A stretch of 64,000 nucleotides of DNA from assembly GCA_039944855.1 (NCBI GenBank), contig JBDUXZ010000005.1, forward strand, positions 372,676 to 436,675, given 5' to 3'. Source of the DNA: Rhodothermales bacterium (GTDB lineage Bacteria; Bacteroidota; Rhodothermia; Rhodothermales; JANQRZ01). Within the stretch, counting starts at the first letter, position 1; each line of letters opens with the position of its first letter. A model generated the notes under the pieces. It ran no database searches. It was given only the letters and a program-made list of their open reading frames with translations, and was not told the origin of the DNA. Below are positions 1-64,000 of this stretch, in pieces. The translations under genes were made by a program, and so were the position numbers.

Positions 1-1
1 C

Positions 2-1747
2 GCGTTCGAGGGCGTGCGGACCGACATCGCCGGGGCGCTCCAGCGCGTCGAGGCCGACCTCGACGGGCTGAACCTGGGCGGCGTCCTCCTCATCTCCGAC
101 GGCCGCTACAACACCGGCCGCAACCCGATCTACCTCGCCGAGCGCTACGACGTGCCGATTTACACCGCCGTCGTCGGCGACACGACGCGGCAGCGGGACG
201 TGCTCGTGGCGCGCGTGGCGACGAACGAGCTCGCGTACGCGGGCGTCGAGCTGCCCGTGCAGGTCGCCGTCCGCGCCGACGGGTTCGAGGGCGAGCGGGC
301 GACGGTGTCGCTCTTCGAGCGCGACCGGCGGCTCGCGACGGAGACCGTCACGCTTCCCGAGGGCGGCGTCGAGGCGACGGTCGACCTCTCATTCACGCCT
401 GAAACGGAAGGGCTGCACCGCTACACCGTCGCCGTGACGCGGTTCGATGGCGAGGTGACGTACGGCAACAACACCGAGTCCGTCGCCGTGCGCGTGCTCT
501 CGAACAAGCGGCGCGTGCTCCTCCTCGCCGCCGCGCCCGGCCCCGACCTCTCGGCGCTGCGGCAGGTGCTGGAGACGGACCCGAACCTCGACCTCGTCCC
601 GTTCACGCAGCGTGGGCCGGGGTCGTTTTACGAAGGCGCCCTCCCCGCCTCGCTCGACGGGTTCGACGCCGTCGTGCTCGCGGGCTTCCCCGGCCGCGCC
701 GCCGACCGCGCCGCCACACAGCGCGTCGTGCAGGCCGCGAACGACGGGCTCCCGCTCCTCTTCGTCCTCACGCAGCAGACCGACTTGCCCGCGCTCCGCG
801 CTGCCTTCGGCGACGTGCTGCCGGCGACACCGGAAGTCGTGCGGACGACGTTCACCGAGGCCGCGCTCGTGCCCACGCCGGCCGGCGCGCTCCACCCCGT
901 CCTCGCCGTGCCGACGGCCCCGCCGAGCACGCTCGACCGGCTCCCGCCCGTCGCCACGAGCGACAGCCGCTGGGTCGCCTCGCCCGACGCCCGCGTGCTC
1001 GCCACGACGCGCGTGCGCGGCATCGCTTTCGACGACCCGCTCCTCCTCGTCCGGCAGCGCGGCCGGAGCCGGTCCGCCGCGCTCCTCGCCGCTGGCACGT
1101 GGCGCTGGCTCAACCTCCCCGCCGACCTCGAATCCGTCGAGGATTTCTACCCCGGCCTCGTCGACAACCTCCTCCGCTGGCTGACGACGCGGGAGGACGA
1201 CCGGCCCGTGCGCGTGCGCCCCGTGCAGCCGCTCTTCGGCGAGGGCGAGGCCGTGCAGTTCACCGGGCAGGTCTACGACGAGAGCCTCACGCCGATTCCC
1301 GATGCGTCAGTGCAGGTCCGCGTGACGGCGTCCGACGGGGATACGTCGCCGTTCACGATGCGGACCGTCGGCGGCGGCCGGTACGTGCTCGACGCCGGGA
1401 CGCTGCCCGAGGGCGACTACACGTTCACCGCGTCGGCCGAGCGCGAGGGCGCGGCGCTGGGCGAGGACCGGGGCGCGTTCGCCGTCGGCGCACTCGCCCT
1501 CGAGTTCCGCGACACGCAGGCCGACGCCGGGCTGATGCGGCAGATCGCCCGCCGCTCCGGCGGCACGGTCATCGATCCGGCCGAGGTCCCCTCGCTCCCG
1601 GCACGGCTGGAGGCCGGCGGCTTCGGGCCGCGCGTCGTCGAGCAGGAGCACGAGACCGAGCTGTGGGAGATCGCGTGGCTGCTTGCCGTCGTCATCACCC
1701 TCCTCGCGGCGGAGTGGGTGCTGCGCAAGCGCTCGGGGATGGTGTAG
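2..1747 (+). CDS. Large membrane-anchored protein, C-terminal part (end of a vWA-like domain, GATase-like and Ig-like segments, C-terminal TM helix). The 5' end is cut by the window edge.
   Basis: The frame is open to position 2. ISDGRYNTGRNP...VVGDT resembles the end of a vWA domain. Hydrophobic C-terminus WEIAWLLAVVITLLAAEWVL. Coding-like composition, unlike the overlapping R/P-rich frames. Confidence 0.6.
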   Translation, partial: AFEGVRTDIAGALQRVEADLDGLNLGGVLLISDGRYNTGRNPIYLAERYDVPIYTAVVGDTTRQRDVLVARVATNELAYAGVELPVQVAVRADGFEGERATVSLFERDRRLATETVTLPEGGVEATVDLSFTPETEGLHRYTVAVTRFDGEVTYGNNTESVAVRVLSNKRRVLLLAAAPGPDLSALRQVLETDPNLDLVPFTQRGPGSFYEGALPASLDGFDAVVLAGFPGRAADRAATQRVVQAANDGLPLLFVLTQQTDLPALRAAFGDVLPATPEVVRTTFTEAALVPTPAGALHPVLAVPTAPPSTLDRLPPVATSDSRWVASPDARVLATTRVRGIAFDDPLLLVRQRGRSRSAALLAAGTWRWLNLPADLESVEDFYPGLVDNLLRWLTTREDDRPVRVRPVQPLFGEGEAVQFTGQVYDESLTPIPDASVQVRVTASDGDTSPFTMRTVGGGRYVLDAGTLPEGDYTFTASAEREGAALGEDRGAFAVGALALEFRDTQADAGLMRQIARRSGGTVIDPAEVPSLPARLEAGGFGPRVVEQEHETELWEIAWLLAVVITLLAAEWVLRKRSGMV

Positions 1748-1750
1748 TTG

Positions 1751-1792
1751 GTCCGTGGTCCGTGGTCCGTGGTCCGTGGTCCGTGGTCCGTG
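1751..1792. repeat. Perfect tandem heptamer GTCCGTG x6
   Basis: Counted directly. 42 nt, starting 4 nt after the upstream stop codon. Confidence 0.95.
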
Positions 1793-1830
1793 AAAATATC
1801 CGTCCTCGATACCTTTCCAAGCTTCCGTCC

Positions 1831-1909
1831 ACACCTCCACACCTCCACACCTCCACACCTCCACACCTCCACACCTCCACACCTCCACACCTCCACACCT
1901 CCACACCTC
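1831..1909. repeat. Perfect tandem octamer ACACCTCC x9 plus a 7-nt partial copy; G-free on the + strand
   Basis: Counted unit by unit. It abuts and overlaps the stop codon (1908-1910, minus strand) of the AI-2E transporter gene. Confidence 0.95.
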
Positions 1910-2966
1910 AGCCCTCGCCGCCGCCCATCACCTCCACGTCGTCGCCGAGCACGTCCTCGACGTAGAGCATCTCGATGGCGATGACGGCGACGACCACGAG
2001 CGGCGTCGCCACGGCCACGCCGACGGCGCCGGCGAGCACGCCGAGGACCACCTGCGAAGCGATGAGCAGGGCCGGCGGCATCGACACGGCGCGCTTCTGG
2101 ATGAGCGGCGTGATGAGGTAGCTCTCGGCGAACTGCACGGCGAGGTAAATCGCCAGCACTGTCACGACCGTCTGCGACCCCTCGCCGAGCGCGACGGCGA
2201 GCGCGGGCACGAGCGCGAGGATCGGCCCGATGTACGGCACGAACGAGAGGAGCGCCGCGAGCAGCCCGAGCGTGAGCGCGAGCGGGATCCCGAAGAGTAG
2301 CAGCCCCACCGCCGTCAGCACGCCCACGACGGTCATCGACGCGATCCGCCCGAGCAGCCAGCGGCGCAGGCCCGACCCGATCGCCGCGATCACTTCCTCG
2401 GCGCGCGGGCGGTGCGGCTTCGGCACGAGCCGCACGACGCCGGAGACGTAGAGCGACGGCTCGACGGCGAGGTAGATCCCGACGAAGAGGATGATGAGCA
2501 CGTTCGCCAGCGCGCCGAAGACGGTCGAGAACGCCGTCGTGACCGCCCCGATCGGAGCGCTCTCCGGCATCGCCTCGCGCGCCGAGTCGGGCATCTGCTC
2601 GGCGACGGCCGTGCCCCAGCCGAACTGCCGCAGCCAGGCCTCCACCGCCGTCATCGTCTCGGGCAGCCGCTCGGCCAGCTCCCCGCCCTGCGCCGCGATC
2701 CGTGGGCCCAGGAACCAGACCGCCGCGGCGATCAGCCCCGTCGCTACGAAGAGCACGAGGGCGACCGACACGCCGCGCGATAGCGGCGTGTGACGGCTGA
2801 GCAGCCGGGCCAGCCCGTCGATCAGCACCGCGAGCAGCACGCCGCCGAACAGGATCAGCAGGACGCCGAAGACGGCGTGCAGCACGTCGTAGAGCACCAC
2901 CGCCAGCGCGCCGATCCCGAGGACGATGAGGGTGCGGCGGAGGAAATCGGACGTAGAAATCGACAT
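1908..2966 (-). CDS. AI-2E family transporter (UPF0118/PerM-like)
   Basis: 352 aa polytopic membrane protein. LSFVPYIGPILALVPALAVAL and the overall TM layout are typical of the AI-2E family. Confidence 0.8.
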   Translation of the reverse strand: MSISTSDFLRRTLIVLGIGALAVVLYDVLHAVFGVLLILFGGVLLAVLIDGLARLLSRHTPLSRGVSVALVLFVATGLIAAAVWFLGPRIAAQGGELAERLPETMTAVEAWLRQFGWGTAVAEQMPDSAREAMPESAPIGAVTTAFSTVFGALANVLIILFVGIYLAVEPSLYVSGVVRLVPKPHRPRAEEVIAAIGSGLRRWLLGRIASMTVVGVLTAVGLLLFGIPLALTLGLLAALLSFVPYIGPILALVPALAVALGEGSQTVVTVLAIYLAVQFAESYLITPLIQKRAVSMPPALLIASQVVLGVLAGAVGVAVATPLVVVAVIAIEMLYVEDVLGDDVEVMGGGEG

Positions 2967-3180
2967 GCAGACGGAGGCCAGCGCCGGGGCGTGAGAGAGG
3001 AGAAGGGATTCCTAAAGTAGCGCACCGGCGCCACATCCGAGCGAACGAAACCTCGCGACAGCGGCGAGCGGGCCGGGATGAAGTTCGCGTCCGATCCCGC
3101 TGCACAGCATGCAGCGCGGGAACTCACCCCCAGCGAACGGGAGTATCGCGTTCCATTCTAACCTGCTGCTCCACCCCGCT

Positions 3181-4002
3181 ATGCCCTCCCATTCCCACGA
3201 CCCGGCCCACCCCGCCTTCGCTCCCACGACGGGCGGCGACGGGGCCTCCGCGCTGACCGACGCGCACCTCCTCCTCGCCCAGCACCAGCGCAAAGTGCAG
3301 GCCCTCGTCGACAACGAGACCGGCGTCCGCTTCGAGTCGCTCGCCCTCTTCGCCGACCCCCTCTTCGAGCTGTACGACCTCGACGCGGCGGCAGCCTTCG
3401 AACTCCACGCGCGGCCCGACGAAGCCGACGAAACGACCGTCGCGGTGATGGAGGCGGCCCGGCTGCTGTGGGCGTACTTCTCGCTCCCCCAGCGGGAGCG
3501 CGCCGCGCGCCACGACGCCCTCGCCGCCTTCCTCCTCGGCCCCGCTGCCACGCCCGAAGACGAGGCCGACCTCGACGCCCTCCTCGACACCGTCGAGTCG
3601 CACTGGGACATGCTCACGCCCGAGGACATCGCGCTCGCCGAAGACATCGACGTCGACACACTCGATTTCGACGTGCTCCTCGCGCACCCGGCGTTCGCGC
3701 AGCCCGTCGCCGAGTTCGCCACGGAGCGGACCTACGGCCCGGATCGCCTCAGCGAGATGGAGGCCCGCGCCCTCTTCGCCCAGCCCCTCCTGGAGCGCGA
3801 GGACGATCCCGATGCCCTCGACGCGGCGATGGAGCGCGCCGACGATTACTGGTCGCTCGCCCAGCTTCGCGGGCTCGAACGGGACGCGTTCCTCGATGAG
3901 ATCGTAAGCGCCAACGCGCTCGACGACGCCGAGGCCGAACAGATCCGCACCGAAGCCCAGCAAATGCTCGACCGCTTCCAGTCGCTCTTCCCGAACTCGT
4001 AG
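3181..4002 (+). CDS. Hypothetical acidic protein (start uncertain; ATG at 3109 also possible)
   Basis: Long ORF with D/E/A/L-rich, non-repetitive translation. No family recognised. Confidence 0.45.
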   Translation: MPSHSHDPAHPAFAPTTGGDGASALTDAHLLLAQHQRKVQALVDNETGVRFESLALFADPLFELYDLDAAAAFELHARPDEADETTVAVMEAARLLWAYFSLPQRERAARHDALAAFLLGPAATPEDEADLDALLDTVESHWDMLTPEDIALAEDIDVDTLDFDVLLAHPAFAQPVAEFATERTYGPDRLSEMEARALFAQPLLEREDDPDALDAAMERADDYWSLAQLRGLERDAFLDEIVSANALDDAEAEQIRTEAQQMLDRFQSLFPNS

Positions 4003-4085
4003 CCCGTCCGGCTCATCCCACGATGGCGAGGGCGCGGCGATGCTGCGCCCTTCGCATATCCCCCGCTCGCTCAGCACCCCGTCCC

Positions 4086-5261
4086 ATGTCCCGCCCCCGC
4101 ATCGAACACCTCGGCATCGCCGTCCGTGACGCCGACGCCATCACCGACCTCTACGAACGCCTCTTCGGCTACCGTCCGTACCAGCGCCAGACCGTCGAGC
4201 GCGAGGGCGTTAGCACCGTGTTCTTCGACGCGGGCGGGGCGAAGCTCGAGCTCCTCGAAGCGACGCGGGACGACTCACCGATCGCAGGGTTCGTCGAGAA
4301 GCGGGGCGAGGGGCTGCACCACGTCGCCTTCGAGGTCCGGGACATCCACGCCGAGATGCAGCGGCTCCGCGACGCCGGCTTCCGCCTGCTGAACGATGAG
4401 CCGAAACGCGGCGCCGACGAGAAGCTGATCTTCTTCGTCCATCCGAAATCGACCGGCGGCGTGCTCGTCGAGTTCTGCCAGCGCGCGCCCGAGCCGCTGG
4501 AGCCGCAGTTCGCGCCGTTCCGCGGCGGGCGGATCGCGTATTTCCTCGGTGGGCCGGAGGACGCGCCGCCACTCATCGTGCTCCACGGCGCGCTCGGCTC
4601 GACGGAATTGGAGACGCGGCGGCTCCTCCCCCACCTCCAGCAACACTTTAAGACGATCGCCCTAGACTTTGCCGCGCATGGTGCGTCGGACGACTTCGCT
4701 GAAGAAGAACTGCTGACGATGGACTTCTTCGCCGAGAGCATCCCCGACGTGCTCGACCACCTCGGTATCGCGCGCGCCCACGTGTTCGGGTTCTCGATGG
4801 GCGGCGCCGTCGCGCTCTACGTCGCCCGCACGCACCCGGAGCGCATCGACCGCCTCGCCGTGCACGGCGTCAATGTGCAGTGGGACGCCGACGAGGTCAC
4901 CGTGATGACCGTCGGGATGGACCCGGAGACGATGGAGGGCGTCGCGCCGCGCTGGGCCGAGCGGCTGAGCGCCACGCACGGCGCCGACCGGTGGCGCGGG
5001 CTGACGCGGCGGATGATCGCCTTCACCGACGCCCTCCCCGACCGTCGCTTCCCGAACGAGGAGCTAGCACAAGTCACCGCGCCGACCCTCATCTCTACGG
5101 GCGACCAGGACCGCTACTTCCGCATCGAGCACGCGCTCAACCTCTGGCAGACGCTGCCCGACGCCCGCCTCGCCGTCCACCCCGGCCTCGACCACCCGAT
5201 CCAGGGCGTCGACCCCGAGCGCTTCGCGGAGCTGATGACGGCCTTTTTGCTGGAGCGGTGA
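4086..5261 (+). CDS. Methylmalonyl-CoA epimerase (VOC/glyoxalase fold) fused to an alpha/beta-hydrolase domain
   Basis: The N-terminal ~135 aa (RIEHLGIAV...GEGLHHVAFEV...HPKSTGGVLVEFCQ) is epimerase-like. The C-terminal part has VLHGALGS and the nucleophile elbow GFSMGG. Start taken at MSRPRIEHLG. Confidence 0.75.
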   Translation: MSRPRIEHLGIAVRDADAITDLYERLFGYRPYQRQTVEREGVSTVFFDAGGAKLELLEATRDDSPIAGFVEKRGEGLHHVAFEVRDIHAEMQRLRDAGFRLLNDEPKRGADEKLIFFVHPKSTGGVLVEFCQRAPEPLEPQFAPFRGGRIAYFLGGPEDAPPLIVLHGALGSTELETRRLLPHLQQHFKTIALDFAAHGASDDFAEEELLTMDFFAESIPDVLDHLGIARAHVFGFSMGGAVALYVARTHPERIDRLAVHGVNVQWDADEVTVMTVGMDPETMEGVAPRWAERLSATHGADRWRGLTRRMIAFTDALPDRRFPNEELAQVTAPTLISTGDQDRYFRIEHALNLWQTLPDARLAVHPGLDHPIQGVDPERFAELMTAFLLER

Positions 5262-5268
5262 CGACGGC

Positions 5269-5296
5269 GTAGAGACGCAGCATGCTGCGTCTCTAC
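5269..5296. repeat. REP-like perfect 28-nt palindrome GTAGAGACGCAGCATGCTGCGTCTCTAC
   Basis: Perfectly self-complementary. Related copies at 5330-5358, 49151-49178 and 49206-49232. Confidence 0.9.
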
Positions 5297-5329
5297 TGTG
5301 ACCCCAGCGGGGGGGCGGTCGGCCCCACG

Positions 5330-5358
5330 GTAGAGATGCCCCGGCGGGACGTCTCTAC
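5330..5358. repeat. REP-like imperfect palindrome with the same GTAGAGA...TCTCTAC stem ends
   Basis: GTAGAGATGCCCCGGCGGGACGTCTCTAC shares its outer stem with the 5269-5296 element. Confidence 0.75.
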
Positions 5359-5461
5359 GGATGGCAGAACGTTCGTCGGAAACGTTCGGAGCGCGCGGCG
5401 GGTACGGCAACGGGGTGTCACCCCCGCTCGCTAGCTTTGCCGTTTTCGCCTGCCTCGCCCG

Positions 5462-7381
5462 ATGAACGACGCGCTCGCCGACAAGCTCGCCCACCTCCCC
5501 ACCTCGCCCGGCGTCTACCAGCACAAAGACGCCGAGGGCACCGTGCTCTACGTCGGCAAGGCGAAGAACCTCCGCAACCGCGTGCGGTCGTACTTCCAGG
5601 AGTCGCGGCCGAAGGACCGGCGGCTGCGCATCCTCGTCTCCAAAGTCGAGGACGTCGAGATCATCGTCACCGACACCGAGGCCGAGGCGCTGATCCTCGA
5701 GAACAACCTCATCAAGCGCCTCAAGCCGCGCTACAACATCCTCCTCAAGGACGACAAGACCTACCCCTACATCTGCATCAAGAACGAGCGCTTCCCGCGC
5801 GTCTTCCCCACGCGCCGCGTCAAGAAAGACGGCTCCAAGTACTTCGGGCCGTACACCGACGTGAAGAACATGAAGCTCGCGCTGAAGACGATCAAGGACC
5901 TCTTCAAGCTTCGAAGCTGCTCGCTCTACCTCTCCGAAGGGAATATCCAGGCCGGCAAGTTCGAACCGTGCCTCGACTACCACATCCAGCGCTGCGCCGC
6001 GCCGTGCGTCGGCTACGAGTCCGAGGCGCACTACAACAGCAAGATCCAGCAGATCGAGAAGCTGCTCAACGGGAAGACGAAGGAGCTCATCGCCCTGCTG
6101 AAAGACGAGATGCAGCGGCTCGCCGCCGAGAAGGAGTACGAGCAGGCCGCCGAGTACCGCGACCGCGCGAGGGCGCTCGAAGTCTACGCGCAGAAGCAGA
6201 AGGTCGTCGCCGAGGACGGGGCCGACCGCGACCTCTTCGCCCTCCACGTGGACCGCGAGGCGGACGTGGCGATCGGCGTGCTCTTCGTGATGCGTGAGGG
6301 GAAGATTCTCGGCCGCCGCCACAAGGTCATCCGGCCCGTCGAAGGCGTCGAGGAAAGCGAGCTGATGCAGCGGCTGCTCGAAGACCACTACACCGAGGCG
6401 ACATTCTTCCCCGACGAAGTGCTGCTGAGCCACGCGCCCGAGACGCCCGCCCCGCTCGAAGCCGTTCTCCGCGAGGGCCGCGGGCGGATCGTCGACCTCC
6501 GCGTGCCCGAGCGCGGTGACAAGGCGAGTCTGCTGCGGATGGTCGAGGCGAACGCGAAGCTGCTCGTCGGCGAGTGGAAGCTGCAGAAGGCGAAGGCCGA
6601 CGAGGACTACATCCCGAAGTCCGTGAAGTCACTCCAGCGCGACCTGAGGCTGAAGCACCCGCCGCGCCGGATCGAGTGCTTCGACATCTCGCACCTCGGC
6701 GGGACCGGCACCGTCGCGTCGTGCGTCGTGTTCGAGGACGGCAAGCCGAAAAAGTCGGAGTACCGGACGTTCAAGATCCGCACCGTCGAGAGCGGCAAGC
6801 CGGACGACTTCCAGTCGATGCGCGAAGTCCTCCATCGGCGCTACCGGCGGACGCTCGAAGAGAACGGCCCGTGGCCCGACCTCGTCGTGATCGACGGCGG
6901 GAAGGGGCAGCTCTCGTCGGCCGTCGAGTCGCTGCGGGGCGTGGACGTGTACGGCAAGTTTCCCGTCGTCGGCCTCGCGAAGCGGCTCGAAGAGGTGTTC
7001 TTCCCCGGCGACAGCCAGAGCGTGATGATCCCCCGCACGTCGTCGGCGCTGCGGCTGTTGCAGCGCGTCCGCGACGAGGCGCACCGCTTTGCCATCACGG
7101 CGCAGCGCAAGCAACGCACGAAGACGACCCTCCATTCCGAGCTGATGGACATCCCCGGCGTCGGCGCGAAGACCGTCAAGAAGCTGCTGACGACGCTCGG
7201 CTCCGTCAAGCGCATCGAAGCCGCGACCGAAGAGACCCTCGCCGAGGTCGTCGGTCCGAGCCTCGCGAGCAAGGTCCACGGCTACTTCCGCACGCAGGAG
7301 GGCAAGGCCACGCCCGACGCGCCCGCCGTCGAGTCCGAGGAGGTCCCGGCCGGCCCGCCGCCCTCGGGCGACGTGCCGTAA
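5462..7381 (+). CDS. uvrC: Excinuclease ABC subunit C
   Basis: GIY-YIG N-terminus (GVYQHKD..LYVGKAKNLRNRV), UVR domain, RNase-H-like and C-terminal HhH regions. 639 aa. Confidence 0.95.
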   Translation: MNDALADKLAHLPTSPGVYQHKDAEGTVLYVGKAKNLRNRVRSYFQESRPKDRRLRILVSKVEDVEIIVTDTEAEALILENNLIKRLKPRYNILLKDDKTYPYICIKNERFPRVFPTRRVKKDGSKYFGPYTDVKNMKLALKTIKDLFKLRSCSLYLSEGNIQAGKFEPCLDYHIQRCAAPCVGYESEAHYNSKIQQIEKLLNGKTKELIALLKDEMQRLAAEKEYEQAAEYRDRARALEVYAQKQKVVAEDGADRDLFALHVDREADVAIGVLFVMREGKILGRRHKVIRPVEGVEESELMQRLLEDHYTEATFFPDEVLLSHAPETPAPLEAVLREGRGRIVDLRVPERGDKASLLRMVEANAKLLVGEWKLQKAKADEDYIPKSVKSLQRDLRLKHPPRRIECFDISHLGGTGTVASCVVFEDGKPKKSEYRTFKIRTVESGKPDDFQSMREVLHRRYRRTLEENGPWPDLVVIDGGKGQLSSAVESLRGVDVYGKFPVVGLAKRLEEVFFPGDSQSVMIPRTSSALRLLQRVRDEAHRFAITAQRKQRTKTTLHSELMDIPGVGAKTVKKLLTTLGSVKRIEAATEETLAEVVGPSLASKVHGYFRTQEGKATPDAPAVESEEVPAGPPPSGDVP

Positions 7382-7394
7382 CCAACCCCCTGCC

Positions 7395-8087
7395 TTATTT
7401 CTCGGGGAAGACGATCACGCGGAGGTCGTAGGCGCCCACTTGTCCGGGGCCGACCGTCGTCACATCCACGGTCCAGTTTCCAGAGGCGCCGACGAGGTTC
7501 TCGACGCGCGAGAGCGTCGTGGAACCGGCGTCGTCGTTGCGCCACTGCTGGCCGCTCGGCGCGCTCACCCGGAGGAACCCGTCGAAGCCGTAGCTGACGA
7601 GCTCAACGGCGAAGGTGCCGCGCGCGGGCGCATCGATGGGGAGGGTATCGTAGTACTCGCCCTTGATCGTCTGCCGATCACTCGGGTCGAGGCGGCCGGA
7701 GACGGTCGTCACCTCGGCGATGCCGCCGGGCGTGATGACGAGGGTGTACGGCCCGCGCTGCTCGCTGTTGTACGCCGAGGCCCACACGTTCCACGTCCCC
7801 GGCTCGCTCGCGATGATCGAGACCTGCGAGATGTTCGAGCCCTCGAAGTCGTCGTTATTCCACTCCGTGCCCGAGGGCGAGCGGACGATGAGGTAGCTGT
7901 CGAGGTTCGGGTCGCCTTCCATGCGGACGGTCACCTGCTGCCCGTTCTTCGCCTCGAAGCTGTAGGCGTCGTAGAGCTCGCCGAAGTCGCGCGTGGCGTC
8001 ACCGGGTTCGAGGGTGCCGGAATAGGTCTGTGCGGCGAGGGGGGCGGCGAAACCGGTGAGCAAGCCGAGGAGAATGAGCGCTTTCAT
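7395..8087 (-). CDS. Secreted protein with two pre-peptidase C-terminal (PPC)-like domains
   Basis: Signal peptide MKALILLGLLTGFAAPLAAQ. Two similar ~100-aa modules (GTLEPGD...YSFEA..DSYLIV; GRLDPSD...). Confidence 0.65.
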   Translation of the reverse strand: MKALILLGLLTGFAAPLAAQTYSGTLEPGDATRDFGELYDAYSFEAKNGQQVTVRMEGDPNLDSYLIVRSPSGTEWNNDDFEGSNISQVSIIASEPGTWNVWASAYNSEQRGPYTLVITPGGIAEVTTVSGRLDPSDRQTIKGEYYDTLPIDAPARGTFAVELVSYGFDGFLRVSAPSGQQWRNDDAGSTTLSRVENLVGASGNWTVDVTTVGPGQVGAYDLRVIVFPEK

Positions 8088-8208
8088 GGGTCGAGGTTGA
8101 GGGTGAGGCGGGAAGATACGGCGGCGGCATAATTCGGCGGCGGCTTGCGCGCATCGTGCGATCCTCCGTACCTACCCCTCGCTTTCCTCTCTTCCCGCCT
8201 CTCTGCCG

Positions 8209-9243
8209 ATGCTCAATTACATCTGGGCCGGGCTGATCGTCTTCAGCCTCGTCTTCGCCCTCTTCTACGACGTCCGCGACCTCACCCGCGACACCTTCCG
8301 CAACGACGCCGACCTCCCCGTCGCGCTCGTTTTCCCCGAGGGCTACGACCCCGGCGCCCGCCGCACCCCCATCGCCGTCCGCGTCGATCCGACGGCGTAC
8401 GGCGCGTTTTATGACACCGACGCCCGGCCGGACTCCGCCTACGACGCCATGCTGATCCGCACGCGTGAAGGCCTGCAAGTCCGCTTCGCCGAGGGGTCGA
8501 ACCTGCCCGAGCCGCTCGCTACGATCCGCGACTTCACGAACTCGCGCGACGAGCAGCTGCAGGGCACGCTCGTCGGCGCGCTCCCAGCCGCGCCGGGCGT
8601 CGCGGCCGTCCCCGTCGCGCTCGACTTCCCCCGCGTCCGCTTCGTGAAGATGAACGCGATCGCCGGGGCCGCGCTCGACTTCGCCGAGACGGCGGCGAGC
8701 ATCGCGCTGAGCCTCATCGGCGTGCTCGCGCTCTTCCTCGGCCTGCTGCAGATTGCCGAGGACTCGGGCATCATCTATTCGCTCGTCAAGCTCGTCCGGC
8801 CCGTCCTCCGCCCGCTCTTCCCCGACATCCCCGCCGACCACCCCGCCTTCGGGATGATCGCGCTCAACATGGCGGCGAACGTGTTCGGGCTCGGGAATGC
8901 CGCCACGCCGTTCGGGATCAAAGCGATGGAGGAATTGCAGGAGCTCAACCCCACCGAGGACACGGCGACGGACTCGATGGTGATGCTCCTCGCCATCAAC
9001 ACGGCGAGCGTGCAGCTCGTCCCGCCCGTCCTCCTCCTCGCCCTCATGGGGCTCCAGATCAACCAGCTCATCTTCGCGATCTGGATCACGACGGGCGTCT
9101 CGCTCGCCGTCGCCATCATCGCCGCCAAGCTGTTCGCCCGCCTGCCGAAGTCGCGGGCCTCGAACCCACACCGGCTCGCCGCAGCCGGGGACCCGATGCA
9201 CCGAGAAGACGATGCGCCGCCGGAGCCACCCCCCACTTCCTGA
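8209..9243 (+). CDS. Nucleoside-recognition-domain membrane protein, SpmA-like, with a ~125-aa insertion after TM1
   Basis: MLNYIWAGLIVFSL... and LRPLFPDIPADHPAFGMIALNMAANVFGLGNAATPFGIKAM match the SpmA pattern. Confidence 0.75.
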   Translation: MLNYIWAGLIVFSLVFALFYDVRDLTRDTFRNDADLPVALVFPEGYDPGARRTPIAVRVDPTAYGAFYDTDARPDSAYDAMLIRTREGLQVRFAEGSNLPEPLATIRDFTNSRDEQLQGTLVGALPAAPGVAAVPVALDFPRVRFVKMNAIAGAALDFAETAASIALSLIGVLALFLGLLQIAEDSGIIYSLVKLVRPVLRPLFPDIPADHPAFGMIALNMAANVFGLGNAATPFGIKAMEELQELNPTEDTATDSMVMLLAINTASVQLVPPVLLLALMGLQINQLIFAIWITTGVSLAVAIIAAKLFARLPKSRASNPHRLAAAGDPMHREDDAPPEPPPTS

Positions 9244-9294
9244 CGCGCCTCCTCTTCGTCTCTTCGATTTCCCGCCTCTTCGACTCCCGATCCG

Positions 9295-9837
9295 ATGGAA
9301 ACGCTCCGCGACATCGTCAGCCTCCTCTCTTACTTCGTCCTCCCGGCCATCATCGTCGGCTTCCCGCTGTACGGCCTCTACAAGAAAGTCCCCGTCTACG
9401 AGAGCTTCGTCGAGGGCGCGAAGGAGGGATTCCAGGTCGCCGTCCGCATCATCCCGTACCTCGTCGCCATCCTCTTCGCGATCGGGATGTTCCGGGCGAG
9501 CGGGGCGATGGACTTCCTCATCACGCTCCTCCGCCCCGCACTCGGGCTCATCGGCTTCCCGGCCGAGGTGCTGCCGATGGCGATTGTCCGCCCGCTCACC
9601 GGCTCCGGCTCGGCCGGCATCGTCGTTGACATGATCGCGCAGTACGGCGAGGACTCGATCCTCGTCAAGATGGCCGCCACGATGTTCGGCTCGACGGAGA
9701 CGACGTTCTACGTGATCGCGGTGTACTTCGGCGCGGTGAACATCAAGAAAACGCGCCACGCCGTGCCGACCGGGCTCGTCGCCGACTTCGCCGCGATGCT
9801 CGTCGCCGTGTGGGCCGTCCGCCTCCTCTTCGGCTAG
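9295..9837 (+). CDS. SpmB-like nucleoside-recognition-domain membrane protein
   Basis: 180 aa. PLTGSGSAGI...FGSTETTFYVIAVYFG is typical of SpmB. Adjacent to the SpmA-like gene. Confidence 0.75.
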   Translation: METLRDIVSLLSYFVLPAIIVGFPLYGLYKKVPVYESFVEGAKEGFQVAVRIIPYLVAILFAIGMFRASGAMDFLITLLRPALGLIGFPAEVLPMAIVRPLTGSGSAGIVVDMIAQYGEDSILVKMAATMFGSTETTFYVIAVYFGAVNIKKTRHAVPTGLVADFAAMLVAVWAVRLLFG

Positions 9838-9841
9838 GCCG

Positions 9842-10924
9842 CTACGCCTCGGCCACTTGTTCGAGCCCGAGTTCGATGCAGCGGAGCTGGAGACGGACGG
9901 CAGTGCCGAGGTCGAGCGGGCGGAGCTGGTACGGGGCGAGGTGCTCCCGGATGGACTCCCCGCGCTGGATGCGGAGTTGGAGATCCGCCATCTCGTCGCG
10001 GAGGGCGAGGTACGCCGTCGGGAGCCCCGGCTCGCGGCGGTACGCCCGTTCGATGACGAAGAGCGGCAACTCGGTGACGAGGCAGAGCGGGTAGCGCTGG
10101 CGCGCGGCGTCGTACCCGGCGAGCCGCGCGAGCTCCATCGAGGACGAGAAGAACTTCGCCGCCATCCCGGCGTCGCCGCGCTCGTGGAAGTGGAAGCGCA
10201 TAGCCTTCCCCTCCGGCGTCGTGCAGAAGCCGGGGTCGATGTAGTCGAACCCCTTCTCGCCGCCGCGGTCGTGGTCGTGGAGGCGGAGTCCGGCGTCGCG
10301 GACCGCCTCGACGAACGCCGTGCGGAGGGCCTCCGTGCCTTCAACCCACTGCCGCTCGATGAGGAGGAGGCCGCCCTCGGAGAAGCCCATCCCGTGCAGG
10401 CTCATGTGGAGCGCGAGCGGGGTGTAGTCGAAGAGGTAGCGCGCGGCGAGACGGTTCTCCACGCGCATCACCGGGTAGCCGAACTCGATGTCGCGGCCGG
10501 GCTGCTCGCGGACGCGGTGCCGGAGGTACGCCTCGACATCGGGCCACGCGCCGATCCACGGCTGATTCCGGGCCTCGCCGTCGGGGTTGACGTGGGGCAT
10601 GATGCGGAACGTGAAGCGGTCGAAGAGGTCGGCGAAGCCGTCGCCCTCGGCGAGCCAGTCGCGGTTCGCGAGGCTCTCGAGGATGAACACCCGCAGCGTC
10701 TCCGGGCCGACGGGCTCGTCGGCGTGGGCGCCGGCCATGAGCGTGACCGTCTGCGGCCCGTGGCCGAGCGTGACGCCGTAGATCGGCCGCCCCTCCTCGC
10801 TGGTCCCGAGGTCGTGGAACTGCGCGAGGTCGGCGTTCGAGGCGCAGGCGTGGCGGATCTCGGAGCGGACTTCGTCATCGGTCCGAAAGCGGAGGTCGGT
10901 CACGTCGATCTCGGTGAGTCGCAT
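9842..10924 (-). CDS. M14-family zinc carboxypeptidase-like protein (no signal peptide)
   Basis: The HxxE zinc motif context MAGAHADEPVG and the later HMSLHGMG are M14-like. 360 aa. Confidence 0.65.
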   Translation of the reverse strand: MRLTEIDVTDLRFRTDDEVRSEIRHACASNADLAQFHDLGTSEEGRPIYGVTLGHGPQTVTLMAGAHADEPVGPETLRVFILESLANRDWLAEGDGFADLFDRFTFRIMPHVNPDGEARNQPWIGAWPDVEAYLRHRVREQPGRDIEFGYPVMRVENRLAARYLFDYTPLALHMSLHGMGFSEGGLLLIERQWVEGTEALRTAFVEAVRDAGLRLHDHDRGGEKGFDYIDPGFCTTPEGKAMRFHFHERGDAGMAAKFFSSSMELARLAGYDAARQRYPLCLVTELPLFVIERAYRREPGLPTAYLALRDEMADLQLRIQRGESIREHLAPYQLRPLDLGTAVRLQLRCIELGLEQVAEA

Positions 10925-11007
10925 AAGGAGGAACCTACAGGACGTGCTCGTCGCTGTCGACCAACCGAGCCCGCATCGGGTCGGACGCGCTTGGGGGCCG
11001 GGGATCG

Positions 11008-11733
11008 CTACTCGTTGTTGACGACGAACGGGATGGAGATCTCGCCGAATACGTCGCCGTCATTCGCGCTGACGAGGTCGGCGCGGAAGCGGACGCGGGG
11101 GAGGTCCGCGTCGACGCGCTGGAAGTAGAGGAACCCCTCGACGCGGCCACCGGGGTCGAGCACACCTTCGGGCAGCACCTCCGCGACCATCTCCTCGGTC
11201 GGCAATTCGATGGACTGCCACGCGGTGGCGTAGCGTTCGTAGTAGTACGGGTCGTAGTAGAACGGGTCGGCGTAGGGGCTGATCGTCGGGTAGGCGGAGG
11301 CGTAGTACGGCGCGACGCGGAAGTTGCGGTACTCGAACGCCGGCGCAGTGACGGGGGCGTAGCCGTCGACGAGCGCAGGCTCTTCGACGCTGCCCTCAAC
11401 GCCGTACGGCGGGAGCGCGGCGTAGCGCTGCCCCTGCGGGCCGACGAGCGTGAACTCGTCGTAGCGGAGGCGGACCGGGATCTGACTGTTGTTCTCGATC
11501 ACGACGCGAAGCGGGGTTATTTCGCGCTTGACCTCGGCCATGCCGGGCCACGCCTGCGACTGCACCACCATGCGGACGCCCTCCACCCGGTCGACGGCCG
11601 CGTCCATCATGCTGGCGGCCTCGTCGGCGGCGGGCGCGGGGGCGAGTTCCGTGCCGGGCGCGGAGCAGCCTGCAAAGACCACGGCAGCGAAAAGAATGAG
11701 GGGGAAGAAGAAGGAGCGGAGTGGAGTGCGCAT
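11008..11733 (-). CDS. Hypothetical lipoprotein
   Basis: Lipobox FAAVVFAGCSAP. No family recognised. Confidence 0.6.
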   Translation of the reverse strand: MRTPLRSFFFPLILFAAVVFAGCSAPGTELAPAPAADEAASMMDAAVDRVEGVRMVVQSQAWPGMAEVKREITPLRVVIENNSQIPVRLRYDEFTLVGPQGQRYAALPPYGVEGSVEEPALVDGYAPVTAPAFEYRNFRVAPYYASAYPTISPYADPFYYDPYYYERYATAWQSIELPTEEMVAEVLPEGVLDPGGRVEGFLYFQRVDADLPRVRFRADLVSANDGDVFGEISIPFVVNNE

Positions 11734-11912
11734 GACGAGCAGAAGGGAGAAGAGCGAGCAGAAGAACAGAAATGAGCGAGGCCGAGCACAGCGCGGCGCA
11801 CACGAGGACGACGATAGGGATGGGCCGCCATCACCCTATCGAACACCAAACCCGGTCCTCAGTGTTCCATAATCGCCGGATTTGGGGACTTCCCCTACCC
11901 CCGGCCGTCGCC

Positions 11913-12398
11913 TCACGCCGCGCCCGCCCGGTCCGCTTCGAAGGCCTCGACGCACCGGAGCGCCCACGCCTGCGCCCCCTCGAAGTCGGCGGGAGACGGC
12001 CCTTTGTCGATCTCGAAATGGTCGAGCGCGCGGCGAGCCCCGAACGCGTCGAGCTGATCGGCGAGGCGGTACGCCGCCGTCTGGAAGTACGGGTCGTAGA
12101 GATGGTCGCCGAGGCCGATGATGCCGTACGACACCCCGGAGAGGTCGGGGGCCACGGCGACGAGCGACTCGAAGAACTCGACGGCGTTGTCGGGGAACGT
12201 CCCCTCACTCCACGTGCAGAGCACGGCGATGAGGCGGTCGGCCTCCGCCAGCATCTCCGGCACGGCGTCGGCCATGTCGACGATAAGCGACGTATGCCCC
12301 GCGTCGGCGAGCGCGTCGGCCACCTCGTCGGCGACCCGCTCGGAGTTGCCCGTCTGGGTCCCGACGAGGAGGAGGATGGGAGGCGTGCGGCGTGTCAT
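11913..12398 (-). CDS. Flavodoxin (short-chain)
   Basis: MTRRTPPILLLVGTQTGNSERVA contains the FMN phosphate loop TQTGNS. 161 aa. The longer upstream ORF part is R/P/A-rich junk, so the start is set at ATG 12398. Confidence 0.85.
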   Translation of the reverse strand: MTRRTPPILLLVGTQTGNSERVADEVADALADAGHTSLIVDMADAVPEMLAEADRLIAVLCTWSEGTFPDNAVEFFESLVAVAPDLSGVSYGIIGLGDHLYDPYFQTAAYRLADQLDAFGARRALDHFEIDKGPSPADFEGAQAWALRCVEAFEADRAGAA

Positions 12399-12514
12399 CG
12401 GGCTGGTATGGCCGACCGCGCCGTGCGTTCCGAGTTTTGGGTATGGGGGTGTGGGAGTACGGGAGCGTGGACGTGATTTCTTCTCCCACGTCCACACTCC
12501 CACACGTCCAGACC

Positions 12515-15010
12515 TCAGTCCTCCTTCCCGTCGAGGATGTCTTCGATGCGGGCGCGGGCGTCTTCGAGGTGCAGCCGCGTGGCGCGGTCGCCCGAGACGC
12601 CGCGGCTCCGCAATGCGGCGGCGATCTCCCCGTCGAGGTCCTGCAGTTCGCCGCGTACGAGCGGGCGGATGTCGGACTGGCTCACGTCGACGGGCGTGAT
12701 GCCGACGTAGTAGCGGATGAACTCGCCGTCGGGCACCTCCGGCTCCTCCTCCATGAGGTACTGGAGCCGCTCGATGTAGCCGCGTTGGAGGTTGCGGCGG
12801 AGCGGGTCGACGGGCGCGCCCGCGTCGAGCTCGGCCCACACGCCCTGCCGCACGTCGCCGAGCATCGCCGCCGCCGTGTACACGTCCTCGCCGCCATCGA
12901 TGGCCTCGGCTTCGAGCAGGCGGGCGATCCGGCTCGGGTCGACCAGCCGGTTCAGGATGCTGACCTGCGCCGAGCGGACGCGGTCGAGCGCGCCGGCCGC
13001 CTCGATCCGCCGGAGGATGTCGGTGTCGAGCAGCCACTCGGGCCGCGCGAGCCCGTTCTCGAGGACGAACTGGAGCGCGCGGCGCTGGCGGTCGGCCGGG
13101 ACCGGCTCGTAGACCACGCCCTCCTCGTCGGCCGTCTTGTAGTCGATGAACACGCCGCCGACGTTGCTCCCGGCGTGGTTCATGTAGCGGACCCACTGCC
13201 CGACGACCTGGCCGTAGAGCTCGTCGAGGTTCGCGTAGTCCTCGCCCTCCTCGCTCGTCCACGTCACGAGGCGGTCGGCGATGCGGCGGAGGTTGGCGAG
13301 GCCGTACTCGCCGGCGAGCACGGCGTCGTCGCCGAGGTCTTCGTTCTGCGCGCGCGGGTCGGTGGCGACGGCGGCCTGGAAGACGTAGCGCAGACGCGGA
13401 TCGTCGTTCGCGCGCTGCGCCATCTCGTTGAGGAGCGCCCGCTCGGCGTCGGGGTCGTCGACGCCGGGGAAGCGGCGGTAGCCCCACTCGATCGCGTGGA
13501 TGTCGTACTCCCCGATGTCCGGGGTGAACCGCGTCACGCCGTCGCCGGGCTGCGCGATGTAGTTGAAGCGGGCGTAGTCCATGATCGACGGCGCCGTGCC
13601 GTGCTTCGCGGTGTAGGTCGGCGAGCGGAGGGAATCGACGGGGACCGCGCTCGACGAGTAGAAGTTGTGGTGGAGCCCGATCGTATGGCCGACCTCGTGG
13701 GCGGAGACGAAGCGGATCAGCTCGCCCATCTCGGTGTCACTGAACTCCACCTTCTGCGCGTTCGGGTTCGAGGCGGCGGTCTGCACGAAGTACCAGTTCC
13801 GCAGCAGGTTCATGATGTTGTGGAACCAGCCGATGTCGGACTCGAGGATCTCGCCGCTGCGCGGGTCGTGCACGTTCGGACCGTAGGCGTTCTGCACCGG
13901 CGACGCGAAGTAGCGGATGACGGAGTAGCGCGCGTCTTCCGGGTTGAACTCGGGGTCCTCCTCCGGCGTCGGCGGGTCTTTGGCGAGGATGGCGTTTTTG
14001 AAGCCGGCCGCCTCGAACGCCGGCTGCCAGTCCTCGACGCCCTGCTTGAGGTACGGCCGCCACTTCTCCGGCGTCGCCGGGTCGATGTAGTAGACGATGG
14101 GCTCGACGGGCTCGACAAGTTCGCCGCGCGCATAGGCCTCGGGATCGGACGGTTCGAGCCGCCAGCGGAGGATGTAGCGGCGCTGCTCGGCGCGCTGTGC
14201 TTCCTGCCCGTAGTCGGTCTGCCGGAGGTCGAAGAAGCCGACGCGCTGGTCGAAGAGCCGCGGCTGCATCGGGACGGCGGGCAGGAGCACCATCGAGTGC
14301 GCCATCTCGAGCGAGATCGTGCCCGTGCTGCCCTGCGACGGCGGCTCGGCCGCGCTGTAGGTCAGCACGCTGCGGACCTCGATGTTCTCGGGGTAGCTCG
14401 CGGCGCGTTCGAGGAAGCTCCGGTCGTCGTCGAGCCGGCTCACCTTGTACGCCTCGCGCCGCCCCTTCGGCAGCCCGAGCGGCGCCACGTCCGTCGTGTA
14501 GAGCTTCGTCACGTCGATCACGACGGCCGTCGAGTCCTCGTTCAGCGCCTCGATCGCGAAGCTGGCGACGACGGGCTCGAAGTTCGAATTCCGCACGGCC
14601 TCGGCGATGGGCAGCGAGTCGGCGGCGACGTTCTCGTAGGCGACGGTGCGGAGGAGGACGTTCTTCCCCTTCCGCTCCCAGCGGACGGTCTGCGTGTTCG
14701 CCTCCTCCCCACCGTAGCCGATGTTGTCTGCCGTCCGCGCGATACGCGAGACGAGCAGCATCTCGCGGCGCATCAGGCTGTCGGGGATCTCGAAGAGGAG
14801 CTTCTCGCCCTCGTCGAGGACGTGGATCGTGAAGAGCCCGGTGTCGGTCCCGGTCGAGTCGGTGACGACCTCGTCATAGGGCTTGAAGTCCTTGTCGTCC
14901 TCTTCCTCTTCCTCAGCGTCAGACGCGGTGACTTGGGACGCCCCCGAGCAGCCGACGAAGGCGGTGCCGAAGGCGAGGGCGAGGAGCAGTACGAAGCGAA
15001 GCGATACCAT
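12515..15010 (-). CDS. Zinc-dependent metalloprotease lipoprotein (DUF5117/DUF4953-type met-zincin)
   Basis: Lipoprotein signal MVSLRFVLLLALAFGTAFVGCSG. Zincin motif HEVGHTIGLHHNF. ~831 aa. Confidence 0.85.
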   Translation of the reverse strand: MVSLRFVLLLALAFGTAFVGCSGASQVTASDAEEEEEDDKDFKPYDEVVTDSTGTDTGLFTIHVLDEGEKLLFEIPDSLMRREMLLVSRIARTADNIGYGGEEANTQTVRWERKGKNVLLRTVAYENVAADSLPIAEAVRNSNFEPVVASFAIEALNEDSTAVVIDVTKLYTTDVAPLGLPKGRREAYKVSRLDDDRSFLERAASYPENIEVRSVLTYSAAEPPSQGSTGTISLEMAHSMVLLPAVPMQPRLFDQRVGFFDLRQTDYGQEAQRAEQRRYILRWRLEPSDPEAYARGELVEPVEPIVYYIDPATPEKWRPYLKQGVEDWQPAFEAAGFKNAILAKDPPTPEEDPEFNPEDARYSVIRYFASPVQNAYGPNVHDPRSGEILESDIGWFHNIMNLLRNWYFVQTAASNPNAQKVEFSDTEMGELIRFVSAHEVGHTIGLHHNFYSSSAVPVDSLRSPTYTAKHGTAPSIMDYARFNYIAQPGDGVTRFTPDIGEYDIHAIEWGYRRFPGVDDPDAERALLNEMAQRANDDPRLRYVFQAAVATDPRAQNEDLGDDAVLAGEYGLANLRRIADRLVTWTSEEGEDYANLDELYGQVVGQWVRYMNHAGSNVGGVFIDYKTADEEGVVYEPVPADRQRRALQFVLENGLARPEWLLDTDILRRIEAAGALDRVRSAQVSILNRLVDPSRIARLLEAEAIDGGEDVYTAAAMLGDVRQGVWAELDAGAPVDPLRRNLQRGYIERLQYLMEEEPEVPDGEFIRYYVGITPVDVSQSDIRPLVRGELQDLDGEIAAALRSRGVSGDRATRLHLEDARARIEDILDGKED

Positions 15011-15224
15011 GAGCGGGAGGCGGGTGCGGAATGGGAGGAAGGAGCGGAGACTACGAACGCGCGACGAAGCAGGTGCGAGCGCCGTTGCAGGTCTGTTGCC
15101 AAGCGGTCCGAGAACGGTGCGGGACGCGGGGAAGGGGTGGAGAGAGTGGAGGGGGTGGAGAGTGGAAGGGAGCGCGACGGCCTGCCTACCTTCGACGGTT
15201 TTGCTTGCCTTTCCCTCCTTTCCC

Positions 15225-16529
15225 TCACTGCCCGAGGATATTCGTGACGGCGAGGAGGCGGTCCGTGTTGTACGAGGGGTCGTAGAGGTAGACGAACGCC
15301 GTGTAGAGGTTCGGCTGCCCGAGCCCGGCGGAGCGGCGGATCCGCTCGCGCTCGGCCGGGTCGTCGACGTAATACTGGTAGACGTAGCGGCCCTGCTTGA
15401 TGAGGACCTCGGCCTCGTAACGACCCTCGGCAGCGTTCCACAGCAGTTCGTACGCTGGGTCCACCGCCCAATCGTTGAAGCTGCCGGTGAGGACGACCGG
15501 GCCGGCCGCCGGCTGCTCGTTCTGCGGCACGAAGCGGAAGAGCGCTTGCACGTACTCCGCGCCGATGTCGGCCGGGCCGGGCGCGTCCTGCACGACGGTC
15601 GAGACGAGCGTCCGCCCCGTGAGGTCGCGGTCGAAGAGGTCGCCGCCGAAGCGGGCGTAGTCGAGGTCGAGCGTGACGGCGTACGGCGACGTGTCGAGGC
15701 TGACGTCGACAACCTGCGGGCCGGGCTGGAGGTACGAGAGGTCGAGTTCGTAGAGCGGCCCTTCGAGCGTGAACGCCGTCTCACGCGGGAGGAGGAACTC
15801 GAAGAGGGAGCCGCCGACGAGCGTGGGGTCGGCCGCGCAGCGGGGCACGGCGATGCGGCCGTTGCGGACGAAGCAGACGTTGTAGTCGTAGACGGGGCTG
15901 TCGAAGGCGTCGGGCGGGCGGAGCCGGGCGATGGGCTGGAAGTACGTCGCTGAGCCGAGCCCGCTCCGCACCGTAAAATCGACCTCGGCGGCCTGCTCGG
16001 TGACGAAGAACGCCTGTTCGAAGAGGACGGCCCGCTCGTCGCCGGGGTCCGTCACGCGGAGGATGTAGTTGCCGCTGCGGAGGAACTGGATGTTCTGGTT
16101 GGGGAATTCGTACTCGTAGTGGCTGTAGCGGACTTCGGTGGCGAGCGACGGCTCGTAGTCGAGGATGTCGTCGCTCTGGAACGTCTTGAGGAACTCGACG
16201 GGTAGCAGGTCGCGCTGCCACTGCCGGTCGGCGTGGTAGAAGTAGACGGAGAACGGCTCACCGAAGTCGGCCAGCAGGTCGAACTCGAGCGTGAGCGTCT
16301 GGCCGGAGCTGAGGGGGAGGATCGGGAGCGAGCCCTCGTCGCCGGTCCGGTAGAGCTGGATCGTGCGGACGAAGTCGGCCGGGCGGCTGAGCGTGAGGCC
16401 GGGCGTCGCGGGCACGTCGTACGGCTCGTCGCTCCGCGTCCCCTCTTCGGTGGTGGCGCAGCCCGCGAGCGCGCTCAGGAGGGCGAGCGCGAGGAGGGCG
16501 GGCTGGCGGAGCGCGGAGAGCAGGGGCAT
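15225..16529 (-). CDS. DUF5103 (type IX secretion plug-like) domain lipoprotein
   Basis: Lipobox LLSALAGCAT. IQLYRTGDEGSLPILPL...LEFDLL...YFYHADRQW...YSHYEYEFP follows the DUF5103 pattern as I recall it. Confidence 0.65.
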   Translation of the reverse strand: MPLLSALRQPALLALALLSALAGCATTEEGTRSDEPYDVPATPGLTLSRPADFVRTIQLYRTGDEGSLPILPLSSGQTLTLEFDLLADFGEPFSVYFYHADRQWQRDLLPVEFLKTFQSDDILDYEPSLATEVRYSHYEYEFPNQNIQFLRSGNYILRVTDPGDERAVLFEQAFFVTEQAAEVDFTVRSGLGSATYFQPIARLRPPDAFDSPVYDYNVCFVRNGRIAVPRCAADPTLVGGSLFEFLLPRETAFTLEGPLYELDLSYLQPGPQVVDVSLDTSPYAVTLDLDYARFGGDLFDRDLTGRTLVSTVVQDAPGPADIGAEYVQALFRFVPQNEQPAAGPVVLTGSFNDWAVDPAYELLWNAAEGRYEAEVLIKQGRYVYQYYVDDPAERERIRRSAGLGQPNLYTAFVYLYDPSYNTDRLLAVTNILGQ

Positions 16530-16680
16530 CGGCGTGGGATAACGAGAGCGGGACGGGCGAACGCGGCCCCGGAATATGCCGCGCCAGGCTTCGGAAGGCA
16601 AGCCCTTTCGGACCCGCTTCGCGCGGCGGTCAGGAATCGGGGAAACGCCCGCGCGGACGGCCGTAGTCTGCCTGTCGGCC

Positions 16681-19077
16681 TCAGCGCAGCCCGAGCACCG
16701 GATCTTCACGCTGCACGATCCACCGCAGCGCGTCGGCGCGGTCGCGCTGCTGCGCGGCGGCGTGCACCGCACCCTGCGCGTCATACGCCTCGGCAGCGCG
16801 GGCAGCGAACGCGATCGCGTCGCGCCGGTCGCCGAGGAGGTGGGCGTACTGTGCGAGCCACACCCACCGCTCGGCCTCCGCTTCGGGCACCGCGCGGGGT
16901 GGCACGGCTTCCAGTGCGGCCCGCGCCGCGCCGTAGTCGCCGGCCTCCGCCCACAGCCGCGCCGCCAGCAGGTGAGCAGCCGGATCGTTTCGCTCCGCCA
17001 ATCGCTCTGCCCGCTCCGCCGCGGGCTCCGTCCCGAGGAGAACGCCCAGCGCCTCCGCGTCGAGCCGTGCACGAGTTTGGAGGAGGGCCCGCGCCGACCG
17101 CTGGTACGGCGGCGTCGCTGTGAGCGCCTGTGCATAGGCGGAGTCCGCCTCCGCTCGTCGGCCCTCGAGCGCGAATGCGTCGCCGAGCCGTCCCCACAGC
17201 GCCGCGTCGGCGGACGCTCCGCCCGTCGTGTCGGCCTCCGTGATCGCCGCGTGCAGCCGCTCGATGACGGGCTGCGTCTCGCCCCGCGCGAGTGCGAGCC
17301 ATCCCCACGTCGAGAGGACGGCGGGCTGCGCCGGGGCGTCGGCGAGGGCGGCCTCGAAGTGGACTGCCGCCTCGTCGGGCTCCCCGGCGGCGAAGGCGGC
17401 GAGCCCGGCCCGGTACGCCCGCTTCCACGGCTCCACGTAGTGCGGGCAGCGCCGCTCGAAGAGCGACGGGCGCGTGAACACGCGGGCGACGAGCGCCTCG
17501 GCTTCGGCATCCGGCGGCGCGGCCATCACGGCCGCCTCCCACTCCGCCGCGAGCGTGTCGAGCGGCACGCCGTACGCCCGCTCGAAGTCGCCCGTGGCGT
17601 AGACGGCGCGCAGCGGCTCGGCCCCGCGCGTGGCGTAGAGGTAGCGGACGAACGAGCCGGCCGTGGTGTACGAGACGGCACCACGCCCCGTCCAGAACCC
17701 GAGCGGTGAGAGGCGCGACGCTACGGCCTCGCCGAGCGGCCCGACGAGCGTGCCCGCCGCGTCCCGGTACCGCGCCGCCGCCGCGACGCGTTCGTCCGGC
17801 CCCGGCAGCCCCTCCGGCGGTTCGAGCGCCACGGCCAACCCCTCCACGAGCCCGACGGCCAGCGATGCGCGGAGCACCGGCAGCCCGAACTCGCGCGAGA
17901 AGACATGGACGAGCTCGTGCGCGAACGTATCGTCGAAGCGGGCCGTGAGCAGGTGCATCTGCGGGCGCGGCAGCCACACCGGCGCCACGCTCGTCAGCCC
18001 GGCCCCGGTGAGCGCCGCCTTCGTCGCCGCGTCGGGGTAGAGGTACGTCGCGATCCGCTCCGGCACGTCGACGCCGAGCGCTTCGCGGAGCGCGTGATAG
18101 CGATAGGCATGAGCGTCAGCGATCACCTGCAATTCGCCGGGCGAGAGCGAGGTCGGGTCGTAGTAGATATCGAACCGCTCCGTCGCGAGGTGGCCGCCGA
18201 GTTGCTCGCGGATCAGCCAGCCCGGCGTGTTGAACCCGAGCCGCGCGGAGAAGAGGTACGCCGTCCCGATGAGCACGACGACGGCGAGCAGCGCCGACGT
18301 GAGTGTCGGGGTTTGGGGGTTTAGAGGTTTGGGGGCGGAAGGGGCAGCGTCATCCCTCCTCGTCCTCGCCCTACTCTCCTCTCCCTCCACCCCCTCCCTC
18401 CTCTCCTCTCCTTCCATTCTCGCCCTCCCCGCCCGCCTTTCCTTCGCCCGCAGACCGAGCAGCACGAGCGCCGTGACCCATAGCAGCGTGAGCCCGCGGA
18501 ACCAGAACAGCCCCGGCCGCACGGCCAGCTCCTCGTCGTAGATCGGGCCAAGCACGCCGCCCCAGACGTGGTTGTACGTGTAGAACTGCGGGTGCAGCCC
18601 GAGATCGTAGAGCACCGGCACGAGGGCAACGGCGAGCCCGACCACCACGAACGCGGTCCGCTGCCACGTCCTTCGCGTCGCATCAATCGCAAACGCGAGC
18701 GCGACGGCGAATGCCACGCTCGGCACCGCGAAGACGACGAAGAGGAGCGAGCCCTGGCCGTAGCCGCAGTTCGGCCGCCACAGGAGCGAGAGCGTGAGGA
18801 GGGCCCACGGTACGACGAGCAGCGCCTCCATCCGCCCAAGCGCCGCCCACAGCCCGTGCCCTCGCCGGAACAGCGCGAGCGCCGCCAGCCCCGACGCGAA
18901 GAACCCGACGCCCGCCACGACCGCACTCGACTCGACGTGGAGCAAGCCCAGCAGCGGCACCGGCCACAGCGCGAAACACAGCAGAGCGTACACCCCGGCG
19001 ACGAGGAGCGTCGGTCGGGCTGTGCTGCGTGATGCGCGATGCGTGGGCTTCACCTCGGCATGGGGGCTTGGTCTCAC
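16681..19077 (-). CDS. Polytopic membrane protein with a zincin-like HELVH domain and a C-terminal TPR-like Ala-rich region
   Basis: N-terminal ~230 aa contain multiple TM helices, followed by an E/G/R-rich linker. FAHELVHVF is an HExxH motif. The C-terminus is TPR-like. Start not certain. Confidence 0.6.
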   Translation of the reverse strand: MRPSPHAEVKPTHRASRSTARPTLLVAGVYALLCFALWPVPLLGLLHVESSAVVAGVGFFASGLAALALFRRGHGLWAALGRMEALLVVPWALLTLSLLWRPNCGYGQGSLLFVVFAVPSVAFAVALAFAIDATRRTWQRTAFVVVGLAVALVPVLYDLGLHPQFYTYNHVWGGVLGPIYDEELAVRPGLFWFRGLTLLWVTALVLLGLRAKERRAGRARMEGEERREGVEGEESRARTRRDDAAPSAPKPLNPQTPTLTSALLAVVVLIGTAYLFSARLGFNTPGWLIREQLGGHLATERFDIYYDPTSLSPGELQVIADAHAYRYHALREALGVDVPERIATYLYPDAATKAALTGAGLTSVAPVWLPRPQMHLLTARFDDTFAHELVHVFSREFGLPVLRASLAVGLVEGLAVALEPPEGLPGPDERVAAAARYRDAAGTLVGPLGEAVASRLSPLGFWTGRGAVSYTTAGSFVRYLYATRGAEPLRAVYATGDFERAYGVPLDTLAAEWEAAVMAAPPDAEAEALVARVFTRPSLFERRCPHYVEPWKRAYRAGLAAFAAGEPDEAAVHFEAALADAPAQPAVLSTWGWLALARGETQPVIERLHAAITEADTTGGASADAALWGRLGDAFALEGRRAEADSAYAQALTATPPYQRSARALLQTRARLDAEALGVLLGTEPAAERAERLAERNDPAAHLLAARLWAEAGDYGAARAALEAVPPRAVPEAEAERWVWLAQYAHLLGDRRDAIAFAARAAEAYDAQGAVHAAAQQRDRADALRWIVQREDPVLGLR

Positions 19078-19101
19078 GAATCACGTGTCACGTATTACGA
19101 C

Positions 19102-20025
19102 CTACAGCAGCCGGATCGCGACACCGATCGAGAGCACCTCTTTGAGCTGGATCTTGTCGATCGTGTCCTTGTCGTAGAGCGACACGAGTTCGAGGTTCGT
19201 GTTCAGCCAGTCGTTGACTTTGAGCTGGAGGATGTTCTCGAACACGAGGTCGGGCGCGGCGCTGTCGAGTTGGTTGAAGGCCTGGAACAGGCTCAACCGC
19301 GACTGGAGCAGGACGTTCTCGAACAGTTCCTTCTGGGCTTCGGCGAGGAACTCCAGCCCGGCCTGCACGCGGACCGTCTCGTCGAGCGCGTTGCCGTAGA
19401 CCGGCCGCAGCCGGTCGATGAGGACAATCGTCTCCTTCGTGGCGAAGCCGAGCCGCGCCGTGTACCAGCGGTCGGGGTCGTACGTGATGCCCACCGTCTG
19501 TGTCCAGATCGCCGGGGCGAAGAAGTCGGCCACCTTCAGCCGCTCGCCGGGGACGATGCGGTCGGCGAGCGTGGGGTAGGCCTCCGGGTCGGGGTCGTAG
19601 TCGAAGCCCGCCGCGAACTGCGTCCGGATATCGGTGGCGAACGTCGGCTGGAAGTGGCCGGTGCCGGTGTACTGGAGTTGGAACGCGTAGCGGATCACGT
19701 CGACGGCCTTGCGGAACTGGAGCGTGTCCTGCTTGACGAGGCCGAAGGCGAGGCGGGCGTCGTGCGTCTGCTTGAACCGGCCCATGAGGCGGGCGAACCG
19801 GCCGTTCGTGCCGACGGTGAAGGCGAGCGCGTCGAGCCCGCCCTCCTGCCAGTTGCTGTAGGCGGCCTGGTTGAACGCGAGCTGGCCGGTCAGCTTGGAG
19901 CGCCACCCCTCGGCGACAGTTAGCGGTTCCTCCTCATCCTGCGCGCTCGCCGGCGCGCCGGCAGCCAGCAGGAAGGCGGAGAGCCCGAGGAAAACGAAGA
20001 GCCGGCGGAAGACGAAGAGCGGCAT
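19102..20025 (-). CDS. DUF3078 outer-membrane beta-barrel-like protein
   Basis: Signal peptide MPLFVFRRLFVFLGLSAFLLAAGAPASAQ. FNQAAYSNWQEGG is typical of DUF3078. Confidence 0.7.
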   Translation of the reverse strand: MPLFVFRRLFVFLGLSAFLLAAGAPASAQDEEEPLTVAEGWRSKLTGQLAFNQAAYSNWQEGGLDALAFTVGTNGRFARLMGRFKQTHDARLAFGLVKQDTLQFRKAVDVIRYAFQLQYTGTGHFQPTFATDIRTQFAAGFDYDPDPEAYPTLADRIVPGERLKVADFFAPAIWTQTVGITYDPDRWYTARLGFATKETIVLIDRLRPVYGNALDETVRVQAGLEFLAEAQKELFENVLLQSRLSLFQAFNQLDSAAPDLVFENILQLKVNDWLNTNLELVSLYDKDTIDKIQLKEVLSIGVAIRLL

Positions 20026-20051
20026 AGCGGGAGTCGGTGGAAGCGCGGGGG

Positions 20052-20087
20052 TAAAAAAGAAGGGCCACGCCACTGCCGGCGCGGCCC
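20052..20087 (-). terminator. Intrinsic terminator downstream of the histone-like gene
   Basis: On the minus strand: GGGCCGCGCC / loop / GGCGTGGCCC (9 of 10 pairs plus a wobble), followed by TTCTTTTTTA. Confidence 0.7.
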
Positions 20088-20111
20088 TCGACGAACTGTA
20101 GCGGGCGAAGC

Positions 20112-20288
20112 CTACATGTCGCTCTTCTTGTCCTGGATCTCGACCCGGATGTCCTGGGCCATCTTCTTCAGATCCTGCATCCCTTTGCGGACGCGGGTGC
20201 CAGCGGCTTTGTTGCCTTTTTCGTAGAACTGGCTGAAGTCGCGTTCCATGGACTCCACAAATTCCTTGAGATCGTCGTAACGGGCCAT
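20112..20288 (-). CDS. Histone H1-like small basic DNA-binding protein (58 aa)
   Basis: MARYDDLKEFVESMERDFSQFYEKGNKAAGTRVRKGMQDLKKMAQDIRVEIQ matches the Bacteroidota histone H1-like family. GGAGG lies 9 nt upstream of the ATG. Confidence 0.75.
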   Translation of the reverse strand: MARYDDLKEFVESMERDFSQFYEKGNKAAGTRVRKGMQDLKKMAQDIRVEIQDKKSDM

Positions 20289-20423
20289 GAGTTGAATCCT
20301 CCGTATGGGGGTGATAGGCGAGGCCAGCCGTTCATCGGCAAGCCCCATAGAAACGTGAGTGACGCGAAAATGATAGCACCCGTAGGGCAAGGTGTCAAGC
20401 CGCAATCGCCCTCTCGGCGTGAT

Positions 20424-21149
20424 TTAAGGCGTTTTCTTTGCCGTCTCCGGGCGGATTCGTGTGGCCAGGACCGGCGCCGAGCGCAACCCCGACCGGCTCG
20501 TTATGGTCACCTCGGCCCCCGCCGCGTGCCCATCGCGCAACGCCTCTGGTTCGGGCACCACCCCTTCCGTTACCGCGTCCATCGCGGCCTCATCGATCCG
20601 CCGATCACCCGAATACAGTCCGTTCTGGCCGTTTTTCGTCAGGAACGTGGCGACGGCCGGCATGCCCGAATCGGTGAGTGCGAGCGCGAGCGCCCCGGCC
20701 ACCGCCCCGCCGTTTACCTCCTCCGCCTCCCCGCTCGGACCCGGAAGGAGAGCCGTCACGACGGGCACCGCGCCCTGCGCGACGAGATCACGCAGCCACG
20801 TCACTTTTTTAGCGAGAATCCCGCCCTCGGCCCGCTGCAGGAGCCCGCGACCCGACGCTTCGATCCCCACGGCCGCGACGCCTGCCTCGTTGAGCGTGTG
20901 GACGATCTGCCGGTTTAGCTCCCGCGCCGCCCGCGCCACGATGCGCCGATCCTCGGTCGACTCGACGCGGAGCACGCCGCCGTCGAACGTCGGGAATCGC
21001 CCCTGCGCTTCGAGCGCGCGCTCCGCCGCCTCCCCTGCGCCGTGGACGAGCACGCACGGCGCGCCGAGGTGCTGCACGTCACGGGCGAAGCCGGTGAGGA
21101 AGAGCGGGTCGCCGAGGTGGTAGCGGTCGAGGTAGAGGACGTAGGTCAT
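20424..21149 (-). CDS. Amino-acid-kinase superfamily protein, ArgB-like, without the canonical N-terminal K-x-G-G motif
   Basis: VLVHGAGEAAE and later AAK-like segments are present. The N-terminus reads YVLYLDRYHLGDP instead of hhKhGG. Confidence 0.5.
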   Translation of the reverse strand: MTYVLYLDRYHLGDPLFLTGFARDVQHLGAPCVLVHGAGEAAERALEAQGRFPTFDGGVLRVESTEDRRIVARAARELNRQIVHTLNEAGVAAVGIEASGRGLLQRAEGGILAKKVTWLRDLVAQGAVPVVTALLPGPSGEAEEVNGGAVAGALALALTDSGMPAVATFLTKNGQNGLYSGDRRIDEAAMDAVTEGVVPEPEALRDGHAAGAEVTITSRSGLRSAPVLATRIRPETAKKTP

Positions 21150-21189
21150 GCGAGGGCAGGTCGGGCGGACGGAGAGGGCGTGCCCCTTC

Positions 21190-23031
<1,842 letters not shown>

Positions 23032-23248
23032 AATTTCTAACCATCCTCTGCATGATCTTTTCTGGAAACGTTCGGTCGTTCCCTGCCGCTTTCCTTACAT
23101 CGAACAAAGAAACGCCTGAACCAGTGTGGAGAGGGAAGCCCTTGCGGGCGGAGTCCGGGTAGCGAGTTATCCACACGCCTTGTGGTCGGCTCGGTCTCCC
23201 TGCATCTTTCGGGACCCCTGCCCCACCCGCCCTCACCCGATCCGCCGG

Positions 23249-26200
23249 ATGCCCGAGTTCTGCCACCTCCACTGCCACACCCAGTATTCCCTCCTCGACG
23301 GCGCCGCCCGCATCAAAAAGCTCGTCGGCCGCGCGGCAGAGCTAGAGATCCCGGCGCTCGCCATCACCGACCACGGCAATCTCTTCGGCGTCCCCGAATT
23401 CTACACGTACGCGAAGCAGGCGAATGTCCAGCCCATCATCGGCTGCGAGTTCTACGTCACGCCCAGCGGGATGGGCGACACCAACGACCGCACGCGCTAC
23501 CACCAGGTCCTCCTCGCCAAAGACGAAGTCGGCTACCGCAACCTGATCAAGCTCTCGTCGATGAGCTATACCGACGGGTTCTACTACAAGCCGCGCATCG
23601 ACCGCGACACGCTGCGCGCCCACAGCGAAGGGCTCGTCGCGACGACGTGCTGCCTCCAGGGCGAGGTATTGCAGACGATCCTGAACAAAGGCGAGGTCGC
23701 CGGGCTGAAGGTGTTCAAGGAGTACCTCGACATCTTCGGCGAGGACTACTACATCGAGATCCAGGACCACGGCATCCCCGAGCAGCGGAAGTGCAACGCC
23801 GTACTGCTCCGGTGGGCCGAGCAGTTCGGCGTCAAGGTCGTCGCCACGAACGACGTGCACTACGTCGAGCAGGACGACGCGGCGGCGCAGGACGTGCTCC
23901 TCTGCCTCCAGACCGGCCGCGCGCTGAACGACCCGACACGGATGCGGTTCGAGAACGACCAGTTCTTCCTGAAGTCGGCGCCGCAGATGCAGGCGGCGTT
24001 CGCGGACTCCGTCGGCGACGCGCTCGTCGTCGACCGCGCGCTCGACACGACGCGCGAGATCGCGGACAAGTGCAGGCTCGACCTCCAGATGGGGACGCTG
24101 CTGATGCCGCACTTCCCGCTCCCCGAGGCGTTCGAGCTGCCCGGCGCCTACCTCCGCCACCTCGTCTACGAAGGCGCGAAGGTGCGCTACGGGCGCGAGG
24201 GCATCAGCGAGCTCATCCGCGAACGGCTCGACTACGAGCTGAAGGTGATCTCCGAGATGGGCTTCGACGGCTACTTCCTCATCGTGCAGGACTTCACGAC
24301 GGCCGCCCGCGACCTCGGCGTGAGCGTCGGGCCGGGCCGAGGCTCCGCCGCCGGATCGTGCGTCGCCTACTGCCTCGGCATCACGAACATCGACCCGCTC
24401 CAGTACGACCTCCTCTTCGAGCGCTTCCTCAACCCCGAGCGCATCTCGATGCCGGACATCGACATCGACTTCGACGACCGGGGCCGCGCCAAAGTCATCG
24501 ACTACGTCGTGCAGAAGTACGGCCGCGAGTCGGTCTGCCAGATCGTGACGTTCGGGACGATGGGCTCGAAGTCGGTCATCCGCGACGTGGCGCGCGTGCT
24601 CGACATCCCGCTCCCCGAGGCCGACCGGATCTCGAAGCTCGTGCCCGACGGCGTGAAGGTGTCGCTCGAAGACGCGAAGTCGAGCGTCAAGGAGTTCGCC
24701 GAGCTATACAAGTCGCCGGACCCGCAGATCCGCAAGCTGATGCACTACGCGACGGTGCTCGAAGGCTCGGCGCGGCACACGGGCGTCCACGCCGCCGGCG
24801 TGATCATCGCCCCCGGCGACGTGTCGCAGTACGTCCCCGTCTCGATCCAGAAAGGCAAGGGCGGCGCGGGCGACGCCGTCGTGACGCAGTACGACGGGAA
24901 GTGGATCGAGGAGTTCGGCCTGCTGAAGATGGACTTCCTCGGGCTTAAAACCCTGACGGTTCTCGACGATGCCCTTGCCCTCATCAAGACCGGCCACGGC
25001 GTCGAGATCGACCTCGACAGCCTGCCGCTCGACGACGAGAAGACGTACAAACTCTTCCAGAAAGGCGACACCGTCGGCATTTTCCAGTTTGAGTCGGAGG
25101 GGATGCGCGAGTGGATGCGGAAGCTGAAGCCGACGGGCATCGACGACCTCATCGCAATGAACGCGCTCTACCGGCCGGGCCCGATGGACCTCATCCCGAG
25201 CTACATCGACCGGAAGCACGGCCGCGAAGAGGTGGAGCACCCGCACCCGATGCTCGCCGAGATCCTGGAGCCGACCTACGGCATCCCGGTCTACCAGGAG
25301 CAGGTGATGCAGATGGCGCAGGTGATGGGCGGCTACACGCTCGGCGGCGCCGACCTGCTGCGCCGCGCGATGGGCAAGAAGAAGCAGGAGGAGATGGATA
25401 CGCAGCGCGTGATCTTCGTCGAGGGCGCGACGAAGAAGGACGTGGACGAGAAGACGGCGAACGAGGTCTTCGACATGATGGCGAAGTTCGCGGGCTACGG
25501 CTTCAACAAGTCGCACAGTGCCGCCTACAGTTTGGTGGCGTATCACACCGCGTACCTGAAGGCACACTACCCGGCCGAGTTCATGGCCGCCGTGCTGACG
25601 AACGAGGCGGGCGACTCGAAGAAGCTCGCCGTCGCGCTCGACGAGGCGCGGCGGATGGGGCTCGACCTCCTCCCCCCCTGCGTCAACCGCTCCGAGCACC
25701 ACTTCAACGTCGAAGTCGAGGACGGGCAGCGGTTCGTGCGCTACGGGCTCTACGCCGTCAAAACCGTCGGCGCGGGCGCGATCGAGGCGATCGTGAACGA
25801 GCGGGCCGAGCGTGGGCCGTACGAGTCGCTCTTCGACTTCTGCAAGCGCGTCGACCTCCACTCGGTCAACAAGACGGCCCTGGAGGCGCTCACGCGGGCG
25901 GGCGCGTTCGACTTCTGCGAGGCGCACCGGGCGCAGCTCTCCGGGGCCTCCGACGACGCCTACCGCTTCGGGCAGCAGCACCAGGTCAACAAGGCGCTCG
26001 GCCAGAACTCCCTCTTCGGCGGCAGCGACCCCGGCGTCGACAACTTCGAGCCGTCGCTTCCGCACGTCGAGCCGTGGACGCGCGGCGAGCAGCTCCGCCA
26101 CGAGAAAGAGCTGATGGGGTTCTACGTCTCCGGCCACCCGCTCGACGCCTACGAGGCCGAGGTCAACGCCTTCGTCAGCGCCTACCTCGGGCGGCCCGAC

Positions 26201-26722
26201 GACATCGACCTCGAGCGCGACCACAAGGTGTGCGGCATCATCACCGAAGTCAAGCAGATCACGACGAAGGCCGGCAAGCCGATGGCGTTCCTCACGCTCG
26301 AGGACCAGACCGGGCAGGGCGAGGTCGTCCTATTCACGAGCGTGTTCGAGCGGCACAGCCACATGCTCCGCACGGACGAGGTGGTGATGGTGCGCGGGCA
26401 GGCCGAGGTGCGCGGCGGCAGCGTGAAGATCAAAGCGCAGTCCGTGGACGCGATGTGGAAGGTGCGCGAGGAGTACGTCAAGCGCATCATCCTCCGCCTC
26501 AACGCTGACGACACCCTCCCCGAGGCGATGGACGAGTTCTACGCGCTCTGCCAGCGCAACAAAGGCCCCGTGCAACTGCTGTTCGACGTGGAGACGCGGG
26601 AGATCCCGCAGCCCGTCCGCCTCCGCGCGCAGAAAGGCATGGTCGAGCCGACGCCCGAGCTGATGCAGGGGATGTACCGGCTGTTCGGTCGGAAGATGGT
26701 GGCGCTGGAGGGGGATGCGTGA
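23249..26722 (+). CDS. dnaE: DNA polymerase III alpha subunit
   Basis: PHP N-terminus MPEFCHLHCHTQYSLLDGA, polymerase core, HhH and OB regions. ~1157 aa. Confidence 0.95.
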   Translation: MPEFCHLHCHTQYSLLDGAARIKKLVGRAAELEIPALAITDHGNLFGVPEFYTYAKQANVQPIIGCEFYVTPSGMGDTNDRTRYHQVLLAKDEVGYRNLIKLSSMSYTDGFYYKPRIDRDTLRAHSEGLVATTCCLQGEVLQTILNKGEVAGLKVFKEYLDIFGEDYYIEIQDHGIPEQRKCNAVLLRWAEQFGVKVVATNDVHYVEQDDAAAQDVLLCLQTGRALNDPTRMRFENDQFFLKSAPQMQAAFADSVGDALVVDRALDTTREIADKCRLDLQMGTLLMPHFPLPEAFELPGAYLRHLVYEGAKVRYGREGISELIRERLDYELKVISEMGFDGYFLIVQDFTTAARDLGVSVGPGRGSAAGSCVAYCLGITNIDPLQYDLLFERFLNPERISMPDIDIDFDDRGRAKVIDYVVQKYGRESVCQIVTFGTMGSKSVIRDVARVLDIPLPEADRISKLVPDGVKVSLEDAKSSVKEFAELYKSPDPQIRKLMHYATVLEGSARHTGVHAAGVIIAPGDVSQYVPVSIQKGKGGAGDAVVTQYDGKWIEEFGLLKMDFLGLKTLTVLDDALALIKTGHGVEIDLDSLPLDDEKTYKLFQKGDTVGIFQFESEGMREWMRKLKPTGIDDLIAMNALYRPGPMDLIPSYIDRKHGREEVEHPHPMLAEILEPTYGIPVYQEQVMQMAQVMGGYTLGGADLLRRAMGKKKQEEMDTQRVIFVEGATKKDVDEKTANEVFDMMAKFAGYGFNKSHSAAYSLVAYHTAYLKAHYPAEFMAAVLTNEAGDSKKLAVALDEARRMGLDLLPPCVNRSEHHFNVEVEDGQRFVRYGLYAVKTVGAGAIEAIVNERAERGPYESLFDFCKRVDLHSVNKTALEALTRAGAFDFCEAHRAQLSGASDDAYRFGQQHQVNKALGQNSLFGGSDPGVDNFEPSLPHVEPWTRGEQLRHEKELMGFYVSGHPLDAYEAEVNAFVSAYLGRPDDIDLERDHKVCGIITEVKQITTKAGKPMAFLTLEDQTGQGEVVLFTSVFERHSHMLRTDEVVMVRGQAEVRGGSVKIKAQSVDAMWKVREEYVKRIILRLNADDTLPEAMDEFYALCQRNKGPVQLLFDVETREIPQPVRLRAQKGMVEPTPELMQGMYRLFGRKMVALEGDA

Positions 26723-27186
26723 AGCCGACCGTCTATCTCGAAACCTCGTTCGTGGGCTACCTCACTGCTCGCCCGGCGCGGGACGTGATCGTGCTGGCGA
26801 ACCAGCAGCTCACGCGGGAATGGTGGGAGCGGCGGCGCGAGGACTTTGAGATGTTCGCCTCCGCCGCTGTCCGCCGAGAGGCCGGGGCCGGGAATGCCGA
26901 GGCCGCCCGCGAGCGGCTGGCCGTGCTGGAGGGCATCGCTTCGCTGTCCGTGACTGACGAGGCGGGGCGACTCGCTGGAGCTTTCCTTGCCGAGGGAGCG
27001 CTGCCCGAAAAGGCGGCCGAAGATGCGCTCCACGTCGCGATCGCCGCGACGAACGGGATGGACTATTTGCTCACCTGGAACTGCAAGCACATCGCCAACG
27101 CCACGCTCCGAAACCTGATCGAGCAGGTCTGCCGTTCAAACGGCTACGTAACCCCCACGATCTGCACCCCCGCTGAGCTTTTCTAA
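26719..27186 (+). CDS. PIN-like (VapC-type) protein; GTG start overlaps the dnaE stop (GTGA)
   Basis: The first-strand VYLETSF lies 5 residues from the start. EDALHVAIAA and LLTWNCKHIAN are motifs I associate with a PIN-like toxin family. Confidence 0.65.
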   Translation: MKPTVYLETSFVGYLTARPARDVIVLANQQLTREWWERRREDFEMFASAAVRREAGAGNAEAARERLAVLEGIASLSVTDEAGRLAGAFLAEGALPEKAAEDALHVAIAATNGMDYLLTWNCKHIANATLRNLIEQVCRSNGYVTPTICTPAELF

Positions 27187-27193
27187 CGAGACC

Positions 27194-27403
27194 ATGCTTC
27201 CTGACCTCCCCGACTCCGAGCAGTGGGACGACCCCATCGTCGCCGAGATTCGCGCCGTCCGTGACGCCCACGCCCGCACGTTCAATTACGACCTCGACGC
27301 CATCTTTGCCGACATCAAGCGCCACGAAGACGAACTCCGCCGACAGGGCTACACGTTTGTGGACCGCTCAAAGGAAGCGAAGCAGGCTGGCGCTGCGGAG
27401 TAG
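27194..27403 (+). CDS. Small partner protein of the PIN-like gene (putative antitoxin, 69 aa)
   Basis: Starts 8 nt after the PIN-like stop on the same strand. DDPIVAEIRAVRDAHARTFNYDLDAIFADIK resembles small proteins seen next to such PIN genes. Confidence 0.5.
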   Translation: MLPDLPDSEQWDDPIVAEIRAVRDAHARTFNYDLDAIFADIKRHEDELRRQGYTFVDRSKEAKQAGAAE

Positions 27404-27408
27404 CGAAT

Positions 27409-27535
27409 GCGGGAGATCCCGCAGCCCGTCCGCCTGCGCGCCCAGAAAGGCATGGTCGAGCCGACGCCGGAGCTGATGCAGGGGATGTACCGCCGCTTCG
27501 GCCGAAAGATGGTGGCGCTAGAAGGAGATGCTTAG
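27409..27535 (+). pseudogene. Displaced duplicate of the dnaE 3' end (last 42 codons plus a TAG stop)
   Basis: 127 nt align without gaps to 26596-26722, with 14 mismatches by my count. Translation is identical except one L-to-R change. Confidence 0.9.
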
Positions 27536-27571
27536 GTTAGTGATATCTCTATCCAAACACCATGAACGCTT

Positions 27572-28948
27572 ATGCTATTCTCTCGAAGGGCATCCGGCAA
27601 CAGCGCTGTCCCAATACGTCATACAGAAATTATAATTGAAAATGTCCGCGTTTTTTCAGGCAGACATAGAATTCCAATCAAGCCGTTAACATTTGTTACG
27701 GGGGAGAATAGCTCAGGAAAGTCAACGCTGATAGCAATGATATCGGCGATGTACGATTATGAGAGTTATCCACTTCAGCCACGATTCAATGCTCCGCCTT
27801 TTAACCTAGGCGGCTACGACACCATAGCTACTGTGTTGGAGGACACGCAGGAGCCAGCTAAGTCTTTCAGTATTGGATTTTACAAAGAGGGAGGAGAGAG
27901 AGGGACCACGATATCTGTAGTAGCTACGTACAATGAAAAACTAGGAAATCCTGACTTCCGCAAGCTCACCATTGATTATGATGACGTCCAGTATCAGATT
28001 GAGGCCTTTGATTCAGAGGATAATGTGTTCGAGGGCCACATAACGGTACGAAAGGGGAAAGTTGAAATAGGTTCCGATTTCAATTTCCCTCGTATTTTTG
28101 GTGATGCAAGAAGGATTAGACTTGACGAAATAGCTTATCACATATTTAGGGACAACGAGGACATTATTAGAGCTAAGCGTGACGACTCGGACTATCGTTG
28201 GATTTTCGAAAGAATATATGATCTAGGATATTTTTCCGTGCCAGGGCGCGCCCTATCCATTGCGCCTATCCGAACAAAACCTGAGCGGATCTATGGACAC
28301 GCAGAGGCAGAATATCGCCCCGCTGGTGATCATATTCCCTTCACACTCTCTCGCTTGTTTTCGCAAGGTAGTGCTTGGGAAGAAAAACGTGCGGTAATAT
28401 CAGCCCTCAATACTTTCGGCGAGGAATCTGGAATGTTTGAAGGCTTTAAGGTTCACAAACTCGGAAAACATGCTAGCGACCCTTTTCAGTTGACAGTGAC
28501 TATTGATGGAAATGATCGCAATCTAGTTGACGTGGGATACGGTGTAAGCCAAGCTCTGCCTATTGTAGTACAAAGCGTGCTCACGGCAGATAGCCGTCTA
28601 CTTCTCCTCCAACAGCCTGAAGTACATCTTCATCCAAAGGCACAAGCTGCTCTAGGTTCTTTCTTTTCGAGATTGGTTTCAGACGGCACCCGAGAGATAA
28701 TTGTAGAAACTCATAGTGATTACATTATAGACCGAGTCCGCCAAGAAGTAGCACGAGGCAATATTGATCCTGACCTTATACAAATAATTTTCATGCACAA
28801 AGACTCATCTGGAGCAAGAGCCCACAATATAGATTTAGATAGGAACGGCAATATCGTGAACGCCCCTCCGTATTACCGCGAGTTCTTCCTCAGGGAGGAA
28901 ATGAACCTCTTAACCCGTTCATCTGAAGAACTCGGCCCAACTGAATAA
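27572..28948 (+). CDS. ABC-type AAA ATPase (AAA_21/AAA_15/DUF3696-like)
   Basis: Walker A GENSSGKST, GYGVSQALPIV, LLLLQQPEVHLHP, ETHSDY. Lies in an AT-rich region. 458 aa. Confidence 0.8.
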   Translation: MLFSRRASGNSAVPIRHTEIIIENVRVFSGRHRIPIKPLTFVTGENSSGKSTLIAMISAMYDYESYPLQPRFNAPPFNLGGYDTIATVLEDTQEPAKSFSIGFYKEGGERGTTISVVATYNEKLGNPDFRKLTIDYDDVQYQIEAFDSEDNVFEGHITVRKGKVEIGSDFNFPRIFGDARRIRLDEIAYHIFRDNEDIIRAKRDDSDYRWIFERIYDLGYFSVPGRALSIAPIRTKPERIYGHAEAEYRPAGDHIPFTLSRLFSQGSAWEEKRAVISALNTFGEESGMFEGFKVHKLGKHASDPFQLTVTIDGNDRNLVDVGYGVSQALPIVVQSVLTADSRLLLLQQPEVHLHPKAQAALGSFFSRLVSDGTREIIVETHSDYIIDRVRQEVARGNIDPDLIQIIFMHKDSSGARAHNIDLDRNGNIVNAPPYYREFFLREEMNLLTRSSEELGPTE

Positions 28949-29391
28949 TGTGCATTATCATTGATAACAATGTCGTCCATCGTGTTTTCTTCACTGATAA
29001 TGATCCCGATTTCTCACATCTAAGAGAGTGCCTGTTCGGCAATGGCCCTTGTGACGTAAAGTTGGTGTACGGTGGGGGTCTTAAGAGAGAATATGTCGTT
29101 AGCGCTAGGGTCGCTTCTACCCTGCGTGTTCTCGACCAAGCAGGAAGAGCAATACAAGTCACAGATGCCAGCGTAGACAGTGAAACCCAAGTGGTCGAGG
29201 AAATGAATCAATGTGTATCAGATGACCCGCACGTGATTGCCTTAGCCCGTGTTAGCAATGTTAGGCTACTGTGCTCTCACGACATGAACTTACATACTGA
29301 CTTCAGAAACCATCACCTTGTCAACGGTCCTCGGGGCAACATTTATCAAAATCCAGGGCACAATCATCTGTTGCAAAGACACTGTAGCTAA
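28948..29391 (+). CDS. Small PIN-like protein (147 aa), translationally coupled to the ATPase gene
   Basis: TAATG overlap with the upstream stop. MCIIIDNNV, SDDPHVIALA and CSHDMNL give PIN-like spacing of acidic residues. The fold assignment is inferred. Confidence 0.6.
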   Translation: MCIIIDNNVVHRVFFTDNDPDFSHLRECLFGNGPCDVKLVYGGGLKREYVVSARVASTLRVLDQAGRAIQVTDASVDSETQVVEEMNQCVSDDPHVIALARVSNVRLLCSHDMNLHTDFRNHHLVNGPRGNIYQNPGHNHLLQRHCS

Positions 29392-29665
29392 GACCGTCGG
29401 TGTATCCTTGGCCCTGAACTGCATGTAGGATGCAGAACCCGGACTGGCACGACTTCGGTGATGACCTGGCGCCGGGCTGACGCAGCACGTTCGTAGAACC
29501 GGAGGCGAGGTCGGAGCAACGATCCCGGCGTTGACAACTCCTGAAGGGGGGTCCGCAACACGCGCCACGATCCCCGCAACCCTCCCCTCGGGCTGCCGTA
29601 CGTCGGACCGTATGCTAACGGGAGTCCCGACCCGCTCCTGCTCTCCCCTGCTCGCCTCCTACCCG

Positions 29666-32077
29666 ATGCGCTTCGTCCCGCTCCTCGCCCTCCTCTGCTT
29701 CGTCGCCACGGCGCCGCTCGCCCAGCCCGGCCCGCGCGGCGGCGGCCTCACCGGCCGCGTGCTCGACGCCGCCACCGGCGACCCGCTCCCCCTCGCCACC
29801 GTCGCCCTCTACCAGCTCCCCGACACGACGTTCGTCACGGGCGGCGCGGCCGACCCCGAGGGGCGCTTCGACCTCGCCCCCCTCCGCCCCGGCGACTACG
29901 ACGTGCGCATCAGCGTCGTGGGCTACACCACGGAGCACCGCGCCGCGTCCATCCGCCCCGGCCCACCCACCGACCTCGGCGAGATCCGCCTCGAAGAGTC
30001 GGCCGAGGTGCTCGAAGGGGTAAGCGTCGAGGCCGAGCGCGATCTGATCGAGCAGCGCGCCGACCGCACGGTCTACAACGTCGGCGACCAGCCGATCACG
30101 TCGGGCGACAATGTGCTCGAGACGCTCAAAACGCTGCCGTCCGTCGAGGTGGACCAGGACGACAACATCTCGCTGCGCGGCGGCCGGAACGTGGCGATCC
30201 ACGTCAACGGTCGGCCCGTGCCCGTCGGCGGCCAGTTCCTCGCGGCCTACCTCAAGCAGGTCGGGGCCGACGCCGTCGAGCGCGTCGAGGTCATCCCGAA
30301 CCCGTCGGCGCGCTACGAGCCCGACGGGCTGAGCGGTATCATCAACATCGTGCTGAAGGAAGACGCGCCGGACCGCGGCCTCTCCGGCGGCGTCACGGCC
30401 GGCGGCGGCACGCGGCCCGAGGCGAACCTCGGCCTCAACCTCGCCTACCAGCGCGGCAAGTTCGACACGTACGGCTCCTACGGCTACTTCTACAACCGCT
30501 TCGACTTCGACGGCTCGACCGAGCGCGATTACCTCGGCACCACGTCCGACCTCCTCACGCTCGACAACATCCAGACCGGCGACCGCGTCTTCGCCAGCCA
30601 TTTCGCGAACGCGACGGTCGATTACACGCTCGCCGAGCGCACGGTCCTCTCGCTCAGCGGGAACGCCTCCGTGCGCGACGGCGGCGGCGACAACCTCCAG
30701 TCGATTGCCTCGGTCTTCCGCGACGACGGCCGCGAGACCCTCGCCGAGCGCCTCTCCGATACCGATTCCGACGGGACGAACACCACCGGCACGCTCTCCT
30801 TCCAGCGCCGCTTCAACGAGGACGGCACGCACGAGCTCCGCGCCGAAGCCCGCGTTTCGGCCAACACGAACACCGAAGATCAGGTGTTCGAAGGCACCTT
30901 CGACGGGACCGCCGAGCGGTCGAGCTACCTCGACGAGTCGGACCGGACGGAGAACTGGCTCCAGCTCGATTACACGCAGCCGCTCGGAGACATCCGCCTC
31001 GAAACCGGCGCGAAGGCTACGTGGGAGACGATCGAGAACGACGTCCGCTTCGGCTCGGGCGGAGCCGACGGGCTGGCCGAAACCGCGACCGACGGCTTCG
31101 ACTACGACCGCTCGATCTACGCCGCCTACCTCCAGGCCGCCGTGCCCATCGGCGCGAAGATCGAAGTGCAGGCCGGCCTCCGCGCCGAATACGCCGACCG
31201 CTCGTTCGCGATTGACAGCGAGGGCACGCCCAACGACTTCGACTACACGAGTCTTTTCCCGAGCGCGTTCGCGATCTACAACGTCGGGCCGGGCACGTCG
31301 GTCAAGGGCAGCTACAGCCGGCGCATCAACCGTCCCGGCACGTGGTTCCTCTCGCCCTTCAGCAGCCCCGAAGACGTGACCGTCACGCAGCGCGGCAACC
31401 CCGGCCTGCGCCCGGAATACACGGACTCGTACGAGCTCGCGCTCCAGTACAAGTTCTTCGTCACGCTGACGCCGTTCTACCGCCGCACGACGGATGTCAT
31501 CGCCCGCCGCTTCGTCGTCGAGGACGGCCGGACGTTCTTCACGAGCGACAACTTCGCCACAGAGCAGTCCTACGGCGCGGACCTCACGCTCGCGGCGGCG
31601 ATCCCGAAGACGCCGGTGCGCGGGTTCGTCTCGGGCAGCGTCTTCCGCGCCGAGACCGACGGCGGCGCCGTGGACCCGACCGTGGACTTCGGCGTCACGT
31701 CGTGGTCGGCGCGGGCGAGCCTGCAGGCGCAGCTCCGAGCGAGCACGTCGCTCCAGTTCTTCGGGTTCTTCCGCGGGCCGCGCGCGATCGCGAACGGGCG
31801 CTCGTCGGGCTTCGGGTTCACGTCGCTGGGGCTCCAGCAGAAGTTCCTCGGCGACGCGCTCTCGCTCAGCCTCCGCCTCAACGATCCGTTCTCCACGACG
31901 CGCTTCGAGTTCGAGTCGGAGAACGAGGCGTACTCGGAGCTAGGCATCCGCGACCCGGCGCAGCGCTCGTTCTCCGCGACGCTGACGTGGACCTTCGGGA
32001 AGCCGGCCGAGCGCCGCCGGACGCAGCAGCAAGGGCAACAAGGCGGCGGCATGGACGACGGCGGCATCGGCCTCTGA
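29666..32077 (+). CDS. TonB-dependent-receptor-like outer-membrane beta-barrel protein with a carboxypeptidase-regulatory-like N-domain
   Basis: Signal peptide MRFVPLLALLCFVATAPLAQ. GRVLDAATGDPLPLATVAL (CarbopepD_reg-like). Plug-like ISLRGGRNVAIHVNGRPV. Long beta-rich C-terminus. Confidence 0.8.
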   Translation: MRFVPLLALLCFVATAPLAQPGPRGGGLTGRVLDAATGDPLPLATVALYQLPDTTFVTGGAADPEGRFDLAPLRPGDYDVRISVVGYTTEHRAASIRPGPPTDLGEIRLEESAEVLEGVSVEAERDLIEQRADRTVYNVGDQPITSGDNVLETLKTLPSVEVDQDDNISLRGGRNVAIHVNGRPVPVGGQFLAAYLKQVGADAVERVEVIPNPSARYEPDGLSGIINIVLKEDAPDRGLSGGVTAGGGTRPEANLGLNLAYQRGKFDTYGSYGYFYNRFDFDGSTERDYLGTTSDLLTLDNIQTGDRVFASHFANATVDYTLAERTVLSLSGNASVRDGGGDNLQSIASVFRDDGRETLAERLSDTDSDGTNTTGTLSFQRRFNEDGTHELRAEARVSANTNTEDQVFEGTFDGTAERSSYLDESDRTENWLQLDYTQPLGDIRLETGAKATWETIENDVRFGSGGADGLAETATDGFDYDRSIYAAYLQAAVPIGAKIEVQAGLRAEYADRSFAIDSEGTPNDFDYTSLFPSAFAIYNVGPGTSVKGSYSRRINRPGTWFLSPFSSPEDVTVTQRGNPGLRPEYTDSYELALQYKFFVTLTPFYRRTTDVIARRFVVEDGRTFFTSDNFATEQSYGADLTLAAAIPKTPVRGFVSGSVFRAETDGGAVDPTVDFGVTSWSARASLQAQLRASTSLQFFGFFRGPRAIANGRSSGFGFTSLGLQQKFLGDALSLSLRLNDPFSTTRFEFESENEAYSELGIRDPAQRSFSATLTWTFGKPAERRRTQQQGQQGGGMDDGGIGL

Positions 32078-32205
32078 CCCGCTCCCGGCGAGATGCGAGG
32101 CGGCGCGCTGCGCTGGACGTTAGAGGATGGGGCGCACGGCCGGCTCGGTCCTCCAAATGTCCGGCGCGGCGGGACCCGCCGGGTGGGATCGTCGTTCTGC
32201 ACCCC

Positions 32206-32997
32206 ATGCCCCGCAATCGCGCCAGCCGCCCCGCCCCGTACCTCGCCGAACTCGCCTCGCCGCTGAGCGCCGAGGCCCCGCCGTCGCTCGGCCCGCGGCT
32301 CCGCGTGGCGACGTACAACGTCCACCGCTGGGCGGGCGTCCGGGGCGGGCGGAAGTACGAGCCCGAGCCGGTCCTCACCGTCCTCGGTGAACTCGACGCC
32401 GACGTGATCGCGCTGCAGGAGGTCCTCCGCCCGTGGGACAACGGCGACCCGCTGCGCGAGGCGTCGCAGCGGCTCGGCTTCCACCTCGCGTTCGTCGTCA
32501 CCCGAATCCACAAGCGTGGCGCGCTCGGGAATGCGATCCTCTCGCGCTGGCCCCTCGCCCACGCCGAGGCTATCGACCTCTCATTCGGGCGGCTGGAGCG
32601 ACGCGCCGCCCTCGCCGTCCGCCTCACCGACGCCGACGGGACCCCGCCGCTGTCGGTCGCCTCGACGCACCTCGCGATCGTGGACCGAACGCGGACGCGG
32701 CAGGTCGAGGCCCTCCTCGATCACCCGCACTTCAACGATGGGCCGTCCGTGCTCCTCGGCGACATGAATGCGTGGCGGAAGAACCCGGCGTCGCGCAACC
32801 TGCAAGGCTTCGCCGAGCGGCACCACAACCGGGCGTGGCCGCCGTCGTACCCGAGCGTCCGCCCCGTCCTCGCGCTCGACCGGGTGTACGCGCGCGGCGT
32901 CCACGTCGAGGATCTGCACGCGCACGAGAGCGCGGCGAGCCGGCAGGCGTCGGACCACCTCCCCGTCGTCGGCACGGTGGTGCTGGACGACTATTGA
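32206..32997 (+). CDS. Endonuclease/exonuclease/phosphatase (EEP) family protein
   Basis: VATYNVHRW, DVIALQEV, GDMNAW, SDHLPV. Confidence 0.8.
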   Translation: MPRNRASRPAPYLAELASPLSAEAPPSLGPRLRVATYNVHRWAGVRGGRKYEPEPVLTVLGELDADVIALQEVLRPWDNGDPLREASQRLGFHLAFVVTRIHKRGALGNAILSRWPLAHAEAIDLSFGRLERRAALAVRLTDADGTPPLSVASTHLAIVDRTRTRQVEALLDHPHFNDGPSVLLGDMNAWRKNPASRNLQGFAERHHNRAWPPSYPSVRPVLALDRVYARGVHVEDLHAHESAASRQASDHLPVVGTVVLDDY

Positions 32998-33076
32998 GCG
33001 ATACGTGCGGTCGCAACCCGGTGATGGACACGTCGTAGGGCGAGGTATCCGTACTCGTTCCCCTACGCCGACCGCC

Positions 33077-34456
33077 ATGCTCCCACGCGCTACGCTCCTC
33101 GCCCTCCTCGTCTCGCTCGCTTTCTGCACCCCGCCCGCCGCGCAGCCCGGCCCCGTCACCACCGAGGAGCGCGCCGAGGTCGCCGACCGCATCGGGACGC
33201 TCCTCGCCGAGCGCTACGTCTTCGCCGACAAAGGGGTCGAGGCCGGGGCGTACGTCCGCGAGCGGATCGAGGCCGGGGCGTACGACGGCGTGACCGAGCC
33301 CGACAGCTTCGCCGCCGTGCTCACGCGGGATCTCCAGCACGTCACCCGCGACAAGCACCTCCGCGTCCGCCACCGCGCGCCGCAGCAGGGACCCGGCGGC
33401 CCGCCCGACCCGCTCCGCGAGCGGCTGTCGCAGCGCGAGCGCAACCGCGCCGCCAATCTCGGCATCCAGTCGGTCGAGATCCTCGACGGCAACGTCGGCT
33501 ACCTCGACCTCCGCTTCTTCCCGCCGGAGGAGGACGTGCGCGAGGCCTACGACGCCGCGCTGCGCCTGCTCGCGAACGTGGACGCGCTCATCATCGATGA
33601 GCGGCAGCACGGCGGCGGCAGCCCGTCCGGCATCCGCTACCTCACGTCCTACTTCTTCGATGCGCCGACGCACCTCAACAGCCTGCACTGGCGCGAGGGC
33701 GACACGGAGAATGTCGAAGAGTTCTGGACCCACACCGACATCGGCGGGACGCCGCGCCCGGACCTCCCGCTCTTCGTGCTGACGAGCGACTACACCTTCT
33801 CCGGTGCCGAGGAGTTCGCCAACAACCTCAAGGAGCTCGGCCGCGCCACGATCGTCGGCGAGACGACGGGCGGCGGCGCGAACCCTGGCGGCTTGATGCC
33901 CGCGGGCCAGCGCTTCGGCGTGTTCGTCCCCGTGGGCCGCGCCGTCAACCCGATCTCGGGCACGAACTGGGAGGGCGTCGGCGTCGCCCCCGATGTCGAG
34001 GTCCCGGCCGAGGATGCGCTCGACCGCGCGCTCGAACTGGCTCGCCCCGCGGCGACGGCCTACGACGCCGCGCGCGAGCAGCGGCTGGAGACGCAGATCA
34101 CCGTCCTCGAGACGGGGATGGCCGATGCCGCCGCCGCGTTCGACGCCGGGCGCGACGCGTCGGCGCAGGTGGCGACGCTCCTCCGCACCACCCTCGACAC
34201 AGGCTTGATGGACGAGCCGACCATCAATGGCTACGGCTACCTCCACCTCCAGAGCGAGCGGCCCGCCCTCGCCGTCGCCATCTTCCGCTTCAACGTTCAG
34301 ACGTTCCCCGAGTCGTGGAATGTCTACGACAGCCTCGGCGAAGCGCTCGCGGCGCAGGGCGAGACCGACGAAGCGAAGCGGATGTATGAGAAAGCGCGCG
34401 CCCTCGCCCCCAACGACCAGCACGGCCGCATCGACGATATGTTGGAACGACTCTAG
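33077..34456 (+). CDS. Secreted S41-family peptidase-like protein with a C-terminal TPR module
   Basis: Signal peptide. LIIDERQHGGGSP and VLTSDYTFSGAEEF are S41-like. The C-terminal ESWNVYDSLGEALAAQGETDEAKRMYEKA is TPR-like. Confidence 0.7.
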   Translation: MLPRATLLALLVSLAFCTPPAAQPGPVTTEERAEVADRIGTLLAERYVFADKGVEAGAYVRERIEAGAYDGVTEPDSFAAVLTRDLQHVTRDKHLRVRHRAPQQGPGGPPDPLRERLSQRERNRAANLGIQSVEILDGNVGYLDLRFFPPEEDVREAYDAALRLLANVDALIIDERQHGGGSPSGIRYLTSYFFDAPTHLNSLHWREGDTENVEEFWTHTDIGGTPRPDLPLFVLTSDYTFSGAEEFANNLKELGRATIVGETTGGGANPGGLMPAGQRFGVFVPVGRAVNPISGTNWEGVGVAPDVEVPAEDALDRALELARPAATAYDAAREQRLETQITVLETGMADAAAAFDAGRDASAQVATLLRTTLDTGLMDEPTINGYGYLHLQSERPALAVAIFRFNVQTFPESWNVYDSLGEALAAQGETDEAKRMYEKARALAPNDQHGRIDDMLERL

Positions 34457-34655
34457 CCCCACACTCTAACCCCACGATCCAGTCAGCCTGCTGCCCGCGG
34501 CGAACGCGAAGCCGAGAGGGAGCGACGAGGGGTTAGTTAATTTTCAGTGGTGGTTTCGAGGGCTCGCAACGCGCGTTTACTTTGCGCCGCAATGCTTTGC
34601 TTTACGAGCGCCAGGGCGCTCCTCACTGTTGCAGTCCTCCATTATCCATCCGGTT

Positions 34656-36404
34656 ATGTCTACTCCGTTTCGCGTCCTCGGCGTGCTCCTCGTTCTCGTT
34701 ATGCTCGCCGGCTGCGGCGACTCCGACCCCGTCGGCCCCGAACCCATCGGGCCGCCCGAGGAGATGCCCGCCCTCGTCATCGAGGGCGTGAGCTACGTCA
34801 ACAAGCAGGTCCACAACAGCCACCTCGACGCGGTCACGACCGCCGGGTACTCCCGCACGGTCGACCTCACGATCGACTTCGGGGACGAGGTGACGATGGG
34901 CCAGATCGGCCGCATCCTCCTCTACGGCCGGACCCCGGCGGCGAACCTCGGCTGGGAGATCGGCCGCGAGGAGCTGGCCGGTCTCGCGATGGAGAACGGC
35001 GCCGTCCTCCGCATCCCCAACCTCGTCTACCTCGCCGACTATTACTCGACGGCGAGCGATGTCTTCTTCGAGCTCGTCGTCGAGGGTCTCGGCGCCGAGG
35101 GCGTCGCGTACGAGTTCATCCACAAGAACCGCTTCCCGCTCGCCTTCAACACCCAGCCGGCGTGGTACGACCGCGAACGGCTCAGCGTGGCGTTCAACTA
35201 CGACTGCTGCGGCCCCACGAGCGGCCTCTCCGAGGCGCAGGCGATCTGGCTCGATGAGGACGTAGAGCTCGGCACGAGCGAGGCGCCGCCCGAGGCGGGC
35301 CTCTCCCCGACCGTGTTCCTCTTCGACGACGTGCCCGCTACGGCGTCGTCGTTCTACACCGTCGTCGAGGGCAACATCGAGGGCATCGAGACGGAGATCG
35401 TCACGGGGATCACGCCGCTCCCGACGCGCGTCCCGCCGAACACCGCGTTCGTCAACGGCATCGACGTGACCGGCTCGTTGACGTCCGAGTCCTCCAGCGC
35501 TGACGTGTTCGTCCTCCGCGATTACCAGACGAACGAGCTCCACGTCGTCCGCCCCGACGCCTCGATGGCCGGCCCGTTCGAGCTGTCGAGCGATCCCACC
35601 GCGGTCTACGCCACGGCTGAGACCGCCTTCGTCGGCTACGGGAGCGGGCGCCTCGACGCGTGGGACCTCGCCACCGGCGAGCGGCGGCGGCTCGGGACCT
35701 ACGACCTCGAGATCCGGGCGCTGGGCTACGCCGAGGGCTACGTCCTCGCGATGGGCCGGGCCGATTCGTACGACCGGAAGATATACGCCATTGATGCGAT
35801 CTCCGGCGTCGTAGCGAATGAGGACGACTACTTCCCCTACTACGACACCCCCATCGGGCTCGTCTTCAACGAACGCAACGGCCGGGTCTACGGGTCGTTC
35901 GGCAGCCAGCTCATGTCGGCGTCGTTCAACGCAGCCACAGGGACCTTCGCGGACTTCCGCGCGCGGGGCTCCAACAACAGCGCGTACCCGGAGCCGCCGC
36001 TCCACCTCTTCCCCGACGGCCGGGCGCTGGTTTCCGCGCAGGGCGGGATCTACACCACGTCGTCGAACGAGAGCGAGGACATGGAGTACGTCGAGCGGTT
36101 CGAGTTCTCCACCCGCGACGTCGGCTTCCTCCCGGACACCGACCGGATGCTCGCGGTTCGGGGGAACTACAGCGGCGACGTGCTCGACCTCTACGCCCTG
36201 AGCACGCGCGAGCACCTCCGCGACCTCACGGTGCCGGGCCGGCCGATGCAGATCGTCAGCGACGGCGACCGCGTCCACGTCCTCAGCATGTCGGAGAGCT
36301 ACCAGCTCCCGCGCGTGATGGTGACGACGTTCGACGACGGCGACCTCACCGTCAACCGCCGGCAGCGGATGGCGCACGTCGTCGCGCGGCCCGTCTCCCG
36401 CTAG
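34656..36404 (+). CDS. Hypothetical lipoprotein (possibly beta-propeller-like)
   Basis: Lipobox LVMLAGCGDS. Long, non-repetitive coding-like translation. No family recognised. Confidence 0.6.
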   Translation: MSTPFRVLGVLLVLVMLAGCGDSDPVGPEPIGPPEEMPALVIEGVSYVNKQVHNSHLDAVTTAGYSRTVDLTIDFGDEVTMGQIGRILLYGRTPAANLGWEIGREELAGLAMENGAVLRIPNLVYLADYYSTASDVFFELVVEGLGAEGVAYEFIHKNRFPLAFNTQPAWYDRERLSVAFNYDCCGPTSGLSEAQAIWLDEDVELGTSEAPPEAGLSPTVFLFDDVPATASSFYTVVEGNIEGIETEIVTGITPLPTRVPPNTAFVNGIDVTGSLTSESSSADVFVLRDYQTNELHVVRPDASMAGPFELSSDPTAVYATAETAFVGYGSGRLDAWDLATGERRRLGTYDLEIRALGYAEGYVLAMGRADSYDRKIYAIDAISGVVANEDDYFPYYDTPIGLVFNERNGRVYGSFGSQLMSASFNAATGTFADFRARGSNNSAYPEPPLHLFPDGRALVSAQGGIYTTSSNESEDMEYVERFEFSTRDVGFLPDTDRMLAVRGNYSGDVLDLYALSTREHLRDLTVPGRPMQIVSDGDRVHVLSMSESYQLPRVMVTTFDDGDLTVNRRQRMAHVVARPVSR

Positions 36405-36454
36405 CTCGGATCCTGACGCGGGGGACGCGCTTATCTAGCGCACCCCGACCGTCC

Positions 36455-36496
36455 GGCGCAGTCCCCGCAACGCTCGGGGGCTGCGCCTCTTTTTTT
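36455..36496 (+). terminator. Intrinsic terminator
   Basis: GGCGCAGTCCCCG / CAACGCT / CGGGGGCTGCGCC (12 of 13 pairs), followed by TCTTTTTTT. Confidence 0.8.
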
Positions 36497-36512
36497 GCCC
36501 TTCCCTCGTCCG

Positions 36513-37652
36513 ATGCCTCATCTCCTCGCCCGCCTCCTCACCCCTATCGAAGAGACGCTCGACCGCGCCAAGCTCGGGCTCAAGTGGAAGTACGGCCTCT
36601 GGCGGGACCTCCGCGTCCGCCCCTACCTCGGCTACGGCACGCCCGACGAGGTCCGCCTCACGGGCCGCGTCCTCGACGACAAGCGGATCGAGACCGGGCC
36701 CTCGGATAGCGTGTGGACGAACGTCCGCCGCACGCTCCGCCGCGTCGAGAGCGACGAAGTGCCGGGCGCGACGGTCCGCCTCACCGACGGGGACCGGACG
36801 ATGGAGGCCGAGACCGACGGCGACGGCTACTTCACGTTCAACTTCGCCCCCGACGCTCCGGCTCGCCCGTGGCACGAGGTGACGCTCGACCTCGCCGCCC
36901 CCGAGCCCGACGACCCCGCCGGGGCACGCGCGACGGGCCGCATCCTCCTCCCCCCGACCGATGCCGACTTCGCCGTCGTCAGCGACCTCGACGACACGAT
37001 CGTGAAGACGGGGGCGACGAACAAGCTGTCGTACGCCCGCGCCGTGCTCCTCAACAACGCGACCTCGCGGCTCCCCTTCCCCGGCGTCGGCGCGTTCTAC
37101 CGCGCGCTCCGGGGCGGGCCGGACGGCGGCGGCGGCAACCCGTTCTTCTACGTGTCGAGCAGCCCGTGGAACCTCTTCGGGCAGTTCCACGGCTTCCTCC
37201 GCCACCGCGACATCCCCGAGGGGCCGATCTTCCTCAAGGACTTCGGCATCGACGAAGACAAGTTCATCAAAGGCGGCCACCGCAGCCACAAGCTCGACTA
37301 CCTCCGCACGCTCCTCGATGCCTACCCCGACCTCGGCTTCGTGCTCGTCGGCGACAGCGGGCAGGAGGACGCCGAGATCTACCTCCGCCTCGCGCACGAA
37401 CGGCCGGGCCGCCTACGCGCCGTTTACATCCGCGACGTGAGCGACCGCGACCGCGACCGGAAAGTGCAGCAGATCGCCGACGAGCTAGCGGGCCTCGGCG
37501 TGCCGATGTGCGCCACCGAGCACAGCGTGGATGCCGCCCGCCACGCCGCCGAAGTCGGGTTGATCCCGGCCGATGCCGTCGAGCGCGTCGCGGCCGAGGC
37601 GGACGAGGAAGCGCAGCGCGAGACCGGCCTCTGGGACCGACTGCTCGGTTGA
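36513..37652 (+). CDS. App1-family (DUF2183) phosphatidate-phosphatase-like protein
   Basis: HAD-like DLDDTIVKTG, YVSSSPWNLF, GDSGQEDAEIY. Confidence 0.75.
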   Translation: MPHLLARLLTPIEETLDRAKLGLKWKYGLWRDLRVRPYLGYGTPDEVRLTGRVLDDKRIETGPSDSVWTNVRRTLRRVESDEVPGATVRLTDGDRTMEAETDGDGYFTFNFAPDAPARPWHEVTLDLAAPEPDDPAGARATGRILLPPTDADFAVVSDLDDTIVKTGATNKLSYARAVLLNNATSRLPFPGVGAFYRALRGGPDGGGGNPFFYVSSSPWNLFGQFHGFLRHRDIPEGPIFLKDFGIDEDKFIKGGHRSHKLDYLRTLLDAYPDLGFVLVGDSGQEDAEIYLRLAHERPGRLRAVYIRDVSDRDRDRKVQQIADELAGLGVPMCATEHSVDAARHAAEVGLIPADAVERVAAEADEEAQRETGLWDRLLG

Positions 37653-37884
37653 GAAGCGCTCTCCCATAATGAGGGCTATGCGATTATGGAAGTGGCGGGT
37701 GGCCGTCTGCAGGGGGGGGGCGCAACAGGTAAGAATTGAATCGGACGTACGCGGGCCGGGTCGGCGCTGCTCGGTGACACGGGGCGGCCGGGGCGTGAGG
37801 CAGAGCGGCGTGCCCTTCGCATCCCTCCCTCGCGCGCGTCGTAATGTTCGGGTACAACTTCTTTGTAATACGAACGCTACCGCC

Positions 37885-38931
37885 ATGCGCCTCCGCCACC
37901 TCCCCACCGCCGCGCTGCTCGTCCTCCTCGCGAGCCCGGTCGCCGCCCAGCAAAACCTCACCGTCCCCCGTGCGAGCCCGCACGCGACCGTCAGCCAGCG
38001 GATCGGCCTCACCGACGTCACCGTCGACTACCACCGGCCCGCCGTGAACGGCCGCGCCATCTGGGGCGGGCTCGTCCCCTACGGCCAGGTCTGGCGCGCG
38101 GGTGCCAACGAGAACACGACGCTCACGCTCTCCTCGCCCGCGATGATCGGCGGCGCCGACGTGCCAGCCGGGACGTACGGCCTCCACGTGATCCCGGCGG
38201 CTCAGGGTCCGTGGACCGTCGCGCTCAGCTCGATGGCCGATGCGTGGGGCAGCTTCAGCTACGACCCCTCGGAGGACGTCGCCCGCTTCTCCGTCACGCC
38301 GCGCGCCGCGCCGATGGAAGAGTCGCTGAGCTTCCGCTTCGACGATCCAACGAACGAGGCGGCGACCCTCGTCCTCGCGTGGGAGGAGATGGAGGTCCCG
38401 ATCCCGATCTCTGTCGATACGCCGAGCGTCGTCCTCGCGAACATGGAGCGGGAGATGCGGAGCCTGCCGCGCTTCTCGTGGCAGGGCTGGAACCAGATCG
38501 CCGCGTGGGCCCTCGCCAACGACCTCCGGCTCGGCGACGCGCGCGGCTGGGCCGAGCAGTCCGTTTCGATCAACCGCACGTTCACGAACACGATGACGCT
38601 CGCGGCGATCCACGCCAAACTCGGCAACGAGCGTGACGCGACCTCGACGCGCGCCGACGCGATGGCGCTCGCTACGGAAGCCGAGATGAACACGTACGGC
38701 TACCAGCTCATGGGCGCGGGCGAGATGGCCGAAGCCCTCGCCGTCTTCCGCAAGAACGTCGCCGATCACCCCGACTCGTGGAACGTGTGGGACAGCCTCG
38801 GCGAAGCGCTCGCCGCGCAGGGCGAAACGGCCGAGGCGACGGAGATGTACGAGAAGGCCCGCGCCCTGTCCCCGCAGGCCCAGCACGCCCGTATTGACGG
38901 CGTCCTCGCCGGATTACGTGGGTCGAACTGA
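37885..38931 (+). CDS. Secreted DUF2911-domain protein with a C-terminal TPR module
   Basis: Signal peptide MRLRHLPTAALLVLLASPVAAQ. VDYHRPAVNGRAIWGGLVPYGQVWRAGANENT is DUF2911-like. The C-terminal TPR resembles that of the S41-like protein. Confidence 0.7.
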   Translation: MRLRHLPTAALLVLLASPVAAQQNLTVPRASPHATVSQRIGLTDVTVDYHRPAVNGRAIWGGLVPYGQVWRAGANENTTLTLSSPAMIGGADVPAGTYGLHVIPAAQGPWTVALSSMADAWGSFSYDPSEDVARFSVTPRAAPMEESLSFRFDDPTNEAATLVLAWEEMEVPIPISVDTPSVVLANMEREMRSLPRFSWQGWNQIAAWALANDLRLGDARGWAEQSVSINRTFTNTMTLAAIHAKLGNERDATSTRADAMALATEAEMNTYGYQLMGAGEMAEALAVFRKNVADHPDSWNVWDSLGEALAAQGETAEATEMYEKARALSPQAQHARIDGVLAGLRGSN

Positions 38932-38995
38932 AAGCGTGATGCCCAGAACGTGTGTTGCCGGCACCCTCACGCATCACGCTTCACGTGTCCTCTCA

Positions 38996-39870
38996 GAGAC
39001 TGTTTGGGGAACGGCTCAGTGGAAGCCTATGGGCGCCCGTCGGCGTCTGGAAGAGCCCTGATTCGCTCACCAGACGCCCGGACCCATGCGCTCGCAACGC
39101 TACGGCTCCGACCTGACGGACGCCCAGTGGGAAGTTATCGCTCCGCTGCTCGCAGGTCATCGCTCCATCAAGCACCCCCCTCGCCGCATCCTCGACGCCC
39201 TGCTCTACCTCGCCAAGACCGGCTGCCAGTGGCGCTACCTCCCCGGCGCCTACCCGCCTTGGCAGAGCGTCTACTACGTCTTCCGACGGTGGATGGCACG
39301 GGGGCTCCTGAGGGCGCTCGTCCACCGGCTCCGCCGCCTCGTGCGCATCCGCCTCGGTCGCGCACCAAGCCCGTCGGCGGCCATCATCGACTCGCAGTCG
39401 GTCAAGACGAGCCACGTCGGCGGCGAGCGTGGCTTCGACGGGGGCAAGCTCGTCACCGGCCGGAAGCGCCATATTCTGGTCGATACGCTCGGGCTGCTGC
39501 TGGCCGTGCTGGTTCACCGGGCCGACCTCAACGACAGCCAGCGCGCGCCGCAGTTGCTCGACCGAGTGCAGGGGGAGGTCCCTCGGCTGGAAGTCGTCTT
39601 CGCCGACGCGGGCTACCGCTACACGCCTGCGGGCTTGATCTGGCGCGTGTTCGGGTGGCTGTGGCAGGTGGTCGAGCGGGAGCCGGGGCAGCGGGGGTTC
39701 GTCGTGCTGAAGAAGCGGTGGGTCGTCGAGCGAACGTTCGCGTGGTTCGGCGGGTACCGCCGGCTCTCGAAGGACTACGAGCGGCTACCCGCCGTCAGCG
39801 AAGCGTTGGTCCAACTCAGTGCGATTCGGTTGATGGTTCGACGCATCGCCTAGCTTCCCCAAACAGTCTC
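38996..39870 (+). mobile_element. IS5-family insertion sequence (IS427/IS1031-like), apparently intact
   Basis: Perfect 16-bp terminal inverted repeats: GAGACTGTTTGGGGAA (38996-39011) and its complement at 39855-39870. Flanked by a direct TCA (38993-38995 and 39871-39873). A single transposase ORF lies inside. Confidence 0.9.
39086..39853 (+). CDS. IS5-family DDE transposase
   Basis: LTDAQWEVIAPLL...GCQWRYLP...IIDSQSVKT...GKLVTGRKRHILVDT...ADAGY...VERTFAWF..YRRLSKDYE are classical IS5/IS4-type motifs. Confidence 0.92.
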   Translation: MRSQRYGSDLTDAQWEVIAPLLAGHRSIKHPPRRILDALLYLAKTGCQWRYLPGAYPPWQSVYYVFRRWMARGLLRALVHRLRRLVRIRLGRAPSPSAAIIDSQSVKTSHVGGERGFDGGKLVTGRKRHILVDTLGLLLAVLVHRADLNDSQRAPQLLDRVQGEVPRLEVVFADAGYRYTPAGLIWRVFGWLWQVVEREPGQRGFVVLKKRWVVERTFAWFGGYRRLSKDYERLPAVSEALVQLSAIRLMVRRIA

Positions 39871-39920
39871 TCAGAACTCGTAGGGCATGGGTAGCCTCAG
39901 CCCCCACAGTTCCCTCCTTC

Positions 39921-40718
39921 CTATCCTATCGGCTTTCCAAAAATATGAATCGTACGATCGACCGGCTCCCTGTCCCAGGGTAGCACTTCATCTTCCCCAG
40001 GGAATTGCCTCCACCATTCGTACGACTCCCACCCTACCAACTCGAGGATCTCCTCTGCGCTAGTCCCATACCTACTCAGAGAAGAGGTGTGTATTTCTAG
40101 AGAGATCTTCGGCTTTGTCGCTAATACCTGCTGCGCTCCTTTGAGTAGGGTTGCTTCGAACCCCTCCACGTCGATCTTCAGTAGCGTAGGCTTAAGATGG
40201 AGGTAATCGTCCAGACGCACCACCGGTACGTCAATCCCTGGCCCTTTCGGGCTGACCTGCGCATTCGACTCGTCCGTAATACGTACCTGTCCCGGCTCCT
40301 GGCCTACAGCCGCTGGCACTATCTGCACGTTTTCGAAACCGTTCAGTTCTACTTGACGCTCCAAGATCTCCACGTTGCGCGGGACGGGCTCGAACGCGAC
40401 CACCTTCCCCTCTTGCCCTACGCGATGGGCGAATAAGACAGTGAGTTCACCATGGTGTGCGCCACATTCGAAGATGACATCTCCAGGCTCGACCATATGC
40501 TCCCACAGGAAAGCGATCTCCCCCGTGTCCCCCCCCCATTCAAACCACATCTCTCCAACACGATCACCCAAAAAGAACTTAAAGCGATGACCGAATCGCT
40601 CGAACTCAGTCACATAGGGGCTAAAATTTCGATTCCGAATTCGGAACAGGCTACGTTTCATGAACGCCCGAACGCTCTGGGGGGCTAATGCAGCAATATT
40701 CTTTACCAACGAAGCCAT
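39921..40718 (-). CDS. FkbM-family SAM-dependent methyltransferase
   Basis: VIFECGAHHGELTVLFA...VVAFEPVPRN...ELNGFENV. Lower-GC patch (spot counts 48-60%). Confidence 0.75.
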   Translation of the reverse strand: MASLVKNIAALAPQSVRAFMKRSLFRIRNRNFSPYVTEFERFGHRFKFFLGDRVGEMWFEWGGDTGEIAFLWEHMVEPGDVIFECGAHHGELTVLFAHRVGQEGKVVAFEPVPRNVEILERQVELNGFENVQIVPAAVGQEPGQVRITDESNAQVSPKGPGIDVPVVRLDDYLHLKPTLLKIDVEGFEATLLKGAQQVLATKPKISLEIHTSSLSRYGTSAEEILELVGWESYEWWRQFPGEDEVLPWDREPVDRTIHIFGKPIG

Positions 40719-40923
40719 AGTTATTTAGCTATTGATACACGCATCAATCACGCAACAAAGCGTATCGGACTGGTAGTTCGCGGCCTCAGGAGCAACGAAC
40801 CCTACGCTGTAACCCGCCCTCAATCGCGTGTAGCGCTCAGAAGCTGTTTGGGAATCACCATCGGGGACTGCAAGCGGTGCGAACTGGTCCGTCAGTGTTG
40901 CACCCGAGGTCGAAACAGCCTCC

Positions 40924-41958
40924 TTACATGTCTTCCCAGAACTCATCAGGCATGTCTTGGGCGAGCGCGAGGGCACCCTCAGCCCCGGCGAAGAGCGGGT
41001 CGTCGACGACGCGGACGCGGCAGGGGCCGTACTCCTTGAGCGCGTCTTCGATGGCCTCGGCGATGCCCTTGATTTGGCTCCCGCCGCCGGCGACGTAGAT
41101 GTTCTTTTTGACTAGCTCTTGGAAGTCCGGGTCGTATCGCGCGATGAGGTCGATGGCCGTCTCGGTGATGGCCGGGACGATGCTCTCGCACGCCTCCTTC
41201 AACTCCTTCGCTACGTCGATGTCCGTCATCTTGCCGCCGACGGACGCCTTCATCGGGAGCTTGCCGTTGGCGGTGCCGACGTAGCCGTGCTGCTCTTTGA
41301 AGTGCCGCACGGCGGTCTCGGAGAACCGCGCCTCGGGGTGGCGCTCTTCGAGGAGCCCCTTGAGGTGGCGGTCGACGTAGTCGCCGGCGAGCGTCAGCGT
41401 GCGCTGGTCCTCCTCGGTCGGCATCGTGCCGTGCATCACGCAGAAGTCGACGGTGCCGGCGCCGATGTCGATCACCATCGCGTTCGTGAGCGCGTCGAGC
41501 CCGTAGGCGACGGAGAACGGCTCGGAGACGACCATGAGGGCGTCGGCGTACTCGCGCACGGCGTCGCGGATGGCGAGCTTGTTCACCTTGAGCGCCTCGG
41601 CGGGGACGCCGACGGCGGCCTGGATGCGCTGGCCCTCCTCGGGCTTCACCTCCTCGATGAGGTGGTGGATCAGCTCGCGCACGGCCTCCTCGTCGCGGGC
41701 TGTGCCGTCACGGATGACGCCATTTTCGAGCGGGCGCACGAGCGTGACCGACATCCGGTTTTCGAGGGCCTTCTCGCCGAAGAGGATGTCCTCGCCGAGC
41801 ATCTTCTTGGCCACGAAGTCCTTCGGCCACGCGACGTAGCTCTCGACCCACGTCCGCTTCCCGTTGGAGGCGACGATCGCGCTCCGCGACGTGCCGAGGT
41901 CGATGCCGATGTGGAGGATGTCGGCCTTGCTGGAAGCCTTAGTTTTCTTCTGAGCCAT
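40924..41958 (-). CDS. Actin-fold ATPase, MamK-like rather than MreB-like
   Basis: Phosphate-1 HIGIDLGTSRS, VSEPFSVAYGLD, phosphate-2 VIDIGAGTVDFC, adenosine motif VAGGGSQIKGI. 344 aa. Confidence 0.75.
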   Translation of the reverse strand: MAQKKTKASSKADILHIGIDLGTSRSAIVASNGKRTWVESYVAWPKDFVAKKMLGEDILFGEKALENRMSVTLVRPLENGVIRDGTARDEEAVRELIHHLIEEVKPEEGQRIQAAVGVPAEALKVNKLAIRDAVREYADALMVVSEPFSVAYGLDALTNAMVIDIGAGTVDFCVMHGTMPTEEDQRTLTLAGDYVDRHLKGLLEERHPEARFSETAVRHFKEQHGYVGTANGKLPMKASVGGKMTDIDVAKELKEACESIVPAITETAIDLIARYDPDFQELVKKNIYVAGGGSQIKGIAEAIEDALKEYGPCRVRVVDDPLFAGAEGALALAQDMPDEFWEDM

Positions 41959-43042
41959 GGGGGGTAACGGTCGGGGTAGGGGTGAGCTGGCGTTGCTGAA
42001 GGTACGCGATAATGCCCTCTTCGAGGGATTGGGCGAGGGCCTCGCGGTGCGCGGCGGTGCCGAGGCGCGCCTCCTCGTCGGGGTTGCTGATCGCCGCCAT
42101 CTCGGCGAGGATCGCGGGCGCCTCCACGCCGAGGAGGACGACGAACGGCCCGGCTTTGACGCCCCAGTCGCTCGCCGCGGCGTTCGTCTCGCCCACGCTC
42201 CGCACGAGGCTGTGCTGGACCGCGCCGGCCAGCTCCTTCGACTCCTGGAATTTAACCGTATTCCCGGCACGCTGCAGCATCATGTTAAACTCGGCCACGG
42301 AGTAGTCGGCGGCGGCGTTCTCACCGTGCGCGAGCTGGAGCGTCGCGTCGTCGGTTTGAAGCCCAAAGTAGTACGTTTCGAGCGGGGCGACGCGCTTGTC
42401 GGGAATCCAGTTGACGTGGAGCGAGACGAAGAGGTCAGCCTCGTGCTCGTTCGCGTAGGCGACGCGGTCGCCGAGCGCGACGGCCTCGTCGGCCTCACGC
42501 GTCAGGAGGATGCGATAGCCCTCGCGCCGCCGGAGCCGGTCGCGGAGGCGGAGGGCCACGTCGAGCGTGATGTCTTTCTCACGCATGCCCGTCGCGCCGA
42601 GCGTGCCGGGGTCGCGCCCGCCGTGGCCGGGGTCGATGACGATGGTGTTGACCTGGAGGTTGAAGATGTCGGCGAGGGCGAGGTCCTCGGGGTGCTCCAC
42701 GGAGAAGCGCGCGTTCGTCGCGGGGTCCATCGCCGGCCCCATCACGGGGCCGTACTGCCCCATCCTCCTCTCCGCTGCCTGGCCGCTGTCGGGTGCCGCG
42801 CCGGCCTGCAGCCCCTGCACGATGACACCCACGAGCACCACGCCGAGTACGGCGAGGCCGACGATGGCCGAGGCGTACCGCCGCGAAACGGTCGGCGGCG
42901 GCGGCGCCTCTAGCGCTTGTGGGCGCCTGATCGGGCGCGATCGGGGTTTGGTCACCGGGTCCGCCACACGCAGGTTGTCCTCGTAGACAGCTTGGAGGAT
43001 GTCGCGCTTGTTGGACGGTCTGGGCGGTGGCACGGCGGCCAT
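41939..43042 (-). CDS. N-acetylmuramoyl-L-alanine amidase (Amidase_3, AmiC-like), membrane-anchored
   Basis: VIDPGHGGRDPG, DLFVSLHVNW. One N-terminal TM helix. Its last 20 nt overlap the MamK-like start. Confidence 0.85.
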   Translation of the reverse strand: MAAVPPPRPSNKRDILQAVYEDNLRVADPVTKPRSRPIRRPQALEAPPPPTVSRRYASAIVGLAVLGVVLVGVIVQGLQAGAAPDSGQAAERRMGQYGPVMGPAMDPATNARFSVEHPEDLALADIFNLQVNTIVIDPGHGGRDPGTLGATGMREKDITLDVALRLRDRLRRREGYRILLTREADEAVALGDRVAYANEHEADLFVSLHVNWIPDKRVAPLETYYFGLQTDDATLQLAHGENAAADYSVAEFNMMLQRAGNTVKFQESKELAGAVQHSLVRSVGETNAAASDWGVKAGPFVVLLGVEAPAILAEMAAISNPDEEARLGTAAHREALAQSLEEGIIAYLQQRQLTPTPTVTPHGSEEN

Positions 43043-43347
43043 GAGCGGGCGTGGTGGGCGGCGGCTCGGGGGAGGATTATCGGCGGTGGCGCGCTCGAAG
43101 TATACATACGCCGCATAGCCTCCCGCGATGCGAAAGGACCGCGACGGCGCCCCGCACCCGGAGGCGGGCAGACGACGGAGGAGGCTACCCCCGTCCCCAC
43201 CCTCGGGTTCTCCGCCCTCGACCTGACGTTCGTCGCAAGATCGGAGCCCTTCATCGCACCGAAGAGCCGCCCGGCAGCATCGCGATTCGGGGCTCCGCCT
43301 CCCGCACTACCTTCGGGCGTCCTCTCCTCCCTCCTCTCTCGCCGCCG

Positions 43348-43824
43348 ATGCTTCGCCGCTTGCTCCTCCCCGCCCTCGCGCTCGCCCTCCTCCCCACCGC
43401 TGCGCACGCGCAGACGCCGGAGGCGGCGGCCGTCATGGCCCCGATCCACCGCCTCTTCGACGGTATGCGCGCCGCCGATACGACCATGATGCGGTCCGCC
43501 TTCCACGACGGTTCTACCCTCCTCTCCGTCGGACTCGACCGCGAGGGCACCGTGACCGTCCGCGAGACGCCCATCGACCAGTTCATGACTGGCGTCGCGC
43601 AGCCGCACGACGAGGTGTACGACGAGCGGCTCGGCGAGCCCGAGATCCGCATCGACGGCGACCTCGCGACGGTGTGGGTGCCCTACGGGTTCTACCTCGG
43701 CGACACGTTCAGCCACTGCGGCGTCAACGCCTTCCAGCTCGCCCGGCTCCATGGGGACTGGGTGATCATCCACACCGCCGACTCGCGCCGCCGCGACAAC
43801 TGCGATCCGGCCGTCGCGCCGTAG
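43348..43824 (+). CDS. Secreted NTF2-like (SnoaL/DUF4440-type) protein
   Basis: Signal peptide MLRRLLLPALALALLPTAAHAQ. ~158 aa with an NTF2-like pattern. Weak assignment. Confidence 0.5.
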   Translation: MLRRLLLPALALALLPTAAHAQTPEAAAVMAPIHRLFDGMRAADTTMMRSAFHDGSTLLSVGLDREGTVTVRETPIDQFMTGVAQPHDEVYDERLGEPEIRIDGDLATVWVPYGFYLGDTFSHCGVNAFQLARLHGDWVIIHTADSRRRDNCDPAVAP

Positions 43825-43869
43825 CGAGCCACGCTGTAGATTCGGGCGATTCGCCCTGACCTCGCCCGG

Positions 43870-44625
43870 ATGATCCGCCAGCCCTACGTCCTCTCCCGCC
43901 CGCAGAAGCTCTACGTCGTCTGCGCCGCCATCTTCATCACGGCGCTCGTGATCGCCGAGGCGACGGCGAGCAAGTTCTTCACCGCGTTCGCCCTCCCCGT
44001 CCCCATCACCATCCTCGGCCTCGAGTTCACATCCGTCATCATGACGGCGGGCGTCATCGCCTTCCCGGTCACGTTCATCGTGACGGACCTGCTCAACGAG
44101 TACTACGGCAAGGCGGGCATCCGCTTCGTCACGTTCGTCGGGATGGCGATGATCGTGTTCGAGTTCGCGCTCTTGCAGGCGGCGATGGCGGTCCCCACGG
44201 CGGGCATCTCGCCCGTACCCGCCGAGGCGTTCGACCTCGTCTTCGGCGCAACGGGGCGGATCATCCTCGGCAGCCTCGTGGCCTACCTCGTCGGGCAGCT
44301 CGCCGACATCACGCTCTTCCACTGGCTGCGGCGGCTGACGCAGGGCCGCCACCTCTGGCTCCGCGCGACGGGCTCCACCTTCGGCTCGCAGTTCCTCGAC
44401 ACGGCGATCGTGCTGACGGTCGCCTTCGCCGGCCAGCTCGCGCTCGGCGAGATCGTCGCGATCACGCTCTTCAACTACTCGTACAAGCTCGTCATCGCCG
44501 TCGCCATCACGCCGCTGATTTATGCGGCGCACTGGGTGATCGATCGCTACCTCGGCGACGAGCTCGCCGAGGCGATGATCGAGCAGGCCGAGGCGGACGC
44601 GGCCGTGCTGCCCGGCGCGGCCTGA
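43870..44625 (+). CDS. Queuosine-precursor transporter (YhhQ/DUF165 family)
   Basis: A 251-aa polytopic protein. FPVTFIVTDLLNEYYG and the overall layout are typical of YhhQ. Confidence 0.75.
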   Translation: MIRQPYVLSRPQKLYVVCAAIFITALVIAEATASKFFTAFALPVPITILGLEFTSVIMTAGVIAFPVTFIVTDLLNEYYGKAGIRFVTFVGMAMIVFEFALLQAAMAVPTAGISPVPAEAFDLVFGATGRIILGSLVAYLVGQLADITLFHWLRRLTQGRHLWLRATGSTFGSQFLDTAIVLTVAFAGQLALGEIVAITLFNYSYKLVIAVAITPLIYAAHWVIDRYLGDELAEAMIEQAEADAAVLPGAA

Positions 44626-44652
44626 CCGCCCCGGCCCGGACCGGTGCCGCCG

Positions 44653-44973
44653 TCAGTCGCGGCTCTTGAGGAACCACACGACGCCGGTGACACCGAGCGC
44701 GAGGGCGAGCCCGGTGAGCACGGGCGGCGAGGTCACGACGGTCAGCCAGTGGCTCTCCGGCGCCGTCCCCTTGTCGAACGAGTGCTGCGCCTCGATCTGC
44801 CCGTCCTCGCCGTGGATCACGACGCGGCTCGGCGCCTGCTTCCGCGCGAACGTCTCGGCGTACTGGACGGCTTCTTTCTGCGTGCCCGCCACGCGCGACG
44901 CCTGCTCGGAGCCCTGCTTCTTGACGGCCCACTCGTCGCCGCTCGGGACGACGTGATACACGGTCTGTGCCAT
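44653..44973 (-). CDS. DUF2188-like protein with a C-terminal TM helix
   Basis: YHVVPSGDEWAVKKQGSEQASRVAGTQKEAV is the DUF2188 pattern. Start set at MAQTVYHV. Confidence 0.6.
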   Translation of the reverse strand: MAQTVYHVVPSGDEWAVKKQGSEQASRVAGTQKEAVQYAETFARKQAPSRVVIHGEDGQIEAQHSFDKGTAPESHWLTVVTSPPVLTGLALALGVTGVVWFLKSRD

Positions 44974-45108
44974 GAGAACTGCCTCTGCTTGATGGGGAAG
45001 GGAGAGTAGGTGGCACATGATACGCACCTCGCACAATTCGAGGCCACGCTAAACTCTACGCCCGTCCTCCCGTAGACGCCCGTACCTGTTCACCTCACCC
45101 ACGCAGCC

Positions 45109-45474
45109 ATGAACGACACGCTCCACCCGGCCCTCTCCGACGAAGCCTGCAAAACGGCCTCGCTCCTCCACCTCAGCGCCCTCGTCGGGCTCCTCGGCAA
45201 CGGGATCGGCTTCCTCCTCGGCCCGCTCGTCGTGTGGTTCCTCAAGCGCGACGAGGACCCGTTCATCGACGAGCATGGCAAGGAGGCGGTCAACTTCCAG
45301 CTCTCGATGTTCCTCGCGGCGATCGTCTCGGCCGTGCTGATCGTCTTCCTCATCGGCTTCGTGCTGCTCGGGATCGTGGCGATCGCGATGGTGGTCTTCC
45401 CGATTATCGCCGCGATGAAAGCGCGGGACGGCGAGATGTACCGCTACCCGGCCACGATCCGGTTTATCAAGTAG
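45109..45474 (+). CDS. DUF4870 membrane protein
   Basis: LLHLSALVG...GPLVVWFLKRDEDPFIDEHGKEAVNFQLS is typical of DUF4870. Confidence 0.7.
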   Translation: MNDTLHPALSDEACKTASLLHLSALVGLLGNGIGFLLGPLVVWFLKRDEDPFIDEHGKEAVNFQLSMFLAAIVSAVLIVFLIGFVLLGIVAIAMVVFPIIAAMKARDGEMYRYPATIRFIK

Positions 45475-45580
45475 TTCGGCATCTAATAGTCCAGCCTGCT
45501 AGATGGGCGGAAGAGGAGGGTGGTGAGGTCGCCGGCACCGTACCTTCGCGGTGCCTCCCGTCCCCTCTTCCCGCTCTCCC

Positions 45581-46330
45581 ATGTCCGCCCTCGAAGGAAA
45601 AGCCGCTATCGTCACCGGAGCCTCCAGTGGCATCGGTGCCGCCACGGCCCGCGCCCTCGCCCGCGCCGGGGCGTCCGTCGCCCTCGCCGCCCGCCGCGAG
45701 GACCGCCTCCACGCCCTCCGCGACGAGATCGAAGCCGACGGGGGCCGCGCCCTCGTCGTCGCCACCGATGTGACCGACCGCGCCGCCGTCCAGCGCCTCG
45801 CCGACCGCGCGAAGGAGGCGTTCGGTGCCATCGACGTGCTCGTCAACAACGCGGGCGTGATGCCGCTCTCGTACCTCAAGAACATGCACGTCGACGAGTG
45901 GCTGAAGATGGTCGACGTCAACGTGAACGGGGTGCTACACGGCATCGCCGCCGTGCTGCCAACGATGATGGCGCAGCGGAGCGGGTTCGTCGTCAACGTC
46001 TCGTCGGTGGCGGGGCGGAGCCTGTTCCCCGGCGGCGCGGTGTACTGTGGGACGAAGTTCGCCGTCCGCGCGATCTCCGAGGGGATGCGACAGGAACTGA
46101 CGCCGACGTTCGGCATCCGCGTCACCTGCATCGAGCCGGGCGCCGTTGCCACGGAGTTGGGCCAGGGCATCACGGACGAGGAGCTGATGCGGGACACGGC
46201 CGGCCTGTTCGACGGCGTCCAGTTCCTCGAAGCCGACGACATCGCCCGCTCGATCCTCCACACCCTCGAAGCGCCCCCGCACGTGGACGTGAGCGAAGTG
46301 CTCATCATGCCGTCCGGCCAAGCCCGGTAG
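45581..46330 (+). CDS. Short-chain dehydrogenase/reductase (SDR)
   Basis: TGASSGIGAATA, NNAG, and the catalytic Y-x-x-x-K in YCGTKFAV. Confidence 0.85.
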   Translation: MSALEGKAAIVTGASSGIGAATARALARAGASVALAARREDRLHALRDEIEADGGRALVVATDVTDRAAVQRLADRAKEAFGAIDVLVNNAGVMPLSYLKNMHVDEWLKMVDVNVNGVLHGIAAVLPTMMAQRSGFVVNVSSVAGRSLFPGGAVYCGTKFAVRAISEGMRQELTPTFGIRVTCIEPGAVATELGQGITDEELMRDTAGLFDGVQFLEADDIARSILHTLEAPPHVDVSEVLIMPSGQAR

Positions 46331-46358
46331 CGTTCCTTCTCCCCTACCCCCCGATCCG

Positions 46359-48086
46359 ATGCTCCGCTCCACGCTCGCGCTCGCGCTCGCGCTCTGTCTC
46401 GCCCCGCTCGCCGCGTCGGCGCAGCCCGTCGTCGTATCCGCCTCACCGGCGGCGCATGCCATCGCGGCGGACCGCTCGGCGCCAGTCGAGGTCGTGTTCG
46501 ACCGGACGCTCGATCCGGCGACGGTGACGGCGGCGACGGTGCGGGTGTTCGGGCGGTGGTCGGGCCCGGCGGCGGGGACGCTCTCGGTGGACGGCGCGAC
46601 GCTCCGCTTCGTGCCCGACGCGCCGTTCTTCGCAGGCGAAGCGGTGACGGTCGCGCTCTCGCGGGGGATCCGGGACGGCGACGGCGCGGCGCTCGCGACG
46701 GGCTTCGCGTGGGGATTCTGGGCGAGCGCCGCGCCCGCCTCGCTCGCCATCACCGAAGTGGGGCAGATGTCGACGCGGCGGCCGGGCGAGGGATCGATCA
46801 TCTCCTACGGCGCTTACGCGGGCGACCTCAACGACGACGGCTGGAGCGACCTCGCGATCCCGAACGAGGCCGCGAACGACCTCCGCGTGTTCCTGAACGA
46901 CGGGGCCGGGCAGTACGACACGTTTGTCGTCCACGCGCTCCCCAACGGCTCCGTCCCGAGCACGAACGAGGGCGGCGACTTCAACGAGGACGGGCTCGTC
47001 GATATCGCCGTCGGCAACATCGGGAACGACCGCGTGAGTGTGATGCTCGGCGACGGCGACGGCGGCTTCCTCGACGCGGCGAGCTACCGCGCGGGCAACT
47101 CCGTCCGCGGCGTCTGCGTGCTCGACCTCGACGGCGACGGCCACGACGATATCGCCACGGCGAACCGGTCGGCCTCGAACGTGACGCTCCTGCGCGGCCT
47201 CGGCGATGGGACGTTCCGGCCGCCGACGGTGATCGAGACGGGCGCGGACGGCGAGACGGCCTGCGCCGCCGCTGACGCGAACGGCGACGGCATCACCGAC
47301 CTCTTCGTCGGCGCGGTCAACAGCGGCGAGATCGTGCTCCTCCTCGGCGACGGGGCGGGCGGGCTCGCCGTCGCCGCGACGGTCGAGGCCGAGACGTCGC
47401 CGTGGATGCTCGCGGCCGGAGATATCGACGGCGACGGGGCCGTAGACGTGGTGGCGGCGGGCTCGTTCTCCGACAACGTTTCGGTCACCTTCGGCGACGG
47501 CGCGGGCGGGCTCAGCGAGCCCGTACTCTACCCCTTCGGCCGCCTCAGCGTCGCCATCGACCTCGGCGACCTCGACGGCGACGGCGACCTCGACATGCTC
47601 GCGAGCAACTATTCGAGCCGCAACTTCCACCTCTACGAGAACCACGGCGCGGGCGCCTTCGCCGACCCCGTCGCGTTCTCCGTCTCCGGCAACGGCTCGT
47701 GCGCCGTCTTCCACGACCGCGACAACGACGGCGACCTCGACGTGACCGGGATCGACGAGGGCGACGACCGGCTCTATTTCTACGAGAACCCCGGCGCGAC
47801 GACGAACGCCGAGGCCACGCCCGCCGCCGATTTCTCCGTCGCGCTCTTCCCCAATCCCACGCACGAATCGGCGACGGTGCGGTTCGCGGTGGCCACGCCG
47901 AGCGACGTGCTCGTGCGTGTGTTCGACGCGCGGGGCCGGCTCGTCGAGACACTCGTCGACGGCCGGCGGGCGGCCGGCGAGCATACGCTCGCGCTGTCGA
48001 CGCGCGGGCTCGCGAGCGGGAGCTATGTCGTCCGCGTCGAGACGGCATCGGGGACGGTGTCGCGGATGCTCACCCTGACGCGGTAG
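46359..48086 (+). CDS. Secreted FG-GAP/VCBS-repeat protein with an N-terminal Ig-like domain and a T9SS C-terminal sorting domain
   Basis: Repeated DLNDDGWSDL / DLDGDGHDDI / DIDGDGAVDV motifs. The C-terminal LFPNPTHESATVRF...GSYVVRVETASGTVSRMLTLTR is a type-A T9SS CTD. Confidence 0.85.
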   Translation: MLRSTLALALALCLAPLAASAQPVVVSASPAAHAIAADRSAPVEVVFDRTLDPATVTAATVRVFGRWSGPAAGTLSVDGATLRFVPDAPFFAGEAVTVALSRGIRDGDGAALATGFAWGFWASAAPASLAITEVGQMSTRRPGEGSIISYGAYAGDLNDDGWSDLAIPNEAANDLRVFLNDGAGQYDTFVVHALPNGSVPSTNEGGDFNEDGLVDIAVGNIGNDRVSVMLGDGDGGFLDAASYRAGNSVRGVCVLDLDGDGHDDIATANRSASNVTLLRGLGDGTFRPPTVIETGADGETACAAADANGDGITDLFVGAVNSGEIVLLLGDGAGGLAVAATVEAETSPWMLAAGDIDGDGAVDVVAAGSFSDNVSVTFGDGAGGLSEPVLYPFGRLSVAIDLGDLDGDGDLDMLASNYSSRNFHLYENHGAGAFADPVAFSVSGNGSCAVFHDRDNDGDLDVTGIDEGDDRLYFYENPGATTNAEATPAADFSVALFPNPTHESATVRFAVATPSDVLVRVFDARGRLVETLVDGRRAAGEHTLALSTRGLASGSYVVRVETASGTVSRMLTLTR

Positions 48087-48090
48087 CGGC

Positions 48091-49134
48091 GTGCGCCTCG
48101 GCCTCCTCCCCGACAGCCTCGCCGAGCGGGCCGCGCTCCGGCTCGGCCTCGTGCCGACGCCGTTCCTCCACACGCACCCGACGCTGCTCCTCGCCCGCGC
48201 CCTGATGGTGGCGACGGAGCGCGGCGTCTTCGAAGCCCTCGCCGACGGACCGCGCTCGGCCGAGGCCGTGGCCGCCGTCTGTGGCACGCACCCCGGCGCG
48301 ACGGCGACGCTCTTGGACGCACTCGTCGGCGCGGGCTACCTCCGGCGACCCGGCGGCTACGCGCTCACGCTGTCCGCCCGGAAGTGGCTGCTCGAAGCGA
48401 GCCCGCATTCCCTCTGCGACAGCATCCGCTTCCGCCGGCTCGAGTGGGACTGGATCGCCCGACTCGACGACTTCGTGGCGCGCGGCGAGCCGCTCGATTT
48501 TCACGCGGCGATGACGACCTCGGAGTGGGACCTCTACCAGCGTGGGATGCGAGCGCTCGCCCGACTCGCCGTGCCCGAGACCATCCGCCGCGCGCCCGTG
48601 CCCGACGGCGCCCGCGCCCTCCTCGACGTGGGCGGCGCGCACGGCGCGTTCTCCGTCGGCTTCTGCGAACGGTATCCCGCCCTCCGCGCCGTCGTGCTCG
48701 ACCTGCCCGACGCCGTCGCCGCGTCCGCCTCGCTCCTCGCCGAAGCCGACGCTCCCCGCGTCAGCCACCGCGCCGGCGACGCCCTCCACGACGACCTCGG
48801 CGCCGAGGCGTACGACGTCGTCTTCGTCGGCCAGTTCATCCACCACTTCGACGACGCGACGGGGCGGGCGCTCGTCCAGCGGTTCGCCGATGCACTGCGG
48901 CCGGGCGGCGTGCTCGTCATCCAAGAGGTGATGCGCTCCGCCGAGCCCGAGGCCGCCGGCCAACTCGGCGCGCTCGCCGACCTCTACTTCGCGCTCACGA
49001 GCGCGGCGGGCACGCGGACGTTCGAGGAGCTGGCCGCCTGGCAGCGGGCGGCGGGCCTCGCCCCGCGCCGGCCCGTCCGGTTCCGCACGCTGCCGGGCGT
49101 CGGGCAGCAGAACGCGACGAAGCCTGCGCGGTGA
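48091..49134 (+). CDS. Class I SAM-dependent O-methyltransferase (GTG start)
   Basis: N-terminal dimerisation/wHTH-like region, then the SAM motif LLDVGGAHGAFS. 347 aa. Confidence 0.7.
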   Translation: MRLGLLPDSLAERAALRLGLVPTPFLHTHPTLLLARALMVATERGVFEALADGPRSAEAVAAVCGTHPGATATLLDALVGAGYLRRPGGYALTLSARKWLLEASPHSLCDSIRFRRLEWDWIARLDDFVARGEPLDFHAAMTTSEWDLYQRGMRALARLAVPETIRRAPVPDGARALLDVGGAHGAFSVGFCERYPALRAVVLDLPDAVAASASLLAEADAPRVSHRAGDALHDDLGAEAYDVVFVGQFIHHFDDATGRALVQRFADALRPGGVLVIQEVMRSAEPEAAGQLGALADLYFALTSAAGTRTFEELAAWQRAAGLAPRRPVRFRTLPGVGQQNATKPAR

Positions 49135-49150
49135 CGGCAAGCACCTCGCC

Positions 49151-49178
49151 GTAGCGACGCAACATGTTGCGTCGCTAC
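49151..49178. repeat. REP-like perfect 28-nt palindrome GTAGCGACGCAACATGTTGCGTCGCTAC
   Basis: Perfectly self-complementary. A variant of the 5269-5296 element, with compensated stem changes. Confidence 0.9.
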
Positions 49179-49205
49179 CGTCGGGCCAGCGCGGCGGCAT
49201 CCTGC

Positions 49206-49232
49206 GGAAGACGCAGCGTGCTGCGTCTCTAC
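49206..49232. repeat. REP-like palindrome, slightly truncated copy (GGAAGACGCAGCGTGCTGCGTCTCTAC)
   Basis: Shares ACGCAGC-TGCTGCGTCTCTAC with the element at 5269-5296. Confidence 0.8.
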
Positions 49233-49297
49233 GGGTTCCACGGGGAGGCGTGCCGTAGCTTTACCGTTCGCATCCCGACCTCCGATCCCTCTGTCCC

Positions 49298-50035
49298 GTG
49301 ACCGTCTACTCGTCCAGCCCGCACCGTCGTCTTCTCCTGCTCAGCAACTCGCGTAACGCCGGGCAGGGCTACCTCGAACACGCCACCGACACGCTCCGCG
49401 ATTTCCTCGGCTCCGAGCGGAAGCGCGTGCTGTTCGTGCCCTACGCGGGCGTGCGGATCTCGTACGACGACTACGCCGCGAACGTCAGCGCCGCGTTCGA
49501 ACCGGCGGGCTATGCCGTCGACCCGATCCACGAAGCCGACGACGCGGCGCGGGCCGTGGACGAGGCCGACGCGATCGCCGTCGGCGGGGGGAACACGTTT
49601 CACCTCCTGCGCGAGACGGCCCAGCGCGGCCTCCTCGCCCGCATCCGGGCGCGCGTCAACGAAGGCGTCCCATACGTCGGCTGGAGCGCGGGCTCCAACC
49701 TCGCCTGCCCGACGATCTGCACGACGAACGACATGCCGATCGTCGAGCCGCCGAGCTTCGACGCCCTCGGGCTCATCCCCTTTCAGATCAACCCGCACTT
49801 CACCGACGCGCACCCGCCCGGACACCAGGGCGAGACGCGGTCGGAACGCATCGCCGAGTTCTGTGTCGCCAACCCCACCATGCCCGTCGTCGGCCTCCCC
49901 GAAGGGACGACCCTGCGCGTCGAGGGCGACCGGCTGACGCTCCTCGGCGACGCGCCTGCACGGGTGTTCCTCGGGCAGCAGGAGCCGACGGAGCACGCGC
50001 CCGGCGACAGCCTGCAGTTCCTGATGGCATCGTGA
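49298..50035 (+). CDS. pepE: Dipeptidase E (peptidase S51)
   Basis: LLLLSNS...AIAVGGGNTFHLL...GWSAGSN matches the PepE pattern. GTG start. Confidence 0.8.
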   Translation: MTVYSSSPHRRLLLLSNSRNAGQGYLEHATDTLRDFLGSERKRVLFVPYAGVRISYDDYAANVSAAFEPAGYAVDPIHEADDAARAVDEADAIAVGGGNTFHLLRETAQRGLLARIRARVNEGVPYVGWSAGSNLACPTICTTNDMPIVEPPSFDALGLIPFQINPHFTDAHPPGHQGETRSERIAEFCVANPTMPVVGLPEGTTLRVEGDRLTLLGDAPARVFLGQQEPTEHAPGDSLQFLMAS

Positions 50036-50094
50036 GGGCGAAACCGTAGCGCCGCCCTGCGGTATCGATCCCCTCCTCTCGCCTCGCTCCGCTC

Positions 50095-50970
50095 ATGGAA
50101 TCCGCCCCCGCCCGCCCCACGCTCGGACTCGCCCTCGGCGGCGGCGGCGCCCGCGGGCTCTCGCACGTCGGCGTGCTGAAAGTGCTGGACCGCGAGCGGA
50201 TCGACGTGGGCGTGGTGGCGGGCGCCAGCATGGGCGGGCTGATCGGGGCCGCGTTCGCCGCCGGCTTCCCCGTCCGCGGGATCGAAGAGGAGGTGCTCAG
50301 CCTCGCCCGGCGAAGCCAGCTCCTCAAGCTCGCCGACTGGGTGCCCACGTTCCAGGCCCTCCTCTCCGGCAAGCGCTTCGAGTCGTACCTCGACGGCGTG
50401 ATGGGCGCCGACCTGACGTTCGCCGACCTCCGCCGGCCCCTCGCCCTCGCCGCGTCCGACCTCAACACGGGGCGCGAGGTCGTCCTCGACACGGGCCGCG
50501 TCGTCCCCGCGATGCGCGCCACGATGTCGATCCCCGGCGTCTTCGCGCCCGTCGACATCGGCGGCTACCGGCTCGCCGACGGCGGCATCCTCAACAACGT
50601 CCCCGCCGACCTCGCCCGCGCCCTCGGCGCCGACGTGGTGCTGGCCGTCGACGTGCTCCCGTTCTTCCGCGAAAACCAGCTCGACGAGCCGCCGCGCGTG
50701 GAGCCGCTCGAAGTCCCGCTCATGCCGTCGGGCGTCCGCGACGTGTGGCAGGCGATGTTCGTCGCGATCGCCGCGCTGACGGAGTGCAACCTCGCGCAGT
50801 CGAAGCCGGACGTCATCATCCGCCCCGCCCTCCCGGCCGACGTGACGCTGCTCGCCGGGTTCACGCGGGCGGAGTTGCTGATCGAGGCCGGCGAGCGGGC
50901 CGCCGAGGCCGCGATGCCCGCACTCCGGGAGGCGATGAAACGTGCGGCGGCCTCTGCCGGTACAACCTGA
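50095..50970 (+). CDS. Patatin-like phospholipase
   Basis: Oxyanion GGGGARG, nucleophile GASMGG (GxSxG), and DGG in LADGGILNN. Confidence 0.88.
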   Translation: MESAPARPTLGLALGGGGARGLSHVGVLKVLDRERIDVGVVAGASMGGLIGAAFAAGFPVRGIEEEVLSLARRSQLLKLADWVPTFQALLSGKRFESYLDGVMGADLTFADLRRPLALAASDLNTGREVVLDTGRVVPAMRATMSIPGVFAPVDIGGYRLADGGILNNVPADLARALGADVVLAVDVLPFFRENQLDEPPRVEPLEVPLMPSGVRDVWQAMFVAIAALTECNLAQSKPDVIIRPALPADVTLLAGFTRAELLIEAGERAAEAAMPALREAMKRAAASAGTT

Positions 50971-51061
50971 TTAGCGCAGGGCTATGACTGCGGTGCTGTT
51001 CCGCACCGCCCGCACCGCGCTCTCTTCTTTCGCACGTCGTCTCGCTCATCACTTCTCCTGC

Positions 51062-52630
51062 ATGCCCGTCCTCCGCTTGTTCGCTCCCGCCCTCTTCGCC
51101 CTCCTGCTGCTCGCCGGCTGCGAAGGGCTCGTCGACGAGTTCCCTCCGCCGATCGAGCGCGACTTCGCCGCGATCGCCGAGCGCGACACGCTCATCGCCC
51201 TTACGACGTACAATTCCACGTCGTACTTCCTCTACCGCGGGCAGCCCCTCGGCTACGAATACGAGCTGCTGAAGATGTTCGCCGAGGAGCACGACCTCGT
51301 CCTGAAGATGCGCGTCGTGAGCGACGTGGACAGCCTGTTCATCCTCCTCAACGAGGGGGCGGGCGACGTGGTCGCGGCGCGCGTGGTGCCGAGCGTGGCC
51401 GACAGCGCGTACATCGCGTTCACGGAAGCGCTCTACCGTACGGACCCCGTCGTGGTGCAGCGCGCGGCGGCCCCGGACCTCCCGGACTCCGTCGAGGAGG
51501 TGATCGAGGAAGGCGAGGAAGCGTTCGACACCACGCTCGCTGTAGACCGGTTCGCCGCAGAGGACCTCCCCGAAGAGGTCCAAATCGACGCCAAGCTCAT
51601 CACGAAGCCGAGCGGGCTGGCCGGCGAGACCGTCCACGTCCCCGGCAGTTCGGGCTACGCCGAGCGCCTGCTCGAACTCTCCGACGAGATCACCGGCGAC
51701 ATCGAGGTCGTCGAGGTCGGCGGCGACGTGTCGGTGGAGCGACTCATCCGCGGCGTCGCGACCGGGGCCATCGACCTCACCGTGTCGTCGGAGGAGCTGG
51801 CGCAGCTGAAGGAGAGCTACTTCACGAACATCGTCGCGCGTCCGCAACTGGGCGAGCCTGTCGAGGTGGCGTGGGCCGTGCGCCTGAACGCGCCCGTGCT
51901 CCTCGAGGAACTCAACACTTTCGTCGCGGACAACCCCGGCCTCGCCGGCAACCTCTTTCGGAAGTACTACGTCGACCGCAAGGGCTACCGCGAGCGGGCC
52001 GAGAGCGACTACCTCACCGGGGACACCGGCCGCCTCTCCGACTACGACGACCTCTTCCGCGCCGGGGCCGACACGCTCGGCTGGGACTGGCTGCTGCTGG
52101 CCTCGCAGGCCTATCAGGAAAGCCGGTTCCTACCGCGAGCCCGTTCGTGGGCCGGCGCCGCGGGCCTTCTCCAGCTCATGCCGCCGACGGCGCGCGAGTT
52201 CGGCGTCACCGACGTGTACGACCCCGAAGACAATGTGGCCGGGGCCGTCCGCTTCCTCCAGTGGCTCACGAACTACTGGGACGACAAGATCGCCGACCCC
52301 GACGAGAAGCGGAAGTTCATCCTCGCCTCGTACAACACGGGCCACGGACACGTCGAGGACGCCCGCCGCCTCACGGCCAAGAACGGCGGCGACGACACGA
52401 TCTGGGAAGAGGTGGCGTACTGGCTCCTCCAGAAGTCGAAGGCCAGCGTCTACAACGACCCCGTCGTGAAGTACGGCTTCGCCCGCGGGCTCGAGCCCGT
52501 GACGTACGTCGAGCTCATCCTCGACCGCTACGACCACTACCGGCAGTTCGTCCGCGACGAGGCCGGGGCGAGCGCGCAGGCCGCCCCCGTCGAGGTCCGC
52601 GCGCTCGAGAACGTCGGCGCCGGCCTCTGA
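51062..52630 (+). CDS. mltF: Membrane-bound lytic murein transglycosylase F-like lipoprotein (substrate-binding domain plus SLT domain)
   Basis: Lipobox LLLLAGCEG. N-terminal periplasmic-binding-like domain. SLT motifs QESRF and AGAAGLLQLMPPTA. Confidence 0.8.
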   Translation: MPVLRLFAPALFALLLLAGCEGLVDEFPPPIERDFAAIAERDTLIALTTYNSTSYFLYRGQPLGYEYELLKMFAEEHDLVLKMRVVSDVDSLFILLNEGAGDVVAARVVPSVADSAYIAFTEALYRTDPVVVQRAAAPDLPDSVEEVIEEGEEAFDTTLAVDRFAAEDLPEEVQIDAKLITKPSGLAGETVHVPGSSGYAERLLELSDEITGDIEVVEVGGDVSVERLIRGVATGAIDLTVSSEELAQLKESYFTNIVARPQLGEPVEVAWAVRLNAPVLLEELNTFVADNPGLAGNLFRKYYVDRKGYRERAESDYLTGDTGRLSDYDDLFRAGADTLGWDWLLLASQAYQESRFLPRARSWAGAAGLLQLMPPTAREFGVTDVYDPEDNVAGAVRFLQWLTNYWDDKIADPDEKRKFILASYNTGHGHVEDARRLTAKNGGDDTIWEEVAYWLLQKSKASVYNDPVVKYGFARGLEPVTYVELILDRYDHYRQFVRDEAGASAQAAPVEVRALENVGAGL

Positions 52631-52641
52631 CCTCCGCGTTC

Positions 52642-53079
52642 ATGGCCTGGGTTCAGAAACAGATCACGCTCGCGGCCCGCCCGCGCGGCTTTCACCTCGT
52701 GACCGACGAGGTGCTCCGGCAGCTCCCCGAGCTGAGCAGGTTCCGCGTCGGCGTCGCGCACGTGTTCATCCAGCACACCTCGGCGTCGCTCACACTGAAC
52801 GAGAACGCCTCGCCCGCCGTCCGCGCCGACCTCGAGCGCTACGTCCGCGACGCCGTCCCCGACGACACGCCGTACTTCGCGCACACCGTCGAAGGGCCGG
52901 ACGACATGCCGGCGCACGTGAAGGCGTCGCTCTTCGGGAGCAGCGTCACCGTGCCGATCCGCGACGGCCGCCTCGCGCTCGGGACGTGGCAGGGGCTCAC
53001 GCTCGGCGAGCACCGCGAGGACGGCGGCCCGCGCCGGCTCGTCGTCACGCTTTCTGGCGAACGCGACAACGGGCAGTGA
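52642..53079 (+). CDS. YjbQ/UPF0047 family protein (secondary thiamine-phosphate synthase-like)
   Basis: HTSASLTLNENASP...DMPAHVKASL...G.WQG matches the UPF0047 pattern. Confidence 0.8.
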   Translation: MAWVQKQITLAARPRGFHLVTDEVLRQLPELSRFRVGVAHVFIQHTSASLTLNENASPAVRADLERYVRDAVPDDTPYFAHTVEGPDDMPAHVKASLFGSSVTVPIRDGRLALGTWQGLTLGEHREDGGPRRLVVTLSGERDNGQ

Positions 53080-53143
53080 TTCCAGCGACAGGTGAAGGCG
53101 ACATCGTCGGCACCTCCGATACTCCTCCCCTCCCCCATCTGCG

Positions 53144-53521
53144 ATGAGCCGTCACTCCGCCCGCTTCAACCACCTCGTCAACGAAACCCGCGCCCGCGTT
53201 CGGGAGACCGACGTTCCAACCGTTCACGCCCGCCTCGGACGGGGCGACGCCTTCCACCTCGTGGACGTACGCGAGGAGAGTGAGTGGGCGGGCGGCCACC
53301 TCCCCGGCGCTCGGCACCTCGGCCGGGGCGTCATCGAGCGCGACATCGAAGCCGCCATCCCCGACCTCGACGCCGAGATCGTGCTCTATTGCGGCGGCGG
53401 CTACCGCTCTGTCCTCTCCGCCGAATCGCTCCAGCAGATGGGCTACACGAACGTGATCTCGATGGACGGCGGCTTCCGAGGATGGAAAGAAGCAGGGCAC
53501 GAGATCGTCACCGACGGCTGA
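53144..53521 (+). CDS. Rhodanese-domain sulfurtransferase
   Basis: LVDVREESEWAGGHLPGA and the active-site loop YCGGGYRS. Confidence 0.85.
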   Translation: MSRHSARFNHLVNETRARVRETDVPTVHARLGRGDAFHLVDVREESEWAGGHLPGARHLGRGVIERDIEAAIPDLDAEIVLYCGGGYRSVLSAESLQQMGYTNVISMDGGFRGWKEAGHEIVTDG

Positions 53522-53531
53522 CGAAGCCGGC

Positions 53532-54557
53532 CTACGCCTCTGGATTCCATCCCGAGCGCGGCTCCGGCTCACGCGGCTCGGCGTAGGGGTGCGGCACCGC
53601 CCCCGCAGGACGCTCGTCTCGCTCGTCGTCCGCACTGCGCGGCGCGTCCTCGTCCACGACTCGCTCCTCTTCGATCACGCGGACGGCGTCGTCGGCGGGC
53701 TCGATCTGCGAGCCGTAGCGCTTCGCCCAGAGCTGGGTGAACTCGGCCCCGGCGAGGAGGATCAGAGCCGTGTAGTAGATCCACACGAGGATGACGACGA
53801 CGGAGCCCGCCGCGCCGAACGCCTCGCCGGGGTTCGAGCGGCCGAGGTAGAACCCGATGAGGAACTTGCCGACGACGAAGAGGACGGCCGTCGCGAACGC
53901 CCCCACCCACACGTCGCGCCACGCGACCTCGGCGTCGGGGAGCACCCGGAAGATGGCGGCGAAGAGGAGGGTGAAGATCCCGAGGCTCAGCACGAGTTCG
54001 CCGACCCACGCGAGCGGAGCCCCGGCCGGCCCGAGCACCGACTCCATCACCGTGAAGAGGCCCGACATCAGCGCGCTCGCCGCGAGCGACACGACGAGGA
54101 GGAACGCGATCGTCAGCACCATCCCGAACGAGAGGACGCGCTTCGTGATCATGTTCTTGAGCCCGCTGCTGTCGGGGTCGGGCCGGACTTCCCACGCGCG
54201 GTTGAGCGACTGCTGGAGCTGGGCGAACGCGCCCGTCGCGCCGAAGACGAGCGCGAGCAGGCCGAGCACTTTGCCGATGATCGAGCCGCCGCCGAGATCG
54301 CCCGCGTTCTCGATCATCGTCTGAACCTCCGCCGCCCCGCTCTCGCCGACGAGCCCGCCGACCTGCCCCGTGAGCTGCTCCTGCACGGCGTCGGCGCCGA
54401 AGACAGCCCCGGCGATGCCGACGAGGATGACGAGGAGCGGCGGCAGCGAGAACAGCGTGTAGTACGCGATCGCCGCGCTCATGCTCGTGCAGTTGTCCTC
54501 GCCGATTTCCTTGCCGGTCTGCTTGAGGAGGTCGATCGATTCACGGAGCGAAGGCAT
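53532..54557 (-). CDS. YihY/BrkB family membrane protein
   Basis: SAAIAYYTLFSLPPLLV and six TM helices. Start set at MPSLRES. Confidence 0.8.
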   Translation of the reverse strand: MPSLRESIDLLKQTGKEIGEDNCTSMSAAIAYYTLFSLPPLLVILVGIAGAVFGADAVQEQLTGQVGGLVGESGAAEVQTMIENAGDLGGGSIIGKVLGLLALVFGATGAFAQLQQSLNRAWEVRPDPDSSGLKNMITKRVLSFGMVLTIAFLLVVSLAASALMSGLFTVMESVLGPAGAPLAWVGELVLSLGIFTLLFAAIFRVLPDAEVAWRDVWVGAFATAVLFVVGKFLIGFYLGRSNPGEAFGAAGSVVVILVWIYYTALILLAGAEFTQLWAKRYGSQIEPADDAVRVIEEERVVDEDAPRSADDERDERPAGAVPHPYAEPREPEPRSGWNPEA

Positions 54558-54673
54558 GGGGACGGAGGAGAGGAGAGGAGAGGGAGAGAGAGGCCCTCTT
54601 CCTACCGACCTACAGCCCGAGCAGATCCCCTCGCGTAGTTTCCGACTCACGCCCTCCACCTTCCCCCGATCCC

Positions 54674-55006
54674 ATGCTCCCCCGCCTGCTCGACGACGGC
54701 CACACCGTCACGCTCGACCTCCACGGCACGACGGTGGACGACGCCGAGCGGCTCATCCGGCGGACGGTCCGCCTCGCCGCCGAGCGTGGGCGGAGCCGCG
54801 TTACCATCGTCCACGGTGCTTCCACGAGCAGCCGGCAGTACCGCAACCGCACGATCCGCCACGTGCTCTACGACCTCCTCGACGACGGTGCCCTCGACGG
54901 CGTCACCGATGCGTTCCGGCTTGAAGGGTCGTGCCTGCTCGGGCTCGCCCCCGCTCAGACAACCGACGCTCGGCGCTTGACCCTCGGCGACGTATCCGGG
55001 CGATAG
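54674..55006 (+). CDS. Smr-domain protein
   Basis: LDLHGTTVDDAERLI...VTIVHG is the Smr pattern. 110 aa. Confidence 0.7.
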   Translation: MLPRLLDDGHTVTLDLHGTTVDDAERLIRRTVRLAAERGRSRVTIVHGASTSSRQYRNRTIRHVLYDLLDDGALDGVTDAFRLEGSCLLGLAPAQTTDARRLTLGDVSGR

Positions 55007-55081
55007 GGGTTTTTTTTGCCTTACCCCGCCGGTCCGCGAGCCGTTTTCTTAAACTGATACTCGAAGTACCTTCCTCCACCC

Positions 55082-55783
55082 ATGCCTCCTCGCCCCCACA
55101 TCGGCATCACGACCTCCCTGAACGACGGCGAGCAGCGGCTCGACCGCCGCTACGTCCTCGCCGTGGAGCGGGCGGGCGGGCTTCCACTCATCGTGCCGAT
55201 GGTCGAGTCGGAAGAGGCGGCTAACGCCGTGGCCGCCCTCCTCGACGGCCTCGTCATCACCGGCGGCCCGGCCATCGTACAGGGCCTGAACGGCGCCCTC
55301 CCCGACGACATCGAAGAAACAGATCCTGCCCGTTTGGCGTCTGATACTCATATGCTCAACGCTTTTCTGGCGGCGCAGCGTCCCGTCCTGGGCATTTGCT
55401 ACGGCATGCAACTCGCCAATGCGGCGGCCGGCGGAACGCTCTACGCCGATGTCCAAGCTCAGTTCGACGGTTCGGCCGCGCACAGCCAGAAGCGCGGCGC
55501 CTCCGATCACCCCGTCGCCGTCGAACCCGGCACCCACCTCCACCGGGTGCTCCACCGAGACCAGTTCACCGTGAACACGCGCCACATCCAAGCCATCGAC
55601 GCTCCCGGCCGCGGCTTCCGCGTCGCCGCACGGGCGCCCGACGGCGTCGTCGAAGCCGTGGAGAGCGAGGACGGCGTGGTCCTCGGCGTGCAGTGGCACC
55701 CCGAGCGGATGGGCGAGGCCATGGCCCCGCTCTTCCGCCACCTCGTCGACCGAGCGCGTGACCGGCGGTCCGCGGCCCAATAA
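55082..55783 (+). CDS. Gamma-glutamyl-GABA hydrolase-like class I glutamine amidotransferase (peptidase C26)
   Basis: Nucleophile elbow LGICYGMQ and GVQWHPE. Confidence 0.85.
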   Translation: MPPRPHIGITTSLNDGEQRLDRRYVLAVERAGGLPLIVPMVESEEAANAVAALLDGLVITGGPAIVQGLNGALPDDIEETDPARLASDTHMLNAFLAAQRPVLGICYGMQLANAAAGGTLYADVQAQFDGSAAHSQKRGASDHPVAVEPGTHLHRVLHRDQFTVNTRHIQAIDAPGRGFRVAARAPDGVVEAVESEDGVVLGVQWHPERMGEAMAPLFRHLVDRARDRRSAAQ

Positions 55784-55810
55784 TTGTTGTTGCCCAATAA
55801 TTGTTGTTGC
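55777..55810. repeat. AT-rich 17-bp tandem duplication CCCAATAATTGTTGTTG x2; the first copy includes the stop codon of the preceding gene
   Basis: Two identical adjacent 17-mers, read directly from the sequence. Confidence 0.95.
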
Positions 55811-55893
55811 TACGTCTTGCGGTAGACGGCCCCATGCACTAACTCCCTCGCGCCCCCCGTTCCTCCTCCGGCCCACCTCTCCAGCCCGCCCCC

Positions 55894-57729
55894 ATGCCTG
55901 ACACGTCCCCCGAGCCCCGCCCGAAGCGCTCCCTCTCCGACTACCTCACGGACCCGAGCGCCCGCCGCATCGAGTGGCTCGCGTTCCTCCTCATCGTCGC
56001 CTTCGGCCTGTTCGTCTTCGTGGCGACCCGGAGCGACCTCGTCGCCCAGGTAGCCCCAATCCCGACCGCGGACGAGACGGCGGCGGCGGACAGTGCGGCG
56101 GCACCGGAGGAGGCCCCGCTGATCCCGAATTCGCCGTTCACCCTCACCGCCCTCGACGTCCACCCCGACCGCCTCTACGCCTCGTACCTGTCGAACGCGT
56201 TCATCGAGGCCCCGGACCCCGCGCAGAGCGACGTCACCCTCGACGACTTCCGCGCCCAGCTCGACATCTACACGAAGCGCCAGGGCGTCGACGACAACTT
56301 CTCGATCCGCGTGCTCGACAACCGGACGGGGAAGACGCTGGAGGTGTTCACCCTCGCCGCGCAGCGAGACCGGTACGAGGAGACGGGCAACGCGAACTGG
56401 GACCAGGTCGACCGGCTGCGGCGGGACGCGACGAACACCCTCGTGCGGAAGTGGGCCGCGCGGGGCATCCCCAAGCCGAACGTGGCGATCCGGTGGGGCC
56501 GCGCCAACCAGGTCGCCGAGGCCCGCGACCGCGAGCTCCGCACGATCGAGTATGAGATCCGCTACGCGCGGCAGCTCGGCCTGAGCCTGCTGATGACCGA
56601 GATCGGGACGGTCGAGACGTTCAATCAGGACTGGATGGTGTCGCCAGTCGGCGCGCGGAGCCGGTACCAGATGATGCCCGACATCCTCGAGCTCTTCGAC
56701 ATCAACTCGTACACGCTCTCCTCGCCGGGCGGGACGGTGCAGGTGCGCGAGGAGCTCAGCCCGCTCCTCTCGATGCAGTCGGCGTTCCTCCTCGTCCGCG
56801 GCTACGCTAACTCGGTCGGGCACGAGATCCCCGGCATCTCGGCCTACCACACCGGGCCGGGCAACATCTTCCACCTCTACCAGACCTACCTCCGCGCGAA
56901 CGCCGGCAACGCCAACATCAGCGACAAGAACGTCATCGACGCCTACATGTGGGGCGTGACCGACGGCTTCGAGCGCGTTCGAAAGCAGTCCTCGTTCGGG
57001 CCGCACTCGCGGGCATATGTCCTCCAGGCGTACGGCTCCCTCCGCGCCGTTGAGGACAAAGAGATCGACCCTTCGGAGACGATCCGCGCCGAGTTCGTGA
57101 GCGTCGACCCGGGCGCGTCCATCACGCTCGAAGCCCTCCTCAACGCCCTCCAGCCCCACGACGCCCGCCTCGACTGGGGCTACGACGTCACGAGCGGCAA
57201 CCTCTACGAGCGGTTCCGCTTGCTCAATCCCCACATCGACCTCCCGGCCTCGACCGGGGACGGGCCGGTGAGCGTGCCGGCCGCCGGGAACGTCACCTTC
57301 ACCGCCACCTCGGGCGGCGACCGCGTCCGGTTCTTCCTCCCCTACGGCGCCTCCGACGTGCTCAACCGCATCGGGACGGACGTCCTCAACGACGACGCCC
57401 TCTTCCGCTTCGACGAGACGGCCTTCGCCGACCCGGCCCGCAACGGCGACCAGACGCCGTACGACCGCGCCTACACGCAGCTCGTGGACGACATCGCCCA
57501 GTTCGGGTTCACCGGGTCGAACCAGCGGAAGCTCGGGGCGCTCTACACGAAGATGCAGGAGCTCGCCGAGGAGAACCCGACGCAGTACCGCCGGGCGCAG
57601 GCCAAGATCATCACGATCCACCGCCGGACGTGGATGACGCAGGCCTTCCGCGACCTCTCGGGCGCTGTGGCGAACGTGCTCGCCTCGCGCGCCGCCCCCT
57701 CCGACGGGAACGCGGCGGCGACGCCCTGA
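55894..57729 (+). CDS. Hypothetical membrane-anchored protein (611 aa)
   Basis: An N-terminal TM helix (WLAFLLIVAFGLFVFVA), then a long, complex coding-like translation. No family recognised. Confidence 0.6.
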   Translation: MPDTSPEPRPKRSLSDYLTDPSARRIEWLAFLLIVAFGLFVFVATRSDLVAQVAPIPTADETAAADSAAAPEEAPLIPNSPFTLTALDVHPDRLYASYLSNAFIEAPDPAQSDVTLDDFRAQLDIYTKRQGVDDNFSIRVLDNRTGKTLEVFTLAAQRDRYEETGNANWDQVDRLRRDATNTLVRKWAARGIPKPNVAIRWGRANQVAEARDRELRTIEYEIRYARQLGLSLLMTEIGTVETFNQDWMVSPVGARSRYQMMPDILELFDINSYTLSSPGGTVQVREELSPLLSMQSAFLLVRGYANSVGHEIPGISAYHTGPGNIFHLYQTYLRANAGNANISDKNVIDAYMWGVTDGFERVRKQSSFGPHSRAYVLQAYGSLRAVEDKEIDPSETIRAEFVSVDPGASITLEALLNALQPHDARLDWGYDVTSGNLYERFRLLNPHIDLPASTGDGPVSVPAAGNVTFTATSGGDRVRFFLPYGASDVLNRIGTDVLNDDALFRFDETAFADPARNGDQTPYDRAYTQLVDDIAQFGFTGSNQRKLGALYTKMQELAEENPTQYRRAQAKIITIHRRTWMTQAFRDLSGAVANVLASRAAPSDGNAAATP

Positions 57730-57749
57730 CCTCTCCCTCCGCAACGAGT

Positions 57750-57779
57750 GAGGCCGCGCCGATCAGTCGGCGCGGCCTC
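57750..57779. terminator. Perfect 13-bp stem hairpin between convergent genes (possible bidirectional terminator)
   Basis: GAGGCCGCGCCGA / TCAG / TCGGCGCGGCCTC, followed by GTTCGTTTCC on the + strand. The U-tract is weak. Confidence 0.55.
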
Positions 57780-57814
57780 GTTCGTTTCCTGCTGGCGCGA
57801 CGGGGCGCTGACCG

Positions 57815-60145
57815 TCAGATGTCCCACGGCAGGTCTTCTTCGACGGAGCGGCGGAGGGCACGGCCCATCAGCACATCGTGGAACGCGCGGGCCGGCTCGC
57901 CGTCCTGCGGCGTGCGCTGTTGATAAAGCCCGTCGCCGCTGAGGTCCCACGCGAGGCGGTTGTCCTTCATCGAGAACTTCAGCGTGCGCTTGAGCCGCTC
58001 CCGCACCTTGTCGTCTTCGATCGGCACGACGACCTCGACACGCTCTTCCAAGTTGCGCCGTTGCCAGTCCGCGCTCCCGATCAGCGCCTCCGGCGTCCCG
58101 TTGTTGCCGAAGTAGTAGATCCGGCTGTGCTCCAGGAACCGGCCGACGATCGAGATGACCTCGATGTTCTCGGAGATGCCCGGGATGCCCGGCCGCAGCC
58201 GGCTGTGCCCGCGGATGATGAGCGAGATGCTCACCCCGGCCTGCGACGCCTCGTAGAGCTTCCGGATCATCACCGGGTCGTCGATCGCGTTCATCTTGCA
58301 GATGATCCGGCCGTTGCCGCTCCCCCGCTGGTGCTCCATCTCCCGGTCGATGAGGCGGAGGAAGGCCGGGCGGAGGTCGCGCGGGGCGACGAGCAGCTTC
58401 TGGTAGCGCTGCTCCGGCGCGTACCCCGTGAGGTAATGGAAGAGGTTGACGAGGTCGGAGCCGATCTCGCGGTTCGCCGTCAGCAGGCCGAGGTCGGTGT
58501 AGAAGCGGGCCGTCGTCGGGTTGTAGTTCCCCGTCGAGATGTGGCTGTAGGTGCAGAGCCCGCCCGCCTCCTCGCGCACGACGAGCGTGGTCTTCGCGTG
58601 CGTCTTCAGGCCGACGAGGCCGTACGTGACGTGGACACCCGCCTTCTCGAGCGCCTGTGCCATCTCGATGTTGCGCTCCTCGTCGAAGCGCGCCTTGAGT
58701 TCGATGAGGGCGGCGACCTGCTTGCCCGCCTCGGCCGCGCGCCGGAGCGCCGCCACGATCGGCGAGTCCTTGCTCGTGCGGTAGAGCGTCAGCTTGATGG
58801 CGAGCACGTTGGGGTCGAGCGCGGCCTCCTCCACGAAGCGGAGCGTGGACGCCGAGAACGACTCGTAGGGGTGGTGCACGAGGAGGTCGCGGTGGCGGAC
58901 GACGGCGAAGATGTCGGCCTTGTCCTCGCTCTCGCCCTCGTGCCGGAGCCGGATCGGGACGATGGGCTCCCAGCGCGGGTATTGGTGTTGCGGGAGCGGG
59001 AGGTCGGCGAGGTCCGTGAGGTCGGCGAGTTCGAGGAGGCCGTCGGAGACGTAGACGTCCTCGTCCTCCAGCTCCAGCTCGCGGACGAGCAGGCGGCGCA
59101 CGGCGGCGGGCATGTCCTGCTCGATCTCGAGACGGACCACGTCGGCGAAGCGCCGCTCGCGCACCTCGTCGGAGATCATCGCGAGGAGGTCGTCGGCCTC
59201 CTCCTCGTTGCGCCGCACATCGGCGTTGCGCGTGATGCGGAAGGCGCTGACGGCGACGACCTCCATCCCCCGGAACAGTTCGCCCACGTTCGCGCGGATG
59301 ATCTGCTCGACGGGGACGAAGTGGTGGACCTCGCCGGGGATCGAGATCCAACGGCCGCGCGAGATCGGGACCTTCAGCCGGGCGAAGTGCTCGGTCCCGC
59401 GCGCCGGGTGCCGGAGCATCACCGCGAGCGAGAGCGAGAGGTTGGAGATGAACGGGAACGGGTGCCCCGGGTCGACGGCGAGCGGGGTGAGGATCGGGAA
59501 GATGTGGGTGTGGAAGTAGGCGTCCAGCGCCTTCCGCTGCGCACCGTCGAGGTCGTCGTAGTCGCGCACGACGACGCCCGCGCGTTCGAGCTTCGGGCGG
59601 AGCCCTTCTTCCCACGTCTGCGTGATCGTCTCGTACATCGGGATGATCGCGCGACGAACGAGGGCGAGCTGCTCGGCCGGGGTGCGGCCGTCGGGCGAGA
59701 GGCTCACGACGCCGGCCGCCTCCTGCCGCTTCAGCCCGCCGATGCGCTTGCGGTAGAACTCGTCGAGGTTGTTGGCTGTGATGGCGAGGAATCGGACCTG
59801 CTCCAGCATCGGCGTCCGCTCGTCGAGGGCCTGGGCGAGCACGCGGGCGTTGAAGTCGAGCCAGCTCAACTCGCGGTTGAAGTAGAGCGCGGGGTCGGAG
59901 AGGTCGGTATCGGCGTCGACGGGTTGCGGGTCCACGGCGCGCGGCACGGCGAAGCCCCACTCCGGCCGAGCGGGCACCACCTGCGGCCGGTCCGCATGCG
60001 GGCGTTGCTCGGCGGCGGGATCGGCGGCGAGTGTCGCCGAGCCATCCCCGCCCGGCGCGTCCTCCCCCTCCACCGCTTCGTTCTTGGGCTCGACACCGGA
60101 TTTGAGGGCGGCCGGTTCTTTGACGGGCTCAGCTTTTTTAGACAT
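57815..60145 (-). CDS. ppk1: Polyphosphate kinase 1
   Basis: FNRELSWLDFN, RFLAI...NLDEF, two PLD-like C-domains, FLEHSRIYYF. Start set at MSKKAEP. Confidence 0.93.
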   Translation of the reverse strand: MSKKAEPVKEPAALKSGVEPKNEAVEGEDAPGGDGSATLAADPAAEQRPHADRPQVVPARPEWGFAVPRAVDPQPVDADTDLSDPALYFNRELSWLDFNARVLAQALDERTPMLEQVRFLAITANNLDEFYRKRIGGLKRQEAAGVVSLSPDGRTPAEQLALVRRAIIPMYETITQTWEEGLRPKLERAGVVVRDYDDLDGAQRKALDAYFHTHIFPILTPLAVDPGHPFPFISNLSLSLAVMLRHPARGTEHFARLKVPISRGRWISIPGEVHHFVPVEQIIRANVGELFRGMEVVAVSAFRITRNADVRRNEEEADDLLAMISDEVRERRFADVVRLEIEQDMPAAVRRLLVRELELEDEDVYVSDGLLELADLTDLADLPLPQHQYPRWEPIVPIRLRHEGESEDKADIFAVVRHRDLLVHHPYESFSASTLRFVEEAALDPNVLAIKLTLYRTSKDSPIVAALRRAAEAGKQVAALIELKARFDEERNIEMAQALEKAGVHVTYGLVGLKTHAKTTLVVREEAGGLCTYSHISTGNYNPTTARFYTDLGLLTANREIGSDLVNLFHYLTGYAPEQRYQKLLVAPRDLRPAFLRLIDREMEHQRGSGNGRIICKMNAIDDPVMIRKLYEASQAGVSISLIIRGHSRLRPGIPGISENIEVISIVGRFLEHSRIYYFGNNGTPEALIGSADWQRRNLEERVEVVVPIEDDKVRERLKRTLKFSMKDNRLAWDLSGDGLYQQRTPQDGEPARAFHDVLMGRALRRSVEEDLPWDI

Positions 60146-60355
60146 GATCGCAGCGGAAGAGGAGGCGGAGAGCGCAACATACGTCCGAACCCCCACGCGG
60201 TGCCGGCCGCACGGACGGATTCCGACAGGCCATTACGGTGCCGATCCCGGCCATGCCGTCCCCCACAGCGTACCCACCCCGACCAGGGCGCAAGCCTTGC
60301 GCCCCTACGGCGCGGAGCGCGACAGGCGGGCTAACTTGATCGCTTTCACTCCCGA

Positions 60356-62287
60356 TCACCCCGACTTCCCCTCTTCCGCTCCCCACTCGAAGAACTCGCG
60401 GCGCTCGATCTGCATCCGGAGCCGCTGCAACTCCTGCATCTGCTGCTGGAGCGGGGTGAGGTCCTCGCCCGCCTGCTCGGCCGCGTACGTCCTCCGGTTG
60501 GCGAGGGCGATGGCCTCGTTGACGCGGTCGAGCTTGAGAAGCGTCATCGCGCTCGCCGCCGCCTCGTACGGCTCGGCGTTCATCTCGGGCACGCGGATCC
60601 CCTTCCGCGCGTAGTTGTCCGACGTCACGTGACGGTCCACGAGCACGCCGGCCGTGACCTGCTGCACGACCGGCCCGAACTGCCCGCCTGTGAACGCCTC
60701 GGCGTCGATCTGCCCCTCTTGATATTGGGCGAGGAGCTGCTCGACGGTGCGGCGGACGGGGCCGGGCGAGAACTCGTCGAGGGCCATGTGGCCGAGGACG
60801 TGCTCGACCATCGGCCGCCCCTGCTCCAGCATTAGCCGGAGGAGCGCGCCCTCCTCGGGCTTCATCTCGAACGTCTCGGGCACGGGCGCCGGGCCCGCCG
60901 AAGGCTCGAACTCGCTCTCCGGCAGCGGCGGCATCTCGCGGCGCGGCGCGGGCCGCGCCTCGCCCCCCTTCTTCAGCACGTCGCGGAACTGCATCCGGAG
61001 GTGGATGTCGGGCACGCCGAGCTCGCCCGCCGCGACGCGGATGTAGCCGTCCTGCGCGACGGTGTCCGGGATCTGCGCGATCGTGTCGAGCACCGAGCGC
61101 GCCGTCTCGGCCTGCCCCTCTGGTGTACTGAGCGCGCCGGTCCGCCGCGCCGCCGCCACTTTGAAATGGACGAAGCTCTGCCGCTCTTTCTGGAGGTAGG
61201 CCCGGAACGCCTCGCCGCCGAACTTCTGCACGAACGAGTCCGGGTCCGCCCCGTCGGGCAGCGACACCACGTAAGCCGCGAGCCCTTCGCGCAGGATCAG
61301 GTCGATACCGCGGAGCGCAGCGGCGGCCCCGGCCGAGTCGGCGTCGTAGAGGAGGAGGACGCGTTTGGCGTAGCGGCCGAGCGCGCGGACCTGCTCCGGC
61401 GTCAGCGCCGTCCCGCTCGACGCCACGACGTTCTTCACGCCGGCCTGATACAGCGAGATCACGTCCGTGTAGCCCTCGACGAGGATCACCTCCTCCTCGG
61501 CGCGGACCGCCTGCTTGCCCTGAAACAGCCCGTAGAGCACGCGGCCTTTGGAATACACCCGCGTCTCGGGCGAATTGATGTACTTCGGCGGGACGTAGTC
61601 GCCCGTCGGCGGGGTGCTGTCGGGGAGCACGCGCCCGCCGAAGCCGAGGACCTTGCCGACGTGCGAGAGGATCGGAAACATCGCCCGCTCGCGGAAGCGG
61701 TCGTGGAACCCGTCGCCGTTCTTGTTCGGGAGGATGAGCCCGGCTTTGTCGAGGATATCGGAGCTGACCTGCGCCGCCGTCGCCGCCGAGAGCAGGCCGT
61801 CCCACGCGCCCGGCGCGAAGCCGAGCCCGAACTTCTTAATCGTCTCCGGGCTCAGGCCCCGGCTCTCGAAGTAGGCGAGCCCGCGGCGCTTGCCCTCGTC
61901 GGACTGGGTGAGCTGCTGGTAGTACCACCGCGCGGCGAACCGGAGCGCGTGGTGGATAGCCTCTTTCTCGTCGCTGTGCGGGTCCCGCGCGCCCTCCGCC
62001 GGCAGCTCGATCCCGGCCTGCTCGGCGAGCATCCGCACGGTCTCGGTGAACCCGAGCCCCTCAACCTTCATCACGAACGAGATCGCGTCGCCGCCCTCGC
62101 CGCACCCGAAGCACTTGAAGATGCCCATCCCCGGGTTCACGTTGAACGACGGGGTCTTCTCGTTGTGGAACGGGCAGAGGCCTTTGAAGTTGGTCCCGGC
62201 CTTTTTGAGGCGGACGTAGTCGCTCACCACGTCCACGATATCGGTGGCGGCCTTGACCTCTTCGACCTTGTCCTCGGGGATCATCAT
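60356..62287 (-). CDS. dnaG: DNA primase
   Basis: CHC2 zinc finger CPFHNEKTPSFNVNP, RNA polymerase core, TOPRIM VEGYTDV. Confidence 0.93.
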   Translation of the reverse strand: MMIPEDKVEEVKAATDIVDVVSDYVRLKKAGTNFKGLCPFHNEKTPSFNVNPGMGIFKCFGCGEGGDAISFVMKVEGLGFTETVRMLAEQAGIELPAEGARDPHSDEKEAIHHALRFAARWYYQQLTQSDEGKRRGLAYFESRGLSPETIKKFGLGFAPGAWDGLLSAATAAQVSSDILDKAGLILPNKNGDGFHDRFRERAMFPILSHVGKVLGFGGRVLPDSTPPTGDYVPPKYINSPETRVYSKGRVLYGLFQGKQAVRAEEEVILVEGYTDVISLYQAGVKNVVASSGTALTPEQVRALGRYAKRVLLLYDADSAGAAAALRGIDLILREGLAAYVVSLPDGADPDSFVQKFGGEAFRAYLQKERQSFVHFKVAAARRTGALSTPEGQAETARSVLDTIAQIPDTVAQDGYIRVAAGELGVPDIHLRMQFRDVLKKGGEARPAPRREMPPLPESEFEPSAGPAPVPETFEMKPEEGALLRLMLEQGRPMVEHVLGHMALDEFSPGPVRRTVEQLLAQYQEGQIDAEAFTGGQFGPVVQQVTAGVLVDRHVTSDNYARKGIRVPEMNAEPYEAAASAMTLLKLDRVNEAIALANRRTYAAEQAGEDLTPLQQQMQELQRLRMQIERREFFEWGAEEGKSG

Positions 62288-62345
62288 GGGGCGACGCGGG
62301 GGGCAGTGGAGCGGGCGGGAAAGTACGCCCGAACCGCCGCCGCGT

Positions 62346-62822
62346 TCACGCCGGACGCAGGGTATCGCCGGCCCGAATCATGCCTTCGCTCAGCAGCGAC
62401 GCGCGGAGCCCACCACGCCGCACGAGCGCGTCGAAGAGGGCCTCCTGCCCTGTGACGCGGACGAGGTATTTGCACGGCGCGCACACCCGCTCGCCGCGCA
62501 TCCGCACGGACCCGACCCAGAACTCCGCCTTCACGAGGTCGCCGAGCGGGACGCCCGTTACGACGAGATTCCGCCGGTGCTCCCCCGCCGACACCGCGAC
62601 GCCGAACTCGGCCTCGGCGTCGGCGAGCGCCTCGGCCGCGATGAGCGTGACCTCGCGCCGCGCCCCCGGCCACCGGCTGAACGAGCCCTCGCCCTTCCAG
62701 TACCGATCGCCTTCGAGCCCGCGCCCCGGCTCCGCCCGCACCGCCGCGACCGACCGCACCGGCGCACCCGCATCGGGCGCGAGGTAGATCGTTTCGAGGG
62801 TCCCTGTCCAGACAGCCGGCAT
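62346..62822 (-). CDS. MOSC-domain protein
   Basis: 158 aa. GLEGDRY...NLVV.G...C.PC pattern (RGERVCAPCKYL). Confidence 0.75.
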   Translation of the reverse strand: MPAVWTGTLETIYLAPDAGAPVRSVAAVRAEPGRGLEGDRYWKGEGSFSRWPGARREVTLIAAEALADAEAEFGVAVSAGEHRRNLVVTGVPLGDLVKAEFWVGSVRMRGERVCAPCKYLVRVTGQEALFDALVRRGGLRASLLSEGMIRAGDTLRPA

Positions 62823-62886
62823 GGCACAACATAAAGCCGCCGGAGCCCGAAGGCCCCGGCGGCATCAAAGCCGGATCGGACGGCTG

Positions 62887-64000
62887 CTACTGGTCGAACC
62901 GCTCGAACACGATCTCGGGGCGGTTGCCCGTGTTGTAGCGCGTAAGCTGCGCGTTCCCATTCGGGCTGGTCACGCGGATCGTGAGCGTCTCGAGCTGGGG
63001 CGGCAGCGGGAGGTCGTCCTCGTTCGTCTCATCGCCCTGAACGACGCTGATGAGGAAGTCGGTGCGACCGGGGCCGGGGCAGAGGTAGTCGCCCAGTTCG
63101 GTCTGGTCGTCCCCGACGGCCTCGACGTTCACGCCGTCGGCCGTGACGGCGATCCGCGTGCCGGGCGCGAGCGGGTGCCCGAAGCGGTCGGAGACGCGGA
63201 AGCCGTAGTTACCCAGGTCCCCGTTATCCGGGTCCGAATCGACATCGGTGAACACGATCTCCGTCTGGGCGGAGAGTAGCACGCTGGTGGTTGCCGTGAT
63301 CGTTTGCTGATTCAGATCCGACGTCGTCGCGGTGATCTGGGCATACCCTTCCCGGCTTGCTCCGTCGCACACCGCCGGAGGATCACCCGACGTACGCGGG
63401 GCTGCCGAAATCATCGACACCGTCGTGCGCCCCAGTGCGTCCGTCGTGCCGGCCCCTTCGACGATGCCGGCGTTCGTCGTGAAGTAGACGGCCGTGCCGG
63501 GCTGGACGGGGTTGGCGTAGATATCGCCCACAATAGCCGTGATGGGGTTGATCACCCCATTCACGTCGTACCCGGGGAAGTTGAACTGCTGCGGCCCGAC
63601 CGTGAAGTGCTCCTGGTGCGGGAGGCCGCCCGTGATCGTGACGACGACGGGGAGCGAGCGGATGACGGTGCCTTGCTGGTTCGTCGCCGTGGCTTCGACC
63701 TGCACGGTGCCGGCACGCGTGCCGCTCGAGATCGTCGTCTGCACCCGGCCGGAGCCGTTCGTCCGCTTCACGGCCGGCGCGATGAACTCCCCGCCGCCGG
63801 GCCCGTTGCCGATCACGAAGTTGACGTCGACCCCGTTGTCCGCGTCGACCGGATTGCCGAAGGCGTCGAGGACGATGAAGGTCAGCGTGGCCGTCTCGTC
63901 CGCGCCGGCGCTCTGCACGCCGATCGACTGGGAGGAGCGTTGCACGAGCGTGATGCTGGCGGCCGGGCCGGAGGGCTCATCGGCCCCGTCGTCGATGCCG
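62887..64000 (-). CDS. Surface protein with repeated bacterial Ig-like (Big_1/invasin-like) domains, C-terminal part; the 5' end lies beyond the window
   Basis: The frame stays open from 63945 to position 64000. Repeated ~90-aa beta-rich modules (GTVQVEATATNQQG..., GYAQITATTSDLNQQ...). Confidence 0.65.
   Translation of the reverse strand, partial: GIDDGADEPSGPAASITLVQRSSQSIGVQSAGADETATLTFIVLDAFGNPVDADNGVDVNFVIGNGPGGGEFIAPAVKRTNGSGRVQTTISSGTRAGTVQVEATATNQQGTVIRSLPVVVTITGGLPHQEHFTVGPQQFNFPGYDVNGVINPITAIVGDIYANPVQPGTAVYFTTNAGIVEGAGTTDALGRTTVSMISAAPRTSGDPPAVCDGASREGYAQITATTSDLNQQTITATTSVLLSAQTEIVFTDVDSDPDNGDLGNYGFRVSDRFGHPLAPGTRIAVTADGVNVEAVGDDQTELGDYLCPGPGRTDFLISVVQGDETNEDDLPLPPQLETLTIRVTSPNGNAQLTRYNTGNRPEIVFERFDQ

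Follow-up and report, generated by a model that had tools for sequence, protein, structure and literature searches.

In E. coli icd, e14 and phage 21 supply the 3' end of the gene, and the native end is kept as the pseudogene fragment icdC; the icd and icdC copies differ mainly at synonymous sites, and recombination removes the insert to leave a chimeric gene (PMC13626634). At Rhs and T6SS loci, incoming modules have been proposed to displace gene 3' ends through one-sided homology (PMC5361080). We analysed a window of 64,000 nucleotides from a Rhodothermales bacterium, in which an insert lies between two copies of the end of dnaE. The insertion footprint is of a known type, found here without any recombinase gene.

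As at icd, the target gene is intact, the native end lies displaced beyond the insert, and the copies differ mainly at synonymous positions. The target's 3' end forms a direct repeat around the insert, the tail attached to dnaE (t1) derives from the element, the downstream tail (t2) is native, and sites in relatives are empty or otherwise occupied; the recombinase of the e14/phage 21 case is lacking. Whereas the 15-kb prophage e14 encodes an integrase and is excised on SOS induction, the insert here is 813 nt long, encodes no recombinase and has dnaE as its target. The locus also resembles the homology-facilitated illegitimate recombination of Rhs, CDI and T6SS loci, with an incoming homologous anchor bringing new genes and the old 3' end orphaned downstream, the t2 relic being kept directly after the last inserted gene. 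At those polymorphic toxin loci, however, the displaced end encodes a different toxin tip and orphans build up in arrays, whereas here a housekeeping polymerase is the target, both tails encode the same peptide and t2 is the lone relic. No array of successive orphan ends was found in the window or at 25 other dnaE loci.

The repeated dnaE end

The unit bracketed by the repeat consists of t1, a VapC-fold PIN gene and a 69-aa partner gene, orf69 (Table 1). The two tails align without gaps over 127 nt with 113 identical bases (89% identity), which bears out the duplication with 14 mismatches described in the earlier note, and at the base composition of the window chance alone would give ~4e-37 pairs of this kind. 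The right limit of the similarity coincides with the stop codon; the left limit is 26596, and the preceding ACG/ATG codon could extend the match by 3 nt. No third copy was found in the whole 64 kb. Where eleven synonymous changes had been counted before, we find ten synonymous sense codons; the Leu-to-Arg codon (CTG to CGC) and the altered stop (TGA to TAG), with two base changes each, stand as described. Four independent assemblies, representing three Rhodothermales lineages, have the tail-PIN-orf69-tail layout: the window, L001 (an NCBI MAG), and L120 and L121 (two separate JGI metagenomes). Because the layout is identical in L001, L120 and L121, the repeat is not an assembly artefact.

Table 1. 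Features at and downstream of the dnaE 3' end (window coordinates)
Feature	Position	Strand	Remarks
dnaE (DNA polymerase III alpha)	23126..26722	+	Pfam PHP, DNA_pol3_alpha, finger domain, HHH_6, OB fold; start codon tentative
Left flank within dnaE	26150..26595	+	nearly identical to PIN-less L122
t1, dnaE-attached tail	26596..26722	+	last 42 codons and TGA; PIN-linked surrogate end
Shine-Dalgarno-like GGAGG	26707..26711	+	in the Leu-Glu-Gly codons of t1, 7 nt upstream of the PIN start codon
PIN/VapC-fold gene	26719..27186	+	155 aa; start codon GTG, overlapping the stop of dnaE (GTGA)
orf69, 69-aa partner gene	27194..27403	+	candidate antitoxin; directly 3' of the PIN gene
t2, relic tail	27409..27535	+	displaced native dnaE tail; 83/84 match to the L122 tail
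AT-rich defence-type islet	27536..29391	+	GC 0.42-0.49
AAA_15/AAA_21 ATPase	27572..28948	+	Pfam AAA_15/AAA_21; PADLOC NsnB 7e-43
147-aa gene	28948..29391	+	second islet gene
GIY-YIG gene 3' relic	29433..29480	+	QNPDWHDFGDDLA matches the L122 GIY-YIG C-terminus at 12/13 residues
TonB-dependent-receptor-like outer membrane protein	29531..32077	+	Pfam OMP_b-brl_3, Plug, CarboxypepD_reg
Endonuclease/exonuclease/phosphatase-family gene	32218..32988	+	conserved right flank; 81% aa identity to L005 12690-13493

Empty or alternatively occupied sites, on which the earlier note had made its insertion reading depend, were found in L003-L006 and in L122, the closest relative, which lacks the PIN gene. Over the 446 nt immediately left of the unit the window is 97.8% identical to L122, compared to 88.4% in the 427 nt upstream of 26150 (dnaE background ~88%). 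At the left edge of the repeat the affinity flips from L122 to the PIN-bearing L001: t1 is 86.6% identical to L122, and informative sites divide L122:L001 as 34:3 in the left flank and 6:13 within t1 (Fisher P = 5e-6). The t2 match to the L122 tail, which is functional, covers the first 84 nt. Since t2 and the left flank match the empty L122 while t1 turns to L001, these alignments identify t2 as the displaced native end and t1 as a surrogate end tied to the module. The sequence comparison, with three block-bearing lineages, one very close empty relative and few informative sites in the tail, shows the 813-nt unit as a recent gain or loss bounded exactly by the repeat. dnaE now terminates in t1; t2 and the pre-existing defence islet have moved 813 nt downstream, and t2 no longer has a role as a dnaE end. 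The claim that the repeat reflects an inserted unit carrying a surrogate dnaE end, and not a local slip, is supported by both the empty sites and the tail affinities.

The block is also patchily distributed with respect to the host tree. Nucleotide identity of dnaE to the window is 92.2% for L122 (no block), 90.5% for L001 (block) and 89.4% for L002 (no block), and the product is ~90% identical in amino acids to those of L001 and L002. The view that the two tails had come from different lineages agrees with the affinities of t2 to L122 and of t1 to L001, but both tails group within the host clade and only position 60 of the tail is fixed between t1 and t2 across the three lineages (C in all three PIN-linked t1; G or T in every t2 and PIN-less tail). 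Position 27 is nearly fixed; there t2 of L001 has the t1 state, although at position 60 it is t2-like. In L120, three private sites are common to its own t1 and t2, compared with zero in the window and L001, and the sites of L120 t1, tested as a two-block recombinant, side alternately with the window and with L002.

Pairs of t2 copies differ by synonymous and non-synonymous codons in ratios of 7:4, 9:4 and 12:2; the copies use three different stop codons, and indels are confined to the first ~12 nt beside the junction. This pattern fits a 3' part that in each recipient was its recently displaced working end, and gene conversion by t1 could be another source of the synonymous-dominated divergence. 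Given these codon changes and the L122/L001 affinity switch, we dropped t2 as a single ancient, neutrally decaying relic.

The PIN module and the hotspot downstream

The AlphaFold2 model of the 155-aa protein (pLDDT 93) predicts a PIN-domain/VapC fold: in a Foldseek search of the PDB the top ~20 matches were VapC toxins, the best being VapC11, VapC20 and VapC2 (target-normalised TM 0.60-0.69). A sequence-level PDB search with the family gave spurious helical-repeat matches only, so that the VapC match needs the fold level. Among 4357 homologs some match PF01850, and the NCBI name is VapC family toxin; Pfam hits to PF01850 stay below threshold. Three acidic residues that may belong to the active site, E8, E54 and D102, do not vary across 24 homologs. 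A small homologous gene lies 3' of the PIN gene in other phyla too, with 13 invariant residues; the 69-aa partner itself matched nothing in Pfam, NCBIfam or PADLOC, and no VapB or other antitoxin family. The locus is like type II VapBC in its VapC/PIN fold and small conserved partner gene, and unlike it in that the partner lies downstream instead of upstream, has no VapB family match, and the PIN gene overlaps the dnaE stop with no promoter region of its own. A promoter and terminator scan of 26300-29700 found none, with models that omit Bacteroidota-type promoters.

In other phyla the PIN gene and its small partner form a promiscuous two-gene unit, bracketed by attC-like repeats or displaced ends of neighbouring genes. 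Bracketing repeats were found at 16 of 55 modules compared with 9 of 301 control positions (P = 1e-8) and were mostly attC-like sites; the gene-end class accounts for 4 of 55 (P = 0.12 against background), and we rejected the module family as a specific maker of gene-end duplications. As in integron toxin-antitoxin cassettes, homologous modules are often flanked by attC-like repeats (RYYYAAC...GTTRRRY, long imperfect hairpins), for example in L068, L057 and L049, at a spacing of ~0.8-1.0 kb comparable to the 813-nt unit. Unlike integron cassettes, the window repeat is coding sequence without an attC motif; folding of the tails showed no attC-like structure and no excess over shuffled sequences (z = -0.3 and +0.7), no attC lies in the 5 nt between orf69 and t2 (27404-27408), and no integron integrase was found among the annotated neighbours.

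A defence/toxin-antitoxin hotspot, with six or more alternative contents, has its left border at the very 3' end of dnaE. The interval from dnaE to the Exo_endo_phos gene, which is also present in L003 and L122 and whose L005 copy matches the Pfam family of that name, contains ATPases, SIR2_2, FRG/DUF262-like genes, YefM-YoeB, or nothing. The locus shares with defence-island hotspots this variable cargo between conserved genes; it differs in having its left border within an essential coding region, the last ~8 codons of which are re-coded along with the islet. The contrast between an AT-rich islet and a GC-rich PIN module, drawn in the earlier note, is confirmed (module GC 0.61-0.71). Our islet is common to L120 and L121, with 91% amino acid identity in the ATPase, and the similarity stops just past the stop codon of the 147-aa gene. 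The GIY-YIG gene flanking the hotspot is intact in L120, L121 and L122; the TonB-dependent-receptor-like gene is present at the hotspot in the window only, with no positional homolog in L001-L006.

The AT-rich islets re-code the last ~6-8 codons of dnaE, a pattern behind which stand few genomes, as a protein search with the dnaE C-terminus gave 3 matches. Of the A/T-ending codons ascribed to the second copy, those in the last ~6 codons are real, but the first 33 codons of t2 are like copy 1 (31/33 GC3). The islet had also been credited with its own 127-nt tail, but co-variation with islet type reaches no further than the last ~20-25 nt. Nor do the two elements share a single att site as proposed: the crossover of the PIN unit maps to tail positions 0-27 in the window and L120, and the islet junction to ~105-125. 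A third tail copy at the right edge of the islet, to be expected had the islet come in with a tail of its own, was rejected (13/18 match only, at 29541-29558), and the GIY-YIG relic was found there instead of a displaced tail.

The window and L120 share the islet, and over their last 43 nt the two t2 copies differ by 6 synonymous versus 1 non-synonymous changes with the stop retained, which is expected if t2 was still a working dnaE end while the islet diverged. This alignment lends modest support to the proposal that the islet came first and the PIN unit later.

How the unit may have moved

We believe that the 127-nt repeat probably marks the insertion of a unit with a surrogate end into an essential gene, and that the unit has spread by homologous recombination, the mechanism we infer in preference to others. 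The unit would have arisen once, since the t1|PIN and orf69|t2 junctions lie at identical positions in the window, L001 and L120; shared by these three lineages, the orf69|t2 junction, which has GCGGAG/GCGGGAG-like similarity only, would therefore reflect one event. That original insertion may have been RecA-type or site-specific. Transfer among related genomes would then proceed by ordinary homologous recombination, with dnaE as the left arm. On the right, the relic tail would act as a portable arm by pairing with the tail of the recipient, which would make transfer independent of the hypervariable DNA downstream, and recombination between t1 and t2 would remove the unit precisely. The GTGA overlap and the GGAGG upstream probably couple translation of the PIN gene to that of dnaE, and the two genes are probably transcribed together.

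An e14/phage 21-icd-type element is an unlikely alternative in our estimate. It would have carried an attP with the last 127 nt of dnaE and a core at the 5' edge of the repeat, its integrase acting in trans or since lost, and the AT-rich islets would have used a second core near AGATGGT, ~25 nt before the stop. The architecture matches icd/icdC around e14 (PMC13626634), and the breakpoint falls inside an identical stretch of 27 nt with which the repeat begins on its left, where a site-specific core would place it just as well as homologous recombination. The dnaE end hosts different cargo repeatedly; in four tails the last 8 codons turn to A/T just past the conserved AGATGGT (P = 9e-6), and the re-coded 18-mer GTTATGTTAGAAGGTGAT occurs in both L005 and L122 despite their differing cargo. 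Against it, and against the recombinase expected in the earlier note, the search for recombinase domains came up empty for every ORF of the 813-nt unit, for the islets of the window, L005, L120 and L122, and for the genes adjoining them, and no viral contig carries the tail. A recombinase could be encoded elsewhere in the genome, of which 64 kb are in view here. No displaced tail end lies at the right edge of any islet, those of L005 and L120 included, the mixed states of L001 t2 at positions 27 and 60 suggest a variable crossover point, and no report of dnaE as attB was found in the literature searched.

It is a good deal less than likely that the dnaE tail is a dedicated, recombinase-independent landing pad, in which islets would join at the last ~25 nt with their own re-coded ends and the PIN unit with its 127-nt surrogate and portable-arm relic. 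If true, this would be cassette exchange in which an essential gene, through its conserved sequence and its transcription, stands in for integrase and att site.

We consider an old in-place duplication of host DNA, for example a tandem copy of tail, PIN gene and orf69 followed by deletion, with t2 kept alike by gene conversion, to be improbable. The position of both tails inside the host clade and the one or two sites fixed between t1 and t2 agree with it, and the three private sites shared by t1 and t2 in L120 point to some gene conversion. The switch at the repeat edge (t2 to L122, t1 to L001) is, however, unexpected under it; the patchiness of the block against the dnaE tree and the lack of private t1/t2-shared sites in the window and L001 also count against it; it needs two steps, and no second PIN copy is left. 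That t2 is a selected small protein of 28-42 aa mimicking the DnaE C-terminus, modulating for example the replisome or the PIN toxin, is hardly credible: although a 42-aa ORF can be read uninterrupted from ATG 27407 in the window, none of the three lineages breaks the frame between the internal ATG at codon 14 and the stop, and t2 divergence is mostly synonymous, the full ORF is intact in this genome only (a 1-nt deletion in L001; a 2-nt deletion and loss of the ATG in L120 and L121), the changes include the non-conservative L to R, L to H and R to C, no promoter or ribosome-binding evidence came from the scan within its coverage, and recent displacement of each t2 explains the pattern without a function.

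Meaning for the Rhodothermales

On the surrogate-end reading, a small toxin-type module without mobility genes enters the coding end of an essential gene and does no damage, and the leftover gene fragment could itself render the module transferable between species with unrelated neighbouring DNA. The locus provides a test case for whether surrogate-end architecture requires an integrase. For annotation it counsels caution, as short "pseudogene" tails after essential genes can flag recent insertions. In this uncultured Rhodothermales clade, a hotspot of defence genes is bordered by the end of dnaE.

Duplication of the dnaE end and the genes it brackets

As the earlier note had reported, the end of dnaE (t1) and a second copy downstream (t2) gave a gapless alignment of 127 nt in which 14 positions differed. 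Such a repeat pair has a chance expectation of about 4e-37, and the window contained no third copy of the tail. The differences comprised 10 synonymous sense codons, one L-to-R codon with two changes and a stop change from TGA to TAG; the last two agreed with the earlier tally, but its 11 synonymous changes did not survive the recount. On the right the repeat ended exactly at the stop codon, and on the left at 26596. Together with the PIN gene and orf69, t1 forms an 813-nt unit, and t2 started 5 nt past the orf69 stop codon.

The PIN ORF had no significant match in Pfam, NCBIfam or PADLOC. Its family contained 4357 proteins, named VapC toxins at NCBI, and because a confident model of the protein (pLDDT 93) matched VapC structures, the label "PIN", first given from sequence alone, is correct at the level of the fold. 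In other phyla, too, an orf69 homolog followed the PIN gene. A GGAGG motif lies in the terminal Leu-Glu-Gly codons of dnaE (26707-26722), 7 nt upstream of the GTG that starts the PIN gene. The dnaE tail may supply transcription and a ribosome binding site to any gene inserted behind it.

Features of the window and of loci in relatives (L-numbers), with nucleotide identities of the window to L122 and L001
Feature	Position	Identity to L122	Identity to L001	Description
Histidine kinase gene	21190-23031 (-)			PAS/HisKA/HATPase; between conserved gene and dnaE
Upstream of tail	25723-26149	88.4%	88.5%	
Upstream of tail	26150-26595	97.8%	90.8%	
t1	26596-26722	86.6%	92.1%	end of dnaE
PIN gene	26719-27186			GTG start overlaps dnaE stop (GTGA)
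orf69	27194-27403			69 aa; conserved partner
t2	27409-27535	83/84 (first 84 nt)	80/84 (first 84 nt)	re-coded end at tail positions 97-126
AT-rich islet	27536-29391			AAA_15/AAA_21 ATPase (PADLOC NsnB 7e-43) and 147-aa protein
GIY-YIG gene relic	29433-29480			48 nt
TonB-receptor-like gene, then conserved Exo_endo_phos gene	after GIY-YIG relic			
Re-coded end, L005	10870-10897			
Re-coded end, L122	~8583-8610			
Re-coded end, L002	2814-2841			
Cargo, L003	between dnaE and Exo_endo_phos			YefM-YoeB and DUF3108-like gene
Cargo, L005	between dnaE and Exo_endo_phos			SIR2_2 gene
Cargo, L122	between dnaE and Exo_endo_phos			FRG and DUF262-like genes, then GIY-YIG, YefM-YoeB
Cargo, L006	between dnaE and Exo_endo_phos			nothing

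The 147-aa islet protein (28948-29391) matched nothing in Pfam, NCBIfam or PADLOC; it begins with MCIIIDNN..., which may point to a PIN-like or nuclease fold, and its gene was kept beside the islet ATPase in L120 and L121. The GIY-YIG relic corresponds to the C-terminus of a nuclease gene (QNPDWHDFGDDLAPG*), which L120, L121 and L122 have in intact form on the downstream side of the islet. The rest of this gene and the YefM-YoeB pair were absent from the window, with the TonB-receptor-like gene there instead. On the other side of dnaE, a homolog of 20424-21254 directly adjoined dnaE in L001, L003-L006 and L122; the histidine kinase gene stood between the two only in the window, so the upstream side of dnaE is also variable here.

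Relatives with and without the unit

The closest relative of the source organism, a Rhodothermales bacterium, was L122 (92.2% over 2.7 kb of dnaE), in which the block was absent. It was present in L001, a different species more distant from the window (dnaE 90.5% nucleotide identity), which had the same dnaE-PIN-orf69-t2 layout and a different islet with an OLD-like ATPase. L003-L006, like L122, had only one tail and lacked the PIN module, and a tail duplicate was found in none of 25 other dnaE loci. Before the tail, informative sites agreed with L122 rather than L001 by 34:3; in t1 the ratio turned to 6:13 (P = 5e-6), and the breakpoint lies in the repeat's first 27 nt. This switch and the near-identity to L122 indicate that a genome without the unit has the two flanks of the unit directly joined and almost identical in sequence, and that t1 is of other ancestry. 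This is the signature of a recent, repeat-delimited gain or loss of the unit, in which t2 is the native tail and t1 the module-linked surrogate. L122, lacking the unit and nearly identical to the window on both flanks, is thus an empty site of the kind sought among relatives, and the shift of t1 towards L001 upholds the surrogate gene end that the earlier note proposed.

L120 and L121, assembled from separate metagenomes and representing a third lineage, had the layout and the islet type of the window. The t1/PIN and orf69/t2 junctions occupied identical positions in all three lineages, which implies that the block arose once. The PIN proteins of L120 (163-633) and the window were only 59% identical; their genes were similar at the 5' and 3' ends and strongly divergent over the central ~220 nt, a pattern that suggests allele swapping within the module.

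Across the three lineages, the only fixed difference between t1 and t2 was at position 60, with position 27 nearly so. Synonymous to non-synonymous codon ratios were 7:4, 9:4 and 12:2 between t2 copies and 4:4, 9:4 and 9:7 between the functional t1 copies; the t2 copies were at least as constrained as functional t1, the neutral expectation being 25% synonymous. The t2 copies ended in three different stops (TAG, TGA and TAA), one per lineage, and their indels were confined to the first ~12 nt, beside the junction. The mostly synonymous divergence, the three stops and the position of the indels are not what t2 would show as a single ancient relic. The pattern fits the 3' part of each t2 having been its own lineage's working dnaE end until recently. 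Gene conversion between t1 and t2 is also likely to some extent, because t1 and t2 of L120 have three private sites in common. In all three lineages the t2 frame was open between an ATG inside it, at tail codon 14, and the stop (window 27446-27535), and all t2 indels lay upstream of this ATG.

The islets of the window and L120 had about 78-80% nucleotide identity, and the last 43 nt of t2 differed between them by 6 synonymous versus 1 non-synonymous changes, with a stop kept. Small as this sample is, it suggests that, when the PIN unit came, the islet already adjoined a functional tail, and to that extent favours the order proposed earlier, islet first and PIN later.

Cargo behind dnaE and the module in other genomes

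The stretch from dnaE to the Exo_endo_phos gene is a hotspot, with cargo that differed between L003, L005, L122 and L006. Tails directly abutting AT-rich DNA had A/T-shifted third positions only in the last 8 codons (GC3 of 3/8, 3/8, 4/8 and 4/8 versus 6-8/8 in other tails, P = 9e-6), with amino acids unchanged and the shift starting just past a conserved AGATGGT. A re-coded 18-mer, GTTATGTTAGAAGGTGAT, was identical in L005 and L122, whose cargo is unrelated (SIR2_2 versus FRG). The confinement of the shift and the common 18-mer indicate that islets enter within the dnaE coding end and bring along a short surrogate end, about 20-25 nt in length. No displaced native end was found at the far edge of the AT-rich islets abutting re-coded tails.

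In a survey of 80 metagenomic contexts of module homologs, direct repeats bracketed 16 of 55 modules, far more than the 9 of 301 control positions (P = 1e-8). Many of these repeats were attC-like (L068, L057, L049), which argues that the PIN module is often an integron-type cassette; the repeats (RYYYAAC...GTTRRRY, long imperfect hairpins) lay at 758-842 in L068, 437-585 in L057, and 2262-2346 and 3901-3985 in L049. Some homologs stood in multi-copy arrays of attC-like repeats (L079, L104, L085), suggesting chromosomal integron cassettes. A few bracketing repeats were displaced ends of a neighbour gene (L098, L099, L082, L035, L109), a class without significant enrichment when taken alone (P = 0.12). 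In L035 (Planctomycetes MAG JACOTG010000181.1), a homologous PIN module and an HTH gene lie between the copies of a 279-nt direct repeat (3176-3454 and 5108-5386, 92% identity), one copy lying within an intact peptidase M14 gene and the other being a 3'-truncated relic of that same gene. In L109, an 865-nt duplication (2021-2878 and 4515-5379, 92% identity) of a gene AbiEi-like by eye flanks a toxin-antitoxin cluster of a RelE/Phd-like pair, a PIN gene and a small partner.

Proposed origin and spread of the unit

Neither the 813-nt unit nor any islet encoded a recombinase, and no viral contig was found to carry the tail. No attC-like character was found in the dnaE tails. A less probable alternative, a site-specific recombinase acting in trans as with e14 and icd (PMC13626634), would give an identical architecture. 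We favour spread by homologous recombination after a single insertion. The block would have originated once by surrogate-end insertion and would then have spread by double-crossover, the left arm being dnaE and the right arm the relic tail, which would pair with the native tail of the recipient; t1 x t2 recombination would remove it. This model explains why the junctions are conserved and the distribution patchy, and why t2 has a decayed 5' edge and a clean 3' part. A proposal for T6SS and Rhs loci is that 3' ends are displaced through one-sided homology (PMC5361080).

The repeat is a real insertion footprint with clear limits. It belongs to a general kind already known, the surrogate or displaced gene end, and is not categorically new. 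Its setting is unusual: an integrase is absent, the module is of toxin type and 813 nt long, and the target is an essential polymerase gene.

Follow-up and report, generated by a model that had tools for sequence, protein, structure and literature searches.

The low-GC islet in the stretch of Rhodothermales DNA analysed here (64,000 nt, hereafter the window) carries a two-gene operon encoding an ABC ATPase with a DUF3696-like C-terminal tail (ORF1) and a stand-alone PIN-fold protein (ORF2). The operon is probably an ATP-gated PIN RNase module for defence or abortive infection. To judge by sequence, the pair is a distant relative of the antiphage system HEC-03 and of the core of Menshen, and it constitutes a separate, more divergent family than HEC-03. 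We lean towards viewing it as a conflict module of two genes, self-contained and acquired horizontally, with an antiphage or abortive-infection role as the likeliest one. The features that define the locus are as follows.

27409 to 27531, forward strand: second copy of the dnaE 3' end (context), 123 nt, 91% identical to 26596-26718
27536 to 29400, no strand: low-GC islet with the two-gene cassette, G+C about 44-48%
28946 to 28950, forward strand: TAATG stop/start overlap (translational coupling), one base common to both genes

The G+C content is about 0.43-0.48 across positions 27600-29400, as compared with 0.62-0.72 on either side; the two ORFs occupy an islet of 44% G+C within a genome of 65-72% G+C. 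A sequence-only reading of this DNA had described the islet as the only strongly AT-rich stretch of the window; it is indeed the strongest low-GC stretch but not the sole one, as a weaker dip (0.50-0.58) occurs at 39.9-40.9 kb. The duplicated dnaE 3' end closes with a stop codon at 27533-27535, and the islet begins directly after it. The two copies of the dnaE 3' end bracket an upstream module, composed of a PIN-like gene (26719-27186) and a gene for a 69-aa protein (27194-27403), which identifies the 3' flank of dnaE as a site of insertion, and the layout at this flank is the same in the closest relative (contig L090). The module thus precedes the pair, as had been noted, but is not directly adjacent to it, the 123-nt dnaE duplicate lying in between. 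Its PIN-like protein shows only a sub-threshold match to Pfam PIN (E = 0.046). The dnaE 3'-end duplication around the upstream module was the only significant repeat at the islet boundaries, and neither a sigma-70-like promoter nor an intrinsic terminator nor a tRNA was detected. The one-base overlap between the two genes was found as originally read, with the TAA stop of ORF1 at 28946-28948 and the ATG start of ORF2 at 28948-28950 (...gaaTAATGtgc...), and all motifs quoted in that reading are present in the two translations.

In 74 of 75 informative genome loci, spanning more than ten phyla, the ATPase gene ends within a few bases upstream of the PIN start on the same strand, so that the co-occurrence of ORF1 and ORF2 homologues, which had been proposed as a check, takes the form of a coupled operon. 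The intergenic gap is between -4 and +27 nt in most of these 74 loci, larger negative gaps (to -86) being an artefact of mechanically taking the first start codon; when loci were anchored on the ATPase, the PIN gene was present in 2/2. At least 405 genome loci carry the pair, among phyla including Acidobacteriota, Chloroflexota, Planctomycetota, Verrucomicrobiota, Gemmatimonadota, Latescibacterota, Proteobacteria and others. The ORF2 family comprises 2069 representatives of 50%-identity clusters (E <= 1e-3), and with a family of this size and an operon kept across phyla, the features of the locus are far beyond chance. Clustering of the flanking ORFs in the 74 loci revealed no third conserved gene: the largest cluster reached 6/74, and the recurrent flanking clusters (<=6 loci) represent synteny among related Dehalococcoidia.

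The operon is horizontally acquired, because its G+C content lies systematically below that of the flanks (mean difference -0.085; below -0.05 in 50/69 loci and above +0.02 in none), and because one relative has an integrase, and another an aminotransferase gene fragment, as its neighbour. The distribution across phyla is patchy and the insertion sites are variable. Clustering of the homologues with defence genes, a further proposed check, was not supported: their immediate neighbours are mostly housekeeping or metabolic genes (ArgJ, aminotransferases), with few defence matches (counted without a background control), and guilt by association therefore lends the defence reading no support. The plasmid and phage collections searched contained no match to ORF2, and neither did PHROGs.

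The ATPase gene contains the following elements.

27572 to 28948, forward strand: ORF1, ABC ATPase of 458 aa with an ATG start, AAA_15/AAA_21 head and DUF3696-like C-terminal tail
27701 to 27727, forward strand: Walker A / P-loop GENSSGKST, G44...K50, residues 44-52; G44, N46, G49 and K50 invariant
28529 to 28561, forward strand: ABC signature-like motif D320-V-G-Y-G-V-S-Q-A-L-P (GYGVSQALP = 322-330), with GxG instead of SGG
28598 to 28636, forward strand: non-canonical Walker B LLLLQQPEVHLHP, LLLL-Q347-Q348-P-E350-VHLHP, residues 343-355, the D-E dyad changed to Q-Q
28706 to 28720, forward strand: H-loop/switch E379-T-H381-S-D383 (ETHSDY = 379-384); E379, H381 and S382 invariant
28733 to 28915, forward strand: C-terminal tail, residues about 388-448, made of a helix, a beta-hairpin and a long helix

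ORF1 matches the Pfam models AAA_15 (E = 4.9e-19; 69.6 bits, cut-off 32.1) and AAA_21 (E = 1.5e-16; 61.8 bits, cut-off 27) above their gathering scores and its closest relatives carry the annotation DUF3696 protein, in line with its initial assignment as an ABC-type AAA_15/AAA_21 ATPase; the Pfam DUF3696 model itself does not match it. The AF2 model of ORF1 (pLDDT 90.4) has no coiled-coil insert and resembles, by Foldseek, SMC/Rad50 heads and PtuA, while a sequence search of the PDB returned only OLD (6p74, E = 2.9e-4). Among PADLOC models the best match is NsnB of Menshen (E = 7.2e-43, 146 bits, residues 18-433), followed by PDC-M55A (E = 9.5e-33) and the HEC-03 ATPase (E = 4.2e-27), and all three models are matched by 86/86 members of the ORF1 family. 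ORF1 probably belongs to a DUF3696-tailed clade together with the HEC-03 ATPase, PDC-M55A and NsnB.

Conservation of the ORF1 motifs was scored in 73 paired ATPases, and that of Walker A and the H-loop also in alignment A3. The canonical Walker B (hhhhD-E, supplying the Mg2+ ligand and the catalytic base) is absent from ORF1, which carries hhhhQ347-Q348 at this position; the Q-Q pair is kept in 72/73 of the paired ATPases and aligns to the 'EE' of the Thermus OLD protein 6p74. With both residues of the acidic pair replaced by Gln (QQPE), ORF1 is less likely to be a motor than a slow hydrolyser or a switch that binds ATP, and ATP hydrolysis could be absent altogether. This Walker B provides a handle on a question about ABC ATPases in defence, namely whether ATP binding is sufficient or hydrolysis is needed. 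In the C-terminal tail we found the motif GN-I-x-N/A-P-x-x-Y-R-x-FF-x-x-E, and the NsnB profile, ending at residue 433, reaches into this region. The tail appears homologous to the DUF3696 tails of the HEC-03, PDC-M55 and NsnB ATPases. It is also where the PIN protein is predicted to dock, by analogy with AF3 models of Menshen NsnABC in which the PIN-like domain of NsnC is docked on the DUF3696 tails of NsnB (Li et al. 2025, PMC12065111).

The downstream gene and its acidic positions are as follows.

28948 to 29391, forward strand: ORF2, stand-alone PIN-fold protein of 147 aa with an ATG start (AF2, Foldseek and family Pfam matches)
28963 to 28965, forward strand: D6, first catalytic acidic residue (MCIIIDNNV, end of beta-1), invariant, n=87
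29089 to 29091, forward strand: E48, second catalytic acidic residue, invariant; aligns with the invariant E52 of the HEC-03 PIN family
29224 to 29226, forward strand: D93, third catalytic acidic residue (SDDPH; SDDPHVIALA), invariant; aligns with the invariant D110 of the HEC-03 PIN family
29281 to 29301, forward strand: D112...D118, fourth acidic position(s) (CSHDMNLHTDF); D112 aligns with the invariant D129 of the HEC-03 PIN family

That ORF2 adopts a PIN fold with PIN-like spacing of its acidic residues, as first proposed from its motifs, agrees with a confident AF2 model (pLDDT 93.8), with PIN proteins as its top structural matches in the PDB and with an invariant acidic tetrad. The best Foldseek match was VapC26 (5x3t_B, probability 0.99, TM 0.59/0.62), followed by FitB, VapC2, PAE0151 and HARP (TM 0.5-0.62); the E-values are weak (best 0.019, at a TM of about 0.6) and sequence identity to VapC proteins is 11-19%. 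The four acidic residues, D-E-D-D, occur at canonical PIN spacing, and D6, E48, D93, D112 and D118, as well as H95, are invariant among the 87 sequences of the family. ORF2 itself matches no model in Pfam, NCBIfam or PADLOC, and 0/87 family members match a PADLOC model; Pfam PIN (PF01850) is matched by 22/87 members (best E = 1e-6) and PIN_3 (PF13470) by 19/87. Searching the PDB with the ORF2 profile gave nothing significant, the sole faint match being a DUF4411 PIN-like chain. ORF2 appears to be a catalytically competent PIN nuclease and is predicted to act as a Mg2+-dependent RNase effector.

The pairing had been put forward as a candidate undescribed one, but it has a precedent in HEC-03, a validated two-gene antiphage system composed of a DUF3696 ABC ATPase and a VapC-like PIN protein (Payne et al. 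2024, bioRxiv 10.1101/2024.01.29.577857), with Menshen, in which NsnB is modelled to dock the PIN-like domain of NsnC (PMC12065111), as a further one. HEC-03 of Pseudomonas cichorii comprises WP_025259138 (461-aa ATPase) and WP_025259137 (157-aa PIN); phage defence requires both genes, and the system is toxic when induced (bioRxiv 10.1101/2024.01.29.577857). Gene order and sizes are alike in the two pairs, the ATPase gene being followed by a PIN gene with overlapping stop and start (458 + 147 aa here, 461 + 157 aa in HEC-03). The ATPases are homologous (BLASTP 26% identity, E = 6e-19) and share GxGxSQ, xQPExHLHP, ExHS and the GNI-N-P-FF tail, and each is paired with a VapC-like PIN protein that stands alone and has D-E-D-D. 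A direct BLASTP comparison of ORF2 with the HEC-03 PIN yielded nothing, and hhalign against the single sequence gave 29%; aligning the two family profiles gave a hhalign probability of 79% (E = 1.6e-5) across 128 columns, in which the catalytic residues fall opposite each other and D6 of ORF2 faces the D of 'VVDTNVA' in the HEC-03 PIN. The homology between the two PIN families depends on this remote match.

The differences from HEC-03 are nevertheless substantial. The ATPases are only 21-25% identical in the alignment, and the HEC-03 ATPase model PDLC04148 gives ORF1 93 bits, as compared with 367-445 bits for genuine members (best score in the ORF1 family, E = 1.7e-33). The PIN model PDLC04147, on which genuine partners score 84-284 bits, is matched at E <= 1 neither by ORF2 nor by any of its 87 relatives. 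In addition, Walker B reads EQPE in HEC-03 (and in PDC-M55) and QQPE here; the Insert-1 regions are unlike; an additional RNA-ligase gene, absent here, is present at the HEC-03 loci on plasmids that were examined; and the host range differs, the present pair occurring mainly in environmental phyla. PDC-M55, a PADLOC candidate system (Bacillus pacificus plasmid CP093425), likewise combines a DUF3696 ATPase with an overlapping downstream partner gene, but a true PDC-M55A scores 267 bits on its own model against 112 bits for ORF1, and the partner is the 352-aa PDC-M55B, whose model ORF2 does not match. We consider the pair a separate family because ORF1 reaches only 93-146 bits on the HEC-03, PDC-M55 and NsnB models, where true members reach 267-445, and because ORF2 is unmatched.

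Since PADLOC, Pfam and NCBIfam do not recognise ORF2, standard tools would not name the system. A common pair has thereby gone unseen as a system by these three resources, and it will have been missed in defence censuses of environmental and sponge-associated bacteria. More distant parallels are found in Septu (PtuAB), PARIS (AriAB), Gabija (GajAB) and OLD/AbiL, systems built on the general principle of an oligomeric ABC ATPase that keeps hold of, or controls, an effector nuclease. ORF1 is matched weakly by the models for AriA, GajA and Old, and only across the Walker B and H-loop region; the effectors of these systems are HNH or Toprim/DUF4435 proteins rather than PIN proteins, and their ATPases have no DUF3696-type tail.

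An alternative reading of the locus is that of a selfish toxin-antitoxin or addiction cassette, in which ORF2 would be a VapC-like toxin and ORF1 a large proteinaceous antitoxin or chaperone, with stabilisation of the cassette or its surrounding DNA, rather than protection from phage, as the main effect. PIN toxins are classic toxins of such systems, and ORF2 resembles VapC and FitB of the VapBC/FitAB type II systems in its fold, its PDB matches and its acidic tetrad. The copies occur as solitary low-GC islets amid housekeeping genes, the cassette adjoins another TA-like module at the dnaE-flank insertion site, Pfam annotates AAA_21 as 'putative AbiEii toxin, Type IV TA system', and the toxicity of HEC-03 upon induction would also fit. 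However, the small DNA-binding antitoxin (VapB) is missing, its place upstream being taken by a 458-aa ATPase whose conserved nucleotide-binding motifs would make a costly antitoxin, and HEC-03, the closest tested relative, needs both of its genes to protect against phages; moreover, toxin-antitoxin and abortive-infection functions can coexist. We regard the addiction cassette as unlikely. A housekeeping or repair function, in which, for example, an SMC/Rad50-like ATPase and its accessory nuclease work on nucleic acids of the host outside any conflict, would account for the SMC/Rad50-like heads and for the housekeeping neighbours. It is at odds with the patchy phyletic distribution, the variable insertion sites, a G+C content consistently below that of the flanks and the absence of a coiled-coil insert, and all of the closest characterised relatives are defence ATPases; we find this explanation extremely improbable.

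The relationship with Menshen (Millman et al. 2022; Li et al. 2025, PMC12065111) raises the possibility that the pair is a degenerate or minimal form of that system, in which ORF1 is NsnB and ORF2 is an NsnC truncated to its PIN-like adaptor, NsnA and the toxin domain having been lost, and which would be non-functional or rely on unlinked partners. NsnB is the top PADLOC match of ORF1 and of 86/86 family members, in both proteins the ABC head has GxG for SGG (reported for NsnB; PMC12065111), Walker B departs from the canonical form and there is a C-terminal tail, and NsnC, encoded downstream of NsnB, opens with a PIN-like domain predicted to dock on this tail. Yet the 146 bits of ORF1 on the NsnB model fall below the 193-199 bits of genuine HEC-03 and PDC-M55 ATPases that cross-match it, no NsnA gene (ParB-DUF262 + ParBDB) occurs in the flank within the window or among the 74 loci, and the NsnC model is matched neither by ORF2 nor by its 87 relatives. 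ORF2 is a single-domain protein whose family keeps the invariant D-E-D-D tetrad, in contrast with NsnC, which joins an inactive PIN to a separate C-terminal toxin domain; the Menshen inPIN families all lack the tetrad (PMC12065111). Furthermore, the best 150 of the 2069 ORF2 representatives, 111-193 aa long, stand alone without exception, arguing for a stable architecture rather than truncation. A degenerate Menshen therefore seems very improbable.

For the preferred reading, an ATP-gated conflict module, we infer complex formation, a trigger, an RNA substrate, a defence phenotype and the division into sensor and effector along the following lines. ORF1 would oligomerise through ATP-dependent engagement of its heads, and its C-terminal tails would clamp ORF2 and keep the nuclease silent. 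A cue of infection, read by the variable, beta-rich Insert-1 region (residues about 98-175), by nucleotide status or by both, would alter the ATP-bound state and release or activate ORF2, which would then cut RNA (tRNA, rRNA or mRNA, as VapC-like enzymes do) and arrest the cell or the invader.

The pair links HEC-03, with its active stand-alone PIN, to Menshen, with its inactive PIN adaptor and toxin domain, and the comparison suggests that docking of a PIN protein on the DUF3696 tail may be the conserved core of this clade. More speculatively, and in our view doubtfully, the pair could be a minimal, ancestral-like form of the DUF3696-ATPase/PIN combination, in which the QQ ATPase, impaired in hydrolysis, is a pure sensor of ATP or nucleotide state caging an active PIN RNase on its tails and from which Menshen was derived; Menshen would then have arisen by inactivation of the PIN to an adaptor, addition of a toxin domain and recruitment of a ParB-DUF262 sensor. 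If true, this would make the pair a two-protein model for how nucleotide binding leads to effector release in the HEC-03/PDC-M55/Menshen clade. Long homologues of ORF1 (~600-650 aa) were considered as ATPase-PIN fusions; they carry instead an N-terminal extension of ~200 aa without a Pfam match, and an ORF2 homologue is still encoded separately downstream of them.

Two ORFs overlapping by a single base within a low-GC islet, the core of the sequence-only reading, were confirmed by ORF calls, junction sequence and G+C profile, and every motif it had quoted was found in the ORF1 and ORF2 translations. Base 28948 is common to the TAA stop of ORF1 and the ATG start of ORF2 (...GAA TAA TG...), and G+C is 0.43-0.48 over approximately 27536-29400, as compared with 0.62-0.72 on either side. 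This is the deepest G+C dip of the whole window (0.446, at 28-29 kb) but, contrary to the proposal of a sole strongly AT-rich stretch, not strictly the only one: a weaker dip occurs further downstream. Nor does the cassette directly follow the PIN-like module, since a duplicated piece of dnaE intervenes. The observation is real, and ordinary in kind. The features concerned are:

26719-27186, PIN-like ORF of 155 aa, between the dnaE copies (Pfam PIN only at E = 0.046)
27194-27403, ORF of 69 aa, between the dnaE copies
27572-28948, + strand, ORF1, ABC ATPase of 458 aa
28948-29391, + strand, ORF2, predicted PIN-fold protein of 147 aa
39086-39853, + strand, IS-type DDE transposase ORF, in the weaker low-GC stretch
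39921-40718, - strand, FkbM-like methyltransferase ORF, in the weaker low-GC stretch
39.9-40.9 kb, second, weaker low-GC dip (G+C 0.50-0.58)

The weaker stretch (39086-40718) is unrelated to the ORF1/ORF2 finding.

The dnaE gene ends at 26722, its stop codon overlapped by the 155-aa PIN-like ORF via GTGA. A 123-nt copy of the dnaE 3' end, a direct repeat 91% identical to 26596-26718, is found at 27409-27531; it includes an in-frame coding remnant ('...REIPQPVRLRAQKGMVEPTPELMQGMYR.FGRKMVALEGDA*'), and the low-GC cassette starts right after its stop codon. The repeat-bracketed module has the look of DNA inserted into the dnaE 3' end together with a replacement gene end. The closest relative, on a 3.3-kb metagenome contig (91% protein identity for the ATPase and 82% for the PIN protein), has the same layout as the window, dnaE-end structure included, which marks the dnaE 3' flank as a place in which small cassettes have built up. 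A search around the cassette found no promoter-like or terminator-like site, tRNA or islet-bounding repeat.

ORF1 matched Pfam AAA_15 (4.9e-19) and AAA_21 (1.5e-16), both above the gathering score. Its best PADLOC matches were NsnB of Menshen (7.2e-43, residues 18-433), PDC-M55A (9.5e-33) and the HEC-03 ATPase (4.2e-27), and these three models matched all aligned relatives (86/86). The AF2 model (pLDDT 90.4) resembles SMC/Rad50 heads and PtuA of Septu and retron complexes, with no close solved structure. Across 73 paired ATPases, the invariant positions comprised Walker A (G44, N46, G49, K50), R234, P237, R239 and Y241, D320-V-G-Y-G-x-S-Q, E379-x-H381-S-D and the tail motif G426-N...P432..Y..FF..E442. 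Walker B reads hhhh-Q347-Q348-P-E350-V-H-L-H-P, with Q-Q in 72/73, and HMMER placed Q347-Q348 opposite the 'EE' of Thermus OLD. In a multiple alignment the HEC-03 and PDC-M55 ATPases carry 'EQPE' at Walker B, and NsnB carries 'EN' (Li et al., PMC12065111), so that loss of the catalytic Glu is a feature of the clade; loss of both acidic residues is, as judged by alignment, specific to the ORF1 family. A subset of the family is longer (603-652 aa; P0155, at 6001-7881 of locus L088, and P0128, P0165, P0208, P0225, P0226 and P0230), with a conserved N-terminal extension of ~200 aa (motif ...SSGLQSVNTRTF...) that had no Pfam match and may be an added sensor domain. These relatives keep the downstream PIN gene, and in L088 the gene immediately preceding the ATPase encodes a DNA N6/N4 methyltransferase.

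For ORF2, no model match was obtained in Pfam, NCBIfam, PADLOC or PHROGs. A word-indexed search returned 131 relatives, and an exhaustive profile search 2069 representatives of 50%-identity clusters (E <= 1e-3), the best 150 of which are without exception stand-alone proteins (111-193 aa). Pfam PIN matched 22 of 87 relatives (best 1e-6) and PIN_3 19 of 87; in these 87 sequences D6, E48, D93, H95, A100, D112, L115 and D118 are invariant. The confident AF2 model (pLDDT 93.8, pTM 0.88) was closest in the PDB to VapC26 (5x3t_B; probability 0.99, TM 0.59/0.62), followed by FitB, VapC2, PAE0151 and HARP RNase P, all PIN folds, although E-values were weak throughout (best 0.019). We take the D6/E48/D93/D112 spacing to resemble the catalytic tetrads of VapC and FitB. 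The preferred interpretation of ORF2 is that of an active PIN nuclease. Outside the tetrad, C2 (in most sequences), H95, C109, H138 and C146 are near-invariant; the HEC-03 PIN alignment has invariant C23, C27 and C150 and a near-invariant H153. These Cys/His residues may form a structural metal site.

The pairing itself had been put forward as undescribed, yet an ABC-ATPase plus PIN defence pair already exists in HEC-03. As described by Payne et al. (bioRxiv 10.1101/2024.01.29.577857), HEC-03 is a validated two-gene antiphage system in which both genes are required and which is toxic on induction; in P. cichorii (their Table S2) the gene for a 'DUF3696 domain-containing protein' (461 aa) overlaps that for a PIN protein (157 aa), matching ORF1/ORF2 in gene order and closely in size. 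ORF1 is 26% identical to this ATPase over 237 aa (E = 6e-19). ORF2 had no BLASTP match to the HEC-03 PIN; at the profile level (HEC-03 PIN profile built from 56 relatives) the two aligned over 128 columns with 79% probability (E = 1.6e-5), and their catalytic columns coincide (D6/D5, E48/E52, D93/D110, D112/D129). Calibration on plasmid loci placed the scores of ORF1 under the cross-family scores of HEC-03 and PDC-M55 ATPases:

PADLOC model scores in bits
ATPase; HEC-03 ATPase model; NsnB; PDC-M55A
Genuine HEC-03 (Aeromonas, Rhodococcus); 367-445; ~199; 184-193
Genuine PDC-M55A (Bacillus); 176; 193; 267
ORF1; 93; 146; 112

Pairwise identity of ORF1 to HEC-03 and PDC-M55 ATPases is 21-26%, as compared with 40-44% within HEC-03 and 32-48% within the ORF1 family. 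On these low scores and identities, ORF1/ORF2 form a fourth branch, at family level, of the clade of ATPases with a DUF3696 tail: a distinct, widespread and unannotated family, not categorically new because HEC-03 exists. In the clade examples examined and the Menshen description, the downstream partner is always either PIN-like or a protein whose fold is unknown.

An ORF2 relative is encoded at no fewer than 405 loci of the genome collection. Of the 80 retrieved, 74 show a same-strand ORF1-like ATPase (E 1e-54 to 1e-117) whose end falls no more than a few bases from where ORF2 starts; the other six comprise four loci without upstream sequence, one broken ORF2 and one truncated ORF2 without ATPase. 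Both ATPase-anchored loci (2/2) have ORF2 downstream, one uncalled in the source annotation. No third gene recurs (largest neighbour cluster, 6/74). In essentially every locus the G+C of the pair falls short of that of the flanks (mean difference -0.085; below -0.05 in 50/69, above +0.02 in 0/69). Hosts span Acidobacteriota, Chloroflexota (many Dehalococcoidia), Planctomycetota, Verrucomicrobiota, Gemmatimonadota, Latescibacterota, Proteobacteria, Armatimonadota, Rhodothermales, Nitrospira and one sponge cyanobacterium; neither the plasmid nor the phage collection searched contained the module. Contexts vary: one pair adjoins an integrase, one sits beside a ubiquitin-like/ThiF and HTH/M78 cluster, and one directly follows a DNA methyltransferase. 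In a Pyrinomonadaceae MAG (L003), the pair has a 64-aa Aminotran_3 fragment (8395-8589) on one side and, on the other, a complete Aminotran_3 gene of opposite strand (10615-11967). This arrangement is suggestive of insertion at a gene end or into one, comparable to the duplicated dnaE end of the window. In a sample of 126, the nearest flanking genes were mostly metabolic with few defence-model matches, indicating that the module is typically a solitary islet rather than part of a defence island. A DUF433-like small protein of antitoxin type occurs on either side of the pair in 6/74 loci (e.g., L020, 2418-2717), which parallels the TA-like module next to the window's own pair.

The best-supported reading is that ORF1/ORF2 constitute an ATP-gated nuclease module. 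ORF1 would oligomerise via head engagement and grip ORF2 with its C-terminal tails; a cue, sensed by the variable Insert-1, by the added N-terminal domain of the 600-650-aa variants or through nucleotide status, would free or activate the ORF2 PIN RNase. The QQ Walker B favours a binding switch over a motor. What we infer of complex formation, trigger, substrate and phenotype draws on analogy with HEC-03, Menshen, Septu and PARIS. In Menshen, NsnB has an AAA_15 head and a DUF3696 tail, which in AF3 models is the docking site for the N-terminal domain of NsnC, PIN-like but inactive; the survey in that study was anchored on NsnA, so that pairs without NsnA fell outside its scope (Li et al., PMC12065111).

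Because the copies are solitary, the most serious rival to a gated nuclease module is a selfish toxin-antitoxin or addiction cassette. Less likely is a degenerate form of Menshen: NsnB is the best PADLOC match of ORF1, but the score lies under the cross-family level. A housekeeping function, also unlikely, is the third; the mostly metabolic flanks speak for it and the varied contexts against it.

Directly after the genuine HEC-03 pairs on two mutually unrelated plasmids, we observed a gene for an RNA ligase family protein (Aeromonas, L092, 5446-6147; Rhodococcus, L094, 5410-6009), which would fit an RNA-cleaving PIN effector accompanied by a repair or immunity function; the passages describing HEC-03 in Payne et al. 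(bioRxiv 10.1101/2024.01.29.577857) do not include this neighbour. The A/B labels of HEC-03 in PADLOC-DB v2.0.0 (PDLC04147, PDLC04148) are swapped relative to the paper text: 'HEC-03B' is the ATPase (458 positions) and 'HEC-03A' the PIN protein (159 positions), the latter matched at 284 bits by the published HEC-03 PIN (P0382).

Follow-up and report, generated by a model that had tools for sequence, protein, structure and literature searches.

A MamK-family actin gene paired with the gene of a predicted membrane-anchored cell-wall amidase in Rhodothermales and other non-magnetic bacteria

Background

The genome of a Rhodothermales bacterium contains a pair of overlapping genes that encode a cell-wall amidase with a predicted membrane anchor and an actin-like ATPase of the MamK family. 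Non-magnetic bacteria from several phyla carry the same pair, with a strictly conserved motif at that end of the amidase which is predicted to lie in the cytoplasm. We propose that a cytoplasmic filament holds this amidase tail and positions or gates the cleavage of peptidoglycan, a proposal to which we give about an even chance of being right and in which the binding step is the one that we infer.

The known tasks of bacterial actins concern wall synthesis (MreB), division (FtsA), plasmids (ParM) and magnetosomes (MamK), and we know of no bacterial actin that is dedicated to a peptidoglycan amidase. What is known of the placement of periplasmic amidases concerns mainly AMIN domains and LytM activators. 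A search of the published literature on MamK, on non-magnetotactic MamK-like actins, on BeeR and on links between actins and amidases yielded no description of the pair.

Results and discussion

A probable amidase-actin operon

Both genes are encoded on the minus strand of the window, i.e. the whole stretch of 64,000 nucleotides that was analysed (Table 1). The two open reading frames, an amidase and an actin of 344 aa, were recovered at the coordinates given in a preliminary description of this DNA, and so was the 20-nt overlap that it had placed between the actin ATG (41958) and the amidase stop (41939). This overlap is read in different frames by the two genes, and overlaps of 20-23 nt between amidase and actin genes are recurrent in Rhodothermales, Gammaproteobacteria and Desulfobacterales. 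Neither promoter-like nor terminator-like sites were found on the minus strand between the two genes. The sequence thus supports the view that amidase and actin form one operon, with an overlap that favours co-transcription and translational coupling; the two genes had earlier been called co-translated, for which the overlap is real, but co-translation is the wrong term for what it backs. No Shine-Dalgarno element is visible in the sequence ahead of the actin ATG, which is uninformative because weak Shine-Dalgarno use is usual in the Bacteroidota and their relatives.

Table 1. Features of the amidase-actin pair (positions within the window)
Feature	Position	Strand	Basis
Amidase gene (P0002, 367 aa, Amidase_3)	43042..41939	minus	ORF and translation
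N-terminal helix of the amidase (residues 12-27, KRDILQAVYEDNLRVA), predicted cytoplasmic	42962..43009	minus	AF2 helix
Motif ILQAVYEDN within the N-terminal helix	42974..43000	minus	conservation; coordinates verified
Transmembrane helix of the amidase (residues 54-79)	42806..42883	minus	AF2 helix, pLDDT ~91
Amidase_3 catalytic domain, predicted periplasmic, with regulatory insertion (residues 133-353)	41984..42646	minus	pLDDT >95
Overlap of amidase stop codon and actin start codon, ATGGCTCAGAAGAAAACTAA	41958..41939, 20 nt	minus	sequence
Actin-like gene (P0001, 344 aa, MamK-family ATPase)	41958..40924	minus	ORF and translation

Conservation of the pair

In the GTDB species representatives, 73 loci could be tested, and in 71 of these, from several phyla, the gene immediately upstream of the actin encodes the amidase; one of the two exceptions is an IS insertion. 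The arrangement is also seen in each of the 19 loci from relatives whose flanking sequence is long enough, which brings the total to some 90 loci in Rhodothermales, Gammaproteobacteria and Desulfobacterales. Of the 63 pairs that were scored, 61 have their two genes no more than 60 nt apart, and 35 overlap. The pairing is far beyond chance. Its conservation had been named in the preliminary description as a point to check, and its lack as a reason to dismiss the idea of a functional link; the pair turned out to be kept across an order of the Rhodothermota as well as in the Gammaproteobacteria and Desulfobacterales.

Within the order the pair is present in 23 of 41 genomes, and it is absent from the other sampled members of the phylum. 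It is therefore accessory, and its job should be dispensable or conditional in most lineages. The carriers include a cultured species, Roseithermus sacchariphilus (strain MEBiC09517, locus L035), a genus that to our knowledge has not been described as magnetotactic. When all open reading frames within 6 kb were clustered for 75 loci, no third universal partner gene was found; the neighbours are lineage-specific: one subclade of the Rhodothermales has thyA and folA there, for instance, and the Gammaproteobacteria have a divergent coiled-coil protein.

The genome carries other proteins of both kinds. On contig C31, apart from the amidase-actin pair, lies a canonical mreB (442 bits) with mreC downstream of it, which answers the question whether such genes exist elsewhere, and there is a separate secreted Amidase_3 protein. 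In this genome the module hence consists of an extra actin and an extra amidase and is not the housekeeping set. The situation is different in one genus (g29; four genomes, of which three are closed), whose only Amidase_3 protein is the tailed one next to the MamK-type actin and therefore presumably does the job of the cell-separation amidase.

A predicted bitopic amidase of the division type

The amidase is predicted to consist of a cytoplasmic tail, one transmembrane helix, a disordered linker and a catalytic domain of the AmiA/B/C type (AF2 model, mean pLDDT 81.8). That it is a membrane-anchored Amidase_3 protein had been proposed before and agrees with both the Pfam match (PF01520, residues 134-345, 1.6e-43, 149 bits) and the hydrophobic helix modelled at high confidence at residues 54-79. 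This helix is preceded by the basic residues SRR and is therefore predicted to have an N-in orientation, so that the model shows P0002 as a type-II membrane protein. In relatives a hydrophobic segment is found at the matching place, with a median distance of 17 residues between tail motif and helix. Some of the linked amidases have an RR pair before the hydrophobic helix that is reminiscent of Tat signals; it is not conserved in the Gammaproteobacteria.

The best PDB matches, by sequence as well as by fold, are E. coli AmiA (8c2o), AmiC (4bin) and Bartonella AmiB (3ne8), and the Foldseek TM-score with AmiA is 0.85 when normalised by target length. The Amidase_3 domain comprises 212 residues, as compared to the 174 positions of the profile; the alignments of AmiA and AmiC pass through the regulatory insertion, including the LAxxEN stretch, in a region where helices 232-242 and 249-259 are modelled, and with short amidases such as CwlV the alignment does not extend beyond the first half of the catalytic domain. 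The zinc ligands and catalytic glutamate (H140, E155, H209 and E314) are invariant in 65 linked amidases. By sequence and model, P0002 looks active and of the regulated division-type (AmiA/B/C) class, and it is probably autoinhibited via the regulatory insertion, yet it fails the equivalog cut-offs of the individual members of that class (AmiA, 111 bits with cut-off 400; AmiC, 98 with 700; AmiB, 72 with 532).

AmiA, AmiC and AmiB are autoinhibited division amidases that are activated by EnvC and NlpD; AmiA/B/C are soluble proteins of the periplasm that leave the cytoplasm via Tat or Sec and find their place through AMIN domains or activators. P0002 resembles them (8c2o, 4bin, 3ne8, 8c0j) in its catalytic domain, its regulatory insertion and its invariant metal-binding and catalytic residues, but differs by its predicted cytoplasmic motif and transmembrane anchor, and no AMIN domain was matched in the profile search. 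A functional analogy can be drawn with wall hydrolases whose location or activity is governed from within the cytoplasm or through a partner in the membrane, namely MreBH-LytE and Mbl/FtsEX-CwlO in Bacillus subtilis and LytH-ActH in Staphylococcus aureus. LytH is a membrane-anchored Amidase_3 protein as well, and PDB entry 7tj4, which we take to represent LytH-ActH, is among the fold matches of P0002. These systems nevertheless use MreB paralogues or no actin at all and do not form an overlapping hydrolase-actin pair, and we know of no conserved cytoplasmic tail motif in LytE, CwlO or LytH.

The amidase might also serve mainly as an anchor of the filament to membrane and wall, while the filament positions some other, unlinked cargo, in the way MamK acts on magnetosomes via adaptors. 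MamK-family filaments are indeed known as tracks for the positioning of organelles (PMC10653835, PMC11929497), and the additional neighbours found in some lineages, such as the coiled-coil protein of the Gammaproteobacteria, would speak for this reading. Yet the invariance of the zinc-binding and catalytic residues over 65 sequences implies selection for enzyme activity, universal linkage is not seen for any other gene, and the linked amidase is the only one of its kind in genus g29, which together make a mere anchor distinctly unlikely.

A conserved tail predicted to lie in the cytoplasm

The cytoplasmic end of the amidase appears from its sequence to be a short amphipathic helix with a conservation as strict as that of the active site. 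Over 65 linked amidases from several phyla, the residues of the tail (consensus [IV]L[RQ][GA]VYEDN) are as conserved as the catalytic residues, N23 being invariant and L16 and Y20 being conserved at 90% or more. The motif is present in all 72 linked amidases that were inspected, and a strict six-frame scan of the 4.6-Mb genome returned a single match, P0002 itself, and no other protein. It is likewise absent from the housekeeping amidase of the same genome. A role of the motif in membrane insertion is an alternative to protein binding. The suggestion that a filament positions or regulates the amidase, which had been made before this motif was noticed, gains support from it.

A rather unlikely explanation of the same data is that the two proteins are co-expressed for one task, such as a conditional division or separation, without touching each other, and that the tail binds FtsA, FtsZ, MreB, a divisome component or lipid instead. 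The observations proper amount to an operon linkage and a conserved tail, both of which this would accommodate, and tails of division proteins such as FtsN are known to bind FtsA. It would leave aside, however, that the motif is limited to amidases that adjoin this actin and missing from the housekeeping enzyme, and that the frame overlap is kept across phyla, as is typical of subunits that are needed in fixed proportion.

A MamK-family ATPase with a filament-like fold

By its sequence, P0001 is a MamK-family actin-fold ATPase in which the nucleotide-binding and catalytic residues appear intact. With the NCBIfam subfamily model for MamK (NF040964) it scores 409.9 bits, residues 15-343 covering profile positions 1-329 of 335, and thereby passes the cut-off of 400 bits by a small margin; its scores with the MreB models stayed below their cut-offs (PRK13927, 84 bits with cut-off 293; TIGR00904, 67.7 bits with cut-off 365.75). 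Residues 13-343 align without a gap to residues 10-340 of the MamK of strain AMB-1 (5ljw; 277 bits, 40% identity over 331 residues), and all 71 clade members retain E146 and D164, the equivalents of MamK E143 and D161. The MamK structures 5ljw and 5ljv are the closest solved relatives by sequence and by fold. The preliminary description had favoured a MamK-type over an MreB-type protein on account of four motifs (GIDLGTSRS, VSEPFSVAYGLD, VIDIGAGTVDFC and VAGGGSQIKGI), all of which are present in P0001, and this preference is borne out by the scores and structures; the possibility raised there that the protein might cluster with MreB and be the only MreB of the genome does not apply, P0001 falling outside MreB and a separate mreB being present. 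The AF2 model (mean pLDDT 90.7) has the MamK filament 5ljv as its top Foldseek match (TM 0.91/0.97, rmsd 1.3 A), i.e. as modelled it matches the subunit of MamK in its filament state.

The mutation A278D abolishes the polymerisation of MamK, and P0001 carries a glutamate at the column of A278. As a mark of a non-polymerising clade this residue was rejected, since magnetosome MamKs, too, have glutamate there more often than any other residue (42 of 121).

ATPases of the actin-fold and Hsp70 types have a common fold, and P0001 indeed gave weak matches to Hsp70 and EutJ, so that the protein might be a non-filamentous, ATP-dependent regulator or chaperone (Hsp70/FtsA-like) that grips the N-terminus of the amidase and controls its membrane insertion, its export or its activation through the membrane; the RR pair seen in some of the tails would fit in here, given that Tat signals can have dedicated chaperones. 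We consider this unlikely, as the model fits a filament-state subunit best, the protein with which P0001 aligns without gaps is proven to form filaments, polymerisation is also known from BeeR as the next relative, and the RR pair is not a conserved feature in the Gammaproteobacteria.

BeeR is a three-stranded tubular actin of the Verrucomicrobiota (PDB 8r2n; PMC11929497), with a disordered N-terminal extension of 30-50 residues as its hallmark (PMC11929497). Like P0001 it is a MamK-related actin of non-magnetotactic bacteria, and it is the second-best solved relative (150 bits; Foldseek rank 4). P0001 is nevertheless only 34% identical to BeeR, reaches 222 bits with the BeeR equivalog model (cut-off 530) and lacks the extension, the model having some 14 residues ahead of the first strand. 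Unlike P0001, BeeR has no reported link to an amidase (PMC11929497).

A sister clade of the magnetosome MamKs

In the phylogeny the amidase-linked actins, P0001 among them, are monophyletic (support 99/99) and sister to the magnetosome MamKs (89/92). A sample of that sister clade that included its deepest branch consisted of members of mamI-E-J-K-M-O-P clusters without an amidase (three out of three). At eleven positions each clade has a fixed residue of its own (e.g. W44/Y, E121/R and R131/L); R218 is clade-specific as well. The earlier placement as a MamK/Alp-type protein thus holds at the level of the family and is refined to a sister clade, P0001 not being located inside the magnetosome MamK clade. 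Compared with MamK of Magnetospirillum magneticum AMB-1 (5ljv, 5ljw, 5jyg), with which it shares the family, 40% identity, the fold and the ATPase residues, P0001 differs in clade, in the clade-specific positions and in gene context, which is an amidase instead of mamI-E-J-K-L-M.

The absence of magnetosome genes, first remarked upon for the window, extends to the whole genome for the magnetosome-specific genes: tblastn with MamI, J, L, P, H, N and MmsF (queries from two clusters) returned none. That P0001 is a true MamK, left over from or forming a silent part of a magnetosome gene cluster, has a close to negligible chance of being correct. It could appeal to the NCBIfam subfamily cut-off having been passed and to the name 'MamK family actin-like protein' that relatives bear in public records, but is contradicted by these missing genes, by the position of P0001 in the tree and by carriers such as the cultured Roseithermus.

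A possible trans-envelope module

In the reading that we prefer, the operon would give rise to a trans-envelope module. The actin would polymerise in the cytoplasm, perhaps into the ATP-dependent, two-stranded filaments that mark the MamK family, as its retained catalytic residues and filament-like modelled subunit suggest indirectly, and the filament would bind the tail helix of the amidase, by analogy with ParM, which binds the C-terminal peptide of ParR, MreB, which binds the cytoplasmic domain of RodZ, and FtsA, which binds the tail of the division protein FtsN. Binding may then concentrate the amidase or place it at defined sites, where stem peptides would be stripped from the glycan strands, most likely for the separation of daughter cells or for local remodelling of the wall. 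Because the catalytic domain retains the autoinhibitory insertion, a periplasmic activator of the LytM type is probably still needed; the filament would set where the amidase acts and the activator when.

Conclusions

The pair points to an undescribed way of steering the cutting of the cell wall from inside the cell. If the proposal is true, an amidase with a cytoplasmic handle, and a filament dedicated to reading this handle, would represent a new principle in the spatial control of wall hydrolysis. This can be put to the test directly, with two small genes, a motif of nine residues and at least one cultured carrier (Roseithermus sacchariphilus). A wider view, which we hold only tentatively and consider possible rather than probable, is that within the MamK family the amidase-linked actins are a functional branch that is widespread, has its own job and is maybe the older one; here the filament would grip the tail of a bitopic, autoinhibited amidase, pattern the cleavage of peptidoglycan and, as the sole Amidase_3 system in at least one genus, drive the separation of daughter cells, and the use of MamK in magnetosomes would have been derived from a cytoskeleton for wall remodelling. 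With the proposed module the MamK family would also gain a function outside magnetotaxis, which would bear on the origin of the magnetosome cytoskeleton.

Organization of the gene pair

The preliminary description had reported that the gene of a 344-aa actin-fold protein (P0001) overlaps that of an amidase (P0002), and the two reading frames, listed in the table, were indeed found to share 20 nt (ATGGCTCAGAAGAAAACTAA), the Amidase_3 domain being matched in the upstream product and all four actin motifs listed earlier being present in the translation of P0001. The genes had been called co-translated; the overlap stands, while the correct wording is co-transcribed and translationally coupled. 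No promoter-like or terminator-like site was found between them on the minus strand. Directly downstream of the actin gene the GC content falls to 54-57% (39086-40900 of the window), versus about 68-70% around it. This stretch looks like a recent insertion, since at the syntenic locus (L026) of a congener neither of its two genes, for a methyltransferase and a transposase, was found. Another copy of the transposase (72% identical) is present on contig C20.

Features of the gene pair, its surroundings and its relatives (L, loci; G, genomes; C, contigs)
Feature	Location	Strand	Remarks
Amidase gene (P0002)	43042..41939	minus	ATG-initiated ORF, 367 aa; Pfam Amidase_3 at residues 134-345, 1.6e-43
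Actin gene (P0001)	41958..40924	minus	ATG-initiated ORF, 344 aa
FkbM-family methyltransferase gene	39921-40718	minus	in low-GC stretch downstream of actin
IS4/IS5-family DDE transposase gene	39086-39853	plus	adjoins methyltransferase gene
Helix holding tail motif	P0002 residues 12-27		AF2; disordered stretch after
Transmembrane helix	P0002 residues 54-79		AF2; predicted topology
Disordered linker	P0002 residues 85-114		AF2
Catalytic domain	P0002 residues 133-353		AF2, pLDDT above 95
Sole-Amidase_3 pair loci	G034:C32:67943-69658; G328:C1:2091163-2092878; G351:C1:333499-335214; G355:C1:3188151-3189855		four genomes of one genus
thyA-amidase-actin-folA loci	L046, L051, L058, L069, L072-L085, L093-L095
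Gammaproteobacterial coiled-coil gene	L062-L064, L067-L068, L071, L074-L075, L077, L080, L088, L090, L099-L100	opposite	upstream of amidase
Gammaproteobacterial coiled-coil gene	L086	opposite	downstream of actin

Family and phylogeny of the actin

P0001 had been judged MamK-like rather than MreB, and this is borne out: it scores 409.9 bits on the NCBIfam MamK subfamily model (cut-off 400), against 222 bits on that of BeeR, the three-stranded tubular actin of Verrucomicrobiota (cut-off 530), and 84 bits on that of MreB (cut-off 293). Among solved structures, M. magneticum MamK matches it best in sequence (277 bits; residues 13-343 align with MamK 10-340 without a gap), followed by BeeR (150 bits) and MreB (59 bits), and its identity is 40% to MamK, 34% to BeeR and 25% to the MreB of its own genome. 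The AF2 model (mean pLDDT 90.7) superposes on the filament-state MamK subunit 5ljv with TM 0.91/0.97 and an rmsd of 1.3 A, BeeR and MreB structures fitting more poorly. All 71 members of the amidase-linked clade retain the counterparts of E143 and D161, ATPase residues of MamK. That the protein acts as a non-filamentous ATPase regulator or chaperone we consider rather improbable.

Placement by phylogeny had been proposed alongside that by HMM. In a FastTree of 194 rows the amidase-linked actins group together as a single clade (71 rows, support 99), whose sister is the set retrieved with MamK of M. magneticum AMB-1 (121 rows, support 97), with BeeR outside both; in a 70-row IQ-TREE (LG+C20+F+G4) the support is 99/99 for the amidase-linked actins and 89/92 for the sister set. 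Three members sampled from the sister clade, its deepest branch (a Mariprofundus MAG) among them, each lie in a mamI-mamE-mamJ-like-mamK-mamM-mamO-mamP cluster without an amidase. Because the amidase-linked clade is a sister group and these sampled relatives belong to mam clusters, P0001 is a MamK-family member but no magnetosome MamK. As the sampling favours the top matches of two queries, intermediate clades may exist.

The lack of magnetosome genes noted for the window extends to the whole genome, in which tblastn with proteins drawn from two real clusters found no match for MamH, I, J, L, N, P or MmsF and only generic HtrA-type and CDF-type homologues appeared; that the actin is a magnetosome remnant is very hard to credit. 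P0001 is a second actin of a non-magnetotactic genome (4.6 Mb), whose canonical MreB (442 bits) is encoded on contig C31. Of the mreBCD to be sought elsewhere, mreB followed by mreC was recovered; the usual mreD-pbp2-rodA order did not appear within the 7 kb searched downstream of mreB. At this locus (about 229800-231900) the gene after mreC encodes a PBP4-type D-Ala-D-Ala carboxypeptidase (Peptidase_S13), and purN and purH lie upstream of mreB.

Conservation of the pair

Within the order (relatives labelled Rhodothermales) a MamK-family gene occurs in 23 of 41 genomes, and wherever the flanking sequence is long enough an amidase gene lies directly upstream. Among GTDB species representatives a scan recovered 75 loci, which belong to Rhodothermales, several Gammaproteobacteria (Thiogranum among them), Nitrosomonadales and Desulfobacterales; in 71 of the 73 testable ones the amidase gene immediately precedes the actin gene. 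The pairing, whose conservation had been left to be checked, is kept in several phyla. Among 401 sampled genomes of the phylum the actin is restricted to the order (13 genomes). Of 63 scored pairs, 61 have a spacing of no more than 60 nt and 35 overlap, with 23-nt and 20-nt overlaps found repeatedly in different phyla. The exceptions are L051 (gap of 284 nt) and L058 (6220-7910), the only locus with the two genes far apart (1.7 kb), where fragments of an IS1595-type transposase lie between them and the amidase keeps its tail motif (FLRGVYEDN).

No universal third gene was found among the neighbours. In one Rhodothermales subclade (about 26 loci) the order is thyA-amidase-actin-folA, an arrangement absent in the window's own lineage; a glycosyltransferase gene on the opposite strand and then an outer-membrane-protein-like gene come next. 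In Gammaproteobacteria a conserved, divergent coiled-coil protein (~285 aa; sole Pfam matches weak, of Tropomyosin type) adjoins the pair, and no counterpart was found near the window's pair.

The linked amidase

The catalytic domain aligns through the regulatory insertion of E. coli AmiA and AmiC and Bartonella AmiB, short amidases aligning to its first half only, and Foldseek ranks AmiA, AmiC and AmiB first; the linked amidase is therefore of the division type, and it is probably autoinhibited. Among the invariant residues of 65 aligned linked amidases are H140, E155, H209 and E314, which we take to be the zinc ligands and catalytic Glu of the family. It seems improbable, more so than the regulator or chaperone reading of the actin, that the amidase only anchors a filament whose cargo is something else. 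In the AF2 model (mean pLDDT 81.8) the AMIN domain and soluble periplasmic form appear replaced by a predicted cytoplasmic handle and a membrane anchor. The N-terminal tail motif, [IV]L[RQ][GA]VYEDN, is present in 72/72 linked amidases (in the alignment its N23 is invariant, its L16 and Y20 at least 90% conserved), and a six-frame scan of the genome finds a single occurrence.

Proposed mechanism and role

We give an even chance to a mechanism in which the actin would polymerise and bind the tail helix of the amidase, which would thereby be placed or clustered, while catalysis would still be gated by a periplasmic LytM-type activator. Co-function of the two proteins without contact is unlikely, although the least so of the alternatives. 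Two weak leads concern the putative contact. Amphipathic helices dock on other actins, and the tail's hydrophobic stripe I15/L16/V19/Y20/L24 resembles these by analogy. Eleven positions are fixed differently between the two actin clades (e.g. W44, E121, R131) and R218 is fixed in the amidase-linked clade only; from sequence comparison, such clade-specific residues could mark the tail-binding surface.

Full-text literature searches returned no description of an amidase-linked MamK-type actin, and neither the BeeR paper nor a 2023 survey of MamK orthologues in mBio mentions the link. We rate the finding as a predicted cytoskeleton of the MamK family that is linked to cell-wall hydrolysis.

Amidase_3 is encoded in each of the 41 genomes of the order, the best-scoring copy in nearly all of them being of a housekeeping type (about 165-186 bits). 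In the window's genome this housekeeping copy bears a signal peptide but lacks the tail motif. The MamK-linked amidase comes in addition, at about 140-166 bits. One genus of the order, g29, departs from this pattern: in 4/4 genomes, of which three are closed, the linked, tailed amidase (which keeps the motif as VLQ[SD]VYEEN) is the only Amidase_3. In this genus the module presumably does all the work of Amidase_3, which speaks for a function in cell separation, and the genus may represent a natural case in which the module replaced the housekeeping amidase.
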